A stretch of DNA of 64,000 nucleotides from Pseudovirgaria hyperparasitica (taxonomy: Eukaryota). A program made the position numbers and the translations under genes. Position 1 is the stretch's first letter. The number at the start of each line of letters is the position of its first letter. Positions 1 through 64,000 of the stretch are shown here, one piece after another. Where the stretch lies: the NCBI GenBank assembly GCA_010093815.1, contig ML996565.1; one strand, given 5' to 3'. Below the pieces are notes generated by a model that was not told where the DNA came from, ran no database searches, and worked only from the letters and a program-made list of their open reading frames with translations.

Positions 1-1
1 T

Positions 2-940
2 CACACGCTCTTGAACACGGAGAAAGTGGATAAGTTGCTGTGGGATGCGTGCGGCGTGGCGAACTTGGACGGTGAGGAGCTGGTAAGTTATCTTGTGACC
101 GGGCTGGAGTATTTCCAGTTCGACACCAAGGTCGAAAGCGATCGGTATATCAGTCTAATCAACAATGACCTCTGGGCCATCGGCAACAGCACCGGAATCT
201 GCGACCCCCTGAATCTCGCAGAAGTCACTGCACCGCCCTATCCGGTCGAGTTCTGGCAGCTGGCATATGACACAATCGGCGCGTTGTACGCATCGCTGGG
301 CATGAAGTTGCCGTTAGACCAGACAGGCTTCGATCTCGCACTGTCGAGCTGGCGGGCCGTGTACATATATTTCTGGACCGCGCTGCTCTTCCTGCTCTTC
401 AAATCGCTCATCTTCCTCGTTCTGATCCGACGGAACAAGATCGACATGTTCGACTATGCATCCATTGGCATTCGCGCTGTGGGCATGATGGTGTGCGTCG
501 GGTTCCTGGGCGCGCTCGCCAAGGACGACGTTCTGATCAATCTTATCAAGACGCCTGCGATTCTGCCCTCTGTCGTCGCGCTGCTGCTGATCATCCTGCT
601 ATGCGACCACTTTGCGCGCGTTGCGGCGAATTGGCGGCTGAAGAAATCGGGTCAGCCGTTCGATGAGGACAAGGATGAGGGTCATCATGGGCATGGAGAG
701 CAGCGTGAGCATGTCGAAAATCATGGACACGACGGCAAAGAAGTGGTGCGGCCCAGTGTGATGCCGCTGCAGGGTACAGACGCATCGTATAGTAGTTCGT
801 ATACGGGTTACAATCCTATGCCGGCGATGCATATGAATTCGGACAGCTCGCTATACTCTGGCCTTCCGACGCCATATTCTTCACCAGTACAAGGGCATGT
901 AGCGGTACAGTATGTGCCAGTCGCACAATTGGGGCATTGA
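2..940 (+). CDS. C-terminal part of a multi-pass membrane protein (possibly fungal LtrA/low-temperature-requirement-like); 5' end lies outside the window
   Basis: Frame is open from the window edge to TGA at 938-940. Three hydrophobic helices (YIYFWTALLFLLFKSLIFLVLI; GMMVCVGFLGALA; ILPSVVALLLIILLC) are followed by a His-rich, low-complexity tail. The family guess is weak. Confidence 0.6.
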   Translation, partial: HTLLNTEKVDKLLWDACGVANLDGEELVSYLVTGLEYFQFDTKVESDRYISLINNDLWAIGNSTGICDPLNLAEVTAPPYPVEFWQLAYDTIGALYASLGMKLPLDQTGFDLALSSWRAVYIYFWTALLFLLFKSLIFLVLIRRNKIDMFDYASIGIRAVGMMVCVGFLGALAKDDVLINLIKTPAILPSVVALLLIILLCDHFARVAANWRLKKSGQPFDEDKDEGHHGHGEQREHVENHGHDGKEVVRPSVMPLQGTDASYSSSYTGYNPMPAMHMNSDSSLYSGLPTPYSSPVQGHVAVQYVPVAQLGH

Positions 941-1209
941 TTAGAGTTAGGGAGTGATGTTGAGACACGTGATATTGACTTAAGTAGAGTTTTCATGAAA
1001 TGGGCATCTATATTGTCAAAACAGATTGTTACACTAAACATGTAACATAATGCAAACAAAAGTGGTATCGTGCCGGAGAAAGACAGATATACTCGCGAAA
1101 CGCCAGTTGCGCCGTCGCTATGTCTCAAAAGATAATCAAAAATTTGGTGAAATGTCGTGTTACAGTAGGTATGAAGGGCGACACGGCCGGTTCGCCTCCC
1201 TAAAATGGA

Positions 1210-2246
1210 TTATACCTCTCGCCATCCGTTGTTCATTGGCTGTCTTGTGTGCCATCCGCTCTGCTGAACAGGCTGCACCGGCGACTGCTGGTATCCATAT
1301 CCAGCATCATCGTTTCCATGATAAGGTGATCGGGGCGGCTGATATGGCGATGCTTGGCGAGCGTACTGACCACTTTCGTAGCCCTGATTCTGGTTGCTAT
1401 AGTCGCCTCCGTACTGTTGTTGGTTGTGGTATACACCAGACTCTTGTCCATATGCATTATTATTCTGGTAACTAGCGTCTTGCCTAAAGCCATGACCGCT
1501 ACCGTAGCCGCTTTGATTCGTGTTCTGGCGGCTGTTCTGAGGTCTATATGGGCCGGCATGATAGCCTCCACCATACGGGTTTTGGTGTGGTTGTTGTCCA
1601 GTAAAATACCCATTCTCCGAGGGTGACTGCACAGGCGAACGACCTGCTGGCGAGGCAATAGGCGCGGCTGCTGCTACGTATTCTCCATTCGGAGCAAGGG
1701 GTTTCATTTCTACATCTTCATGGGAATCATCCTCGATTCTATGGCTCTTTGCATCGCTCCATGACGGCATTGGTGGGAGAGCATCTTCATTCACAGGCTT
1801 GCTACTCGGGGTGTCAAAACGCGCATACTGCGGCGGTTCGTATGCATCGTTGTTCGAGCGGAGGCCGCCACCAGGTGTATATGAAGGCGCAGGGTGCGAT
1901 TGGTATGGAGTATTATAGGAGTTTGGGAGGACACCGGCGGTACGATCGGGGTCTTTCCGTCGACCGGAGCCGCAACAGCCAGCACAGCACTTAAAACAAC
2001 AGCAAGCGCATTCGGCACCACAACATAGGCATCGTGCAACACACCATATGATAGAGATGGCGATCAGGGCACCGACGATGATAATGACAATAACTGGCCA
2101 CCTGGCAGGGACTGTGTTAGCAATAGCTCCAGCTAGCACATACAGTCCTGATCGTACTTGCAGTATGTCTTTGCCATGCACTTGTCCCAGGACGAGAAAG
2201 TCTGGGGGGCATCTTTTATTCCGTTTACAAGGTCCTGTTGCGACAT
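1210..2246 (-). CDS. Pin2-like single-pass membrane protein with Cys-rich juxtamembrane segment and Q/N/Y/G-rich tail
   Basis: Spliced model MSQQDLVNGIKDAPQTFSSWDKCMAKTYCK|WPVIVIIIVGALIAISIIWCVARCLCCGAECACCCFKCC, with an intron at about 2102-2157 (GTACGA...CTAAC...CAG). The SWDxCM..CK motif, TM helix and Cys cluster resemble yeast Pin2. Start codon uncertain. Confidence 0.75.
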
Positions 2247-3859
2247 ACCGACGGTCACAACCTATATACGTCGTAAAGTTTATTGGGTTGCAGCGACTAT
2301 GACCAGCACAATCTCTAGAGGAATAGACAAGAACAATGCCTGATGTACGTCGCACGAGTAGTTTCAACAAACAAGTTGTATAGCCTGTGAAGCGTTTGGC
2401 AGATGTGACTGGCGATGGAGGCGAAGACGATGTGGTATAGAAGAGTATTGTTGCAGGGGCGGTGGTTCATTAGGCACACAATGCTGTGCAGAGTAAACGA
2501 GAGACTGGCGACGTAGAGTCGATGTGGTTGTCGAAGGCGACAGAACAAGGGAGAGCAAACGTTGCAGTGAACAGGTGGAATGGGCAGTGATAGAGGAGAA
2601 CGAACTCCTTTCATGATGATCCATGTCCAAGCTTCGATCCCCAGATCTGAAACGCGTGGTGACAGTCTGCTAGTCCTGTTCGGGTTAGTCATGAATTCTC
2701 GGGCATTGTTCAAACCTATGAACACTTTCGAGTCGAAAGATTAACAGCCATATACTCGTCACTTACCGTGGTCTATGTCTATATATCTATAGTCACAAGC
2801 ATTACTCGGTCTTGAATATTGAGTTGTAGGCTTAGCAACCTTGGAAACATAAACTGAAGTACATGAAAATAATGAGCTATTAATCTGTTTCAGCTTAGAG
2901 CTCAAGCCCATCTCGGATAGAGCAACTAAGCACAATCAAGCTAAAGCGCTCCTCTTACCTCACAAATTTATTCGATATCGAGATCTCCCTTCTCCGAAAG
3001 ATGTTTCTATAGGTACACCGAATCGACGTATCGTTGACCCGGAATTTTTACTCTCATATTGAGTTGGAGATATAAGGGCGGTAAACGACGCTTTCATTCT
3101 GTTAGAACTTCAAGACGCATAAGAAAATAAGTGGCATTGTCAGATATCTCGAATGCATGGCTTACAGTGCCTTATGCTAAATGTACCAGAGGGTGAGAGA
3201 CTAGAACCGGTTTGTATCAGTCTCAATCAGTCAGTCAAGGACGTCGAAAGAGTGGTTGATCGTTCTATTGACCGATGCACTCCTGGCTGGTCAACTTCTA
3301 GTTGACGCCAAGCGTTCAACACTGTCTCTCAGATGTTTCCAGTCATAGTGTGCTCCAATCAAATTGAACTCAAGTGGCCATTACAATAGCAGCTTGCCAT
3401 TTCGGTACTCTAGTAATCTTTGGAATTGGAAAGTTTGACCGTCGAGTCTTGTTTATGCAAAGTCAGGAAGTCATGGACACACCAAAAGATGACATGTGTT
3501 TTGAGAAGAGCTCTGAAGTATGACCTCCAAGCCAGATGCCCATCATTTGATCCTCATGGACATCAAGATACTTAAATTCCCTCTTCTAAACAGCGCTTTC
3601 CGCTTACTCAAGGATCAAGTCTAGGTACGAACGAGTATCTCCACCCACTTAGACGACTTAAACATTGTGGAATGACCTCCTGTGACATAGTTAAGGACGG
3701 TATCTACATCTGTAACTTGGCATCGTTCGACGAAGTGACGTGAGGTAGGAAGTGGATAGACCACCTCTTCTCAACTCCATATGGTCGTTATGAGGTACTT
3801 TATGAATGAAGACTTCGATGAATGAAAAATTGTGGCTTTGATTTTTCGATATTACTACC

Positions 3860-4384
3860 AGCCAACCTTCAAGATCTGGATTTTATAAGTTGCCTCGAGA
3901 ACTCCGCGATATAATCTGTGGACTTATATACCCAGAACTTGCTGGAGTATCTGTTCAGACTTCTCCTTATTCTTTCAGGCCATTCATCCTCTACGGAAAC
4001 AAGGATCTCAGCGAGTCACAGCTCACGTTCCTCAATTTAAGCCAGCAAAATTACGTCGAGATATCTGTACATTTACGGAGACATGCAATCATCTGGCTAA
4101 AGATGCATGAACCTGGACCCTGACTTGCTCCACAGACCGCCCGTCTTTCCTTGTCGGGTACTCGTCACTTGGATATGCTGCCCTTCGACATAACTGGCCT
4201 GCCAGCTGGAGGTACTTTCGATTTCGTCAAGGGTATTAACAGTACCGTTCACTCTATGTGGCTCTTACAACTTTTGTCGGAGGGGACAGCGCTGAAATCG
4301 GTTGGCCTACATATGCATTCCCACCCCAATCAATGCTGCCATATGAGAGTACAATCTAGATATATACAGCGGTACACTGTGTAA
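3860..4384 (+). pseudogene. Probable decayed F-box-like hypothetical gene
   Basis: GFYKLPRELRDIICGLIYP is an F-box-like N-terminal motif. ORFs 3890-4123 and 4151-4384 are in the same frame, separated by one TGA at 4121-4123. No clear ATG. Confidence 0.45.
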
Positions 4385-4412
4385 GAAATACAGGTGGGTC
4401 AGTCTTCCGATC

Positions 4413-5903
4413 CTACGCCTTAGCCATGAGCTTCAGCCCGGTCAACTTCAACCTTGCAGCAACCACAAAGACCGCGCCAACAACCAACAGCAGACCCGAG
4501 AACAACGTCAAGCCGAGAAACCCATTACCACTCGAAGAAGCGATTGCACCTGCAATAGGACTCCCTATTAGAACACCAGTCGCGGACACAGCATACAAAC
4601 TTCCCGTTCGCACGCCCAATTTCCGTACATCAGGAGATATCTTCGCAATCATGGCTGGTATGATTGAGAATACACATCCCGACGCAAAACCATAGAAGAT
4701 GGTAAAAATAATGATCAATGCATTTGTTTGGCCTGATTCCATGACCGTGCTCGGCAGCCACAATGCAATGCATGATACTGCGCCTAGGCTGGTGAGTGCA
4801 ATCATGATATTGAATACCCCAATAATGTCTCCGAAGTGCGCTGGTATAATTCGTCCGAATGTAGAGGCTCCATTGAGGATGGATACCAAATAACCTGCCA
4901 GGCCAGTCGACATTCCTTGGGCTCTTGCTTGCACGATGATGAAGGTAAACGGGATGAAACCACCGATATAGAGGAACCACGAGCCTATACCCAATAGCAA
5001 GAATGGCATCTCTTTCCAAGGTACTATGAAGTCCATGAGCGCCAAAGGTTGCTTCAGAGGAGGAAGCCGCGACTTGACCGTCAATATGCCAACGCTGACC
5101 ATCCCGAGAAGCAAAAACGCGAGCGCACGCATCGTCCAGCCAAAACCAATCTGGACTACAAGTCTATTGACCATGATGGGAAGCACGACACCACCGATGC
5201 TGGAGCCGGACGCCATAATACCAATGGCCAGGGCGCGGTGTCGTAGAAACCAAGTTGAGCATGCAGTCATGGCTAAGATACTGTAAATCCCTCTGATGGA
5301 AATTTTGTAATTCCACATGACTTACCCGGATAGAATACAAAGCTACAGCCAATGGCACTACACACCGACTGAGCCAGGAAGATCTGATAATACTCCCTCG
5401 AAATCGACGTCATCATCAATCCAAAGACATGGAGGAATGACCCGATGAGAATGGGCACCCGCGGTCCATAATGATCGGTAATTTTGCCCACTACTGGGCC
5501 CCAGAAGAACATCATGAATGACTCTGTGGAGGGGATCCACGCAACAGCGCTCGACGAGTAATGCGAGAGGAGATTCGCTTGATAGTAGTTTTGGAAGATT
5601 CCTATGCCTACAGCGCATGTCAGTAAAGGTGTTGAGCAGTAGAAGGCGAAGGAACTGACAGTTGATCCAGCCAAAGCTTGCAAAAATAGTACAGAAACCC
5701 CCTACTACGACGAGCCATGCCTGCAAACCGCCATCTGGAAAGTCCCCATTGCTAGGTGCAGATAGAGTTGGAGCGCGCTTTTCCGTGTCAGCAGCTGGAG
5801 CTGCCATAGCTGCAATCGGTAGTTGTATCGGCTCGTTATCGACAGAGGGCTGGGGTGTGCTGTCTGCAGAATGTCTCTTTCTTTCCTCGAGGTCGGATCC
5901 CAT
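4413..5903 (-). CDS. MFS monocarboxylate-porter family transporter (Mch5-like)
   Basis: [16 protein letters not shown]...FGWIN motif, [20 protein letters not shown] motif and many TM helices. GT-AG introns at 5608-5659 and 5273-5325 join three ORFs in frame. Confidence 0.92.
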
Positions 5904-6475
5904 TGTGGCAGATTGTATTGTCTGCCTCGATAAAGAAGGATGGGATTAGAGTTGAGAGCAGCTGACTTTTCTTCTTGCCGAAACTTTTGCGATAGTTATA
6001 TACTCTACATTGGAACTTTTAGAGATTGAGCAGGGGATGACCTGAGTCACCTGCTGATCGAAAGATGATGCCTAATACGGTATCATGTTTCGACATTTGA
6101 CTGAGGCTGCGAGGAGAAGAGAAGAGGTTAAGACCGTCGTCATATGCTTTGTTTTTAACGCCGTCGGCGTCGGCTTCGGCTGTTGATGGATCAGACTATT
6201 TTGGCTTTGTTGATCAGATACGCCAGATGCCATTATGATCCCTGCTCCAACTCGAATCTTAGAGCCTTATTGGGACTAGTGTTACAACTAGTGGATCCCA
6301 TGTAGTGCAGTAGACTAAGTAGTGCATTCTCCGATCGCATATCTGACTCTTGGTAATCATCCGTGCGGCCTTTCCCATCTTGCCGCCATTTCTCGAGCAT
6401 ATATCAGCCTCATGTAAGACTACACATGTATGGAGCTAATCCGGTCCAAAGCTTGGCCTTCAACAACATGCTAGA

Positions 6476-8235
6476 ATGGTGGGAGTCGCTGGAAAAAGCA
6501 AGGCTTGCCACGACTGTAAGAGGAGACGTGTGAAATGCGATTTTGAGCGTCCAGCATGCCGACGATGCGCCAAAGCAGGCATTGAGTGCTCTGGCTATGC
6601 GCAGGAAGTGGTCTTCGTGAACAGGAGTATCGATAATCCTACCGTATCAGCGCCCTCTGTGTTAGCTAGGTCCAAGATCCAATCTATTCAAGAAGAGCTT
6701 GATGAGCTGGTGAGCCTATCACAAACACCAGAGTCGTCGGTCCGCTTCAGAGCAGGTGTTTTCAAACTCTTGCAGAAATTGTACCTCCCACAGCCCGAAG
6801 TCGAAAGCGATACCTCCGACCATTGCGCCCCATTCACTTGGTTCAGAGCTGTGTGCGAGCTCGAGAAGCCCTGCTTGACACTCAATCACGCACTCGTCTC
6901 TTTCTGTACGGTCCAAGTACTTGTCACGAATACTGGCAATGTGACACGTGAGCAAGCTTGGGAAAGATATCACGAAACTCTGGGATATCTGTCGGCCGCG
7001 CTGAACGATAACGATCCGAGTCGCTACGTCCATATTCTCGCGTCTATTCTAGTTCTCTCGACCAATGAGCTATTCCTATGTCCCACAGATGATGGAATGC
7101 GAGTCCATGTACAGGGAATCGCAGATCTCCTCCGTCTGAGGAAGGGCTGTTCGCATGTATCTCCTGAGATAAGGGCTCGATTGTTCTCTAGGCTCCGCAT
7201 TATTAGTGTAAGTTATCGTCATCCTCATACCAAGCAAATGCAGAGTCCGACGTTCCAGTTTCATCCCTAACTTTGAAGCGGCTATCTCGAGATAGTATAC
7301 ATATCGTGGATGGGAGGATATTGCACCAGCCGGGACCTCACTCACCCCACCGATATCTGATTCAATAGTACAGCGGAATATAACTGGCATCCTCACCACT
7401 CGTCAAGACATTGTTAGTACCACAAAGATACAACCTGTACTCACAAGAACCACAGGTCCTCCAACAACTCACCTGCCACCAACCTGGCCCAGTCAGTCCG
7501 TCCCGCTGGGCGTCGCTCATGGCCGGCGACACCGCCCTCGATCCCCTGGACACTCTCTTCGACATCGCCTCCCGCCTCCCACGCACTCTTGCATCGGCCT
7601 CTCACCTATTCTCTCAATCCAAACCCCTTGTCCCAAGCCAGCCCCCCAAAGAAGACATCTTCGCCGTAACAACATCCCTCTGGAGCACCCTCCGCGATAT
7701 CTACACCTGGCAGGACACAATCCGCAGCTCCTCCCCCACCCCACCATACACCGCCGTACCCTCGCGCCTCACAAATCCATCCGATACAAGACATGGCACC
7801 CCGCTCTTCCCGTTCGCGCTCGAGTTCCGCTCCATACAGATCGCGACATTACACGTATGCTCATGGGGCTTCCAGCTGCATACCCTCCTGATCATCTCTC
7901 GGCTTTCAAGCTCGTTTCACTCTTCTGTTCCTCCTGCTGGACCGTCAGGATCAACGGATCCGCTCTCGTCTCCGTTTTTGCCCTTGCACAGCGTATGCGA
8001 CGAAGCGGATAAACTTGCGCGTCTTTTGTGCCAATCGATCGAGTACTGCCACAGAGTCGAGATGGGGACGTTTGGGCCGCAGACGATGGTGTATTCGCAG
8101 TGGGTGCTGCGGCATTATTTTGGCTGGCGGGGGGCTGTGAGGGAGGCGGAGTGGTGTGCAGAGGTGGAGAGGATGAGGGGAGAGGGGACATGGTGTGGAA
8201 TTGGATTGTTGAGGCTGACGGGTGAACTGCTGTGA
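6476..8235 (+). CDS. Zn(II)2Cys6 transcription factor
   Basis: [41 protein letters not shown] binuclear cluster. The C-terminal fungal TF region ends [12 protein letters not shown]...GTFGPQ. Intron(s) lie between 7208 and 7455. Confidence 0.92.
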
Positions 8236-8385
8236 TCGATAAAGTACCGTCAGTACGTGATGACGAGAGGTATAACTTCATATTAGTGTATACAAGAGGG
8301 GGTTGGCACATAGCAGCGAGGCAACAGTCATGAGCTTAATCATGAACATATGTATATAGATATGACAAAATATCTGTCGTGAGCC

Positions 8386-10493
8386 CTATTTCATGAGCAA
8401 CGTAGTCGCCCAGCTTACATTCAAGGTCCTTAAGTCCGCATAATGCTGACCTGTTCCTAGAAACACGACCGGAATCCCGGTTGCATGCACCATGCTGACC
8501 AATGTGCCCACCATATCCCCGACAGTGTCACACTTGCTAATGATAAACCCATCCAAACCTCTCCCTGACCCAAACGACGCATTGAAGTTCCGCGCTTGCG
8601 CTACAGAGTCGGAGCCCACAAGCGCCTCGCCGACCATGAAAATCTTATCTGGCTTCGCCAATTGCCCGAATTTCTCCAGCGACGACATCAGCCGCGTATC
8701 GTTGTGCCGGCGACCAGCCGTATCGATGAGCACGACGTCATATTTTGGGTCTGCAGAGGTCGCGTGTTGTACGGCCTCGCGAGCAATGTTGGCTGCATCC
8801 TTGCCGTAGCCGCGCTGGAACAAATCAATATGGCCGCCCTCACGAGCCGAGAGCTCTTGGAGGTTGCGAACATGGACGCCTAGCTGTTCGACGGCACCGG
8901 AACGGAAGGTATCCGCGGCAACGACGAGGATGCGAAAGTTGTTTTGCAGGAGGAAGAAGGCGATTTTGGAGAGATTGGTTGATTTGCCGACGCCGTTGAC
9001 GCCAACTATGGAGAGGATGTACGGTCGGCCTGTACGATTGGTGGCTTGGATTGAGCGGAGAAGGTCGAGTGAGGTGGTTGGAGTGAGGATCTTGGTAAGG
9101 GCACGCTCCATTGCACTGCGGAGGGTAGTTTCGATAGCTGTTGTCTGTCAGCATGATGATGACGGAAATTAAGAGAACAGGTTCGTACTGGTGAAGCTAT
9201 TAGTTTTCGCACCGATTAAATCGACCTTGACACTCTCGCATAACCGGACAGCGGCCTCGCGTGCAACATTCTTCTTCAGGAGGTGATCTTCCATACCCTT
9301 CAGAGGCTTCTCGAGATCCGCCTCAGTCAAGGTCTTGCCTCCAACGACATTCCTAAAGAGACCACCAATAGCGCCCAAACTCGACCCTACAAAACCATTC
9401 GTACTATTGCTGCTGCTTTCTTTTCCTGCACTGACTTTCGACAGTATCTCGTCCATCTCATCCTCCAAATCTTTGAGCACAAACTCTCCCTTTCCTGTCC
9501 TCTTACCCCATGTGCTTTCTTCCACGTGCTCGACTGCTTGCGAGGTTGCTTCGTCCAGGTCAGCAGGTGCGGAGTAATCTAGTTGTGTATTGTCATCCGC
9601 ATGATCGGCAAGTCCGAATTCGTCCCACACTCTATTCTTCTTCGTGTTACTCTTCTTTCCACCCTTGCTTGTTGGCCGACCTTCATCTCCAGACGATGGC
9701 GCGGGACTGGCAGTCTTCGCTCGTTGACGGTCGCGCCGGGATAGTTTACCGCCCGGCCGTAGACCCTTCGCTTGTAAGATATGAGCTGCGGGTGACGCAG
9801 GTCTTGAGGCATCTGGTGTTGGAACCGGCGTCGCATCGGCGGAGCTGTCGGCGTGTATGGAGCGGTTGGGTACTATCGCAGTTGGTCAACATGCCTCGCA
9901 ATGCACTTTAATTTGGCTGACGTACCTTTGAGGCCTTGTACAGAAGGCTTTGCCGGAGCGCTTTCACCCTCGGAGCTCGACGGTGGAGTTGTGTCGGTCG
10001 TTGGTATCCTTCTGGCGGGAGTGGCAGGCTGTCCGTCATTCTTGGACTCTAACTCTTGAACTTGTCGATCGAAATAATCGTCGAAGGGATACTCTGTGCT
10101 GCTATATTTCTTGCTCTTGAGTTGTTCGCTATATAAGCCCGTGAACAGTGTGCGTACGTTATCCAGCAATTTATCGATCCATGTCATATGCACCAGCGAC
10201 TGATATACGGCCTAAAACGACGTCATTTAGCGATTGTGCTTTCGGATGATGGATGACCTGCGCAGGGGCGTACAAACCACGAAGATGAGGCCCAAATCCT
10301 TCGCAACGGTCCATTTTAGAGTGTAGCCTTCCTTCTTGTAGGTGGGTTTCTGTCCTGGGTCTCCGCTGGTCCGTATGTCTTCAATGAATATATCCCGGAT
10401 CAAGCTGTTCACGATATTTGCGCCGACGGGCACATATTGCTTAGACCACAGCACAACTCCAGAGGTCGAGACGATTTCAAAACTGTCGAGCAT
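8386..10493 (-). CDS. SRP101: Signal recognition particle receptor alpha subunit
   Basis: N-terminal SRX domain (MLDSFEIVSTSGVVLW; YTLKWT..KDLGLIFV). SRP GTPase motifs GVNGVGKSTNLSK, DTFRSGAVEQL, DTAGR, SKCD and GTGQHY. Several short introns. Confidence 0.96.
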
Positions 10494-10770
10494 CCTGGCG
10501 CATAGACAACTAATATCGCGACAGTGAACGTGGTGGGTGGTGGATTTTGCGATTGCGGCGAACGGCAGTAAGCCAAGAGTGCGGAGCGGAAGGCCAGTTT
10601 GTGGGATCGCCAGAAGTTTGACTCTCTTCTAGGTAACACTGTAACAGCAACGACATCCAACATACAACACCACACCCTCGCTTCAGAAACAATTTCGCGA
10701 TCGGCCATCCGTCCCCCAGAGCTGACGATATTCACTGTCCTTAGGACTGTCTCACGCTCTCTTCGTCACA

Positions 10771-11924
10771 ATGCATCGTGGACAGTACAACCCACCACCG
10801 GCACACTCACCACCTCTACATCACCCGGTTCCACAGCACGTCTCGACCGTTCCTCAATTACGTTCTCCGCCGCCACCTACACCTCAATCACAGCAGGGAG
10901 GCTATACACCGCAGCAAGGCCAGCAGCAGCATCAAGGTGTTCCCTTTGGTTACCCAAATGCATTTACCGACTTCGCCAGTGACCCTACCGCACAGCTAGG
11001 CATTCAAGCTACCAAACATGCTCTCGCGGCAGGTCAAGGATGGGCAGGCGCAGCAGTAAGTAAATTTTCCTACCAAGTCTTACTGCATAGTATACTTGAG
11101 GCTGTCTTCGTTTTGATACAACCGAGCGCTGGACGAGCTATGCGTCTTCTACAATCCCTCACGTACTGATCCCTCTCCAGGTCAATCGCTATATCGACAT
11201 CCCCGCCCTCAAACATCTATTCAACGTCTCCAACTCCTACGTCCTCACAAAAACCTACGTAATCCTCTTCCCATGGCGCCACCGCCCATGGTCGCGCCAA
11301 CAGCGCATGTCACATTCGCACGCCGACCCCTCCTCCGGCGGTGAATACCTCCCTCCGCGCGAAGACATCAACTCGCCCGACCTCTACATCCCAACCATGA
11401 CCTTCGTAACCTATATCCTGCTCAACGCCGTGCTTGCCGGCGTCAAGGGCACATATCACCCGCGCCTGCTCAGCATGAACTTCGGCACCACGGCCTCGGT
11501 CCTGCTCATCGAATTCCTCTTCCTCAAGGGCGCATGCTACTTCCTCAGCATCCGCGGTCCGACATCGCCCTCGGGCGCGAACAGCCAGTGGCTCGAGCTG
11601 ATTGCGTACTCCGGGTACAAGTTCATTGGGATCATCTTCACGCTCCTGATCACGAGCATCCTGGGCGGCAGCACGAATGCGCACTGGGGCTGGCTCAGCT
11701 GGAGCATCTTCCTGTACTGCTTCCTCGCGAACGGCCTCTTCTACGTCCGCAGTCTGCGCTGGATGCTGCTCCCGGACTCGGCGGCTGGTGGTATGGAGTG
11801 GGGCGCGCCGCAGCCGGGCGTGGGTGTACATGCCGCGAGAGCGCAGAAGGGACGCAGGACGAAGTTCCTCTTCGCCCACAGCTATGTCGCGCAGCTTTTC
11901 TTCATGTGGATCTTGACGCGCTAG
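10771..11924 (+). CDS. YIF1: ER-Golgi transport protein Yif1/Hrf1
   Basis: LKHLFNVSNSYV...LFPWRHRPWSR, PREDINSPDLYIP and AYSGYKF motifs. Intron 11056-11180 (GTAAGT...CTGAT...CAG). Confidence 0.93.
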
Positions 11925-13618
11925 AGCGATTCTCACAATAACCGGCCGCTACGTGCTCAGAGAAAGAAGTACGGCGAAAGAAGAGCACAGAGTGTGGAGA
12001 ACGGGGTTTGGAAAAACAGGGGGTCCTGGATAGACATGGATAGCGAACTGTGCCGTTCTTCTTCTGTAGACTACCAAAACACATCGTAACGCATACACCT
12101 CTACCTGCAAGAAAGCTTATCTGTTTCCTGGTGACAACCACCAGAAGCAACCATGGGGGAGAACGTACGCACGAAAATATGATGACGACGAATCTCTTGC
12201 CTTATAAGATAAGATAACAGCCATGGCAGTTGTGAATAGGGAAGATAATGATACCAAGTTCTCCCCGGGATTCGACATCCCATACCTCCTCCTCGCCGAG
12301 ACTGGGAGCACCAACAACAACAACAATCACATGTGACAATGACGCTAATTACAACAAAGTAGTTTAATCTCCTCCTAGAGCTCAGCAACAGCCATGAGCC
12401 TAGAACAACTGCATCCATCTATCCACACAAATGTCTGTGTGTCTGCTAAGCAAAAAGAGCACTTATTTAATTAATGTGAGTGAGCATGCGACCTATCAGA
12501 TGCTCTCGAGCACTAGCCTAATCGAGTAACCCGGGGGCTATTCCGGGGGGTTACACTTGCACTTACATAGATAGATAGGTACCTAGTACAAATTAATTAG
12601 TCGGAATAATGATGGTAGGTAAGTAGATACTGGGCTAGAGTAGCCCCCAACTGGTAGCGGTCAAAACGTCTTGAAGATAGTCATCCGCCCGGTGAACTCA
12701 GCGTTATGAGGAGTCATGGCATTGTCAAAGCTGCTTATCCGGGTGTATAGCAGAGGAAGTGAGCTCAGCCCTGCCCGTGTCAGGCCCAACGTTGTTTAAG
12801 CTTTACATACAAGCTATTTAGTGTATGTAGATGGCGGAGTCTTCGATAGTTCCGTGTAACCTTTAAGGTGCTGGTGTATTAGCCACGTTGTTGAGCCAGC
12901 ATGCGTTGATTAGTTATTTGCGAATGTGCAGCGATGGGGATCGATGCCGGTAAAGATCAGATTGGATTGATTGGTCCATAGATAGATAGATAGATACCTA
13001 GATGGAGAAACAGCACCACCGCAAGTCGCCACTGCGCAGCAATATAAGCCTCACAAAGAACCTTCCTACCGCTTTCTATGATGGGTAGCTGAATGAGCAT
13101 TCACACTCACCTCCGGCCTATGTTTAGCGGCCGCGGCTTCGTGAGGGAGCTGAGAGCGACTGGACACACTCCGTGGCGGTGACCCGAGTTTTGGTGAGGC
13201 TGGGCCAAAGACCTGGCGTCATTCCCCGTTTGGTCTCATCCATTTGATCTAGTTTCGGAAATACCCTGTTGGGTAACGCCCAGCTGCTCTGTCGATCTAG
13301 GGACCTGCATCAACCGATCAGCAGTCCTTCCAATAGAAAATGCATAGAAGATACAATACACACATTTTCAGCCTCAATTTATAAAAAGAAGCACAAGCTT
13401 TTCATTCGTGAACGCGCTAACAGTAGGATATCGATGGGCACGCTGACAAAGTAGCGTGAACGATCTCAAGGGGTAATAGTGTGTGTGTGCTGTGGGGTCT
13501 TCTGCTGGACTGGACAGCTGCTTGCGCCTGCACTTGAACAAAACGCTTGAAGCCGCACACGGTTTGTGCTGCTGATCTTCCGACATCTTTACTCACCCTT
13601 GATTGTGAGGGTGGTATG

Positions 13619-13670
13619 CAAAGCTGTGCGCCAAAGCTGTGCGCCAAAGCTGTGCGCCAAAGCTGTGCGC
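13619..13670. repeat. Perfect 13-bp minisatellite (CAAAGCTGTGCGC)x4
   Basis: Directly visible, about 115 bp upstream of the ATG at 13785. Confidence 0.95.
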
Positions 13671-13784
13671 CAGAGTGGTCAACCCTGTATTCGCAATACA
13701 AACAAACAGTGACAGAAGAAGAACCTCCTTCAATCTAGCAGCTCACACCGAATTTAAGCCACGAGCGTCGACGCATATTGCAAG

Positions 13785-15461
13785 ATGCCACCGAAGTCAA
13801 CGCCAACATTCGAATTCGTGTCTGTCAATCCAAAGGATGCTGCTGTCCGTCGACTCGACCCGGACGCCATGTTCCGCGTGCGCCGACAAGCCATGGTCGT
13901 AGCTTATCGCGGCCGAGACAAGACAAATCTACAAGTCGCTACTAAGAAAGTTCCATCACTAACAAAAGCCTGCGAAACGCATCGATGGCTTGCAACTGAG
14001 CAAGGAGCGTTCAAGTCAAAGCAAGTCAAGCGAAAAAGAAAGCCTCTCGTACATCACCTACGTGAAGACCAGGAGCAAGAGTTTGAAATGGCACTGGATC
14101 CTCTTCTAACTCTCAGCGTGACGGATTACGCTGCTCTTAGGAACGAGTTTGGGGTGGACATTGTCAGTCTTGCCGTGCTTGGAGAGCTTGATGTCGGGTT
14201 ATTCGCGTTCGATTCATTGAACAAAAGACCCGGTCGAATCTCGGAGGTATTGAGTCAAGGACACTCAGAATCGTGGCTGAGGCATCTTCCAAGTCACTAT
14301 GGGTATTGTGAGTATCTTGATGATGCTATCCGTTGCGTCTCTGCTCGACTGAATCAACGTATTGCTGGGACCGTAAATGAGGTTGTTGTCTGGAGATTGT
14401 ATGGAAAAGCACTGCGGAGCTTGCAGAACGCGATCGAGTCACCTGGTGGTTGGATGAATACTAATGTGCTATATGCTTCACACTTACTGGCAATGTTTGA
14501 GGTGATTAGACCAGAGCTGACATTTGAAGCATTGGCTGATCATGTGCATCGCAGTTGCTTGCCCCTGGTCAAAGGTATATCTCGGATGGCTGGAACCGAC
14601 ATAGGACCGGGACTATACGATTACTTGAGTCGAGGGGCCCGGAGCATTATAGCACATCATTCGATCGAGCCATACTGCGAGCGCAAGCGATGTCAGTGGT
14701 AAGTGATCGACGATCCTGTTCTAGTCGTTGACCCTCGCTAAAATTAACTATAGCCGATCGAAGCACTGGTGAACCCACGTCAGAGTTGCTTCTTTGGTAC
14801 TTCACGATGGCGAAAGTTGTTCCTCGAATGCGCTGAGCTGGAGGATGAGCCTTCCGAAGCAGCGTGGTTCTCCCTGTTCACATTCGGAGCTGAAATGCCC
14901 AACCTGCTTCGTGGTATAGCAGACTTTATACAGGACGGGGCACCGCCAGACCGATTTGTCGGAATACTTCAGCGCGTCCAGAAACAGCGAAAAGGGCTGC
15001 TTGAATGGTTCGATGCATATGGCAAACTCGATCCTAAAAGCATATCGAGCTCGTGGGTAACAGTGCCTGTGAGGCTCCTGGATCGCCTAGTGTCTTTACC
15101 GGCCAACTTGAACAGCATCTTTGTCCTGAACATGATGACCGTGGACAAGATTATCTCTTGTTTGACTGTGGACCGAGAGGAAGCTGCTAGATTCAATGAG
15201 GAGGCACATATGTTAGAGCTACAGTGGCTCAATGTCGAGGCGACAGCACGAAAACTGTACCCAAATCTTCCACCCACGATGAAGTGGTACATGGAACCTA
15301 AAGTCGCAAGTGATACTGCGTTCTCGGGAATGAAGACGCAGTGGTTGGATCGTCTAGATACATCGGAACCCCAGTCTGGAGACCTTGCAAATTTTGACTT
15401 GAGTGGCGTACGTGTAGAGCCTGCGCTCATACCACGACCACTTAGAGCATCGATTGGATGA
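13785..15461 (+). CDS. Fungal-specific transcription-factor-like protein lacking a zinc cluster
   Basis: N-terminal FEFVSVNP...VRRQAM motif; helical region HLPSHYG..YLDDAIRC, LYGKALRSLQNAI and spliced H..GTIRLLESRGP. Introns at about 14502-14553 and 14699-14753. The 3' end might extend to 15568 through a very short intron. Confidence 0.75.
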
Positions 15462-18458
15462 AGGATATGAACGAAATGTCACTCACACCAAACTTGCTAA
15501 AAAATCTGGAAGAAGGTCGTTTTGCCTGCAGTATTGCGAACACAACGGGTCCAACCTTCCACAAATGACTACAGCGACTCACCTTCAGTGGAGGCTGCCA
15601 CGGAGTAAGTGATCTGTCCTGCTTGCTTCCCAGGCTCCAATTCTACACCAAGCTTCTACTCCCCGAAGATCAGGCCAAGACTCGCTGATGCCACCCAAGT
15701 GTTGGAGGAGAATGTATCTTCTGGCATGGACCGCATTTCACGCGCTGATGTCATCTTTCGATGCATGTTGCCGTCGCCACGGGGTATTGCTGGGATCATT
15801 GACCATGCTATGAAGACAGACGTGGCGTCGCGTGTCCGCGTGGGTGGCACAATCTGACAGACTATGCTGGCTGCCTCTAGCAACCCATACCATCGCGATC
15901 ACGCGTGTCGAGCCTAGGATCAAGAATAGGCGCACATTGTTCGCGGTGGAACTTGTGTTCGATTTTGTGTGACTCATCGTCGTGAGACACGGAGCAAGAT
16001 TTGGGGCGACGAGTGACCGGGCGCTTTGAAGAGTTCCATAACCGTGTTCTTTGCCGGACACTATCTGGAAAACCAAAGTTGTATGATTTTTATGACACAT
16101 ATATGCTGTTGTATATGAATCAACAAAGGACTAACGGCCACGACGTCAAAATTTGAGGTGAAGATGAGCCACCGCCTTGTTTGTTACGTGTGCATGAAAA
16201 CAGTTATGAATGTTTTACTTGTTTCCGATTTGGGAAGGCTCAAGGCCTCCTCTCTCGCGGTGGCATCTACTAAGCTTGAGCCAGTGTGAATCATCGCCGA
16301 GACTTGAAGCGGTGTGATATGGAACATAGCCGACTTTACCCGTTCAGTGAGGATGAAATAAAGTGGCGGATAAGGCCGGCGTGAGCAGGTAAAGCCACAG
16401 TCACAGCTTCTTTCTGAAGTTTATTAGTTTGAGTGCGACGCAACGATTGTTCAATGCTCCAGGTTTTGAAATGTCTACAGTGTCGTTGTATGGGGGCCTT
16501 TGATGAGTGAGATGGATGTGTGGCGAGGCGGGCGTCTGAGTAACGCAACGTAGGTATCCATACTACCCGCCGAGTCCGGTCTAGCTTGGGCTGGATGACG
16601 CCGTCCAGCTGGCTGATGACTGTACCGATACCGGACCCGCCCAATCTCATCGACATCTGACGATGCAACTGTGAAGGCGCTTCACGATAACATCGTCTTC
16701 AGCTTCGTTCAACAGTTTAGCTCAAGCTGAAGGGCAAGCTGGAAAGTCCCTTGGTATGCGCGTCACGGGACTCTGCACGGCTCCAGCTGATGACCGTGGC
16801 TTGTGGATATGTCGACGTTGACGTTCATCGCCATCCATCTTCCGTACTAACATCTAGCTGCGGCCATGTCCATCGTGGTCCGGAAGGCTTATGTGGGTCA
16901 GCATGGAGGCAAATGATAATTACTGTCTCTTTTTGGTTTCGTACAACGCCCCTCTGACCAACCAAGTACTAGCAGCACATTACCGAGCGAATGATGAGCA
17001 GCTGAAGGCTTCGAATATGGCAATCCTGCGGGGCTCGCCAGCATGCGAGTCATCGGCAGAAGGATGGGCTGACCTTGCTGAGTCTCCGGCTCTTCCAGAC
17101 GTTCTTTGCGAAGCGTCTCGCCACTGCTCCTCGTTGCTGTCGCGATATGGTGTGGTCGCATGTTCTTACGAGAAATTTGCTCTCCCTGGTGACTATTAGT
17201 TTCATTAGCATGCAAGCGCGCAATCGAGCCATGTCGCCAGTGCAGGAACACGGCCGCGAAAAGGCAGGTCGGCCTTGTTCACGGTTGACGCTCCCCCTGG
17301 TGACTCAACTAGCCGATAATACCCCTTGGAGGAGATGAAGGCTTCCTGAATAGGACTAATTAACGGACATTTCAGCGATTTATAGAGCCATACTTGGCTA
17401 AATAGTCTGGGCGCCCGCTGTAGTTTGGGGCTAAAGCAGCAAAGGCCAGCTTACTGCTGGGCTGGTGATTGGCCCAAGAGCTCATCTGTGTCTCAACAGG
17501 CTGCAGCATCGCAAGCATACATGAATTGGCGATACGAGCATGGATGTCCGCAATCTCTCGTTCAGATATCGTTCACTACTCAAGAATTGAAGAGCTCACG
17601 ACGCGCTGCAAAAGAAGAGCAATGGCAAGAACTGCGGCCAGGCAGCTGTGGCGAGGCTTGGAACGTTGATCCAGTTGTAATTAGGCGTTCTCGACAGTTG
17701 TCTCAGCCCCAAAGTGCATAATCATTTGTTGCAGCATTGCCTCGTTACAAGTTTGGCGCTGGCGGGATGGGATGATCGGAGGCTGGCTTTGCTAGGGGGG
17801 GCTCATCACTCATCACTTACGCGCGAACGCGACACGACGAAGCTATGCGACAGACGACCCATGGAGGGATGCCTGCGCTTTCCACCTGTCACTTTATGCC
17901 TCCAGGCTGTGCGGCCTTGCGAATGGTGTGAGGTGTGTCACGTTCGCAGGATGGACGGCGTAGGTGGACTACTTGAGGTTAAGTGACAGAGGTGAACGTT
18001 TGGCTACATTGATGAGTACGATGTTAGCGTGATGCAATTTTAATACGGGTGGCCAAACGATGAGGAAGACGTAGCACGAAATGATGCTGGCCACTCTGCT
18101 CTGGGTGACTCGAAAGGAGGCAATAATTAGACAGCATGAATGGCGAGTGATGAGTGGTAAGTGGTGGAGGATTGGTTGGAGGAGTGGAGGGTAATGCGAA
18201 ATGCTGGGAATTGAGTGGGTGCGGGCGCTGTCGAGGGGCAAAAAGCCTGACCGGACCGGGCAGCACTGGGGAGTGTGAGAGAGGGAGGAGGGCTTGTGCG
18301 AGTGTGTGTGTGCGTGTATGTGCGTGTGTGCCCTTTGCTTCCCCTTTGGAGTTTGGTGTGGGAAGGAAGCGGAGTCATCGCCCGTGTCCTCGCGCCATCA
18401 TCAAAACCACAGCGGCCGCCGCCCATACACACACCTTCTCGTCTCCAAGCAAGCGACG

Positions 18459-19471
18459 ATGGCCCCTTCGACGTCAACCTTCGAGCCTCACGGCATCTAA
18501 TACCAATACCATTACCACGAGCACTCGAAAGTCGTCTATCGAAGCAGCCAGAGCTTGTTGTCGTCCATCTCCTCTCACTTCTTTGTCTATCTTCACCAAT
18601 CTCCTCTCAGCTTATCCTTCTCGTTCGGTCCTCGTTCCGTCAGGTCTACCTACATTCCACCTACTAGCCAACAGTCCAGCTTTGTCTCACGTCCGCGTAC
18701 CGTTGTTTGCTGCCAAACGCCTCTGCCTGCTGTGTGGGAGCCTGCACAAAGACTCATACCAGCAGTCATTCACTCATACGACCTTGTTATATTACTTGCC
18801 ACTCTCTCTTGTGGCTCTTACCCACTCATACCCATCCGCCACCGCCAGTCTTCTGCGACTTTTGCCTCGTTCACTCGATCGCGATATCGCCCTCCCAACA
18901 TATTACCTGCCGTACCTGCATAACATTCTCAACGCAATACTACAATTCCGAATACTCTCATACCACTACATCATTCAACTCTCGCCGACTTTCTGCGAAA
19001 GCAGTCGTGTGCATTTGGAGACTCTGTTACGGTCACCATCTAAGCATCTTCTTCTTTCCAGATCACCGACCCTGTCACGATGGTTGATTCACCACACTCC
19101 GAACCTTCAGTCAACAGCCGCCCAGTATATACCATTGCTACCGAGACCAAGACTTTCGAATACGAAGCCTCTATGATTTAGATCTTCTTCACAAGACTTC
19201 CATCTACCGAGTTAGGATTACAGTAGCTCATCTACTGTTGGATCTCGGTCACGAACGTTTTGTCTACGGTCTATTCTCGCTAGCTCTCATTGGTATTACT
19301 GTGGTGAGCTTTTGACTGGAGCAACCCCAGTCAACTCGAGCTTCAACCATCAGCACTCGATATTTCTCTCCCAATACTCCTCCAGTTCTCTCGATATTTG
19401 ACCTGATACCTTCCATCTTATCATTTTACGCGCCTTTCTTTTTCATATACTCATATACTCATATACCCGCC
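18459..19471 (+). promoter_or_regulatory. Long pyrimidine-rich putative 5' leader of the cyclin gene with two uORFs (18459-18500, 19080-19181)
   Basis: The only ATGs in this span are at 18459, 19080 and 19173 (the last lies in frame inside uORF2). Both uORF starts read ACGATGG. Transcription start is not known. Confidence 0.6.
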
Positions 19472-21464
19472 ATGATGAGTCTCGATCTTCGATCGTCGTG
19501 TGCAAACCCCACCAGTTATCCCTACGCCTCCTCACTAGCTTCCTCAGCTTCTTCCTCCTCTTCCTCAGTCTTCTCCGACGACGCGCGGTCTCAGGATTCA
19601 TCTGCCAGCTCTACACAGTCCAGCCAGACTTACACAGACTCCTGGGCTAAAAACGCGTGGAACCAGCCGCTTGCTCGTGTTAGCACGTTTCCACAATCGC
19701 AGACGTCCTCTGTCCGGCGCAGCAATACCTCGACCAATCTACCTTCGTTAATCACATCTGGACTCCCCCTCTCAGTCGAGCAACGCCAGCACCCACGTAG
19801 ATCATCTATCAGTTCTCGTCCGCCGCCTACACTCGTACGACAAAGCGAGCGTAAGGTCAGCTTTGTAGATAGCCTAGTCGGTGAGCATATTTAGTTCTCT
19901 TTTCTTGTCATTCGCTAAGATATCACCCTTCAAAGTCTCTGCAACACAAATTGTGGAAGTAATATGGCCCCTCTCTGTGCCAGCTTGTCCATTGGATGAG
20001 CGCACTGGTAAGGGCGTTCTTCCGCTACGTACCTTTATACAAGAGACCCTACGTAGGTCGCGTACCAGCTACTCCACCCTCCAGGTGGCTCTGTACTACT
20101 TGATTTTGATCAAGCCTCACGTCCCTGCTACCGATTTTACAATGGAGCAACGTACGGACGACCACGCTTGGCGTTCCTTGCAATGTGGTAGGCGCATGTT
20201 TCTCGCTGCTTTGATACTCGCCTCAAAGTACTTGCAAGATCGCAATTTCTCGTCTCGTGCTTGGAGTAAAATATCTGGCCTCAAAGTCTGTGAAATCAAC
20301 ACGAACGAAATGGCTTTCTTAGAAGCTGTCAAGTGGAAGCTCCACATCACCGATGCTGTTTTCGAACGATGGCAACGAGTTGTCTTCGATCATACTCCGG
20401 GACACCCCCCTTCCCCTGGAGGATGTGCCCTCTTCAACTCTTGGAGAGCTGTCATGCCTCAACTGACCCCCGACCTGGACAAAGTATGCTTTGCGCCTCG
20501 GACATCCGAGCGCATAACTACGTCGGAGAAGTTACCCCTGCCTCGATCACCTCTCGGGTTTAGCCCACAGGAAGCAATGTCAACGCCTATCGAGACCAAG
20601 CTTCCGCGCTTCCTGGAACCCAAACCTGAGATGCTGCCACCGACTCCAACGCTACTTCGCACCGGCCTACTACCGACACCGTTGATGACCCCGCAATCTA
20701 TAGCGTCGTCCGCTCCTGCAGCGAGTGGGATGACGTTTGGATCAAGACGTCCATCAATGTGCTCGGCAATGGCTCAAGCTCAGAGTGTGTCAAATGCACG
20801 CTCCATCACGGAGTGGCCGTTTCCTACTTTCCGAAGGCCTTCTATCACATGTTCAGGCTCACTGTCTTCCTCTCCAGAGTCTATGGTATCCGACAATTCC
20901 AGTCGATCGTCTCGAGCCTCATCAATTTCGTCTGTCTCATCCGCTGGCTGGGCGCCGAATCAGGCCAACTTGGCCCGTATGGCGACTTGCCGCAACGTCA
21001 GACTGCCCTATCAAGTTCCCGTTCTTAGGCGAAGTGTGAGTCCTCAGGATGCTATCAGCGAGATGCCGTCACCTTGCCCGGATACTCGATATGTGGATGA
21101 TGACTGGGTACTGAAGACCCCTACAAGGTCTGTGTCAGCCTATGATCTTGGTTCTAGCAGCCGGAAGCGTGCTAGGGAATCTCTTGATTTGCACCAGAAT
21201 GTACGAGAGCAGCTCGCAACTCCGACTCCCGTCACCACCGTGCTTCCCGACCGCACTGTCGCGAAGAGCTTTGCCCTCCAACGCAATTCCACCCCTGCAA
21301 TTGACTTTGAGAGCAAGCAAACGCAATCACCTTCATCATTGTCTATGCATGAACGTCGTGTTCCAATACAGAAGGACCTAGGTCGCAAGCGGACTTGTGC
21401 CAGCGAAGCAACGCTCTTCATGAGCCGCCAGCCCGGTCCAGGCATGTGGGAAGACATCCTATAG
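19472..21464 (+). CDS. Pho85-type (Pcl5-like) cyclin with Ser/Pro-rich termini
   Basis: Cyclin box LPLRTFIQETLRRSRTSYSTLQVALYYL...LQCGRRMFLAALILASKYLQDRNFSSRAWSKISGL...EINTNEMAFL...WKLHI. Intron 19881-19935. Confidence 0.9.
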
Positions 21465-22340
21465 ATGATCCTCTCAACACAAACACCATTAGTGGCACCA
21501 AACTCTCCCAACTTGATACCACTCCCCACCCCATCTGTAAATTTTCCTCACACACCCTCCCATATACCTACCACTATCTTCCTTCATTTAGTCAACTTCT
21601 TGCGTCGTCTGAGTTTGTCATTTTCGGAGTGTGTGTGTGCATGTTCCAAAGGATCTTCAGCTAGTCGCAGCCTAGCCGGCGAATGGGCGGATGGAGTCCT
21701 TTGACACTGCATTGAAGATCTGGAGTAAGTCATTTGAAAACACAGCGTTCCATGCCGAAGCGTCTATTTCGAGCTTCTGTGCTGGTGCCTATCGTTGAGA
21801 TGTAAAGGGGGAGGCGCGTGAGGGCGGAGGTTATTGGTATGGAAGAAGGCAAGTAGGTAGTCTAGTTAGCTTGGCGCGACGCAGTGGGCGTGGCCATTGT
21901 ACTGAGTATTATATGTGATATGAAGTTTTTCGGATTAAGTCGATCAGTGGTGCGTACTGATTTGTGATCTTTCGTCTGATCACATTTTATGCACTGGCAG
22001 AGGTTTTCACAATTTGGCTGTTCTATTTTCGCTGGCGTTGACTTCTGGCTCCTGACGTCTGACTTCTCGATTTAATGCTGATATATTTCTCCCTCATCTA
22101 TCCCATATTCAAGTCTAGTCATTTATCAAGTCTGGTGTACGACTTGGCTAACTGTTGATTTTCACCTGTTCGGAAAGGAGCCCTGGTCGCGGATTCACTC
22201 ACATATGCGGCGTTAGCGACACACCGCGTCGAAATGCATATGCATCATAACTAGTCTGCAGCAAAAGTTATCCGTTACTTAGATATTGAGTGCTTCTAGC
22301 TACAGTGGTTAGCAGCTGGACAAGTAGCTCCCAGCTCGGT

Positions 22341-23983
22341 TCATAGCTCATCTGTGTTCCTCAAGCTCTCATCCTCCCTCAATACCAAACGATATAACCC
22401 CAACGAGTGCCGCGGTATATCAGCCGTGAACGTGCCCTTGGGCGTCCTATCCGGTCCAATGGTCCCAACATGCTTCCCCATGAGCGCCACATCACGGTTC
22501 ATAATCCCGGCCGCATAACTCGTCGCCGTCGCATTGTACCGCGTCAACGTTCCATTCACCCCAACCGGCATGCTCAGCGCAGTACTATTGATGATACTCC
22601 CAGCTTGACTCTCGCTCATCCGATTCCCCCAGAGATCATACACATCCCACACCATATCGAGCTCCGCCGGCCGCTTATACGCGCCCGCCGTCCACGAGTC
22701 GAGCAGGATATCGCTCAGCGTCATGTTCAGCGTCATATCCTCGTCCGAGGCATTGATGAGCGCGACGGCCTGGTCGGAGTTATTGAGGCCGCGGGTCCAG
22801 AGGGCGATTTCGCCCTGTCCGAACGCGTCCGGATGCAGCTCGTAGCGCCACTTCAGCACGGCCGCGCCGGCGGACGGGTCCTGGTTCAGCGCGATGACGG
22901 CCGGGTTGGCGTAGATGGCAAGGTTGGCGGGCGAGAGGGTGAGGACGTTTGTGCCGATGAGCAGGGGCGAGGAGTGTAGCGCCCACATGGAGAAGTGGAT
23001 GACGTATTCGCCGTCGGACTGGCCGCCGTTGCCGACCTCGAGCATGTCCATGTCGTTGAAGTAGCCGGACATGGTGCGCGAGGTGATGGCGGCCATTTTG
23101 TTGAGGATGTTCATGACGGAGCAGTGGAAGCCTGGCCAGCGGCAGCCGATGGCGGAGGTGCAGGGGCAGCGCTCGTCCGGGCGGTTGAAGGAGTCGTAGA
23201 TGTCGCCGGACATGCGGCCGCTGTTTGCGATGTCGTAGGCCCAGTCGTAGGGGTCGTCGTTGCCCCAGTTGCACATTGCGTATACGATCGGGCGGCCGGT
23301 CTTGTTCAGGGCGTCGGACATGACTTTGTACCGGTCGAATGATAGTTTGGGCGTGCCGGACTGGCCTTGGTTGAAGCAGTTGTCGTACTTGAGGTAATCG
23401 ACGCCTATCTCGGCCCAGTAGTCTGCGTCCTTCTGCTCGTAGCCCAGAGAGCCGGGGTATTTGCCGCAGGTGAATGTTCCTGCAGAGGAATAGATGCCGA
23501 ATTTCATACCCATGCTGTGGATCGTGTCCACGACGTACTTCATGCCATTAGGGAACTTCTTGTCTGTGGCGATATGTGAGCTTAGGTGCAACATTGGGGA
23601 CAACCACGGAACTCACCGTTGGACACAAGGTATCCAGTCTCATTACGACCAACAGACCAGCAATCATCAAGAATAATATGATCATAGCCAAGATCTCGCA
23701 GGCCATAGTCGACCATCGCTTTCGCCGTGCTCAAGAGCAGTGTTTCGTTGACATCGCAGTGAACTGAATGAAGCGCGTCAGTATCGAACAACTACTACAA
23801 CACCAAAAAAAACATACAAGCGTTCCAATTATTAAACCCCATACGCGGCGTCAAACTGAGGCCATTATACGACGACGCAGCAGGAACCACGACTTTGCCA
23901 TTCTGATCAAGATACGCAGCACTGTGCTGCATGAAGAGCGCCAGGCACGCAGAGAACAAGAATAGCGTCGTCTTGAAGCCCAT
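22341..23983 (-). CDS. Alpha-galactosidase, glycoside hydrolase family 27
   Basis: Signal peptide; NGLSLTPRMGFNNWN, ILDDCW, YLKYDNC (nucleophile), RMSGDI (acid/base) and NDMDMLEVGNGG. Introns 23764-23817 and 23564-23616. Confidence 0.96.
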
Positions 23984-26871
23984 GTTTTGCAACAATCAGG
24001 ACGGTTTTTTGGGTACGGTCTCAATTTTGATGTGTGCGGGCGGCCGGGTGGGCTGTTGTCAACACAAACACAAAAAAAAGGTCGGTTCGAAAATATCAAA
24101 CGGGCATGGCACGCTATTTGAAGCTGTTCCACCGGCACGAACACCGCCTGCAGTGCAACCCTGAACCTGTCAACAGTAGGAGTAGTCCTCCTGTACAACA
24201 GGGGTCTCGTGAGGAGTAAGATACCGCCAGGACTTTGGACGATCATTGAGTGAGTGCCTCATGTCTACATATCTATTCTCATTGAGATATGATATCACAA
24301 AGTCTTACTCCGTCAGAGTAGTCTAATTGAAGAGTATCATCACTGGGAATAGGATGCTTCAAACGACTTGTTCTGGCTGCTTGCTTGTGCGGTGTTCGTC
24401 ATCTCGATGCGGTGTTCGCACGATCCGGCCGAATATGCGGGGAAGCGGCAATTGAACTATGGCCCGGTTTGTGGGGTATGCCGGATTTGGGGCTAGCCTA
24501 TCTGGGGTAGACCGTGTTTATGCCTGAGGCTGCCAGGCTGGTAAGGTAGTACTACTTCTTCCCCTTTCTCTGTTGAATTTCATGTTTCATCAGATATCTC
24601 ACGTCTCATTGTTTCGGCGGGTTCGACGATACTCGTCGACCGCGCCGTGTGGGACCAGAGCTTATCGAATAGGGTAAGCTATCATGGTTATACCGGCCGT
24701 TACAATACTCTTTTTGCGAGAGGCTGGATTGTGTTGATAGTACTACGACAAGATCATTTCTATCGTTGATACTCTGTCAACCTCGTGTCCAAAGCTACTA
24801 TATCCACCTCCTTTAGCAGGCGCAAATCCTTTCCCCAAGGATTAGCTCGACTCTTACTCTTTCGTCTGATTCTTATCATAGCTAATTATGGCCGCTTTCT
24901 CAACTGCCTTTAACGACACGTGTAGAGACACGATGAGGAACCCCTTAATTTTTCGGTATTTTCAGGGGCTTTTAGTTAAACGATGTCCTGATCTCCACAG
25001 ACGAGCTCCGCATGGAAATCCCGGTATTTTTCGACGGCATATTTGTTGTTGGAGATCAACAAGAACGCACCGAAGGCATATTCTTTCTGGACGCCAAAGA
25101 TGGTGGCGGAATCCCTTCATCGAACTCTTGGACCGAGTAGTCTAGTGTCGTCTTCACGCTACAGATACAGAATGAATTATGAGAACTGAATCTCCATTTT
25201 CACTCAATTTTCCGGCACCCGGGCTCGCAATTCTCAACCAAGAATTCTTCAATATTGAATGTCTGTCCTGCTACGGGAATCTGCAGCCGTAGTAAACAGT
25301 ACACTGGTCAACTGTCCGTTCCGGTAGAGCATGCGTTGCAAGGAATGACGTAAAAGAAGCCTGGCTCGTGGAATTGGTCAGACACTGAGATCTGCTTCTT
25401 GCTGTGAATGCAGAGCAAAGTGACTAGATCAAACTCCACAAACTGAGGGAAACCTGCCGCTACTGCAAGTACGATGTATGCAGATTAGTGAGCCGTCGAT
25501 TTACTTACTATTAAATCACACTGATTGATGGAGTTCTGGTATAGCCATTTAGTACATCCAGTATTTGAATTTATGCCCTCCTCGGAGCGAAACAATCCAG
25601 CCTATTTCGAAGGATCAGACTCGTATAGGATGGGCTTGAGAAGATACATGCATTCCTTATCATGCATCACGATCCGATGGAGGTCATGTTACATACGTTT
25701 GGCATCCATTACCATGGCCGCTACCAATTGTTCAATAGTATCCTGTAGTCGTCATCGACTTACATAGCCTAAGGTCGACTTATCCTGGGATCTTGGCTTA
25801 CCACCTTCTGCAATCTTTTGGCCAGCAAAGCTTCTTGCAAAGAATGATAGTCGTGGGAGATCAACATCACCCGAAATAAGTGCTTCTCAATTAGCTATGG
25901 TCACATCTGATCAAGAGCGAGGATTAGCGATCGTGCAGTTGGCTTGCCTACCTATGGAATAGTCAATCTTGCAAGAAGATCGGCCACGCAAGCACACATT
26001 GACAGGATATGCGCGGTGTTACGCTGAAGGGTACAGTCTGTATATGGGAATTGAAAAAGTTCTGTGTACTTTCTCAAATGGTCCGATTTGTTCGAGCTTC
26101 GCTGTTCTCAGGCTGGTGTGCTTCGAACTACGAAGTCAACCATGATATAAAGGCCACGATCATGGCTTTTCTTCAAAGGCGCAGCTGAACAATTCAGAAG
26201 CTCATGCATCCTGAATCCTCCATGCATCGCCTAAATCCCGTGATTGGGTGCGGCTGCAGCCGCAGCTACAGTTATCATGGACCTCAAGCCAGCCAGCCAC
26301 GCACACGTCCTGTGTTGGATCTTTACCCTTTTCGGTTCACCCATTGATACGGACAACTATCATGAGCGGCGGGCTGTTCGAAGCTCAGAAACAAAATAAT
26401 ATGCTCATTTCGACTCATACTTGCGATAAAATGCTCTAGTCTTTTAGCATTTAATTATATAGACATGCTGTACAGCGTCACCCTCATCTGAACGGTCTTC
26501 CTACTCGCTTCCTCAGCAGAAAAGTCACAGTAACGGTAGCATCAGTATCAGCTTTCAGTCTTAGGTCGACCCCTCCCCGATCTATAACCATGAGGCGTAT
26601 TCGATCTCGACTAACTCATCCACATGCACGAGCGGGCAGCTGGATACGGGAAGCCCGGCGGGATGACCATGCATGATAGCGCTTCAGATCCACGCTGTCC
26701 TCCTCCCATTGGTGCTAAAGATGCGAGATGTCTCGATCGCGAAGATTGGGTTATCGTGATGGAATTCTTGAAAAGCTGCGAGTCATCAAGGCTAAATACT
26801 GGTGTTAACAGTCTCACGACTCCTCAACTCTCTAGGAGGCTTCCACGCTTCGCCTCAAGAGTATTGACACT

Positions 26872-29555
26872 ATGAAGCTCAATGCAGTGTGGACGACAAT
26901 TGTTTACTACTTTGATATCTTCTCCCTTGGATCTTCGCCTGGAGATGGTCAAGCCCCTCTGCAGCAACTCGTCGAGCCTCATATCAAGCCTGCTATTGTG
27001 CGACCTCCTCATCCTCATTTCAAGCCTCTAGACGTTGAAGTCATCACCCTTGACTCCGATGAGGGTCGTGATGATAGTAAAATCTACATGCTTCAGGATG
27101 GCACACCTGTAGTGATAGCACCGAAACATGCCGACGAAGGACCCAGTCATCTCAAATGCCAATACCCAAGTCTTAAGGATAAGGGTTTCAAGAGCTGCTA
27201 CACACCACAAAGTCGAAACTGCTGGCTTCGCAATGATGCTGGTTTCGAGTATGGCATCGACACGGACTACGAAGATGAATCTGAGATTCCAACTGGCATC
27301 CTACGAAAGGTCAGTACAGTGTAACCTGCGACCATCCGCTGTTCTCATACAACGATAGTTCATTCTTGATGTTGGGGAGCAACCAATATCACCAGACCGT
27401 ATGACATTAGAGTTTGGCAAAGTATTCAATAGGACATATCCGGGCCCTTGGATTGGTAAGTTCGGCATTTCACTTTTGTAGAAGACTACTGCAAGACTTC
27501 CCGTCACGGATATACATCTTTCTCCCTGAGACAGCGTAGTGATAGTCGTTCTGCCTACAATCTTCTCTCATGTCTTGTTGTTTTTTGTAGCCAAACCCAT
27601 ACTGGTAGTCTCTAGATGGCTGATAATGATTCGATATAGAGGCTTGCTGGGGAGACACCATCGAAGTTGAGGTACGGAATGGTCTCCGCTGGAATGGTAC
27701 TTCTGTGCATTGGCATGGATTTCGCCAGCTTCGGAATAGCCATATGGATGGTGTCAATGGTATCACAGAGTGTCCCATAGCACCTGGTGATAGTTTCACG
27801 TATCGATTCAAGGCCATGCAATATGGTTCAGCGTGGTATCATTCTCATTACTCACTGCAATACGGTAAGGTCCTAGCAAAAGAACACGTCTTCTGTGAAA
27901 GCCACTAATGATCACAAACAACAGGCGATGGCATGCTAGGACCAATCACGATCTACGGCCCATCGACAGCAGACTTCGATGAAGACCAGTCCTTCCGGCC
28001 GATATTAATGACTGACTGGAATCATCGGAGTGTCTTCGAGGACTGGCCGAATCTGTTAGTCAAGGGGACTGCTCCTGAGATGACCAACATCCTTCTCAAT
28101 GGTACTGGTCAATTTGGACCTGGGAGTAAGGTCGAGGACAAGTACCAGCTCAACTTCACAGCCGGTACAACACATAAACTGATTCTCATCAACACTGCTG
28201 TGGACACAGCCTTCTCTTTCTCCATTGATCATCATAATTTCACCGTTATTGAGGCAGATTTTGTACCCATAAAGCCATACACAACAGACAATATCAAGGT
28301 CGGCATTGGTATGTATCAAAAGGGAATCACGGATCGATGAGGCTGAACATACTTAGGTCAACGCTACCACATCATTGTTAAGGGCCATGACAAGCCTTAC
28401 GAAAAAGAGCGAGCCGGCAATTATTGGATCAGAACCATTCCCCTTCGAAAGTGTAGCAAGTTTGCTTTCGGCCCGGACGAGCAGTCTGGAATCATTCGTT
28501 ATAATCCCAAAGAAAGCCGCAACACTATATCGTTCTCAGAGCCCGAGGGCGGAATCGACACAAGTTGTGCAGACGAACACAAGGACAAGCTCGTACCATG
28601 GCATGAATGGCAGGTAAAAGATCCAGTCAACATCAGTAGGTAGCCATGGTGACATGCTGTTTACATATTCTGATGTGATTAGAACCTGGTATGGACTTGG
28701 CAACTTTGCCGAACCACAAGCAGTACAAGTTCGATGTTGGTATTTCGAAGTCTAGCGGTCCGCCATATGTACCCGAGGAGGAATTGGTGAGACAAGCTAC
28801 CACATGATTCAGTAGAGCCGTCTAATTCCTGCTTCCAGAGCCGATGGGCCATGCATACCGCTCCATTCCGCATCAACTTCAGCGAGCCCACCATCCTCCA
28901 ACTCGACAAATACGACAGTATTATCGACCGCCCCTATCTCGACATCATAACAATAGACGAGGAAGAAAGCGACCAATGGATCTGGATGGTGATCACTGGT
29001 TACGCGATCCCTAGTGGCGGTGGCGAGCGGAGTTTCTTCCCTGCTGCTCACCCGATGCATCTCCACGGCCATGACTTTGCTGTCTTATTCCAGACAGATC
29101 ACCCCTGGGACGACGACGACTCCTCACCAGGTGGCAAGATTCCGGGCTGGGGCGAACGCTTCACGCCAGAGAAGATGAACTGCGACAACGAATATATCGA
29201 CTGTAACAATCCGGCTCGGCGCGATGTCATCCTACTGCCGGCGGGAGGATTCGTGATTATCGCCTTTAAGGCGGACAACCCAGGTATGTCTAAGCGTACA
29301 GTTCCATATTGAAGATATGGATGACGCTAATTTTACTCAGGGACCTGGATCTTCCACTGCCACATCGCGTTCCACGCGTCGTCTGGCCTGGCTATACAGA
29401 TCATCGAAAACAGGCACAAGATCCATGAGACCTTCGCAAAGGACGAGGCTGATATCAGAGAGCGTTGTGAGAATTGGGACGAGTGGTTCAGCAATCCCAT
29501 GAACCTGTGGGATTATCAGCATCCGAAGCACTTCCAGGATGACTCCGGCGTCTAG
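26872..29555 (+). CDS. Laccase-like multicopper oxidase (AA1)
   Basis: All four copper motifs are present: [17 protein letters not shown] and HCHIAFH....L. C-terminus ends DSGV*, typical of ascomycete laccases. About 7 introns. Confidence 0.95.
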
Positions 29556-30582
29556 AACGTATCAACTCTTGAGGTGTGAAGAGTCGTGTTGCGTGACTGG
29601 TAAGCATGTGCCATGCCAGTATACTATGTATGTCTTGGATGGAACAGGGCATGATTTGCCGTCATAACAGATGTGACCTGCGAAACGTAATTTCAGGAGG
29701 AATGTCAACGAGAAGAATCAGTGTACACTCCTTACTTTATTCGAGAGTCTCGTTGCGGGCGTGGGAGATAGCCAGATTGAATACTCTATGCTACAGCTTA
29801 ATCAACAAGATATATTGAACCTCGTGGAAGAAAATTAAGGGTGGCCCCTCGCCACCTCTCGTACAAAGAGCTCACCATCCAGCCATCATACCTGCTCGCA
29901 ACAAGTGCATCATGGCTATTTACAGCCAGACCAAACCCGAGACTCATAGTGATAGCGTTAAAGTCCTGGAAGTGAGCATACAGACACGCCTTTGTCCCTC
30001 AGAGGCCAGTTACCGAGGCCAGGCTATTGTTGCCACGTATGGCTTGCAGAGCTGTGAGCTGGACGAGAACGTGGCTGCAGGAATGCTCTTTTCACTCTGG
30101 AGAGAGCCAGATACGCGATTCTCCGCGTTTTGCATGCAAGTGTGATGTGTATAGTCATTCTCTGGACCAGGCTTGTGTAGCTGTAGACTTTGGATTGTGT
30201 GGAGGATGTGGTTGCTGTTGTGGCTACATAGCGAGACTACCCCTATTTATTTGCGTAGCTAGCGTTCTCAGGATATTACTACAGGAGCAAATGTAAACAC
30301 ACGTGCTTGTGGCGTTTTGTCAAGATTTGATAGTATAGGCCTGCTGAGGCTCTTTCATGGGGGTGTATACCCTTCTATATCTTTTGGTAGGTGCAAAATC
30401 CTCGAATATCTTTTCGTGCCTCAAATAAGGCTGGCAGTAATGATCACCACCGTAGACTGCTCTGCTATACCATCTAAACACTACGTCCTATCACCACTAC
30501 TCCGTATTCTTCGCTCCAGGCTAGTCTTTGCAGCTGTGAAAACCCAGCGAAGCCCGAGCACACCTTTCCGAGTAGTGAAGCC

Positions 30583-31311
30583 TCATTGTGATTCGTCCTC
30601 AAGACCTTGAAGCCATCCGATTTTCTCGCCATCTGGGGCGACCCATAGAGGTTGCTCGACAGCGCGGCGCCAGTACTTCAGACTAGTATCACTAAACTTT
30701 CCGCGCTCAGCCTGTACGCTTTCCAGGGCCGCGAAGAATGCGTCAGCTTCTTTCGTGAGACCCAGTACTCGTAGACTGCGTAGTATGCGCGTGATCCGGA
30801 GATGGTTGTGGTTGAATCGCATGACCCAGTTCTGGAATCGACGCGCGGATGTCGGGGCCTTCACGATCGTGATATCCTCGTCGTTGGTGTTGGTTTTGGT
30901 GTCGGAGACGACTTCTGTCTTTTCATGCTTCTGATTGTCTGCTGTGTTATCAGGTTGCTCAGTGACTTTCGTTGTGATAGAATCATGGGGCCCAGATTCT
31001 GCCCTTGAGGCAATGTGTAGTTCGAAGCCATAGAATGCAAGCATCCTCGTGAACGCCTTTCTCATCTCCGCACGTAGCTCGGGGCGACTGCGAAACCCAT
31101 CAAAAGTGTCTCGCTCAATTGTTGGAGCGAAATAGTTGAACATGGATTCTTCCGGGAGTGGAAACAGAATCTGAACGTAGTCATGGCATGCTTCAAACCA
31201 TTGATCGCTCTGCTCCAATATATCGTCAAGATCACGGTCCTTTGTGTCCGGTGCACGAATTTCCGGGTCGTAGAACCGGATGATGAAAGACGATGTCGCA
31301 TTTGGAGCCAT
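30583..31311 (-). CDS. Opioid growth factor receptor (OGFr_N) domain protein
   Basis: FE.CHDYVQILFPLPE.S, RMLAFYGFEL, NHNHLRITRILRSLRVLG and YWRRA motifs. Single exon. Confidence 0.88.
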   Translation of the reverse strand: MAPNATSSFIIRFYDPEIRAPDTKDRDLDDILEQSDQWFEACHDYVQILFPLPEESMFNYFAPTIERDTFDGFRSRPELRAEMRKAFTRMLAFYGFELHIASRAESGPHDSITTKVTEQPDNTADNQKHEKTEVVSDTKTNTNDEDITIVKAPTSARRFQNWVMRFNHNHLRITRILRSLRVLGLTKEADAFFAALESVQAERGKFSDTSLKYWRRAVEQPLWVAPDGEKIGWLQGLEDESQ

Positions 31312-32239
31312 GATGTTGTCTGCACCGCTGATCCTCAATTCCTACTAGTATCCTGAGTGGCCTTCGATGGCTTTGTCTCGTGTAATGACTCCTCCTCCTC
31401 CTCTAAAAGACTCCGATTGATACTCTTCCTATCTTTTTAAAACTGCATACAGAGTACGGTAGAATTCTGAATTAAGCTGTTAACTTTCAGATCCCCGGCG
31501 TATCTGTAAGCTGGCTCTAGCCTGTTAGTAAAGATATCTAGGGAAGTACAAGACAAGGTAGAGGCCTTTTGCGTGACGAGCGCGGGGTACGATGAACAAA
31601 CCTTACGAATTTCTATGCAAATTGAGAAACGTATCATTCATATTATATTTGCTACCTCGTGACAACCCTGATGTGGTGACTGTCAATGTTTGTTGACTGC
31701 TGTCGTGTGTTTGGTAGGGTGGGATCAAATCAAGAGGATTATGAACGCGCGAGCAAGGCTGAAAAACCAATCATACCTGACTGATAGAGCGCACGTGACA
31801 CTAAGGCTCGAGATCTATGTATTCTTCAGGTGGGCACGTAGTTTTGAAGTAATGGCAAACTTCCAAGTAGCGTTTTCGAATCTCAATTCATTTCTACTTA
31901 GAAGTGGCACTGCGCTGCGTAAGAGGTATCTTGGAACGACGTCAAGTCTTTAAGGTGCGTAAGGCATCGCCCTCAAACATAGCAAACAAATCCATCATTG
32001 GTCGTAAAGGTCGTCAAGCATCGTTATACCAGCAATTACGCATATAAAGTGCGTATTGTAAAACAGGAAGCCCAAGAAGAAAGTAAAAGTTGCAGTTCGT
32101 GATCTAGAATTCGCTTCGTCCAATGTCCAACGCGTACCACATTCGCCCAATTCTCAAGACTGATGATGCAAGTCACGTCGAGCTTATGAACTCTCCAAGT
32201 AATGTTCATGCCGAATTGCGTTCTCGACTGCACCGTACA

Positions 32240-33922
32240 TCAGTAGACGTCACCGGCCCATGGCACCATAGCATCTGGTCCAGCATGTGGATCGGGGATG
32301 TCATGACAATTCGGGATGTAGATGCCATAATCTGCCGCTTTGTCCATGACACGACGTATAAGATACGTCACGATGTCCTCTTCCATGCGAGCAATGTCTG
32401 CGCAGTCGATCAGGAACTTATTCTCGTCGTAACGCATAATGAAAGCTCCAAAAGGTAGAGTGTCCATGAGCGGAATCATACGACGAACTTGTTCAAGCTC
32501 CTCTGGAGAGTTGACATCAGGAGACGTCGTGGCTTGCTTGATTAGAATCGCGTAGTACTCAAGAAGCTTCTCGTTGACGCCAGGTCGGTAGGTGAGAACT
32601 TCGAACGGCCACCAATTGGCGAGACGAGGCAGAGGGTAGTTCACCTGAGTTTCGCCGTACGTGAGATCCAGAAGATGACGTTGCTGGGCAGGATTGAAGA
32701 GGGCTTCGCTGCAAGAAACAATCACGAGCTCATTGAGCAGCTGCTGGTTGAGTTTCAAGCCGAACTGACCCGAGTGCTTCGATTCCTGACAGACCTAATT
32801 AATGTTAACAAGGAAGGCAAACTTTGTAAAGCTCTTGTGTACATACCTGACGCACCAGAAGACCGACCATGTCACGGACGGTATTGAAGATATTGTCGCG
32901 CTCAGCCAAAGTTATATGGTCTGACTGGTGCCATGGAAATTTCTGCAATACTGAGATTAGGGCTTCATAAGGTCGCTGTGGCGCGTTCTTGCCGAATTGT
33001 CCCTGTAATATTGTAAGCCACTCTCTCAATGGTGAAATCTGGCCGTGCTTACCTTGCCGGGCTTTTGAGCATGCATAACGATCTGACGCAGCTCTTCAGT
33101 GTTCATGAAGCCTTCGAACGCAGACTCATGCTCGCTCGGATCCCGAACATGTGCATATTGACCAATCCATCCGCAGCACTTGGCTTTTGGAAACAATAGC
33201 GCCATCAGCTCTTCCTGTCCAACAACCTCAATCGACGTGACGCGATTACCGCACATGCGGGCTTTCCCGGTACGTCTGGAGTATCGTTCCAATGACTTGG
33301 CAACATTTTGTGCTTCCTCGTCACTTTGGAGCTCTACCAATACCTCACCGGTCTTGCCTGTGGATCGATCAAACATGATGTGGATACCGTAATAGCTTGA
33401 AGACGATGGGTAGGTGGCGATTTTAGCGTCACGCCCAAGCATAGCGACAATCTCGTTCTTGGTGACATCATATGGAGTCTGTTTAGACGTTAATTTATGA
33501 GATCAGGTGAAGTGTTCGTGATCACTTACATTGAGGATCTTGAGGACACCCGCGGTGGAGCCTGGACGGTCAAGTGAAACATCCCTAAACGGAAAGTAGT
33601 TGTCCAAGAGATCAGTTGGATCTGGGATGCCATTCTTCGTTAGATCTTCATACGCACTAGCTCGAGCATAAGGAGGGACGTCTGAAGATGCAGAATTGAA
33701 TCGTCCATGAGCCGGGTTGATGTGGACTTGATTGGCTGCTGCCACGTGGGGAGAAGGCGGGACATCACCCGGGAATTGGGGAACGGCATCGTTTCTCTGG
33801 TAACTGATCGCCGAAGGTACCTGGTTAGCGTAGTGTTCGCCGTACTGGTATTCTGTGCCATACGAAAATGCCCCATATGGAGGAGGCGGCGACTGCCGCA
33901 GCTCAGATTCCGCAAGATCCAT
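32240..33922 (-). CDS. Uncharacterised fungal RRM-like RNA-binding protein
   Basis: Four same-strand ORFs joinable by short introns. GVLKILN.PYDVTKNEIVAMLG...IHIMFDRSTGKTGEVLVEL is an RRM-like pattern, followed by QRPYE.LIS.L.KFPW. Confidence 0.75.
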
Positions 33923-34569
33923 AATTCTGGATATTACGTTCCCAGAGACCTTGGAGAAGGTTAGGACAAGAAGGAGGAGAAGAAGGAGAGGAGGAGAAGA
34001 GGGACGAGGGAGATTGTCAAGGGTGAGGTGGAGCACGTGCGAATACTTTGGTCAAGCAAATACGTGCGTTTGCTGACAGACTGTAAACAAGTGAACAGGT
34101 CGAAGCGAGGTGGGCCCACCACCTTGCTTTGGTTGCCGTGTCCGCCTCTTGTGCTGTCTGTCAGTTCTTGACTTTCACAGAAGCAGAAGAGATGTGAAAG
34201 CTACGATAATGTTTTTGACAGAGTAGCAGTCTGTGACGGCCTTATGATACAGGCAATTGGCTCTTAGTCAAACAACATAAAATGGAAGTTCAAAATTTAT
34301 TTGCGCAGGGGCAGTAGAGCATATCACAAAATCGGAGACTCTACTTACAGTCCCGTATAAAGCACAACGGTAGCAACCTGTCATTTAATTGTTCGCTATA
34401 TCGCCTTGTTTAGTTCTGCTTCTCGCAACCACGCTTGCCTTGAATCGTCCAAGCTTACTTGAGACCTAGCAATAAATTGCCATGGTCATGAAATGACATG
34501 GCATTGCATGTAGTGATGTGGCTATATCGTAATGCCAAGATTTCCGAAGCCATTCAAGGGATTGCCCGA

Positions 34570-35280
34570 TCAGTCGAACTATTTCGTGTGAGCCATCGGC
34601 AAACAGTGTACTTTCGAAACTTACTGGTGTAAGGAAAGACTCTGCAACAAATCTTGCTCGGGCGTTCAACTACGAAGGAGTGTTATGGCTGGCTGCATAT
34701 AGACAGGGGGGATCGCAGCTTACGAAAAGTTTCATCTCCGATATCTCTTTGTCTACCTCTTCCATGAACTGAATTATGAAGTCGACAAGCTTGTGCTTCA
34801 ACATGTCTTCCGTATGGAAATTCGTGACCAAGAAGGAAATATCATACCCCTAAATGGGCGTTAGGACTCACGTAGCGTTGATGGTTTGCATTCATTGCGT
34901 ACTTTGACCGGCTTCCTCCGTAATATAAAGAAATGTTCAGCTCTCTGAGTCAAGAACCGCGTAAATTTGTGTACGAGAATATGTTCGATTTCATCGGCCT
35001 GTTTTATCTTGATGCTGATGCGGACACTGTTCACGCTAGGTTCGATGAAGACCTTCTCATTTTCATTTCGTGATACTGTCAATGGATTCAGGAGGAGTTC
35101 CGGAGAGCTAGCAGCTTCAATTTCAGGGACATTATGCCGTTCAGAGGTTTGCGATGCGAAGTTGGAGAGTGACAAGGCGGCCGTCAATGATGATCGGACG
35201 CACTGCAGGTACGGGCGGAGGCTTTGAGACTAAGCAAAGCATAAGCGTGTGTCTGAACTGTGTAGCTTCATTCTTACCAT
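34570..35280 (-). CDS. ARC19: Arp2/3 complex 20 kDa subunit (ARPC4)
   Basis: [28 protein letters not shown]...[20 protein letters not shown]...[21 protein letters not shown]. Four introns; the first coding exon is only ATG. Confidence 0.97.
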
Positions 35281-35542
35281 ATCGTGGATGTGATTGATCA
35301 ATATAGCGCCCTGAGAATCATGTCAAACCTACGGTTATGCGGTCAATACGGTCCAGGTAGGTATGCGCACGCAACGAGCTTCGTCGTTGTTTGGCGGGGC
35401 AAGCTAAATCCGTCGACTGAGCCTTGGCAGAGACCCGCCACCAAGGATTATAGATACACTACTGTCGGCGGACTCTGGCATCAATCACTTCGCAGACTCA
35501 CTCTGACAAGCATTTTCGACGTCTCGCTTCTCTTCAAGCATT

Positions 35543-37461
35543 ATGGATCCCGTACCAGGTAAGCCTCGGCGGTATTCACGGCTAGCAAAAGCCAGTAATG
35601 ACCACACAACTGACGTAATGAACTATATAGTGGTGGTTAAACATGCTGGAAAGAAATACGATGTCGAGCTCGATCCCAGCTCTACGGGCGAGACATTCAA
35701 GTACCAACTATACTCTCTTACTGGTGTTGAGCCGGAGAGACAAAAGATACTCATCAAAGGTGGCCAGCTAAAAGATGATACCGATCTTTCGAAGCTTGCG
35801 GTGAAGCCTGGCCATCAGTTCATGATGATGGGCACTCCCGCGGAGGGTGCAGCGGCGATACAGCGACCTAAAGAGCCCATAAAATTTGTGGAGGATATGA
35901 CGGAAGCTGAGATGGCGCAATCGGACGGCGCTATACCTGCAGGCCTCCAAAATTTGGGCAACACATGCTATATGAATTCGACGCTCCAGACTCTAAGGTC
36001 TATTCCGGAGCTACAAGACGAACTCTTGAAGTATACCCCAAGGTAGGGAGCTGGTTCCATTTCTGCGTACACACAGGCATGTGCTAAACAGCTACAGCCC
36101 TGCAGCCAGTGGCTCCGCAGACCTCAGCCAATTTGGCCTTGGAGGACTCGGTGCATCGTCCGACCTCACTGGATCTCTTCGCGATCTTTTCAAGCAGATG
36201 TCTGAGACTCAGGAGGGATTCCCACCCTTAATGTTCCTCAACGCTCTGAGAACTGCCTTTCCTCAGTTTGCGCAACGGTCGAAAGATGGGCATGGGTACG
36301 CCCAACAGGACGCGGAAGAAGCTTGGTCGCAAATCGTGTCACAATTGCGACAGAAGCTAAAAGTGAAAGAGTCCACGTCTGCCGGTTCCAGCTCACAGGA
36401 GACGCAAGATCTGTCTTTCATCGACAAGTACATGGCTGGAAGTTTCGATTCGGTTCTGCAGTGTGACGAAGAGGCAGCCAAGGAAGGCGGCGAAGAGCCT
36501 GTCAAGTCTAAAGACACATTTTTCAAGCTCAACTGCCACATAACCCTGGAGACTAATCATCTTAGAGACGGCCTGGCGGCAGGTCTGAAAGAGCAGATCG
36601 AGAAGAAGTCCTCGGTTCTTGATAGAGATGCAATATATACAAAGACATCTTTGATATCCCGCCTGCCGAAGTATCTACCGGTGCACTTTGTCAGATTCGA
36701 TTGGAGACGGGACACCGCCAAGAAGGCTAAAATCATGCGTAAGGTAACGTTCCCTCACGAGTTGGATGTGCTTGAGTTTTGCACTGAAGATTTGCGAAAA
36801 CTTCTTGTACCCATCAGAGATAAGATCCGAGAGATCCGCAAAGAAGAAGAAGACGTCGAAAGAGCAAAGAAACGGCAGAAGCGGATACGCGCGCAGGAAG
36901 AGAATGGGGAGCCTATGCAGGTCAAGGAGAAGAAGGAGAAGAAGGACGACAGGAAGAAGACAGGCGATGCAAGTGGCGAAGATACTGAGATGGCCGATGC
37001 TGTCTACAAAACGGATGCTGAAGTCGAGCGAGAGAAAATCGAATCTATTCTCGCGGCAAAGAAAGAGCTGTTGTCACTCGTTGACCCCAAGATGTCTGCC
37101 GATGAAGGATCCAACCAGACAGGTCTGTATGAATTACGAGGCGTAATTACCCACCAAGGTGCCAGCGCTGACAGCGGCCACTACACATCGTTCGTGAAGA
37201 AGAGCGGACCTAAGGATCCAAAGACTGGCAAGCGGAAGGAGGAAGATGGCAAATGGTGGTGGTTCAACGACGAGAAGGTATCGGAGGTCGACTCTGAAAG
37301 AATCGAGACCTTATCTGGCGGCGGCAAGTACCCAACCAGAGTCTCTGGGCAAGCTCTAACACCACATAGGTCAAAGTCACTCTGCTCTGATACTGCTCTA
37401 TCGTGCCGTGCCTCTCCCAACCACAGAAAAGGAGGAAGCTTTCTTGAACGAGAAAGCATGA
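35543..37461 (+). CDS. UBP6: Proteasome-associated deubiquitinase Ubp6/USP14
   Basis: N-terminal UBL domain (YSLTGVEPERQKILIKGG), Cys box GLQNLGNTCYMNS, QQDAEE, His box THQGASADSGHY and WWWFND. Last exon GQSHSALILLYR...EKA*. Confidence 0.96.
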
Positions 37462-37975
37462 TGGACCTTGGGTGTACTTGGAATAGGCTGAGGTGCCTAT
37501 CTCATCGTCCACAGTGGATCGTGTGAGCTATGATTGCGGCACAAGAACTAGATATTGCATAGCGTGGTATGGTCATAGATCTCTAGCACATCGAGTTCTT
37601 ACGCCTTCAACTTTGTAATATTAGTGAGCGAAAGACGTTTATAGCCCTCTCATCCGCTCAAGTAAGCGATCTAGTGGACCAGTGAGAAAGGATCATATGA
37701 TCCCTAGATTGATTTAGACGTAGGTGAACGACCGGACGTTGCATCTCAATCAAGTACGACGCGCCCAAATATGATACGCGTGACATTGTTCACCAATTTC
37801 TCGCGCTCGCGTTTCGCCGCGTCAGGCTTACTTGCTGCTTTCCCTCTTTCATCTCATTTCTTCCGTTCCTCATGTGAGTTTTCTCACTTGTCTTTCCTTG
37901 TTTTTACTCAACACTCATTTTCTCGCGTCTTTTCTGTACCAATAAGTATTCACGGTGTAATTGTATTGTGTCACG

Positions 37976-40291
37976 ATGTTCTATAGTCACGAAGGTACAG
38001 TTTCTGACGTGCACGCATTTTCATGGCCTTGCTGACTCGGTGTAGTTCTTACTTCGCGCAAGTATGGAGTTGCAACGATCTGGTAGGATACTTCGCTTAA
38101 GAGAAACATCTGTAATTGACATAGATATAGGCTGGTAGCTACTCTCGGGTCCAAGTCAGCTTTGAAGAAGGTCAATCGAAAGGCCATTTCCAAGGTCGAC
38201 GTTGCGAAAGCTTGTGATACGATTAAGGAACCTGAAGCTCCGATGGCCTTGCGTCTTCAAAGCAGTCTTTTGTATGTGCTGTCAATTGTTTGGAGGGGGC
38301 AAGCTGACGAACATAGGTACGGAGTTGTGCAGGTGTATTCGCAACAGTGCCAATACGTTTTGCTTGACGCGCAGAATGCGTATAACAGCATTCGGCAGTT
38401 CCTCAAGGCCAATCAGAATGTCGAAATAGATGCTACTACTGTCAGAGCAAGGTAAATGAGAACTGGCACACTGTCCTTTCATGCACTAACGGGAGCAGAC
38501 CCGACCAGCTCGAACTCGCCGATGACCCAGCTTTCATGCCTGGACTCGCACAGCTGCCACTAGACTTTGACTTCATGGACTTGGACATGGGTATCGGCAT
38601 GAGGTCACAGAGTCTGAGTTTGATGTCTCCAGGTCCCTCGATGCGAAGCAGGCAGGGAAGTGGTCCTACTGTTGCAGGTCTCATCATCCCTGAAGGTTCA
38701 AGTCAGATGGGCCGCGCTGGCTTCCAGGTGCGAGGTGACGATGGTGCGAGTGCCAAACAGAACGATCCCAGCAGTATCATCAGGCGCGATACCATGGCCG
38801 GTTTCGATTCGGAAGCTGATTTTAGCTTCGATGCGGAGGGCAACATGATTGACATTGAACCGGTCATGCCTAGCACACCGACTCCTAATGCGCGAAGGAA
38901 CCTAGCAGCTGAACACCGCTCAGACGCGGCCGTCCGCCAGGGCTACAGTGACGCAGGTCAGGTACGTAATCCGCATGTTGCCATGTTGATGCATTTCTAA
39001 TGATCAATAGCCACAAGACTTTATGGGATCAGAACTCCCACCACTCGTTGAGGACATGATCCTGCCTGACGCCGAACCGTTTCCTCCCCGTGCTCAGCAA
39101 GCAACTCATGAGCCAGCATCACAAGGCTTCGTGGTAGACCAAGAAGAATCCTCAGCTGCATCGGCACCTCTGCGAAAACGCCGAACGCGCAAACCCATAG
39201 CAGCGGACCGTGAGCTCGAAGTACGCAACACCGAACTGTCACGCTGGAACTCAGACTACAACGAGATCATGATTCTGGCCACGACGGCGAAGATGCCCCA
39301 GAAAGCTATCGCTCAAGCAAAGAAGAATGCAGAATGGCTTGTCCTAGGACGAGGCATAGGCGGTGTCGGTAGCGGCGTTGGCTCTCACATGGTGGAAAGT
39401 CCTTTCAACATGTACTGCGGTGACTCGCTCTGGGAAATGATCACCGGGACCAAGAGACGCGAGGACAAGTTGCGCAAACGGCTTCGTGATCCGGATGTCG
39501 TTGACGTGGAAGACACTGACTCCTCGGAAGGTCGCCGTGTCAGGGCTCGGAGTGAGGAGGGTGAGCTTCGTCGCGGCGTCGAAGCGCAATTGGGGGACCA
39601 GAACGAACTCCCACCCCTTGGTGACGATACCATTGAACTGCCTCGAGATGAGCGGGAGGTACTTGACGACCGTCGGATGTCATCTGCCATGCCCTGGAAC
39701 ATCACCGCATCCATCCGTGGCTCATCAGTCGCGCGCGGCATAGATCTCGGGTTTCCAGCCTCCGCAGGTTTATCCATTGGCGGCGTCTCCGGATCAAACA
39801 ATAGACAACGCCTGGTCAGCGCTTCTCCTTTGCAAGGCCGGGGATCTGGTGCGTTAGGCCCGCTGTCACAGTACCTCGAGGCAGGTGACGACAACGCAAT
39901 GCCCTTTGAATCCGAGCCCTACGACTCTGCCTCTGGGGGTGTCCAGAATCTTGAACCAATCGCCGCCGACGCCGCCGACGCACCGTACGTAACAGAAAGC
40001 CAGCAACTCCGCGATGCGCTCGACCGGGAAGGCCAAAACTTCCTTGAGTTCATCGAGCAAGGCATCAGAGAGAAAGCAGCAGGCAACGCTGAAGAAGATA
40101 TGGTTCATGATGATGACCATGAAGACGAGATCACGTTTGAAAAGCTTCTCCCTACGCACGCGAATAATCGACTCGTGGCTGCAAATGCCTTCCTGCATGT
40201 CTTGTCGCTGGCCACGAAGAACCTTATCTACGTCCGTCAGAGCGAGGCTTACGGAGACATCGGACTTGGCCTCGTCGAGCCTATCGTCTGA
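37976..40291 (+). CDS. REC8: Meiotic cohesin kleisin Rec8
   Basis: Spliced N-terminus MFYSHEVLTSRKYGVATIWLVATLGS...PEAPMALRLQSSLLYGV..VYSQQC is Rec8-type rather than Rad21-type. C-terminal winged helix FEKLLP...VAANAFLHVLSLATK...Q.EAYGDI. Confidence 0.9.
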
Positions 40292-40299
40292 GCTCCTGT

Positions 40300-43200
40300 G
40301 CTGTTTCGGTCTGGGTCTTAATCTTTGACATTCCCATTTCACAGCCCTTCCAGTCCTCTTCCTTGTACTTGTCTTATTCAAATAGCGGATTCCACAATTC
40401 AAGAATCCCCAAATGTAGATTAAGTATATACGAACACGTAAGACGGCTGGAAAACAAGTCACATCGTCCAGAATCCAACCAAATATCACAAGTCCTCTTC
40501 GTATTGACTCTTTCACACCCGCCACTCTTCCAGCACAAATAAGCGAACGATACACACATACACATATATACAACCACAACCCAAACAAATCACAAGCTAT
40601 ACAATCCCAACAGCACCCCTTAATCTTGATTCCATAATCCCCTTCCCACCCCAAACGCAAACCCCAAATCCACATCTCTCCCTTAAAACCCGCACTCAAT
40701 ACCCACATGCGCAACCTTCATTCCCATATACGCATCAATTTCCCACAAGATAACCCCATGTAGTCATGCAATCTAATCGGCCCGGCCACCTAGCGAGCTT
40801 CCCTGCAGGAACAGCTGGTACGAGCGCTGATTGATCAGAGACCAGGATAGTTCGACTCGCTAAATCAGGTATCTAGTGGACGCCGCTTATCGGTCGTGGA
40901 GTGTAATCCACCCAGGCAGGTCTGAGGTGGGACCTGATAAACCCCTGAAAACCAAATCCCTGAAAACCCTCTGTTAAACCCCTGATGAGCCCCTGAAATA
41001 CTTAGCACACAGACAACCAAAGGACAGTGTATGCATATATATACATGTACCACGAACCCACGAAGTCAGTCCGTGGAATATTATGGCGCCAACTAAACAC
41101 AGAACAAATATCAATATAAAACTAGTACCAGCAGAACAAGCCCTACCCTACCGCATACTGTACCGAAAAAAACAAGAAAACAAAGAAAAAGAAACCATCT
41201 ACACCCACACAAACCACCAAAAACCAATACCATGGCTTCGATCGATAGGATATATATAACCCCTCGCCCGGCACAGTAGTTGTGCTAGGTAGGTACGTAG
41301 GTACCTCAGATAGAGATATAAATATCCATTCATTCATCTTCCTATCTCCAATTTATCTATCTATCCATATATCTACCCGTTCGCCCGTCTCCACCTAAAA
41401 TCCCCTACTATCCTATCAAACCCAGTGGCGCTCGAGTCGGATACTAATTTCCGGACCTTTTCCTAATACCCACTTGATTACTTCATAACTAGATATTAGA
41501 TAGATAGATAATGACTAAGTAGCTGTCTAGAGATTATGTTAATAGTATATATGTATATTCATAATTACTTAATACGTTATATTAAAGTATATAATATCTA
41601 CCTACTCCTCTTCCTTTAATAGAGATCGAACTAAAGCCCCCTACACTTAACTCAATTAAATTAGTAGAATAAACCTTCCCCCCCTCCCAAACCCAAATTC
41701 AAACATACAATCAAACAGTACACACATATATATACTTTAAAGACAATCGACAATCCACAATACAAATACGAGAAACTCTCAAACACCGTAAGACCAACGA
41801 TTCAAGCAAACTAAAAAAAGATAAAAAAGGACTAAGAAGACCTAGATGGACGATGATTAGTCCAAGATTTCGGGAGGGTTTAGTTGTAAAATCTGGCTCT
41901 ACTTATCTACTTATCTATTTATCTACTTATCTCTCTCTCCCTTATTTATCTATCTCTATATATATATATATATATACGTACCTATATCTCCCCTTAACCT
42001 TCATCCACTCACCTTCCTCTCCACAGGACATCCCATGTCAGGGGTACGAGAGAAAGAGAGTGTGTAGGAAGGAAGCAAGGGTGGGGGGAAATGTATAAGC
42101 GCGGAACGTGGGCGTGGGGGTAGGGGTGGCCGCGCGGGTACTCACTCAACTCCACAAGAGGAGCTTTATATAGCCATATCTATCTACTCTATCTAATCTG
42201 TCCATGCTATCTGTCTATATATACATAGATATATAAGAGTAAGTGTACGTACGCTACATACCTACCTTCCATCTTCCATCTTCCATCTTCCATCTTCCAT
42301 CTTCCATCTTCCATCTTCCATCTTCCATCTTCCGTCTTCCACCTTACACATACATATACGTACGACCAACGACTTTTACCTAAATTCTTTTTGGGGATAG
42401 TCAATCAATTACCTCCGATTGCATCGCTCAATCTCGACATCTTTGCACATGCCCTCTCATTAGGATTGTTGTGTGTATATGCATGTTTCTGTCTGGTACG
42501 TACGTGTATTATCCCGAGGATACTATAAAATGTGTATGTAGTAGTAGGTTTGAGATCGTAATTAATTAACTGTCGTACCAGTCTCCCATTGACCGCCTCT
42601 GGTATGCATATATATGTCGTATATATATAGAACGTATATATATATATATATATATCTATATATACTCGCAGCAACACTTTGCTCGTGTGCGCACCTGCTC
42701 GCTCGCCCGCTCGCCCGCTCACCCGCCAGCCCCTCCCTTCCTCACTCACGACGACTGCCCAACCAACCAATCAATCAATCTATCAAGACGCATTCATCAT
42801 CCTCAGGTGCGTGTGCATACAGAACAGCGCAGCACCAATCTAGTCCAGAGCAAACCGAACCAGACAAACCCAAGCGCAAAAACAGCCCATCGCAAACACA
42901 CGCGCGTGCGCGCGCCACGCCTCCAAATGCATGCCCATGCCCATGATCGTCTCGTCGTTTCTGCGAAAAAACACACAACATATCGTCGCCATATCGTCGC
43001 CGCAGCATGTTAGAGGAGGGCAGACAGACAGACATGGGAGAAAGAGACTGACAGAAAGAGGTAACAAAAACACACACAGAAACAACCCCCTTCCGCCCAA
43101 TCATCCCCTGAGCAGTGAGTGCATCAGAGAAGTCGCAGATCCGCATCGCATGTTGTAAACACCCGAAGCAAATGAAAGAGAAATGTGTGCAAGATATTAT

Positions 43201-43300
43201 GCGCAGAAGATCATCAGAACAACAAGATATCAGATCAGATCAGATCAGATCGGGTGAAGAAAGAGTTGGATAAGGCGGCATTACAGCAGCTGCAACAAGA
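40300..43300. repeat. Low-complexity convergent intergenic tract with many microsatellites
   Basis: TA runs (about 41958-41975, 42636-42656), TATC/GATA runs, (CAGAT)x4 at 43231-43250 and an AT-rich core at about 41480-41700. Confidence 0.8.
42266..42342. repeat. Heptanucleotide tandem repeat (CTTCCAT), about 11 copies
   Basis: Nine perfect units followed by two variants (CTTCCGT, CTTCCAC). Confidence 0.95.
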
Positions 43301-43594
43301 AAATGGTTCTGGTATCAAGAGAAGAAAAAGATCAGACAACAGGGACGGCGCCAAAAAGAAAACTCCTTGAACTCCCGCCGCGGCCGTCCATGGAGCCGTT
43401 GATGCACCGAATAAGCGAATGCGCATGTCGAACCGGAAGAAGATGTATCCCATAACACCTTCGCCTCCGAAGGCGTCCAAAATTGGTGCGGTATGCTATA
43501 TGCACATCACCGTCCACGGTTCGATTGCATCCAGTTTCGCGCAAAATCGAGCCATTCAGACACAACCACAGAACACCCCCCATAAAGATCAGGA

Positions 43595-46496
43595 CTAAAG
43601 ACTCATCGTCAACCATTCCCACTCGGCTGGCCCCGCGACGGCATTGCCTCCAGCAGTCAAGCCTTGCCCCATGGCACCCATGGGTAAACTATCGTGATGC
43701 ATGCCTGGTAGAGGCAAGCCGTGGCTCATCGGGCGGTTGGGATAGTTCTGAGGCTGCACTGACTTGCCGCTGGTGTCGTCTGCATCGCCCATCTCAAGCT
43801 CCTGTGTGTTGCCTTTGCTTTGCCCGCGAGCTCGCTTTGGTGCAACGGGCACGCCACGAACGCTTGAAGAAGCAGATGGAGCACTCGCAGCGACGGCAGG
43901 CTGTGCTCTCGGTGGACCGGGAGCAATTGGGACGACGCTGCTCTTACTCAGACCAGCATTAGTAGAGCTCGAAGCAGTGTTGGCAGATTGCGTATTAGCA
44001 CCGCCTGCGGATTGTGGCGACTCCGACTCTGCAGTCTTGCCGGACGTCGGGGTAGTGACAGGTGTATGCACAATCGAGTTTTTCCGTGAAGATTTCTTGG
44101 ACGACCGTGTGGAAGAGCCTGTCACCGGTGCAGTGGTACCACTACCACGGTTGCGCTTCTTAATAACGTCCGTCTTCAGCGACAGTGGACGAACGACGCC
44201 GTGCAGCTTCAAGAATAGACCACAGGCGTTGCACAACGGATGGCCTTCCGGGTTGCGCCTCCAGAGTGGCGTGGTTTGTGTAAAGCAATTTGTACACGTC
44301 GTGGGTGCGCCATTATCGCCGCCCTTTGTGCCCCCTGGGCTGACAGGCCGTGAAGGCGCTGCAGAATTGAAACCCGATTCCGGCGGCGAATTGGGCGATG
44401 ATTGAGAGACATGCTGAAGTCCTTGATGTTGTACCAAGCCAGCAGCGTTGGGCGTGGAGGCAGTGCGGGGTATCTTGCCTCGTCTCTGGTCACCTCCACG
44501 ATTTCGAATGTCACTAACAGACGCTGCAGACCCATGCGTACGTCCCAGACTACCACTACCGTTCCAATCCTGTGGCGAAGAAACCATTTCAGCGCCACCA
44601 ATGGTAACAGTCTTTCGTGGTGGTCCGGCAGGGTATCGTGCTGGAGTGGGATTGAATTGGTTGGAAAGGTCAGTTCCCCATTGGAAGTTGCTCCCCGAGT
44701 CGAAATTGTTCTCGTCGTCCATCGACGAGAACTGATTATGCGAAGGCATAGTCCGATCAGGAAATGCTCCGCCTTCGTCGTCCTCGCCGTCAGAATCTCC
44801 ACCAAACGTGAACATGTTATCCCGTGACATGGACATGCCTTGAGCACGGCCTGGAAATCCATGCAGCACTTGCGAGGGATTGACATGGCCTGGTTGTTGC
44901 TGTGCAAATGATGTCGCTTGAAACTGCGGAAGACTGGCGGCAGTCACTGCACCGAAGAGCGAATCACTATTAGGATTGAACATATACGATTGCTGCACCG
45001 AGGTGGACAGTCCTGACGGGCGCTGCAAGCCGTAAGTCTGTCTCGAATGCGTGTTTCTGACGTCTACACCATCACGGTTGAAGAACATTTGCTCTCCCTC
45101 GGGAACAGGCTGCGGCGTCGATACAGTAGATGGATACGCAGATCCAGGAGGTGAGTAGAAATCGGTCGAGGTGAGTGAAGAGGGCACGGAATTGGGTGGG
45201 TATACGGATGAGTAGGGGCCTTGTGGCATCATCGGCGAACCGACAGGCGAAAATGGGAAATTCTGTTGAAGAGGCCCGGCAGAGTTGAGTATAGGGTCGT
45301 GGTTGTCGATGCTGAAGGCTGTGGTGTCGAGGTGGAATGGCACATGAGGATGCTGAGATTGAGGGTAGAAGGCTGAGCCAGGGAAGTTGTGGTCGAGACT
45401 GTAGTGATGTAGAGCAGAGTCCATGTCTTGGTCAGCTGGCATCGAAGTATTGTTGACAGGAGGAACCTGAGGGGATCGCTCAGCCGGTCGCTTCCGATTC
45501 TGACAATAATTAGACACGTTGAACAACATGATGACAATTCATACTCACACGTCGCTCATCAATACTCGTCTTTCGCACATGTCGCTGGACGTAGCCAAAT
45601 TCTCTGCCTCGACTGGCAATTGGCGGAACCGACGGTGCCGAAGCTCGTAAGACATGTAGATTGGGATCGTTGGTCTGACTAGGTTTGCGGATAGGAATGG
45701 ATGGAGCGACAGCGTGAGAGGCGGTGATGTAATCAGAAGAAGAGTCCGGCGAGATGCCTGCAGGCGAGCCGACATTCTCGGATTCGATAAAGTCGTCGAG
45801 GTTCATGGCATCGGAGGGCGGTCCATGTGTCTGTGCGCCCTGGTCAATGGAGCTCCGTAACTGGGCAATCCCACTGGGAGTAGCTTTGGCGGCTCTGGAT
45901 GATTGCAATAATAGTCTGTGAGCGAGATGTTAGTACAGGCGAGGAGCAGTCGCAAGATACGATCATGTAGAGAAGTGTGCGCAAGTCAAGTGTATGGTCG
46001 CAAGTGCATTCACATACGCTTTTCGCTCAGCGGCCTCACGTCGCAGGTTCATGGACATCATCCGCCATGACAGGTTCTCCATGCGCTCTCGATTCGGCAG
46101 ATTAGACTTTGTCCGGCTGTACAGTCTCCACATCTGAGCGCCCAAAGGGTCCTTCTTTTGCATTTCCTCTGGCGAGTCGACCTCAGCGCCATCGTCTTCC
46201 CATGACGGAAAGATGGCAGCGTCGAGCACGCCCTGGCGAGCGGCCGACTCGAGTGGTGACAGCTCCAGTTTGGAGTCCCAGGTCGAAGTCGAGGTGAGCG
46301 AGTGTAAGGCGGAGGAGGCAGCGGAAGAATGGTCAAAGGTGTTATTGTTAATGCTGTTGTTGTTGGTGGTGGTGAAGCGGAGCTTTCGCGGGGAGGAGGA
46401 TGATGTCGGAGAGGTCAGATGGTCGTCCAGTGGCATGGAGTATTCGTCAAGGTCGTCTGAGAGTCCCCCACGCACCCCATATTGCGCCCCAGACAT
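43595..46496 (-). CDS. areA: GATA-type global nitrogen regulator AreA/Nit2
   Basis: N-terminal DPL...[20 protein letters not shown] motif, [12 protein letters not shown], zinc finger [50 protein letters not shown] and diagnostic C-terminus EWEWLTMSL. Two introns (about 45915-46017 and 45500-45549). Confidence 0.98.
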
Positions 46497-47203
46497 AGCC
46501 GGCAGCAGCTGGTGTTGCGCAGAAAGCGGGCGTCAGCAACACAAGCGGGCGAGGAAGAATGGCGCAGCAGGCCTGGGGCTGGCGGTTGAGGCGAGAAGTG
46601 AGGGCTTTTGCCTTTGCTTATTCGTTTGTTCTTCCTGCAGGCTCCTAGGTGGAGGAAAAAGGGAGGGAGGGAGGGAGGCGTGGTGGCTTGAGGCGACGAT
46701 GCCGCTGGAGGAGCTGGTCGATGCAAGTCGCAGCAATTGAGAGGCAGCAGCAACGGCAGCAACAGTGACGGACCAAAGAGCTGGTGCAGGACCTGGTCTT
46801 GGTCTATTACTGTTACTGTTGTAGTAGACGGGGGTGGTGTGGTGAGTCTGGAGTGAATTTGGTGAGGGTAGCCGTGGGCGGAAGGCCGCTGAGGCCGCCT
46901 TAGCCTCAAGCCTTTAGTGGAAGGATGAGGTGGGATGGATGGAGAGTGTGTGGGGCCGTCAAGAGGAGGTAATAGTAGCAAAGTAGGTGATGGAAAGTAG
47001 GAGTAAAATAGAAAGGAATGAATGTACTGTGTACCGTGTACCGTGCACTATACTATGTAGCAAGCCAGCTGTAGTAGCGAATGGGCGGTGGTTTGACAGT
47101 CTTGAATGCAGTACTGTGTAAGTAATAGCAGAGGGACAAATCGCCCGTGGTTGGGGTGTCCTGAGTCCCGTGTGTGCCGGCAGAAAAAAAGATGCAGAAA
47201 GAT

Positions 47204-47250
47204 GGGGCAAGGGGGGGGGGGGGGGGGGGGGATCAAGGGGGGGATTGGGG
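47204..47250 (+). repeat. Poly-G tract (about 21 nt) with flanking G-runs upstream of areA
   Basis: GGGG-caa-G21-atcaa-G7-att-GGGG is directly visible. Confidence 0.9.
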
Positions 47251-50200
47251 ATGAAGGATGAGGATGAGGGTGTTGTGTGTGTGTGGTAGGTCGCGCGCTT
47301 GTCGGGGGGTGTCGGAGCGGCAACTGGTGGTGGTGGTAGTGGTGGTGGCAGTAATAGTGGGAGGGCGGCGGGGGCTCTCTCTCTCCTCTCTCACTGGCAG
47401 TCTGGCACCGGCAGGAGGCTGTAGCTAGATCCACCGGTCCAGCAGCCAGTGTCAGCAGCAAGTCGTCAACCTATCCGTCTTGGCCTGTGTGTTTTTAGCG
47501 ACAATAATTATATTCTGCAAAGCCAGACCAAATTACAGCAAACGGCCATGGAGTTGTTGATGATTATGTTTCTGGGAGGAGAGGAGGGGGCCCATGCTAT
47601 ATCATAGATATATATCCATGTACATTTCGAGCGAGACGGCGAGATGGCGAGACGACGCAACACTTCTGCTTCTTGCTCGGCCGCGTGCTCCAGTCTTTTT
47701 TTCTTCCGGCCAAAGTGAAGTGGGCTACGAGCCATGTGGTGGTGGCGGGACTCCCTAAATATCAATAACTGTAACTGTCTTCGTATACATCAGATCCCGG
47801 CTATGCGAGTCTGTCTCATAAGAGATGTATTACTGTGATTTTTATCTTCAGCTAGGCCTTGACACCTTGTGAGAGTCCGGCCTAACTGGTGATTGTAGCT
47901 AAATTACCTATCCTGTCAGCCGCCATCGTGTATACCCAGACTTATCATGTCCGGGTAGCACGTGTCAAAGCTCTGTCTGGTAAGCAACACACGCAGGACG
48001 ACATTTCGTGTATATGGATGGCATTGTTTTCAACCGTACAAGCACCTCGCGATGAACACTGCACCGGCAGAGATGTACATACACACGAAGTAATAGTTAC
48101 AGTAGCTAAATATTCACAAACTCACTATTACTGCCGCACTGCGCAACTAAGGCACGCCAGCCTGCAGCAATCCTGGCAAGAATAACACTGCAGATGACAA
48201 TGCACGGTCGCCAGCATGTGCAAAGGTGGCGCTGGCCAGTGACGGGCTGACCATGGGAGAATAAAAAGGAGTGTGGGTGGTGACGGTGGTGACCTGTTCG
48301 TTCCGGTGCGTGGGTGGGGTGTGCTGCTTCACACACTTACACATACACATACATACAGTACATCTGTATATGGGAGTGTGTATGTGTGTGGGAGAACGAG
48401 TCAGGCTTCCAGCCAATCGTTCAACAGATGCTGCTCTTTGTCCTGGACTCCAGTCGCTGCTCATCATCTGGCTGCCAGTATATTCTGCTTATTATTACAT
48501 CCCAGCCGCGCTGCTCGCCAATCCCTCTCTTCACACCTTGACCTCCCGTCTCGAGCTCGCTGTCGCGTACCGTACGGATACACTCCTGCATCTGTCTTGT
48601 CCCGGCCCCGCCCCGCCCTTGAAGGCGACTTTTCGGGGGGCCTCGATTGTGGAGCTTCTCCTCTCCAGATTCTGTTACTTCGCGCGCGATGCCTTTGGTC
48701 CTCTCTTCCGCATTCCCAGTCTTCTACTGCAAGGGAATGTTCTTTGAAGTGGAACCCAGTTCTACTGCCCCATTAACAGGACTCCTCGAGGACGCGAGTC
48801 ATCCAACGTTTCATCCAAAGTGAAAAGAAAATTTTGGAAAAAAAAAAGAATTGCGACTCCGCGTTTATGACCAGCATTACGGATCGGCAGTAGGATTGAA
48901 GTCTGGAGTGAGTCGTTGTAACGTCGATCGGTGGTGACAAAAGTAAGGGTGCATCATCGCTGCCATCTCCGTGATTGAAGGAGTCTCGTTTGCCCGTGTG
49001 CAGCTACCAACAACCACCTGCCAGATTCCATTCCGTCATCATGCCTTTTGAATGAACGGGTGGGAGGAATGCTTATTAAATCCACATGTGTCTGTGGATC
49101 CATCTGCTAATTACACGCGATGCTCACTTTTGTCATCAACGCCTTCCGTAGCTAATTCCCTATTAGACAAGACTCTGTACCTAGCGTTCGCCAGTATAAT
49201 GTTCTTGGGCGCATGTGCGATGTGCATATGCGACACACAAAGACTCCACGTGACTGCATGCATACTTCGGTTCTCGGTCTTCGTGCCGACCTTTTTTTTG
49301 ATGTGCGACCGGTTGGTTGTCGACCAAGCTCGGATCAGCGAATCCGTTGGCTGTCGTAAGAATGTCACCACAGGCGAATACCGCGGCAGTACTGTGTATG
49401 TATTTTGTCTTTGACTTGCCACACGGTCGTTGTGTTGTTGTTGCCAGACTCGTCAAGGGCGCCAGAGACAATTCCCTTGAACGCGCATGAGGGACAACAA
49501 CGTCATGCGAGATCGCATGCGGAAATGCCACCTGCACCCGGATCCTTGCTGTCAACTAACAAGCTTCTCGTCATGCAGACCATATCCCGGGTAGTGCTGC
49601 CACCCACCTTGCTGCCCAGCGAGCTTTGATCATTCCTAAATATTCCGAACAGACCCTCTTTAGTATCGTAACCTTTGCGAACAGAGCTCGTCGAAAATTC
49701 GGCGCATACGCAATACATAGAATAGCATGAATCGTATAGCCAAATTATCAGCCAGTTCAATGAATGCGTTTGATATGCTGGCTCCGCGCAAGCGACTCAC
49801 ACTGTGTGAGTGAATATGAGACGGCACTAACGTTGGTCCGCGAGTTTTATCGGATGGAATAGACCGGCGGCGGCAGCTACGCCTGCCCTAGTACAGAATC
49901 TCGAGAACCATGCCAATTGAGATTTCTCTAGACCTTACGAGAGTCCTATAGCGCACGTTGTGAGTCGCGTCTGAAGATTTGATCGTAGCAGTTGTGCGCT
50001 GATAGAGAAGAACCTATTCCGTAGGCTGTAGTGGTAGCACTTGTTGAGGAATTTGAATTCATGCCGTAGTGTTGTATAGCTCTTATGGCTATTATCGGAC
50101 AAGTGTGGTCATCTAGAGGCTTCAAGACCCTGCACGCACAGGCCCTGCGGGTTTGGTCGGCTTATGGGTCTACTGGTCTCGTGACCCTTGGAGCCCTACG

Positions 50201-52143
50201 ATGGTCGTGAGGTAGAAAGGTCACCGTCGAATTTCCCGTAATAGTTTTGAGCATGTGCTTGTGAGCATCTGCGTTTAAACCAAATGGCACCAAAAAGCAT
50301 CCCATGCGCCAGATCAATGTTCCCAGCTCTCAATGCATGATGGTATGCACATGTGTGGTCAAGGAAACACTTGAATACGCAAGAAGTCTCGCAAACATAC
50401 CCGTCGATTTGCACCAGTTGTTGACGCTGTATCCATATCGACGTCGAAATCACATGCTTATGGATTAAAGACTGAGTCTGGACTCTGGGCCGGGCTGCCC
50501 TAGCCTCCTTCGCTAATAACACTTCAGATGATTGTTATTACCGGAGAGTATCCTGTTCAATGATGCGACCGAGTTGGCCGTACGGCATATTCAGAGCGCG
50601 ATGACCTGATCATTGCAACAACAAAGGCACATAATAAGTCTTTGGGTGTGCTCCTTGAGACGACGAGTCCAGCGATGGGTAACTTGGTGGTGGTCGTGAT
50701 CGTGGGCTTCGCACTACCTCATGCTTGCAGTTTTAGAGGGAGGGGTGTGGGGGTCCGGTCGTCCTGTAAAGGTGGGGGCTTTAATGCAAGTCACCAGGAT
50801 CCTGCAGCACCTCACCACACACGATTCCGTGCTTGTTCACAGATCGAATGAGAAACTCTGCTCTCCGCGTTGAACCGGAAAAGCGCGCTTCTCTCACAAC
50901 GAGTATTTGCCATGTTGGTAGGGCTATGCATTGACGACCAGGGACATTCCAATAAGAGCGGCTGCATTCTGTGGCTTAGTGACTGTGCCACAAGCTGGCA
51001 CTTGAGGTGATTTGTCGCTGCCCTTAGTTAGCCCTTGTGCAACAGCTAGGCCAGGGCATATTGGATTGTCGGTTGATGTTATTTTTGCAGATGTTGAGTG
51101 ACATAAATGACCCTGCCCTTGGTCTGGAAAGTGGATGCGCGTCCAATGGTAGAGTAGATATATGCCCAGTGTCTAAGCAGATGTGTATGGATGGTGCAAA
51201 GTCATTCCGAAGCACGCGCCTTTACGAGATGTGACATCAAGGCCTCAGGGAGGTGACATGCTTGTATTTCCTGGGTGGAAACTCGTATGCTTCAGTACGT
51301 TTCGACGCTTGAGTTTCTTTCGTTGAAAAGCCCAATCCATGTTTGACGATGCTCGTGTGCTACAATCTTCGAGTAAGGCCTGGTGCTCGATATCCATTTG
51401 TTTGGCAATAGAAGTAGTAAGCTGGTCCATAGGAAACGCTTTTGTACCCATGGTGACATCTGTAGGTGAGTTCTGTCTCGCAGAAGTTGCGAATTGGCAT
51501 GTACTTATACGTCAGTGTTGCATGGTCCGTTCCACTAAGCACACCATAGCTTATCATTTCCCTATAACCGTATTTCTTGATTCGATCATATCGCACCAAT
51601 GATAGCTAAGCGTATTATGCGGTGAGTCTGACAAGCTTTCAAAGCAATGTCGCTCGTCGGAGCAGATCCGATGAGACACAGTCCGTGAATGGTATTGTAG
51701 AGCTTGGCACAACTTTGCCTATCTGTAGGCTTATCTCCTCTTATCACAGAAAGAATTGATGTACTATGGGTGACTGCTTAAAATTTCGACTGTTGTACGC
51801 CGTGAGATGAATCGGACGCATATTTATGCTGTGTCGGAAGTCATGCAATTTAAAAGTGCTCAGGCTAAGCTGGCATCCGACATGTCTTTCCAGCCTCAAG
51901 ATCCGAGTCCATCCTCTCGATGTTCAAGCCAATTTTTATCGGGTGGTCCTCGAGAATTTGATTTAGCACCGTTCATGATACGTCAATCTCCTGTGGTCGA
52001 GGCCCTGGCTCGTGTGGACAACCGTTCACACATCGAGCATCACAGAAGTATAGTATGTCTTGAGGTGGAGTGCATTATGCTGCGTAACCCACTTCATCAA
52101 CTTCGTCAGACGGTGACATCATATTGCTCTTATTACTTCCTTT

Positions 52144-52509
52144 TCATGTTTCCTGTTCGTGTTGCTCGCCGTTGCTCGAATCTGCAGCGCCTCCTCGAAC
52201 TGTCTCTTCACCCAAGACCTTGCTGGCGGCCATGAACCTGAGAAGCCGTTGTGTTAGCCCGATGTTGGTAGTTATGGATAGTTCTGTATCAAGTTGAAAC
52301 ACTTACATGCCGCCAGTATAGCCTCCCAAACCCCGCATCGATTCGGCCTGTCCTGCTGTGATACTAAGAAGATTCTCCAGATCAGACAGATTCGCAGTCA
52401 GTTGAGCTAGTTGAGAGTGAAGATGCGAGATTTGGCGTGGCTTCTGCGATGAGGGTACCGTGCTGAGACGCGACGAGGTGCTTGTCTGCGGTCTAGTAGC
52501 TTGTGACAT
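52144..52509 (-). CDS. HSK3: DASH/Dam1 complex subunit Hsk3-like
   Basis: RQISHLHSQLAQLTANLSDLENLLSITAGQAESMRGLGGYTGGM|FMAASKVLG. Intron 52238-52306. Confidence 0.85.
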
Positions 52510-52830
52510 TGCATACGATCTTAGTAAACTTGGGTCAAATTTTGACAAATTGAGAAATTGCCTAAGCGTTAACGTGCTTGAGTAAGATGTTTTAAATGAC
52601 AACCTTAGGAGCACAGCTACGTCGATCAAATCATGAAGGGTTGTTACTAGGTAACATTGGAAGGTTCGAAGAGGGATTGCCAGTCTTGACTTCGAACTTT
52701 AGCGCGTATTATATAATCAGGACTGACGACAGGACATTCAAGATATCTACCCTCCTCTCCTCTGAAGCACACTTGGAGCCAAACGTCAATCTGCACGGCC
52801 TTGAACGGTTTTTGAGACCGACGCGCCATC

Positions 52831-53169
52831 ATGTCACAGCAAAAGATTAGACGATTTGTATTGACTGGTGCTGTTACTGCCATAACAGTGACAGGAGCGC
52901 TCTACGGAGCAGGCCTAAAGTCGGAACAGCAAGCCCAACAGGTATGACTCATCCAACATACCAACCTCACTGTCTCGTCTTGCAAGCTTCTACACTTGAG
53001 ATCTTTCGTTTGCTAACAAGATGGTAATTGTTTTCAGGCGCGTCCAAGGCCGCGTGAGTCTTCACCCGAGGAAAAGATCCAGCAGCTTGAGGAAGCTCGG
53101 AGCAAGCTGGTCGCACAAAGAATTGAGCTACAGAGGAAAATAGATGCTTTCAAGATGCGCAATGAGTGA
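52831..53169 (+). CDS. Small (80 aa) uncharacterised protein: N-terminal hydrophobic helix plus coiled coil
   Basis: MSQQKIRRFVLTGAVTAITVTGALYGAGLKSEQQAQQ|ARPRPRESSPEEKIQQLEEARSKLVAQRIELQRKIDAFKMRNE*. Canonical phase-0 intron 52942-53037 (GTATGA...GCTAAC...CAG). Confidence 0.8.
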
Positions 53170-53760
53170 TCCTGGCACATCCAAGCATGAACATGCTTCA
53201 AATAGACGAGATCGCATAGTCTAGAGCACCCTACATACCCAAAACCATTCCACGCGGACGAAATATTGTGTCTTCGGTCGGTCAGGCTGAAAGCAGAATC
53301 TGATCTGCGCGCAGCTTTCAATGTCGAATGAATGAAACGAGAGTTCCTGGATTCAAACGCCAATGGAATGGGACCGGATCCATACAGCACCGCATAAAAG
53401 GGTACCCAGTTCTGAAGCTTCGTACCCGCGGAGGTCTTCGGGGTCTATATTAGAAGAGGTTCGCGATAGCAACGAGAAATGGCAATTCTCGAGGACGGGT
53501 GCTCTAGAATTTGTCAACCGTCATTGGGCAAATAACGCACGAAGTTTGTAGCATAGACTATAAGCTCCATTTTTCCATGTAAAGCCAAGGTCGTTTGTCC
53601 ATTTTGTCTGTTTTCGCTTCTTTGAACTGTCCTAGGTTTTCTTAGGCATTACAGACTCTGCGCGAAGCAACCGACTTCACCGTATAGTGCTTCCAGTGAA
53701 TTTTATAGTCAGCAGTGTTGTATGCCATGATAACCCATGCCGTTATTCTTCCCATTCGCC

Positions 53761-54414
53761 TCAATCTTCATCGTGGATGATGATGCCAACTGGCTGTGCA
53801 CCTTCCGCTAAATCGCCAGGAGTATCATCGGTCGCGTCGCTATGGTTTTTTGACGGTATCATTCCAGGTGTCGCAAGCTTCGTGTCCGACTTCAGTTGAA
53901 TGCCGCTATGCTTGCTCGTCTCGCCATCCTCTTGAGGAATAGCACTTCCATTTCGAGATTCACCATTGCCCTTCTTATTCTTCTGCTGCTGCTTCCTCGC
54001 CTTTTCTTTCTCTCTCCTCTTTCTGTTCTTGTCGGTCTTGGCAGCGTCCTGCTTCGCCCTCTCCTCTCGTGTTCGTTGGAAGTCCAAGTCCTCTTGGGTC
54101 TTTCTTACCTCCTCTTCCATAGTCCTAATCCGCTCATATTCGCGCCGCCTGCTTGCTTTGTAGACGTGGAACTCTCCCGACCCGGCGCCCGCAGACGAAC
54201 CTTGTACGTTTGCGACAATCTCCGGAGGAGGTGGAAGGCTATGTTTGTTGCTCACGGTTCCATCTGGTATGCGTATATCGCGGTCTGGTTTGGCGAATAG
54301 TGCTTCGACCTGAGATGCTTGTTTACTGGCAGGACTTAAGGCGCGTCTTTTAGTCGGGCGCTTGCTTCGGGGGTCTGCAGAGGTGGGAATGGACTCTCGA
54401 ATGGGTTCAGACAT
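53761..54414 (-). CDS. PRKR-interacting protein 1 (DUF1168) homologue, splicing-associated
   Basis: PPPPEIVANVQGSSAGAGSGEFHVYKASRRREYER signature followed by a basic coiled coil (KT.KNR.RREK). Confidence 0.92.
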   Translation of the reverse strand: MSEPIRESIPTSADPRSKRPTKRRALSPASKQASQVEALFAKPDRDIRIPDGTVSNKHSLPPPPEIVANVQGSSAGAGSGEFHVYKASRRREYERIRTMEEEVRKTQEDLDFQRTREERAKQDAAKTDKNRKRREKEKARKQQQKNKKGNGESRNGSAIPQEDGETSKHSGIQLKSDTKLATPGMIPSKNHSDATDDTPGDLAEGAQPVGIIIHDED

Positions 54415-54749
54415 GGTATGGATACGTCAAGGCGAGCGAAAGGTATCGAACAATAGCTTGGCCTAGCGTCGCAGACGTGCAACGAAGTCTGTATGTGTGT
54501 GGGGAAGGGAGAGGAATGAGGAGAGAGACAATCATGTCGCGCGAGAGATGAGCGCCACTGCTGTGGCTGTGCATAGGCAGGGCTACGACCAAATCACTCT
54601 AAAACGTCTGTCGCAACAGAAGGCAGGAACACCTCAGCAGCTTTGAAATACAATTTAGCGGCGAATGAATACCTCTCCCTATTGTGAATTCAACTTTGCT
54701 ATCTGCCGCCCTCACTACTCTTTTCATTTGTCCCAAAGACTTCGTCATA

Positions 54750-56544
54750 ATGGGCAAGCCACGGGTAAGTGATAGCTTACCACACCTCAGCCTTACGAGG
54801 GTTACTAATGAAATACGCAGATGATAATCCTGATACGACACGCTCAGTCCGAGGGAAATAAGAACCGCGATATCCACCAGTTTATACCAGACCACAGAGT
54901 TAAGCTTACACAAGACGGACAACAACAGGTTTGTACCCCTCCTCACCAGATGCTACAGCCCCGCATGGAGTGTAGTGGACGATTACACTTTAATGCTTAA
55001 CACCAAAGCTGTAATTAGGCAGAGGAAGCTGGGGGTAGATTAAGATCCCTCCTGAGACCGGACGATACACTTCATTTCTACACTTCACCCTACCGCCGCA
55101 CTCGCGAAACCACTGAAGGTATTCTGAAGTCACTTACTTCGGACGAACCCAAGCCAAGCCCCTTCCCGCGCCACAAGATCAGAGTGTATGAAGAGCCAAG
55201 GTTAAGGGAGCAAGACTTTGGAAACTTCCAGCCATGTTCAGCGGAAATGGAGAGAATGTGGCAGGAAAGGGCGGATTACGGTACTTATGGCCAGAGCTAT
55301 CAACAGCCCCTGTAGCTAACGCTATAAATAGGACACTTCTTCTACAGGATACCAAACGGTGAGAGCGCTGCAGATGCATATGACAGGATAAGCGGCTTCA
55401 ACGAGAGTCTATGGAGGCAATTTGGAGAGGACGATTTTCCTAGTGTTTGTGTCCTAGTCACCCATGGCATGATGACGAGGGTATTTCTCATGAAATGGTA
55501 CGTTTATGCCCCTCTTGCCTATAAAAAATATGACTGAAGGTGTATTACAGGTACCACTGGAGCGTTGAGTACTTTGAAGATTTACGAAATGTCAATCACT
55601 GCGAATTTGTCGTCATGAAGCAGAATGCCAACAACGGCAAATTCATTCTAGAGAACGAGATGCGAACTTGGTCTGATCTGAAGAAACGCGCCGCAGCAGC
55701 CAGTAGTAGCACGTCGCCTTCAAAGGGACCACCACTTCCATTCGGTGAATCTGCAAGTGTGCCAATCCGCCAGTGGGGAGGCTGTGTGAATGGTTGCAAC
55801 CACGCGCAAATAAACTACCCACGGAAGAATCAACCGCGTCGCCAGAATACTGCCGATTTGACTCAGGCTGTAGTTTCAGCCTCGAGAAGCCCCGAGAAAG
55901 ACAAGGAAGCAAGCATTGCAGAGGAGCCTAGCACCAAATTGCCCATTAAAGCAGCCTCCTTAGTACCTATCAACAAGCCCTCTGTACAGCATGACACCAT
56001 GAATGAAAACTCTACCACAGATGCCGAGACTCCTTCACAGACTGAAACAGATGCAGATGCCTCAGGCTCTTCATCTGATGTCGACGAACGTGCTTCTCCT
56101 TCCCCGACACAAAGCAGTCAATCTCAAGGCCCACGCCAAGGCCAGTCGCATGCCCTTCTGAATCCAGCACGATACTCTAGCGGCATCAAATCCGCAAGCT
56201 CAAATGAAGGTTTCTTCTCCGAAGACTCCGACTACTTTCCCAAGCGGCAGAATACTCAGCGCTCAATTGCCACAGTCTTCCCGAACGAGAAGCAGAATGG
56301 TCGACAGCGTCCCCCGAGTCGGAGTTCGAGCGCTAAACGACGAACAAGCGTGCGTGAGAAGAAAGAGAAAGCCAAGACCGAGGCTGGCTGGAAGGTTGAG
56401 AGCGGCATGGGCAAGGGGGCAAGGGCGGATGAGCTGGGCGATGGAGATGCAGAGACTGAGACGGCCGATACAGGGCAAGAAACGACCGATGCGCTTGAGG
56501 AGGCGAAGATTCAGGATAGGAAGAGCTTTTCTGAAGTCTATTAG
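54750..56544 (+). CDS. Histidine phosphatase / phosphoglycerate mutase family, Det1-like, with long disordered C-terminus
   Basis: Spliced MGKPR|MIILIRHAQSEGN, TSPYRRTRET, EEPRLREQDFGNFQ, GHFFYRIPNGESAADAYDR and LVTHG. Four introns; the catalytic exons are absent from the ORF track. Confidence 0.92.
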
Positions 56545-56867
56545 ATCGGCATGGTTTCGGAATCCAACGTTGATGAGCCCTCAAAGGGTCCAATTCACGA
56601 ATGATGGCATATCACGGCGTTGTTCAATGACAGAGCTGCATAGCGCTAGGGACGGTATTTTGGGAATACAGTTGTCGTTGTTACTTCATATCGCAAGATC
56701 TTCCAGGAATAATTGCCTAGAGTAAGATATTTTCTTTGATATCTTGGTATATTTGACGTTGGACAGACAAATTTCTGCTTTGCAGAATAGGTGCCTAGGC
56801 TATGTATTGTCGAGCGTCGCAGAAGATACCACATTTTCAACATCTACTCTGAAGTGACTAGCACCCC

Positions 56868-58696
56868 TTAATCATCACCGCCCTGCCCGATAGGCCCAGA
56901 TGCCTGCTTCGCCGCTTTCGCAGCAACGATATCATCGACTCTTAGCAACAAGCACGCGCTCTCCACTGCAGTCTTGATGCTCTGCTCCTTCACAGCCTTA
57001 GGCTCCCAAACGCCATACTCTTTCATGTCGACCACCTTACCAGCATCGCCGTCAATGCCCCACGTACTGCCATTGCCCTCGGCGTGCTTTGCACGCAGTT
57101 GTGTCAGCACCCGAATCGGCGAGTTACCAGAGTTCTGAATCAGGGTCCTGGGAATAACCTCCATGGCCTCGGCGACGGCACGGTAGGGCCACTGTGCAAC
57201 ACCTTCTACGCTCTTTGCGCGCCGCTCCAGACCGACTGCGACGGCCATCTCGGTCGCGCCACCGCCGGGGCATAGGGACGGGTTCCAGATCACGTTGCGG
57301 GCGACGCCCATGGCGTCTTGCAGGTTGCGCTCGACTTCGTTCAGGATGTCCTTGGACGGACCGCGGAGGAGGATTGTGCAGGCCTTTGGGTCCTTGCATT
57401 TGGTGAGGAATGTGAAGTATTCGTCGCCGATCTTCTCGATCTCGAAGAGGCCGCAGTGGGTCCCGACGTCCGAGGGTTGTATGGAGTGGACGTTGTTGAC
57501 GATGGTGGCGCCGCAGGCACGAGCAATGCGGTTATTGTCGGTTTTGCGAACGCGGCGGAGGGCGGTGACGTTGTTCTTGACGAGGAAATGCTGGGCAAGG
57601 TCTGCATTGTGTTAGTTGGTGATGGAGGTCTATCAGGGGTAAGAGACTTACCGCTCACGCCCTTCTCTGTGATAACGAGGTCGGGCTTGACGGCTAGGAT
57701 TGAGTCGCACATGGCTTTGACCTGCTCCTCCTCAATCTGAAGTATTCTGTTCCAGTCTTCTTCTTTGCTTATTTCGACGTTGGTCTGCGATTCTCCCTTC
57801 TTGTACTCAAGCGTGCAATCGAGGAGAACAATGCGAGGATTCTCTATCCTCCTTCGCATCTTCGGATGCGTGATATCCTTGTTGACCATCACTCCGTCCA
57901 GAACCTTGCTGTCTTCAATTTCACCTCCGGGTATCTTTTCCACACGGGCGTATCGCTTGATGTCTACCTCTTGCTTGCCACCACCGATGTCGAACTGAAC
58001 TGTGCGAACAGCCTTCAATGCCAGGCTACACATGAGCTCAGACCACCTTGAAACGAATTTCGTACCGATAGATGCGTTTATGAGAGTATACATGGCCTTG
58101 TCATCACTGACATCCACTGGTCGGGCGACTTCATTAATAAGCTCGAGAGCATCGCTCAAAGCTCGCTTAAAGGCTGAGATGATCACGACCGGGTGGATAT
58201 TACGCTCAAGCTGGGGTAGGGCTTGTGCGAGGATTTCTCCAGCTGCAAGGTAGATCAGCATTCAATGCAAAAGCGAATGCCTCAGACATATCCTATACCT
58301 AATATGATCACGGTCGTTGTGCCGTCTCCAACTTCTTCATCTTGTGTCCGGCTGAGTTCGATCATGCTTTTAGCTGCAGGATGCCCGACTTCAATTTCTC
58401 TTAAAATGGCATGACCGTCATTTGTGAGTACGATGCCGCCCATTGGATCTAGCAACATCTTCAACATGGCCTTGGGGCCAAGACATGATCGAATTATGTC
58501 CGCAACACTATAGTCCATGAGCTAAAGTTAAGCCTACAAAGCTGACCTAGCTTACGTTTTGGCTGCGGTGATATTCGAGAGCTGTGCTTTACGTCCAAAC
58601 TGGCGTTCACCAGTTTGGGTGTCTGAAATCTGGTTAGCTTGGTCAAGTGAGAACAGCTGGAAGTGATATACTCATAACCACCACCGGAGCCTGCAT
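56868..58696 (-). CDS. CCT3: Chaperonin CCT/TRiC subunit gamma
   Basis: MQAPVVVM start; CLGPKAMLKMLLDPMGGIVLTNDGHAILREI, QDEEVGDGTTTVI, VDIKRYARVEKIPGG, PGGGATEMA and LLLRVDDIV. Four introns. Confidence 0.97.
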
Positions 58697-59458
58697 GATG
58701 TTCGAATAGGCGCAGCCGAAGTCAGAGATTCAAGGTGCAGAGGTTGTGGTTCTATGATAAACTGGGCTATTCATTATTACTAGGCACGCGTCGCAAACGC
58801 ATATTTTCGAGCTCGGAGGTGAAGCTCCGAAGTCAAGCCGGCCGGAGGTGGGGTGGGATTCAGTGATGTGGCGCAGCAATGAAAACTGTGGGGGTGGCGC
58901 TTCTTTTCAGGGGTAGAAATAGGAACCTCATCTCGAGTATGTCGTTGCTTTCCATTCAGCCTCGTATGAACCAGGATACCGATTCAGTCAGTAATGGAGA
59001 AAATAGTCGCAGCGGTTTCATGAAAAGCCAGAGAGCTAGATACACTATCGTGGCAGTGGAAAACCATGGTCGATATCTAAAACTATTCACTTCTGCATCC
59101 CCCCCAAAACACTTCAACTCCGTGCAGAGCAACTGAGTGTTGACATGAGCCATGACAAAACTTGTAGTGGTCATGGTACAGTAGACACCTGGAATCTGAA
59201 GTTGCTAGTTCGAAGCTATCATTGACCTCAGTCGAGCGATTGAAACAGGGTTCAAAACAATCAATTGGTGTGACGGAAACGACAGAAGTGGTACAGCTAC
59301 ATACTACACTTTGTAATCTTTGTTCACTATTTCATGACTTTGTTTGTCCCTGTCGCTTGTAGCTTCGTGGTCGCAGCGCTTATCAATCACTAAGACCGCA
59401 TCACTTCCCAAGTCTCAACTTCATTTGTCCTCCAGCAACTCCACTCATAACAGTGATC

Positions 59459-60419
59459 ATGGCTCCGAGGAAGTCAAAGAATGGCTCAAAAGTCAAGAAA
59501 AAGAAATCTACAAACAAGGTATCTAAGATCAAGGCTAAGAAACCACTGAAGAACACTGTTCGCAAGACACTGCGAAGCACCCTGAAGCAAGATCTAGCTG
59601 AGGCCGAAGTATCCCCTAGATCGTATGTACTACTTACTGAGCTTTCTATGTGTCTCTAAGCTGATCTTTGTAAGCGCGACTAGTTTCCTTGATCTTCCAG
59701 GAGAAATTCGCAATGAGATCTATGGGCTTGCGCTTACAGATCTGAACGGCGAAATCAGCATTGTATCGGGATTGTCCAACCATAGTTCAGCTGCTGTCGA
59801 TTACTACGGTGCAGTACAACTTCTTCGTATCAACAAGCAGATACTTCGAGAGGCTAGGCCGTTCCTTTATGGCAAGCACCGCATGCAGTTATATACATAT
59901 CAGCCACGCTCCTTCTTCAAAGCCATCGGGACTATCAATGCCAATCACATTCGTCATATTGAGGTCTTCCACTACCCCAAACAGCGGGCTTATGGCCACT
60001 CCTTGGAGTCTTCTCCTCTACTACCTTTCTACAGCCGCGTTTGCAGGAACCTCGAGACAATTCGCTTGGCTTCCTGGTATTTCTGGTGGATTATTCGTCG
60101 TGACCCTGTCAACGGGTTTCGTATGATCCATAAGTGCTGTGCACAGGTACTAGGTCAGCACAATTCCCTCAAAGAAATTCACATCAGGGCGCCTGAAGAT
60201 TGGAGCTCAGTGCCAGCGATGGTATACTTGAGGGGGGTAGAATTTGGAAACAAGGTCATGATTGAGCTCGAGGAAGAGATGGTGAAGCTTGGATGGAGTC
60301 GCCACGTCCTTGATATCGAGGGCAGTCAGGGATATGGGCAGCACTATGAATGGCGACTTCGAGGCGAAGCATGGGTTTCTATCAGACATACCCGTTCTTA
60401 TGCCGATGGCTCAATTTAA
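59459..60419 (+). CDS. Hypothetical protein with Lys-rich N-terminus and F-box-like motif
   Basis: MAPRKSKNGSKVKKKK... exon spliced (intron 59623-59674) to SFLDLPGEIRNEIYGLAL...LLRINKQILREARPFLYG...IG..NA.HIRHI. Confidence 0.75.
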
Positions 60420-61865
60420 GGCAACCAAAATATGATAGTGGGATACGGATGGACGGAGACAGTGTAGTATCTGGTTACACTCACTAGAAATTTCCCCTCT
60501 TTCTTTACCTACACCTTGTGTGAATTGAACTATTCACCAAGAACTGGGATCTCAAAGACTGCCTTTCCCAACAGTTTCATCGTGAGATTATGATACCTTA
60601 TTTTCAATAACATGTCACTATTACCATGACATTTTTCAATGTCACAACACGTCAGGGGTATGTTCTGGATGCTTGGGACCTAATCATCATATGGCTATTG
60701 TATTTTTCCAACGTGGGAATCTTCCAGTAAACGAATAAGAATTTAACACCTCACGAGATTTATTCCGTCCGTAGCTCAACTAACTTATATTTTTCTTTAA
60801 TATCGCCGCCCGCGTAACCGAGAAGCGAAAGAACCATCAAATATCAGACTGCTAAGCACCCTACCAGCACTAAGGACAGGGAGTTGTGAGGCTGATTGAT
60901 AACAGCTCCAGACCATTCTCCAGGTTTAGCTATGTTAGTTCAGAAGGTTGACCTTGAAGGCTTAAAAGTAGGACCAAAATGGTAGACACCAAAAAAACAC
61001 CCCGATGGCGCGCACAGCAACTATCTACTAAGCCTACGATCCCACAACTCCATATTGACTTCCTGCTCAAACACTCTACCTTTCTCTTACAAGGACACAT
61101 CTCCACCTCTTCTTTGAAAGCCCCTCATATCTCAATTCCGTATCTAATCACAAAAGACACCATCCCCTCAAACGAAGACACAACTCCTCAAACATCACAG
61201 AAATCCAGGACCTTGACAGGAAGAAGGACATGAACAATCACATCTCTAGAAGCCAAACTGAGTTCAACATCCTTTCCGATAAACAAGGGAATACACAATG
61301 TGGGATACATGCGCATGAACATGCCGATTGACCTAATATAGGTTATACCTGTACGACTTTAGAGGGCATAGATAGCAAAGGCTACCAATACACTGACCAG
61401 GGCAGCGCTGGTGCTCGCTCTTCAACGGTGCATGAGCGGTATCCATGAGCTCACTGCTTCCCTACTCTACTGAACTCCACTTTTCTACTAGGGCCTATAG
61501 AACCTCAAGCACCGCGTCTCGCCCTCTAATTCCGAGCAACACAACAGCATTACATAGCAGGAGGAGGATAGGAACACAGTCGTCAATTTATCGATCCATT
61601 GATACTAGATATACATAGAAAGACAATAGAAAGGAGCATCTCCAAGATCATGCTCTTATCCCTAGGAAATTCGCAGCTTCGTTCAAATTGATTTCGTCAG
61701 AGCATACATGAATACATACAGGCGAACATACAAGACATATACAGAAGATAGCAAAGCCAAAACGCATGTGTTATGCCGCAACACAACAGAATGCATCAAG
61801 CATGAAAAGGGAAAAGTTATACTAAAACATCCAAGAACCTTTCGTCTTCCATCAAAACTCCCCAA

Positions 61866-63998
61866 TCAAGATAGGATCCGCTTCAATCCACTCCAGATAC
61901 CTCCTCCGGAGGGATTCTTCTCATCTTCCTTCCTCTTGCTCCCCGGTTTCCTCTCCACGTCCTTTCTGCGACGCCGTTTCGGCTCCTCCCCATCCACTTT
62001 TCTAGTCCGTGTTCGATCACTCTCGACACGTCCACTTCTTACTCTCTGCCCCTCTCTTGCCACTCTGGCCGTTTCTCCGCGATCTGCCCGCTCTGCCCGT
62101 GTGGTGCTCGTCGGACTCGGCACATCGGCCTCTTGCATGCTTAGTTGCGCGAGGATAGGTGTGATTGATCTGTCGTCGCGTCTACTTCGTGGAGGAGATG
62201 GAGGGGGGGCCATCGGTGAGTCTACCGGCTCTTCTCTTGCTGCCGAGGATGTCTCTGCGTTCTCTGGCGTGCGTGGTGGTTCACTTAGGTCCTCGTGCAG
62301 ACGCTTATGATGCGACGCCCGTCGGTGCTTTGGGCGGATGACGTCTGAGTCTGCAGCGTATGAATCGCGCTCGCGGCGGCGCGAGGAGTTGGAGTCTCGA
62401 CTTTCGAGGACGCGGGCTGTACTTGATGTTGTGCCTGGGCGTGAACGGGTTGTGATTGGAGGTGGCGGATCGGGCTTAGGAGGGCCGCGACCGAAGAGGC
62501 TACCAAGGAAAGAGTTTCGGCGCTGCGTAGGAGGAGGGTTGGTTGGAACAGATTCAGAGAGGCGACGGGATCGCGAGTGTACGGGACGTGTCGTCGTAGT
62601 AGGTTCAGACTCTTCAGCCTCTCTCCTCGCAGCGTCCTTTCCACGCCATGTTCCCTGAGCAGCGGCTTGCTCTGCTGCTTTTCTCTCCCTGCGTCGCCTC
62701 CGTCGATCGGCCTCTTCCTGAGCGATGCTTGGGTCGAAGTCATCTTTGGCACGTATTTGGGCTTCCTTCTCTTCCAGCTCCTGCTTCTTGGCTGCAATCT
62801 TGGCATCGATTTTTGCGAGCTTTGCGAGTCGTTTGCGTTCGATTTTGGCTTCTAGCTCTCGTTGATGGGCCTCTTCTTCAGCTATGCGTTGCTTCTCTTC
62901 TTCGCGCTCGCGGCGGCGCTCTTCACGGCGTCGACGACGGCGCGCTTCGCGGGCTCTCTCATACTCTTCGTCTTCGAGCTGGAGCCTTCGGAGATCCTCA
63001 GCTTCTTTTACATCTCGCGCCCGGCGCTTCGACTCCTTTCGGGAGGATTCGCCGTGATGACGCTTGTCTTTGACCACTATAGACGCTACGGGGGGTGCTT
63101 TCACTCGATCTAGACCGGATTCGGGGTGTTTATCTCTGTGTCTACGCTCGTGTCTTGGTCTGTCACGTCCGCTCTTACCCGAGCTGTCGCCTGATGCAAA
63201 ACTTTCACGTCGACGGCGGTGTAATAGTTCACCGCTGCCTCGATGAGAATGTGAATGAGAATGTCGGCGAGAGCGCTTTGCTTCTTTGGCTTCAGAGACA
63301 TCTTGAGAGCGGATATCAACAGCATCAGGATGAATCTCTTCGGGAACGGGTTGAGGTGGCGGCACAATCTCAGGAATGGATCGTTCAAGGATAGGTGGTA
63401 GAGGAATAGTTCTCGGGAGCGGCGGAGGCGGTGATGGCACGGCTTGCTCTATTGGAGGCGGAGGCCCTGTACCATCTGATGAAGTACTTTGTTCCACGGT
63501 AGTGGCAGCAGCTTCTGCACTTGGTTCTCCAGGCGGCGCAATGGCATCAATCTGTGCCTCCTTGGAAACCTCGTCCTGTGGTGCCTCTACGTTTGTCGGC
63601 TGTGCAGGAGCACCCGTGTTTTGGTTCGGCTCATCTGCCTTTACTGCTTCTTCATTTGGCTCTTCCTTTGGTGGCTCTTCTTCCTTTGGTGGGTCTTCCT
63701 CCTTTGGTAGGTCTTCGCTAAGAGGCTCTTCCTTTGGGGGCTCTTCGGTTGAGGGCTCTTCGCTGGGAGGCTCTTCGCTAGGAGGCTCTTCGCTGGGAGG
63801 CTCTTCGCTGGGAGGCTCTTCCTTTGGGGGCTCTTCGGTTGAGGGCTCTTCGCTGGGAGGCTCTTCCTTTGGAGGCTCTTCGGTTGTGGGCTCTTCTATT
63901 GGTGGCTCTTCGGTTGGAGGCTCCTTGTTTGATGCTGGCTCTTCAGCTTTTGGCTCTTCAGACTTTGGCTCTTCTGCTTTTGGCTCTTCTGCTTTTGC
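61866..63998 (-). CDS. C-terminal part of a large low-complexity, highly charged protein; 5' end lies outside the window
   Basis: One frame is open from the window edge to the stop at 61866 (over 700 codons). Acidic repeats, Pro-rich linkers and an Arg/Glu-rich coiled coil; ends GGGIWSGLKRILS. Confidence 0.8.
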   Translation of the reverse strand, partial: AKAEEPKAEEPKSEEPKAEEPASNKEPPTEEPPIEEPTTEEPPKEEPPSEEPSTEEPPKEEPPSEEPPSEEPPSEEPPSEEPSTEEPPKEEPLSEDLPKEEDPPKEEEPPKEEPNEEAVKADEPNQNTGAPAQPTNVEAPQDEVSKEAQIDAIAPPGEPSAEAAATTVEQSTSSDGTGPPPPIEQAVPSPPPPLPRTIPLPPILERSIPEIVPPPQPVPEEIHPDAVDIRSQDVSEAKEAKRSRRHSHSHSHRGSGELLHRRRRESFASGDSSGKSGRDRPRHERRHRDKHPESGLDRVKAPPVASIVVKDKRHHGESSRKESKRRARDVKEAEDLRRLQLEDEEYERAREARRRRRREERRREREEEKQRIAEEEAHQRELEAKIERKRLAKLAKIDAKIAAKKQELEEKEAQIRAKDDFDPSIAQEEADRRRRRRERKAAEQAAAQGTWRGKDAARREAEESEPTTTTRPVHSRSRRLSESVPTNPPPTQRRNSFLGSLFGRGPPKPDPPPPITTRSRPGTTSSTARVLESRDSNSSRRRERDSYAADSDVIRPKHRRASHHKRLHEDLSEPPRTPENAETSSAAREEPVDSPMAPPPSPPRSRRDDRSITPILAQLSMQEADVPSPTSTTRAERADRGETARVAREGQRVRSGRVESDRTRTRKVDGEEPKRRRRKDVERKPGSKRKEDEKNPSGGGIWSGLKRILS
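63650..63995 (-). repeat. Coding 15-bp minisatellite encoding xxEEP pentapeptides
   Basis: GGCTCTTC core recurs every 15 nt about 20 times and translates as KAEEP/PSEEP/PKEEP/STEEP. Confidence 0.92.
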
Positions 63999-64000
63999 GT

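Follow-up and report, generated by a model that had tools for sequence, protein, structure and literature searches.

A conserved two-uORF leader with a long RNA stem over uORF2 as a candidate cis-regulatory element of a Pcl5-like cyclin gene in Pezizomycotina

The leader of S. cerevisiae PCL5 carries two AUG uORFs, which are conserved among yeasts and repressive (bioRxiv 10.1101/2023.05.11.540079; PMC1964767). According to the accessible part of the preprint they maintain translation under ISR. The original prediction for the present locus had pointed to the uORF-containing leader of PCL5. The yeast leader is like the one described here in its two AUG uORFs and in belonging to the cyclin that A. 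nidulans AN9500 matches best. The accessible text on the yeast leader also describes a tract of 29 A and UUG uORFs and no stem, whereas the leader analyzed here is about 1 kb long, contains a stem of about 210 nt that overlaps uORF2, and has no A tract.

The cpc-1/cpcA leaders of Pezizomycotina (PMC5487733) likewise combine a short uORF1 with a longer uORF2, both in good contexts and conserved over classes. Their uORF1 has 3-6 codons, their uORF2 35-70 codons (with stop), and the main frame is open with near-cognate starts (PMC5487733). Here, in contrast, uORF1 has 13 codons and uORF2 24-33, an in-frame stop lies upstream of the cyclin, and a large stem is present. The original prediction had assigned the locus to this layout. 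Two conserved AUG uORFs in good context, as expected for delayed reinitiation, were indeed found, but uORF1 exceeds 3-6 codons and there is no open N-terminal extension of the cpc-1 kind, so the leader is not a member of the cpc-1 type; it may work partly like one.

Two further systems were compared. In START-type initiation, a stable structure lies about +23 to +26 from the start codon, with an optimum at that distance in mammalian lysate (bioRxiv 10.1101/2024.02.23.581729), and the structure found here begins at +26. Repression of the main ORF is part of this likeness and is putative in our case. The START cases described in the accessible sources are local hairpins (mammalian lysate, Arabidopsis), whereas here a long-range covarying duplex encloses the uORF stop. 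The fungal amd motif (PMC5640933) is similar in that, 5' of a gene, a uORF and a conserved RNA structure overlap; it differs in its conserved peptide of 6-8 residues and amidase-like gene, as compared with a cyclin and a stem without an Rfam match.

No cyclin is named in the table of 17 fungal structures in PMC8216456 or the summary of 15 motifs in PMC5640933, as far as these are accessible, and the word 'cyclin' is absent from the main texts of both. Neither 'pas1' nor 'cyclin' occurs in the accessible text of PMC7498311. A literature search with most subscription papers outside its reach yielded no paper on the leader of an AN9500-type cyclin; judged by title and abstract, none of the papers mentioning AN9500 deals with its leader, and none was found that links Pcl5 with CpcA in Aspergillus or a pas1 uORF with starvation in fission yeast.

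The cyclin gene and its transcript

The window, that is, the whole stretch of 64,000 nucleotides analyzed, contains the features listed in Table 1. Exon 2 of the cyclin gene encodes a Pho80-type cyclin domain (PF08613, 23.9 bits against a cut-off of 21), and homologues of the protein bear the names 'PHO85 cyclin-5' and 'pas1'. The protein is 50% identical over 362 aa (E 4e-100) to XP_001270336.1 of A. clavatus, a homologue of A. nidulans AN9500, 'Putative PCL5', in the supplement of PMC6078057. AN9500 in turn matches yeast Pcl5 at E 9e-11 and S. pombe Pas1 at E 1e-24 (PMC6078057); the likeness to yeast Pcl5 is taken via AN9500 from this source, and our own comparison was with mould sequences. 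Two further matches within the genome are only 31-33% identical. The Pcl5-like identity originally proposed is thus borne out by the domain and by the identity to a listed AN9500 homologue, and on sequence comparison the cyclin is the AN9500 orthologue, of group II and Pcl5-like, rather than ClgA/AN4984 or PclA. Together with Pho85, the AN9500-type cyclin would have the putative role of marking Gcn4/Cpc1 for degradation.

Table 1. Positions of leader and gene features of the cyclin locus in the window
Feature	Position	Strand	Remark
Second TGACTC	18106-18111		
Candidate Gcn4/Cpc1-like site GAGTCAT	18372-18378		87 nt 5' of uORF1
uORF1	18459-18500	+	13 codons; purine at -3
Spacer uORF1-uORF2	18501-19079	+	579 nt; ATG-free, pyrimidine-rich, weakly structured (folding z -0.5 to +1.8)
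Conserved GACTCAT in leader	18751-18757		followed by TA-rich element 18787-18794
uORF2	19080-19181	+	33 codons; TAG stop; codons 9 onward are the 5' strand of the stem
Whole irregular stem-loop	19105-19321	+	217 nt; encloses uORF2 stop
Basal helix, 5' strand	19105-19134	+	begins 26 nt from A of uORF2 AUG
Basal helix, 3' strand	19291-19321	+	ends 140 nt past uORF2 stop, 150 nt before cyclin ATG
Cyclin exon 1	19472-19880	+	N-terminus aligns with 20 homologues
Intron	19881-19935	+	55 nt, GT..AG; junction present in contigs of both runs
Cyclin exon 2 (PF08613)	19936-21464	+	Pcl5/Pas1-like

Contigs from two runs of one sample match the window and were read as RNA because they skip the intron. They run without gaps from 18482 in one run and from 18551 in the other to the intron, so that uORF2 lies inside a spliced contig; its removal by splicing, which the original prediction had named as a point to check, is absent in the contigs of both runs. 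Positions 18274-18481, including the uORF1 ATG at 18459, are without contig cover in both runs; contigs cannot fix a transcript start, and this stretch was given no weight in placing it. Among 43 intron-less orthologous contigs, 21 reach uORF1 and 22 start 3' of it. Starts between 11 nt upstream of uORF1 and 7 nt inside it were seen in 13 of the 21, and none of the 21 starts more than 115 nt upstream, although in five of them uORF1 is the first ATG by definition, which makes the distance circular. These contig starts are a weak hint that uORF1 lies close to the cap. At the other end, the cyclin contigs continue beyond 22500 into a convergent alpha-galactosidase gene (PF16499; window 21464-22500); a contig with two genes is no proof of a single transcript.

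The uORFs and their conservation among orthologues

Both predicted uORFs, of 13 and 33 codons, are present with the proposed peptides, and the region 18501-19471 contains only the two ATGs claimed, at 19080 and 19173 inside uORF2. The expectation of about 15 ATGs was too high, since the composition gives 9.9 (mononucleotide) or 9.1 (dinucleotide). The Poisson probability of two ATGs is 0.003-0.006, uncorrected for the post-hoc choice of region. On the + strand of the 64 kb, segments of 969 nt with at most three ATGs start only at 18202-18204 and 18319-18506, both over the leader. The depletion is thus real, but it was also found in two paralogous cyclin leaders of the genome, with 3 ATGs in 1280 nt (Clg1-like) and none in 1579 nt (Pcl1-like) of upstream sequence, these labels resting on a reading of the paralogue sequences. 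The shortage of ATGs is generic for long leaders and nothing special to this cyclin.

The putative leader of the Pcl1/PclA-like cyclin (L085, G000:C18:600000-606000, minus strand) would be expected to contain 15.7 ATGs. That of the Clg1-like cyclin (L084, G000:C3:1467500-1473500, minus strand) is an ATG-poor stretch of 1.3 kb with uORFs of 15, 5 and 5 codons as well as one that overlaps the CDS. Around its second uORF there are short stretches complementary to one another over a long range, and the best folding z is -2.6 outside a GT/CA repeat; folding from the MKTTR uORF was not significant (z +0.74), and this leader gave no match to the stem described below. A second ATG-free stretch occurs on the minus strand of the window at about 46200-47600, where 969-nt segments go down to 0 ATG (starts at reverse-strand index 16382-16828); it is possibly another long leader.

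To compare orthologues, we took the best 80 of 298 confirmed metagenome stretches and dropped four (three start inside the CDS, one lacks an anchor); the remaining 76 were grouped with the window into 52 clusters. For class labels only, a quick tree was drawn that included named proteins; together with homologue searches it placed the clusters in Dothideomycetes, Leotiomycetes, Sordariomycetes (two loci) and Eurotiomycetes (one informative locus). A uORF of the uORF2 type, with 24-33 codons and a start 264-755 nt upstream of the cyclin ATG, was present in 46 of the 52 clusters; five of the other six are too short to reach it, and the sixth, L059, has a 129-codon ORF there. With at least 800 nt of upstream sequence, all 39 clusters contain it, as compared with 28% of shuffles. 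Position -3 of uORF2 is a purine in 46/46, although no rule selected for this, and the stop is TAG in 38/46. In 32 leaders with a hand-chosen uORF1, 78 ATGs were counted against 330 expected, and the spacer has a median of 534 nt (range 420-724); for L034, L049 and L071 in this set the second ATG was used, as the contig end cuts the first. In the 15 loci that resemble the window most, uORF1 has 13-15 codons, as against 5-8 in the other Leotiomycete-type loci; the uORF1 dN/dS is 0.58 across ten Pleosporales-type sequences.

The alignment of orthologues called for by the original prediction thus indicates that the layout of a short 5'-proximal uORF1, a spacer of about 530 nt and a uORF2 of 24-33 codons is conserved over four classes of Pezizomycotina, and that selection on uORF2 acts on its bases and not on its peptide. 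The shared ACGATGG context, common frame and 579-nt gap hold in the window, but context and frame vary among orthologues. Every frame combination occurs there, so that a meaningful frame of uORF1 to uORF2 or to the cyclin was rejected, as was the idea that the TAG is read through, or edited, to continue in the cyclin frame. Both uORFs (stops at 18498-18500 and 19179-19181) are mostly TAG-terminated in orthologues, for which shared ancestry may be the cause. The cyclin frame is open for 52 codons upstream, up to a stop 156 nt 5' of the ATG, and for 6-234 nt in correctly anchored orthologues. A 340-codon frame without stop or ATG at 18154-19176 is taken as chance, since the longest open frames in the 32 leaders have 46-298 codons and none is common to all.

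Some lineages have additional elements. Pleosporales-type loci (e.g., L010:3313-3766) have 320-530 nt between stem and cyclin ATG, where the window has 150 nt; this segment includes extra blocks of conservation, and its consensus fold is weaker, at -20.8 kcal/mol. Extra lineage-specific uORFs with 6-8 codons, most of them in a weak context and all absent from the window, occur between uORF1 and uORF2 or 3' of the stem (e.g., at about 850 nt 5' of the cyclin ATG in L010, L023 and L039, and at about 120 nt in L043, L050 and L068).

The upstream region and the leader also contain GAGTCAT/TGACTC-type motifs, which we take to be Gcn4-like. A motif set widened after inspection of the data is represented between -160 and -55 of uORF1 in 13/16 loci that have at least 500 nt upstream (other bins at most 5/14), and at +150 to +255 in 22 of 32 leaders. 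Over 500 nt upstream, the 6-mer TGACTC/GAGTCA is not enriched (9 in 8000 nt vs. 38 in 31207 nt). Only the position of the motifs is non-random, and not their abundance. The positioned upstream motifs would fit a putative Cpc1 target. In most Dothideomycete-type leaders a TA-rich element follows the internal motif by about 45-60 nt, and the two together are possibly the DNA site of an internal promoter. Pairing of GACTCAT with the cyclin start (ATGAGTC) was rejected, being unconserved among orthologues.

The RNA stem over uORF2

The original prediction had overlooked a conserved RNA stem that overlaps uORF2. In the leader alignment, the most conserved part of uORF2 is complementary, in reverse orientation, to a block 3' of its stop that is also conserved. 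The fold of 19070-19340 has -82.4 kcal/mol (z -4.57), and none of 200 shuffles was as stable. The basal helix persists when the whole leader is folded, with pair probabilities of 0.88-1.0 at paired positions; folding of the remainder of the leader is unremarkable. Orthologous stems extend over 160-245 nt, with folding energies between -56 and -107 kcal/mol. The uORF2 stop lies about 32 nt before the hairpin midpoint. A search from +15 to +60 of the uORF2 AUG for long-range helices (7 bp or more) placed the start at +22 to +32 in 44/46 clusters and missed L021 and L055. In all 40 aligned loci the distance from the AUG to the core is 25, 28 or 31 nt; this alignment comprises 40 of 44 loci, the helix of the four left out being of different sequence.

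RNAalifold gave nine pairs, of which six are changed on both sides. A set of 21 pairs that we read off the sequences was paired in 87% of 780 cells, and 12 of the 21 changed on both sides, counts that ignore relatedness. Their score was reached by 0/500 shuffles, and slid controls, a comparison biased towards a structure derived from those very sequences, paired in 24-46%. The outer 12 pairs are 96% paired and the inner nine 73%, because their register differs among classes. Since changes are inherited by clades and much of the basal helix is invariant, with the core pairs CCAGUC/GACUGG near-invariant over classes, the covariation rests on few independent events. A covariance model built from 19 Dothideomycete sequences recovered held-out Leotiomycete, Xylariales-type and Eurotiomycete loci, with matches falling on the uORF2 coordinates (rough E 1e-18 to 5e-4). 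In 14 loci of Dothideomycetidae type or of short length, and likewise in both paralogue regions, the model failed to find the element in full. By DNA search the stem sequence occurs only once in the genome, and the four Rfam matches all have E >1, none of them on the stem or at the gathering score. The comparisons indicate that a long, covarying RNA stem is the dominant conserved element of the leader.

Selection on uORF2 was assessed separately for bases and peptide. Its dN/dS was 1.03, 0.93 and 0.75 in three groups, with 0.93-1.03 in two Dothideomycete groups; in the Leotiomycete group the arm has 0.6 and the part beyond it 0.47. Synonymous change in the paired codons is low (dS 0.08-0.17, vs. 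1.1-2.3 in the cyclin CDS, where dN/dS is 0.02-0.22). The signature of a conserved peptide, dN/dS well below 1 with free synonymous sites, was not seen in uORF2. Its apparent peptide conservation is explained by uORF2 being a strand of the stem, and the alignments indicate that uORF2 is kept in frame, length and position while its amino acids follow from the base pairs.

Candidate mechanisms and implications

The arrangement of stem and uORFs probably sets the number of ribosomes that reach the cyclin. Our best reading, with a probability of roughly 0.55, is that uORF2 acts, by virtue of the stem, as a strong trap for ribosomes, without reinitiation and with bypass under regulation; we infer the steps from anatomy and conservation. 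Ribosomes would load at the cap, translate or slip by the 5'-proximal uORF1 and scan the spacer of about 580 nt. The foot of the stem, just ahead of a ribosome on the uORF2 AUG, would hold it there; held ribosomes would initiate on uORF2, elongate slowly in the duplex, terminate inside it and be recycled. Cyclin would be made only by ribosomes that bypass the uORF2 AUG and pass the stem, a fraction that would rise if, as in cpc-1, too little ternary complex is available after uORF1, or if a Ded1-type helicase opens the stem. By analogy, amino-acid or ISR signalling may be the likeliest trigger, at about even odds if uORF2 is such a trap.

In Arabidopsis, structures 3' of uAUGs enforce repression by uORFs and are opened by homologues of Ded1p/DDX3X (bioRxiv 10.1101/2023.05.09.540021), and reinitiation is described as lowered by both length and structure of a uORF. 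Together with the position of the foot, this favours a repressive trap at uORF2. The covariation of the stem and the suppressed synonymous change in uORF2 are further points for it. By analogy, the repressive, ISR-sustaining uORFs of yeast PCL5 and the positioned Gcn4-like motifs upstream would also speak for it. On the other hand, a stem of this stability should also stop ribosomes that bypass uAUG2, which may make it doubtful that bypass alone delivers cyclin. The context of uAUG2 is already good, and the structure optimum came from CUG, for which the effect in mammalian lysate was measured, AUG being rather insensitive to stem position (bioRxiv 10.1101/2024.02.23.581729). Further points against it are the uORF1 of 13-15 codons in this lineage, which is long for reinitiation, the small number of independent events behind the covariation, and the link between Cpc1 and Pcl5 in moulds, which is still putative.

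Since so stable a stem should also block bypassing subunits, an inverse of the GCN4 arrangement keeps some standing, although we consider it unlikely. Here, scanning 40S subunits would be stopped by the stem, only an 80S ribosome translating uORF2 would melt it, and the same or trailing subunits would then reach the cyclin AUG, so that cyclin would be made when initiation is healthy and ternary complex plentiful, and be off in starvation. This would suit a cyclin that destroys Cpc1 on recovery, the size of the stem, the position of the uORF2 stop shortly before the hairpin midpoint, and a uORF2 whose frame, length and stop are kept while its peptide is free; moreover, the translation efficiency of yeast PCL5 is reported to drop more than 3-fold upon eIF4E depletion. 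However, reinitiation after 24-33 structured codons should be poor, the strands could re-pair behind the ribosome, and in yeast the PCL5 uORFs act as repressors that maintain output under ISR. If it were true, one eIF2-alpha signal would turn cpc-1 on and its destroyer off, with opposite leader designs for cpc-1 and the cyclin conserved across Pezizomycotina.

Plain delayed reinitiation of the cpc-1/GCN4 kind without involvement of the stem, as first proposed, appears quite improbable. The two-uORF layout in good contexts, the PCL5 precedent and a uORF1 of 5-8 codons in Leotiomycete-type loci agree with it, but no feature is more constrained than the stem, which keeps a locked position relative to uAUG2, and a uORF1 of 13-15 codons here and a spacer of 420-724 nt do not suit it. 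There is also little chance that the leader serves an isoform switch, in which an internal promoter (GACTCAT and the TA-rich element) would give a transcript without uORF1 and the choice of start site would regulate. The internal motif in 22/32 leaders, the element following it in most Dothideomycete-type leaders and the 22 of 43 contigs starting 3' of uORF1 point that way; such contig starts are, however, expected from 5'-incomplete assembly, the shorter isoform would keep uORF2 and stem, and the motif set was picked after the data were seen. That the stem works outside initiation, by recruiting a dsRNA-binding protein, a nuclease or a localisation factor, is very improbable: the near-invariance of the CCAGUC/GACUGG core exceeds the need of pairing alone, but the fixed frame and AUG distance would be left unexplained. 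That uORF2 encodes a regulatory nascent peptide, as does the AAP uORF of arg-2, is barely credible, for despite Pro-Val at codons 8-11 in most orthologues and the lower Leotiomycete dN/dS, the values near 1 in two Dothideomycete groups and the frozen synonymous sites speak against it, and the conserved residues coincide with paired bases.

From the sequence comparisons, we judge the leader to be a genuine and conserved cis-regulatory element. It offers a natural candidate, likewise conserved, for uAUG selection assisted by structure. Its covarying stem, present in four fungal classes at a fixed distance from the uAUG, permits exact compensatory-mutation tests in Neurospora or Aspergillus. The stem element could become a new RNA family, and it cautions that a seemingly conserved uORF peptide can be the strand of an RNA helix. 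Finally, the degradation of CPC-1 in moulds is stated as unexplained in the literature accessible to us, and the stem leader names a candidate control point of this amino-acid feedback loop.
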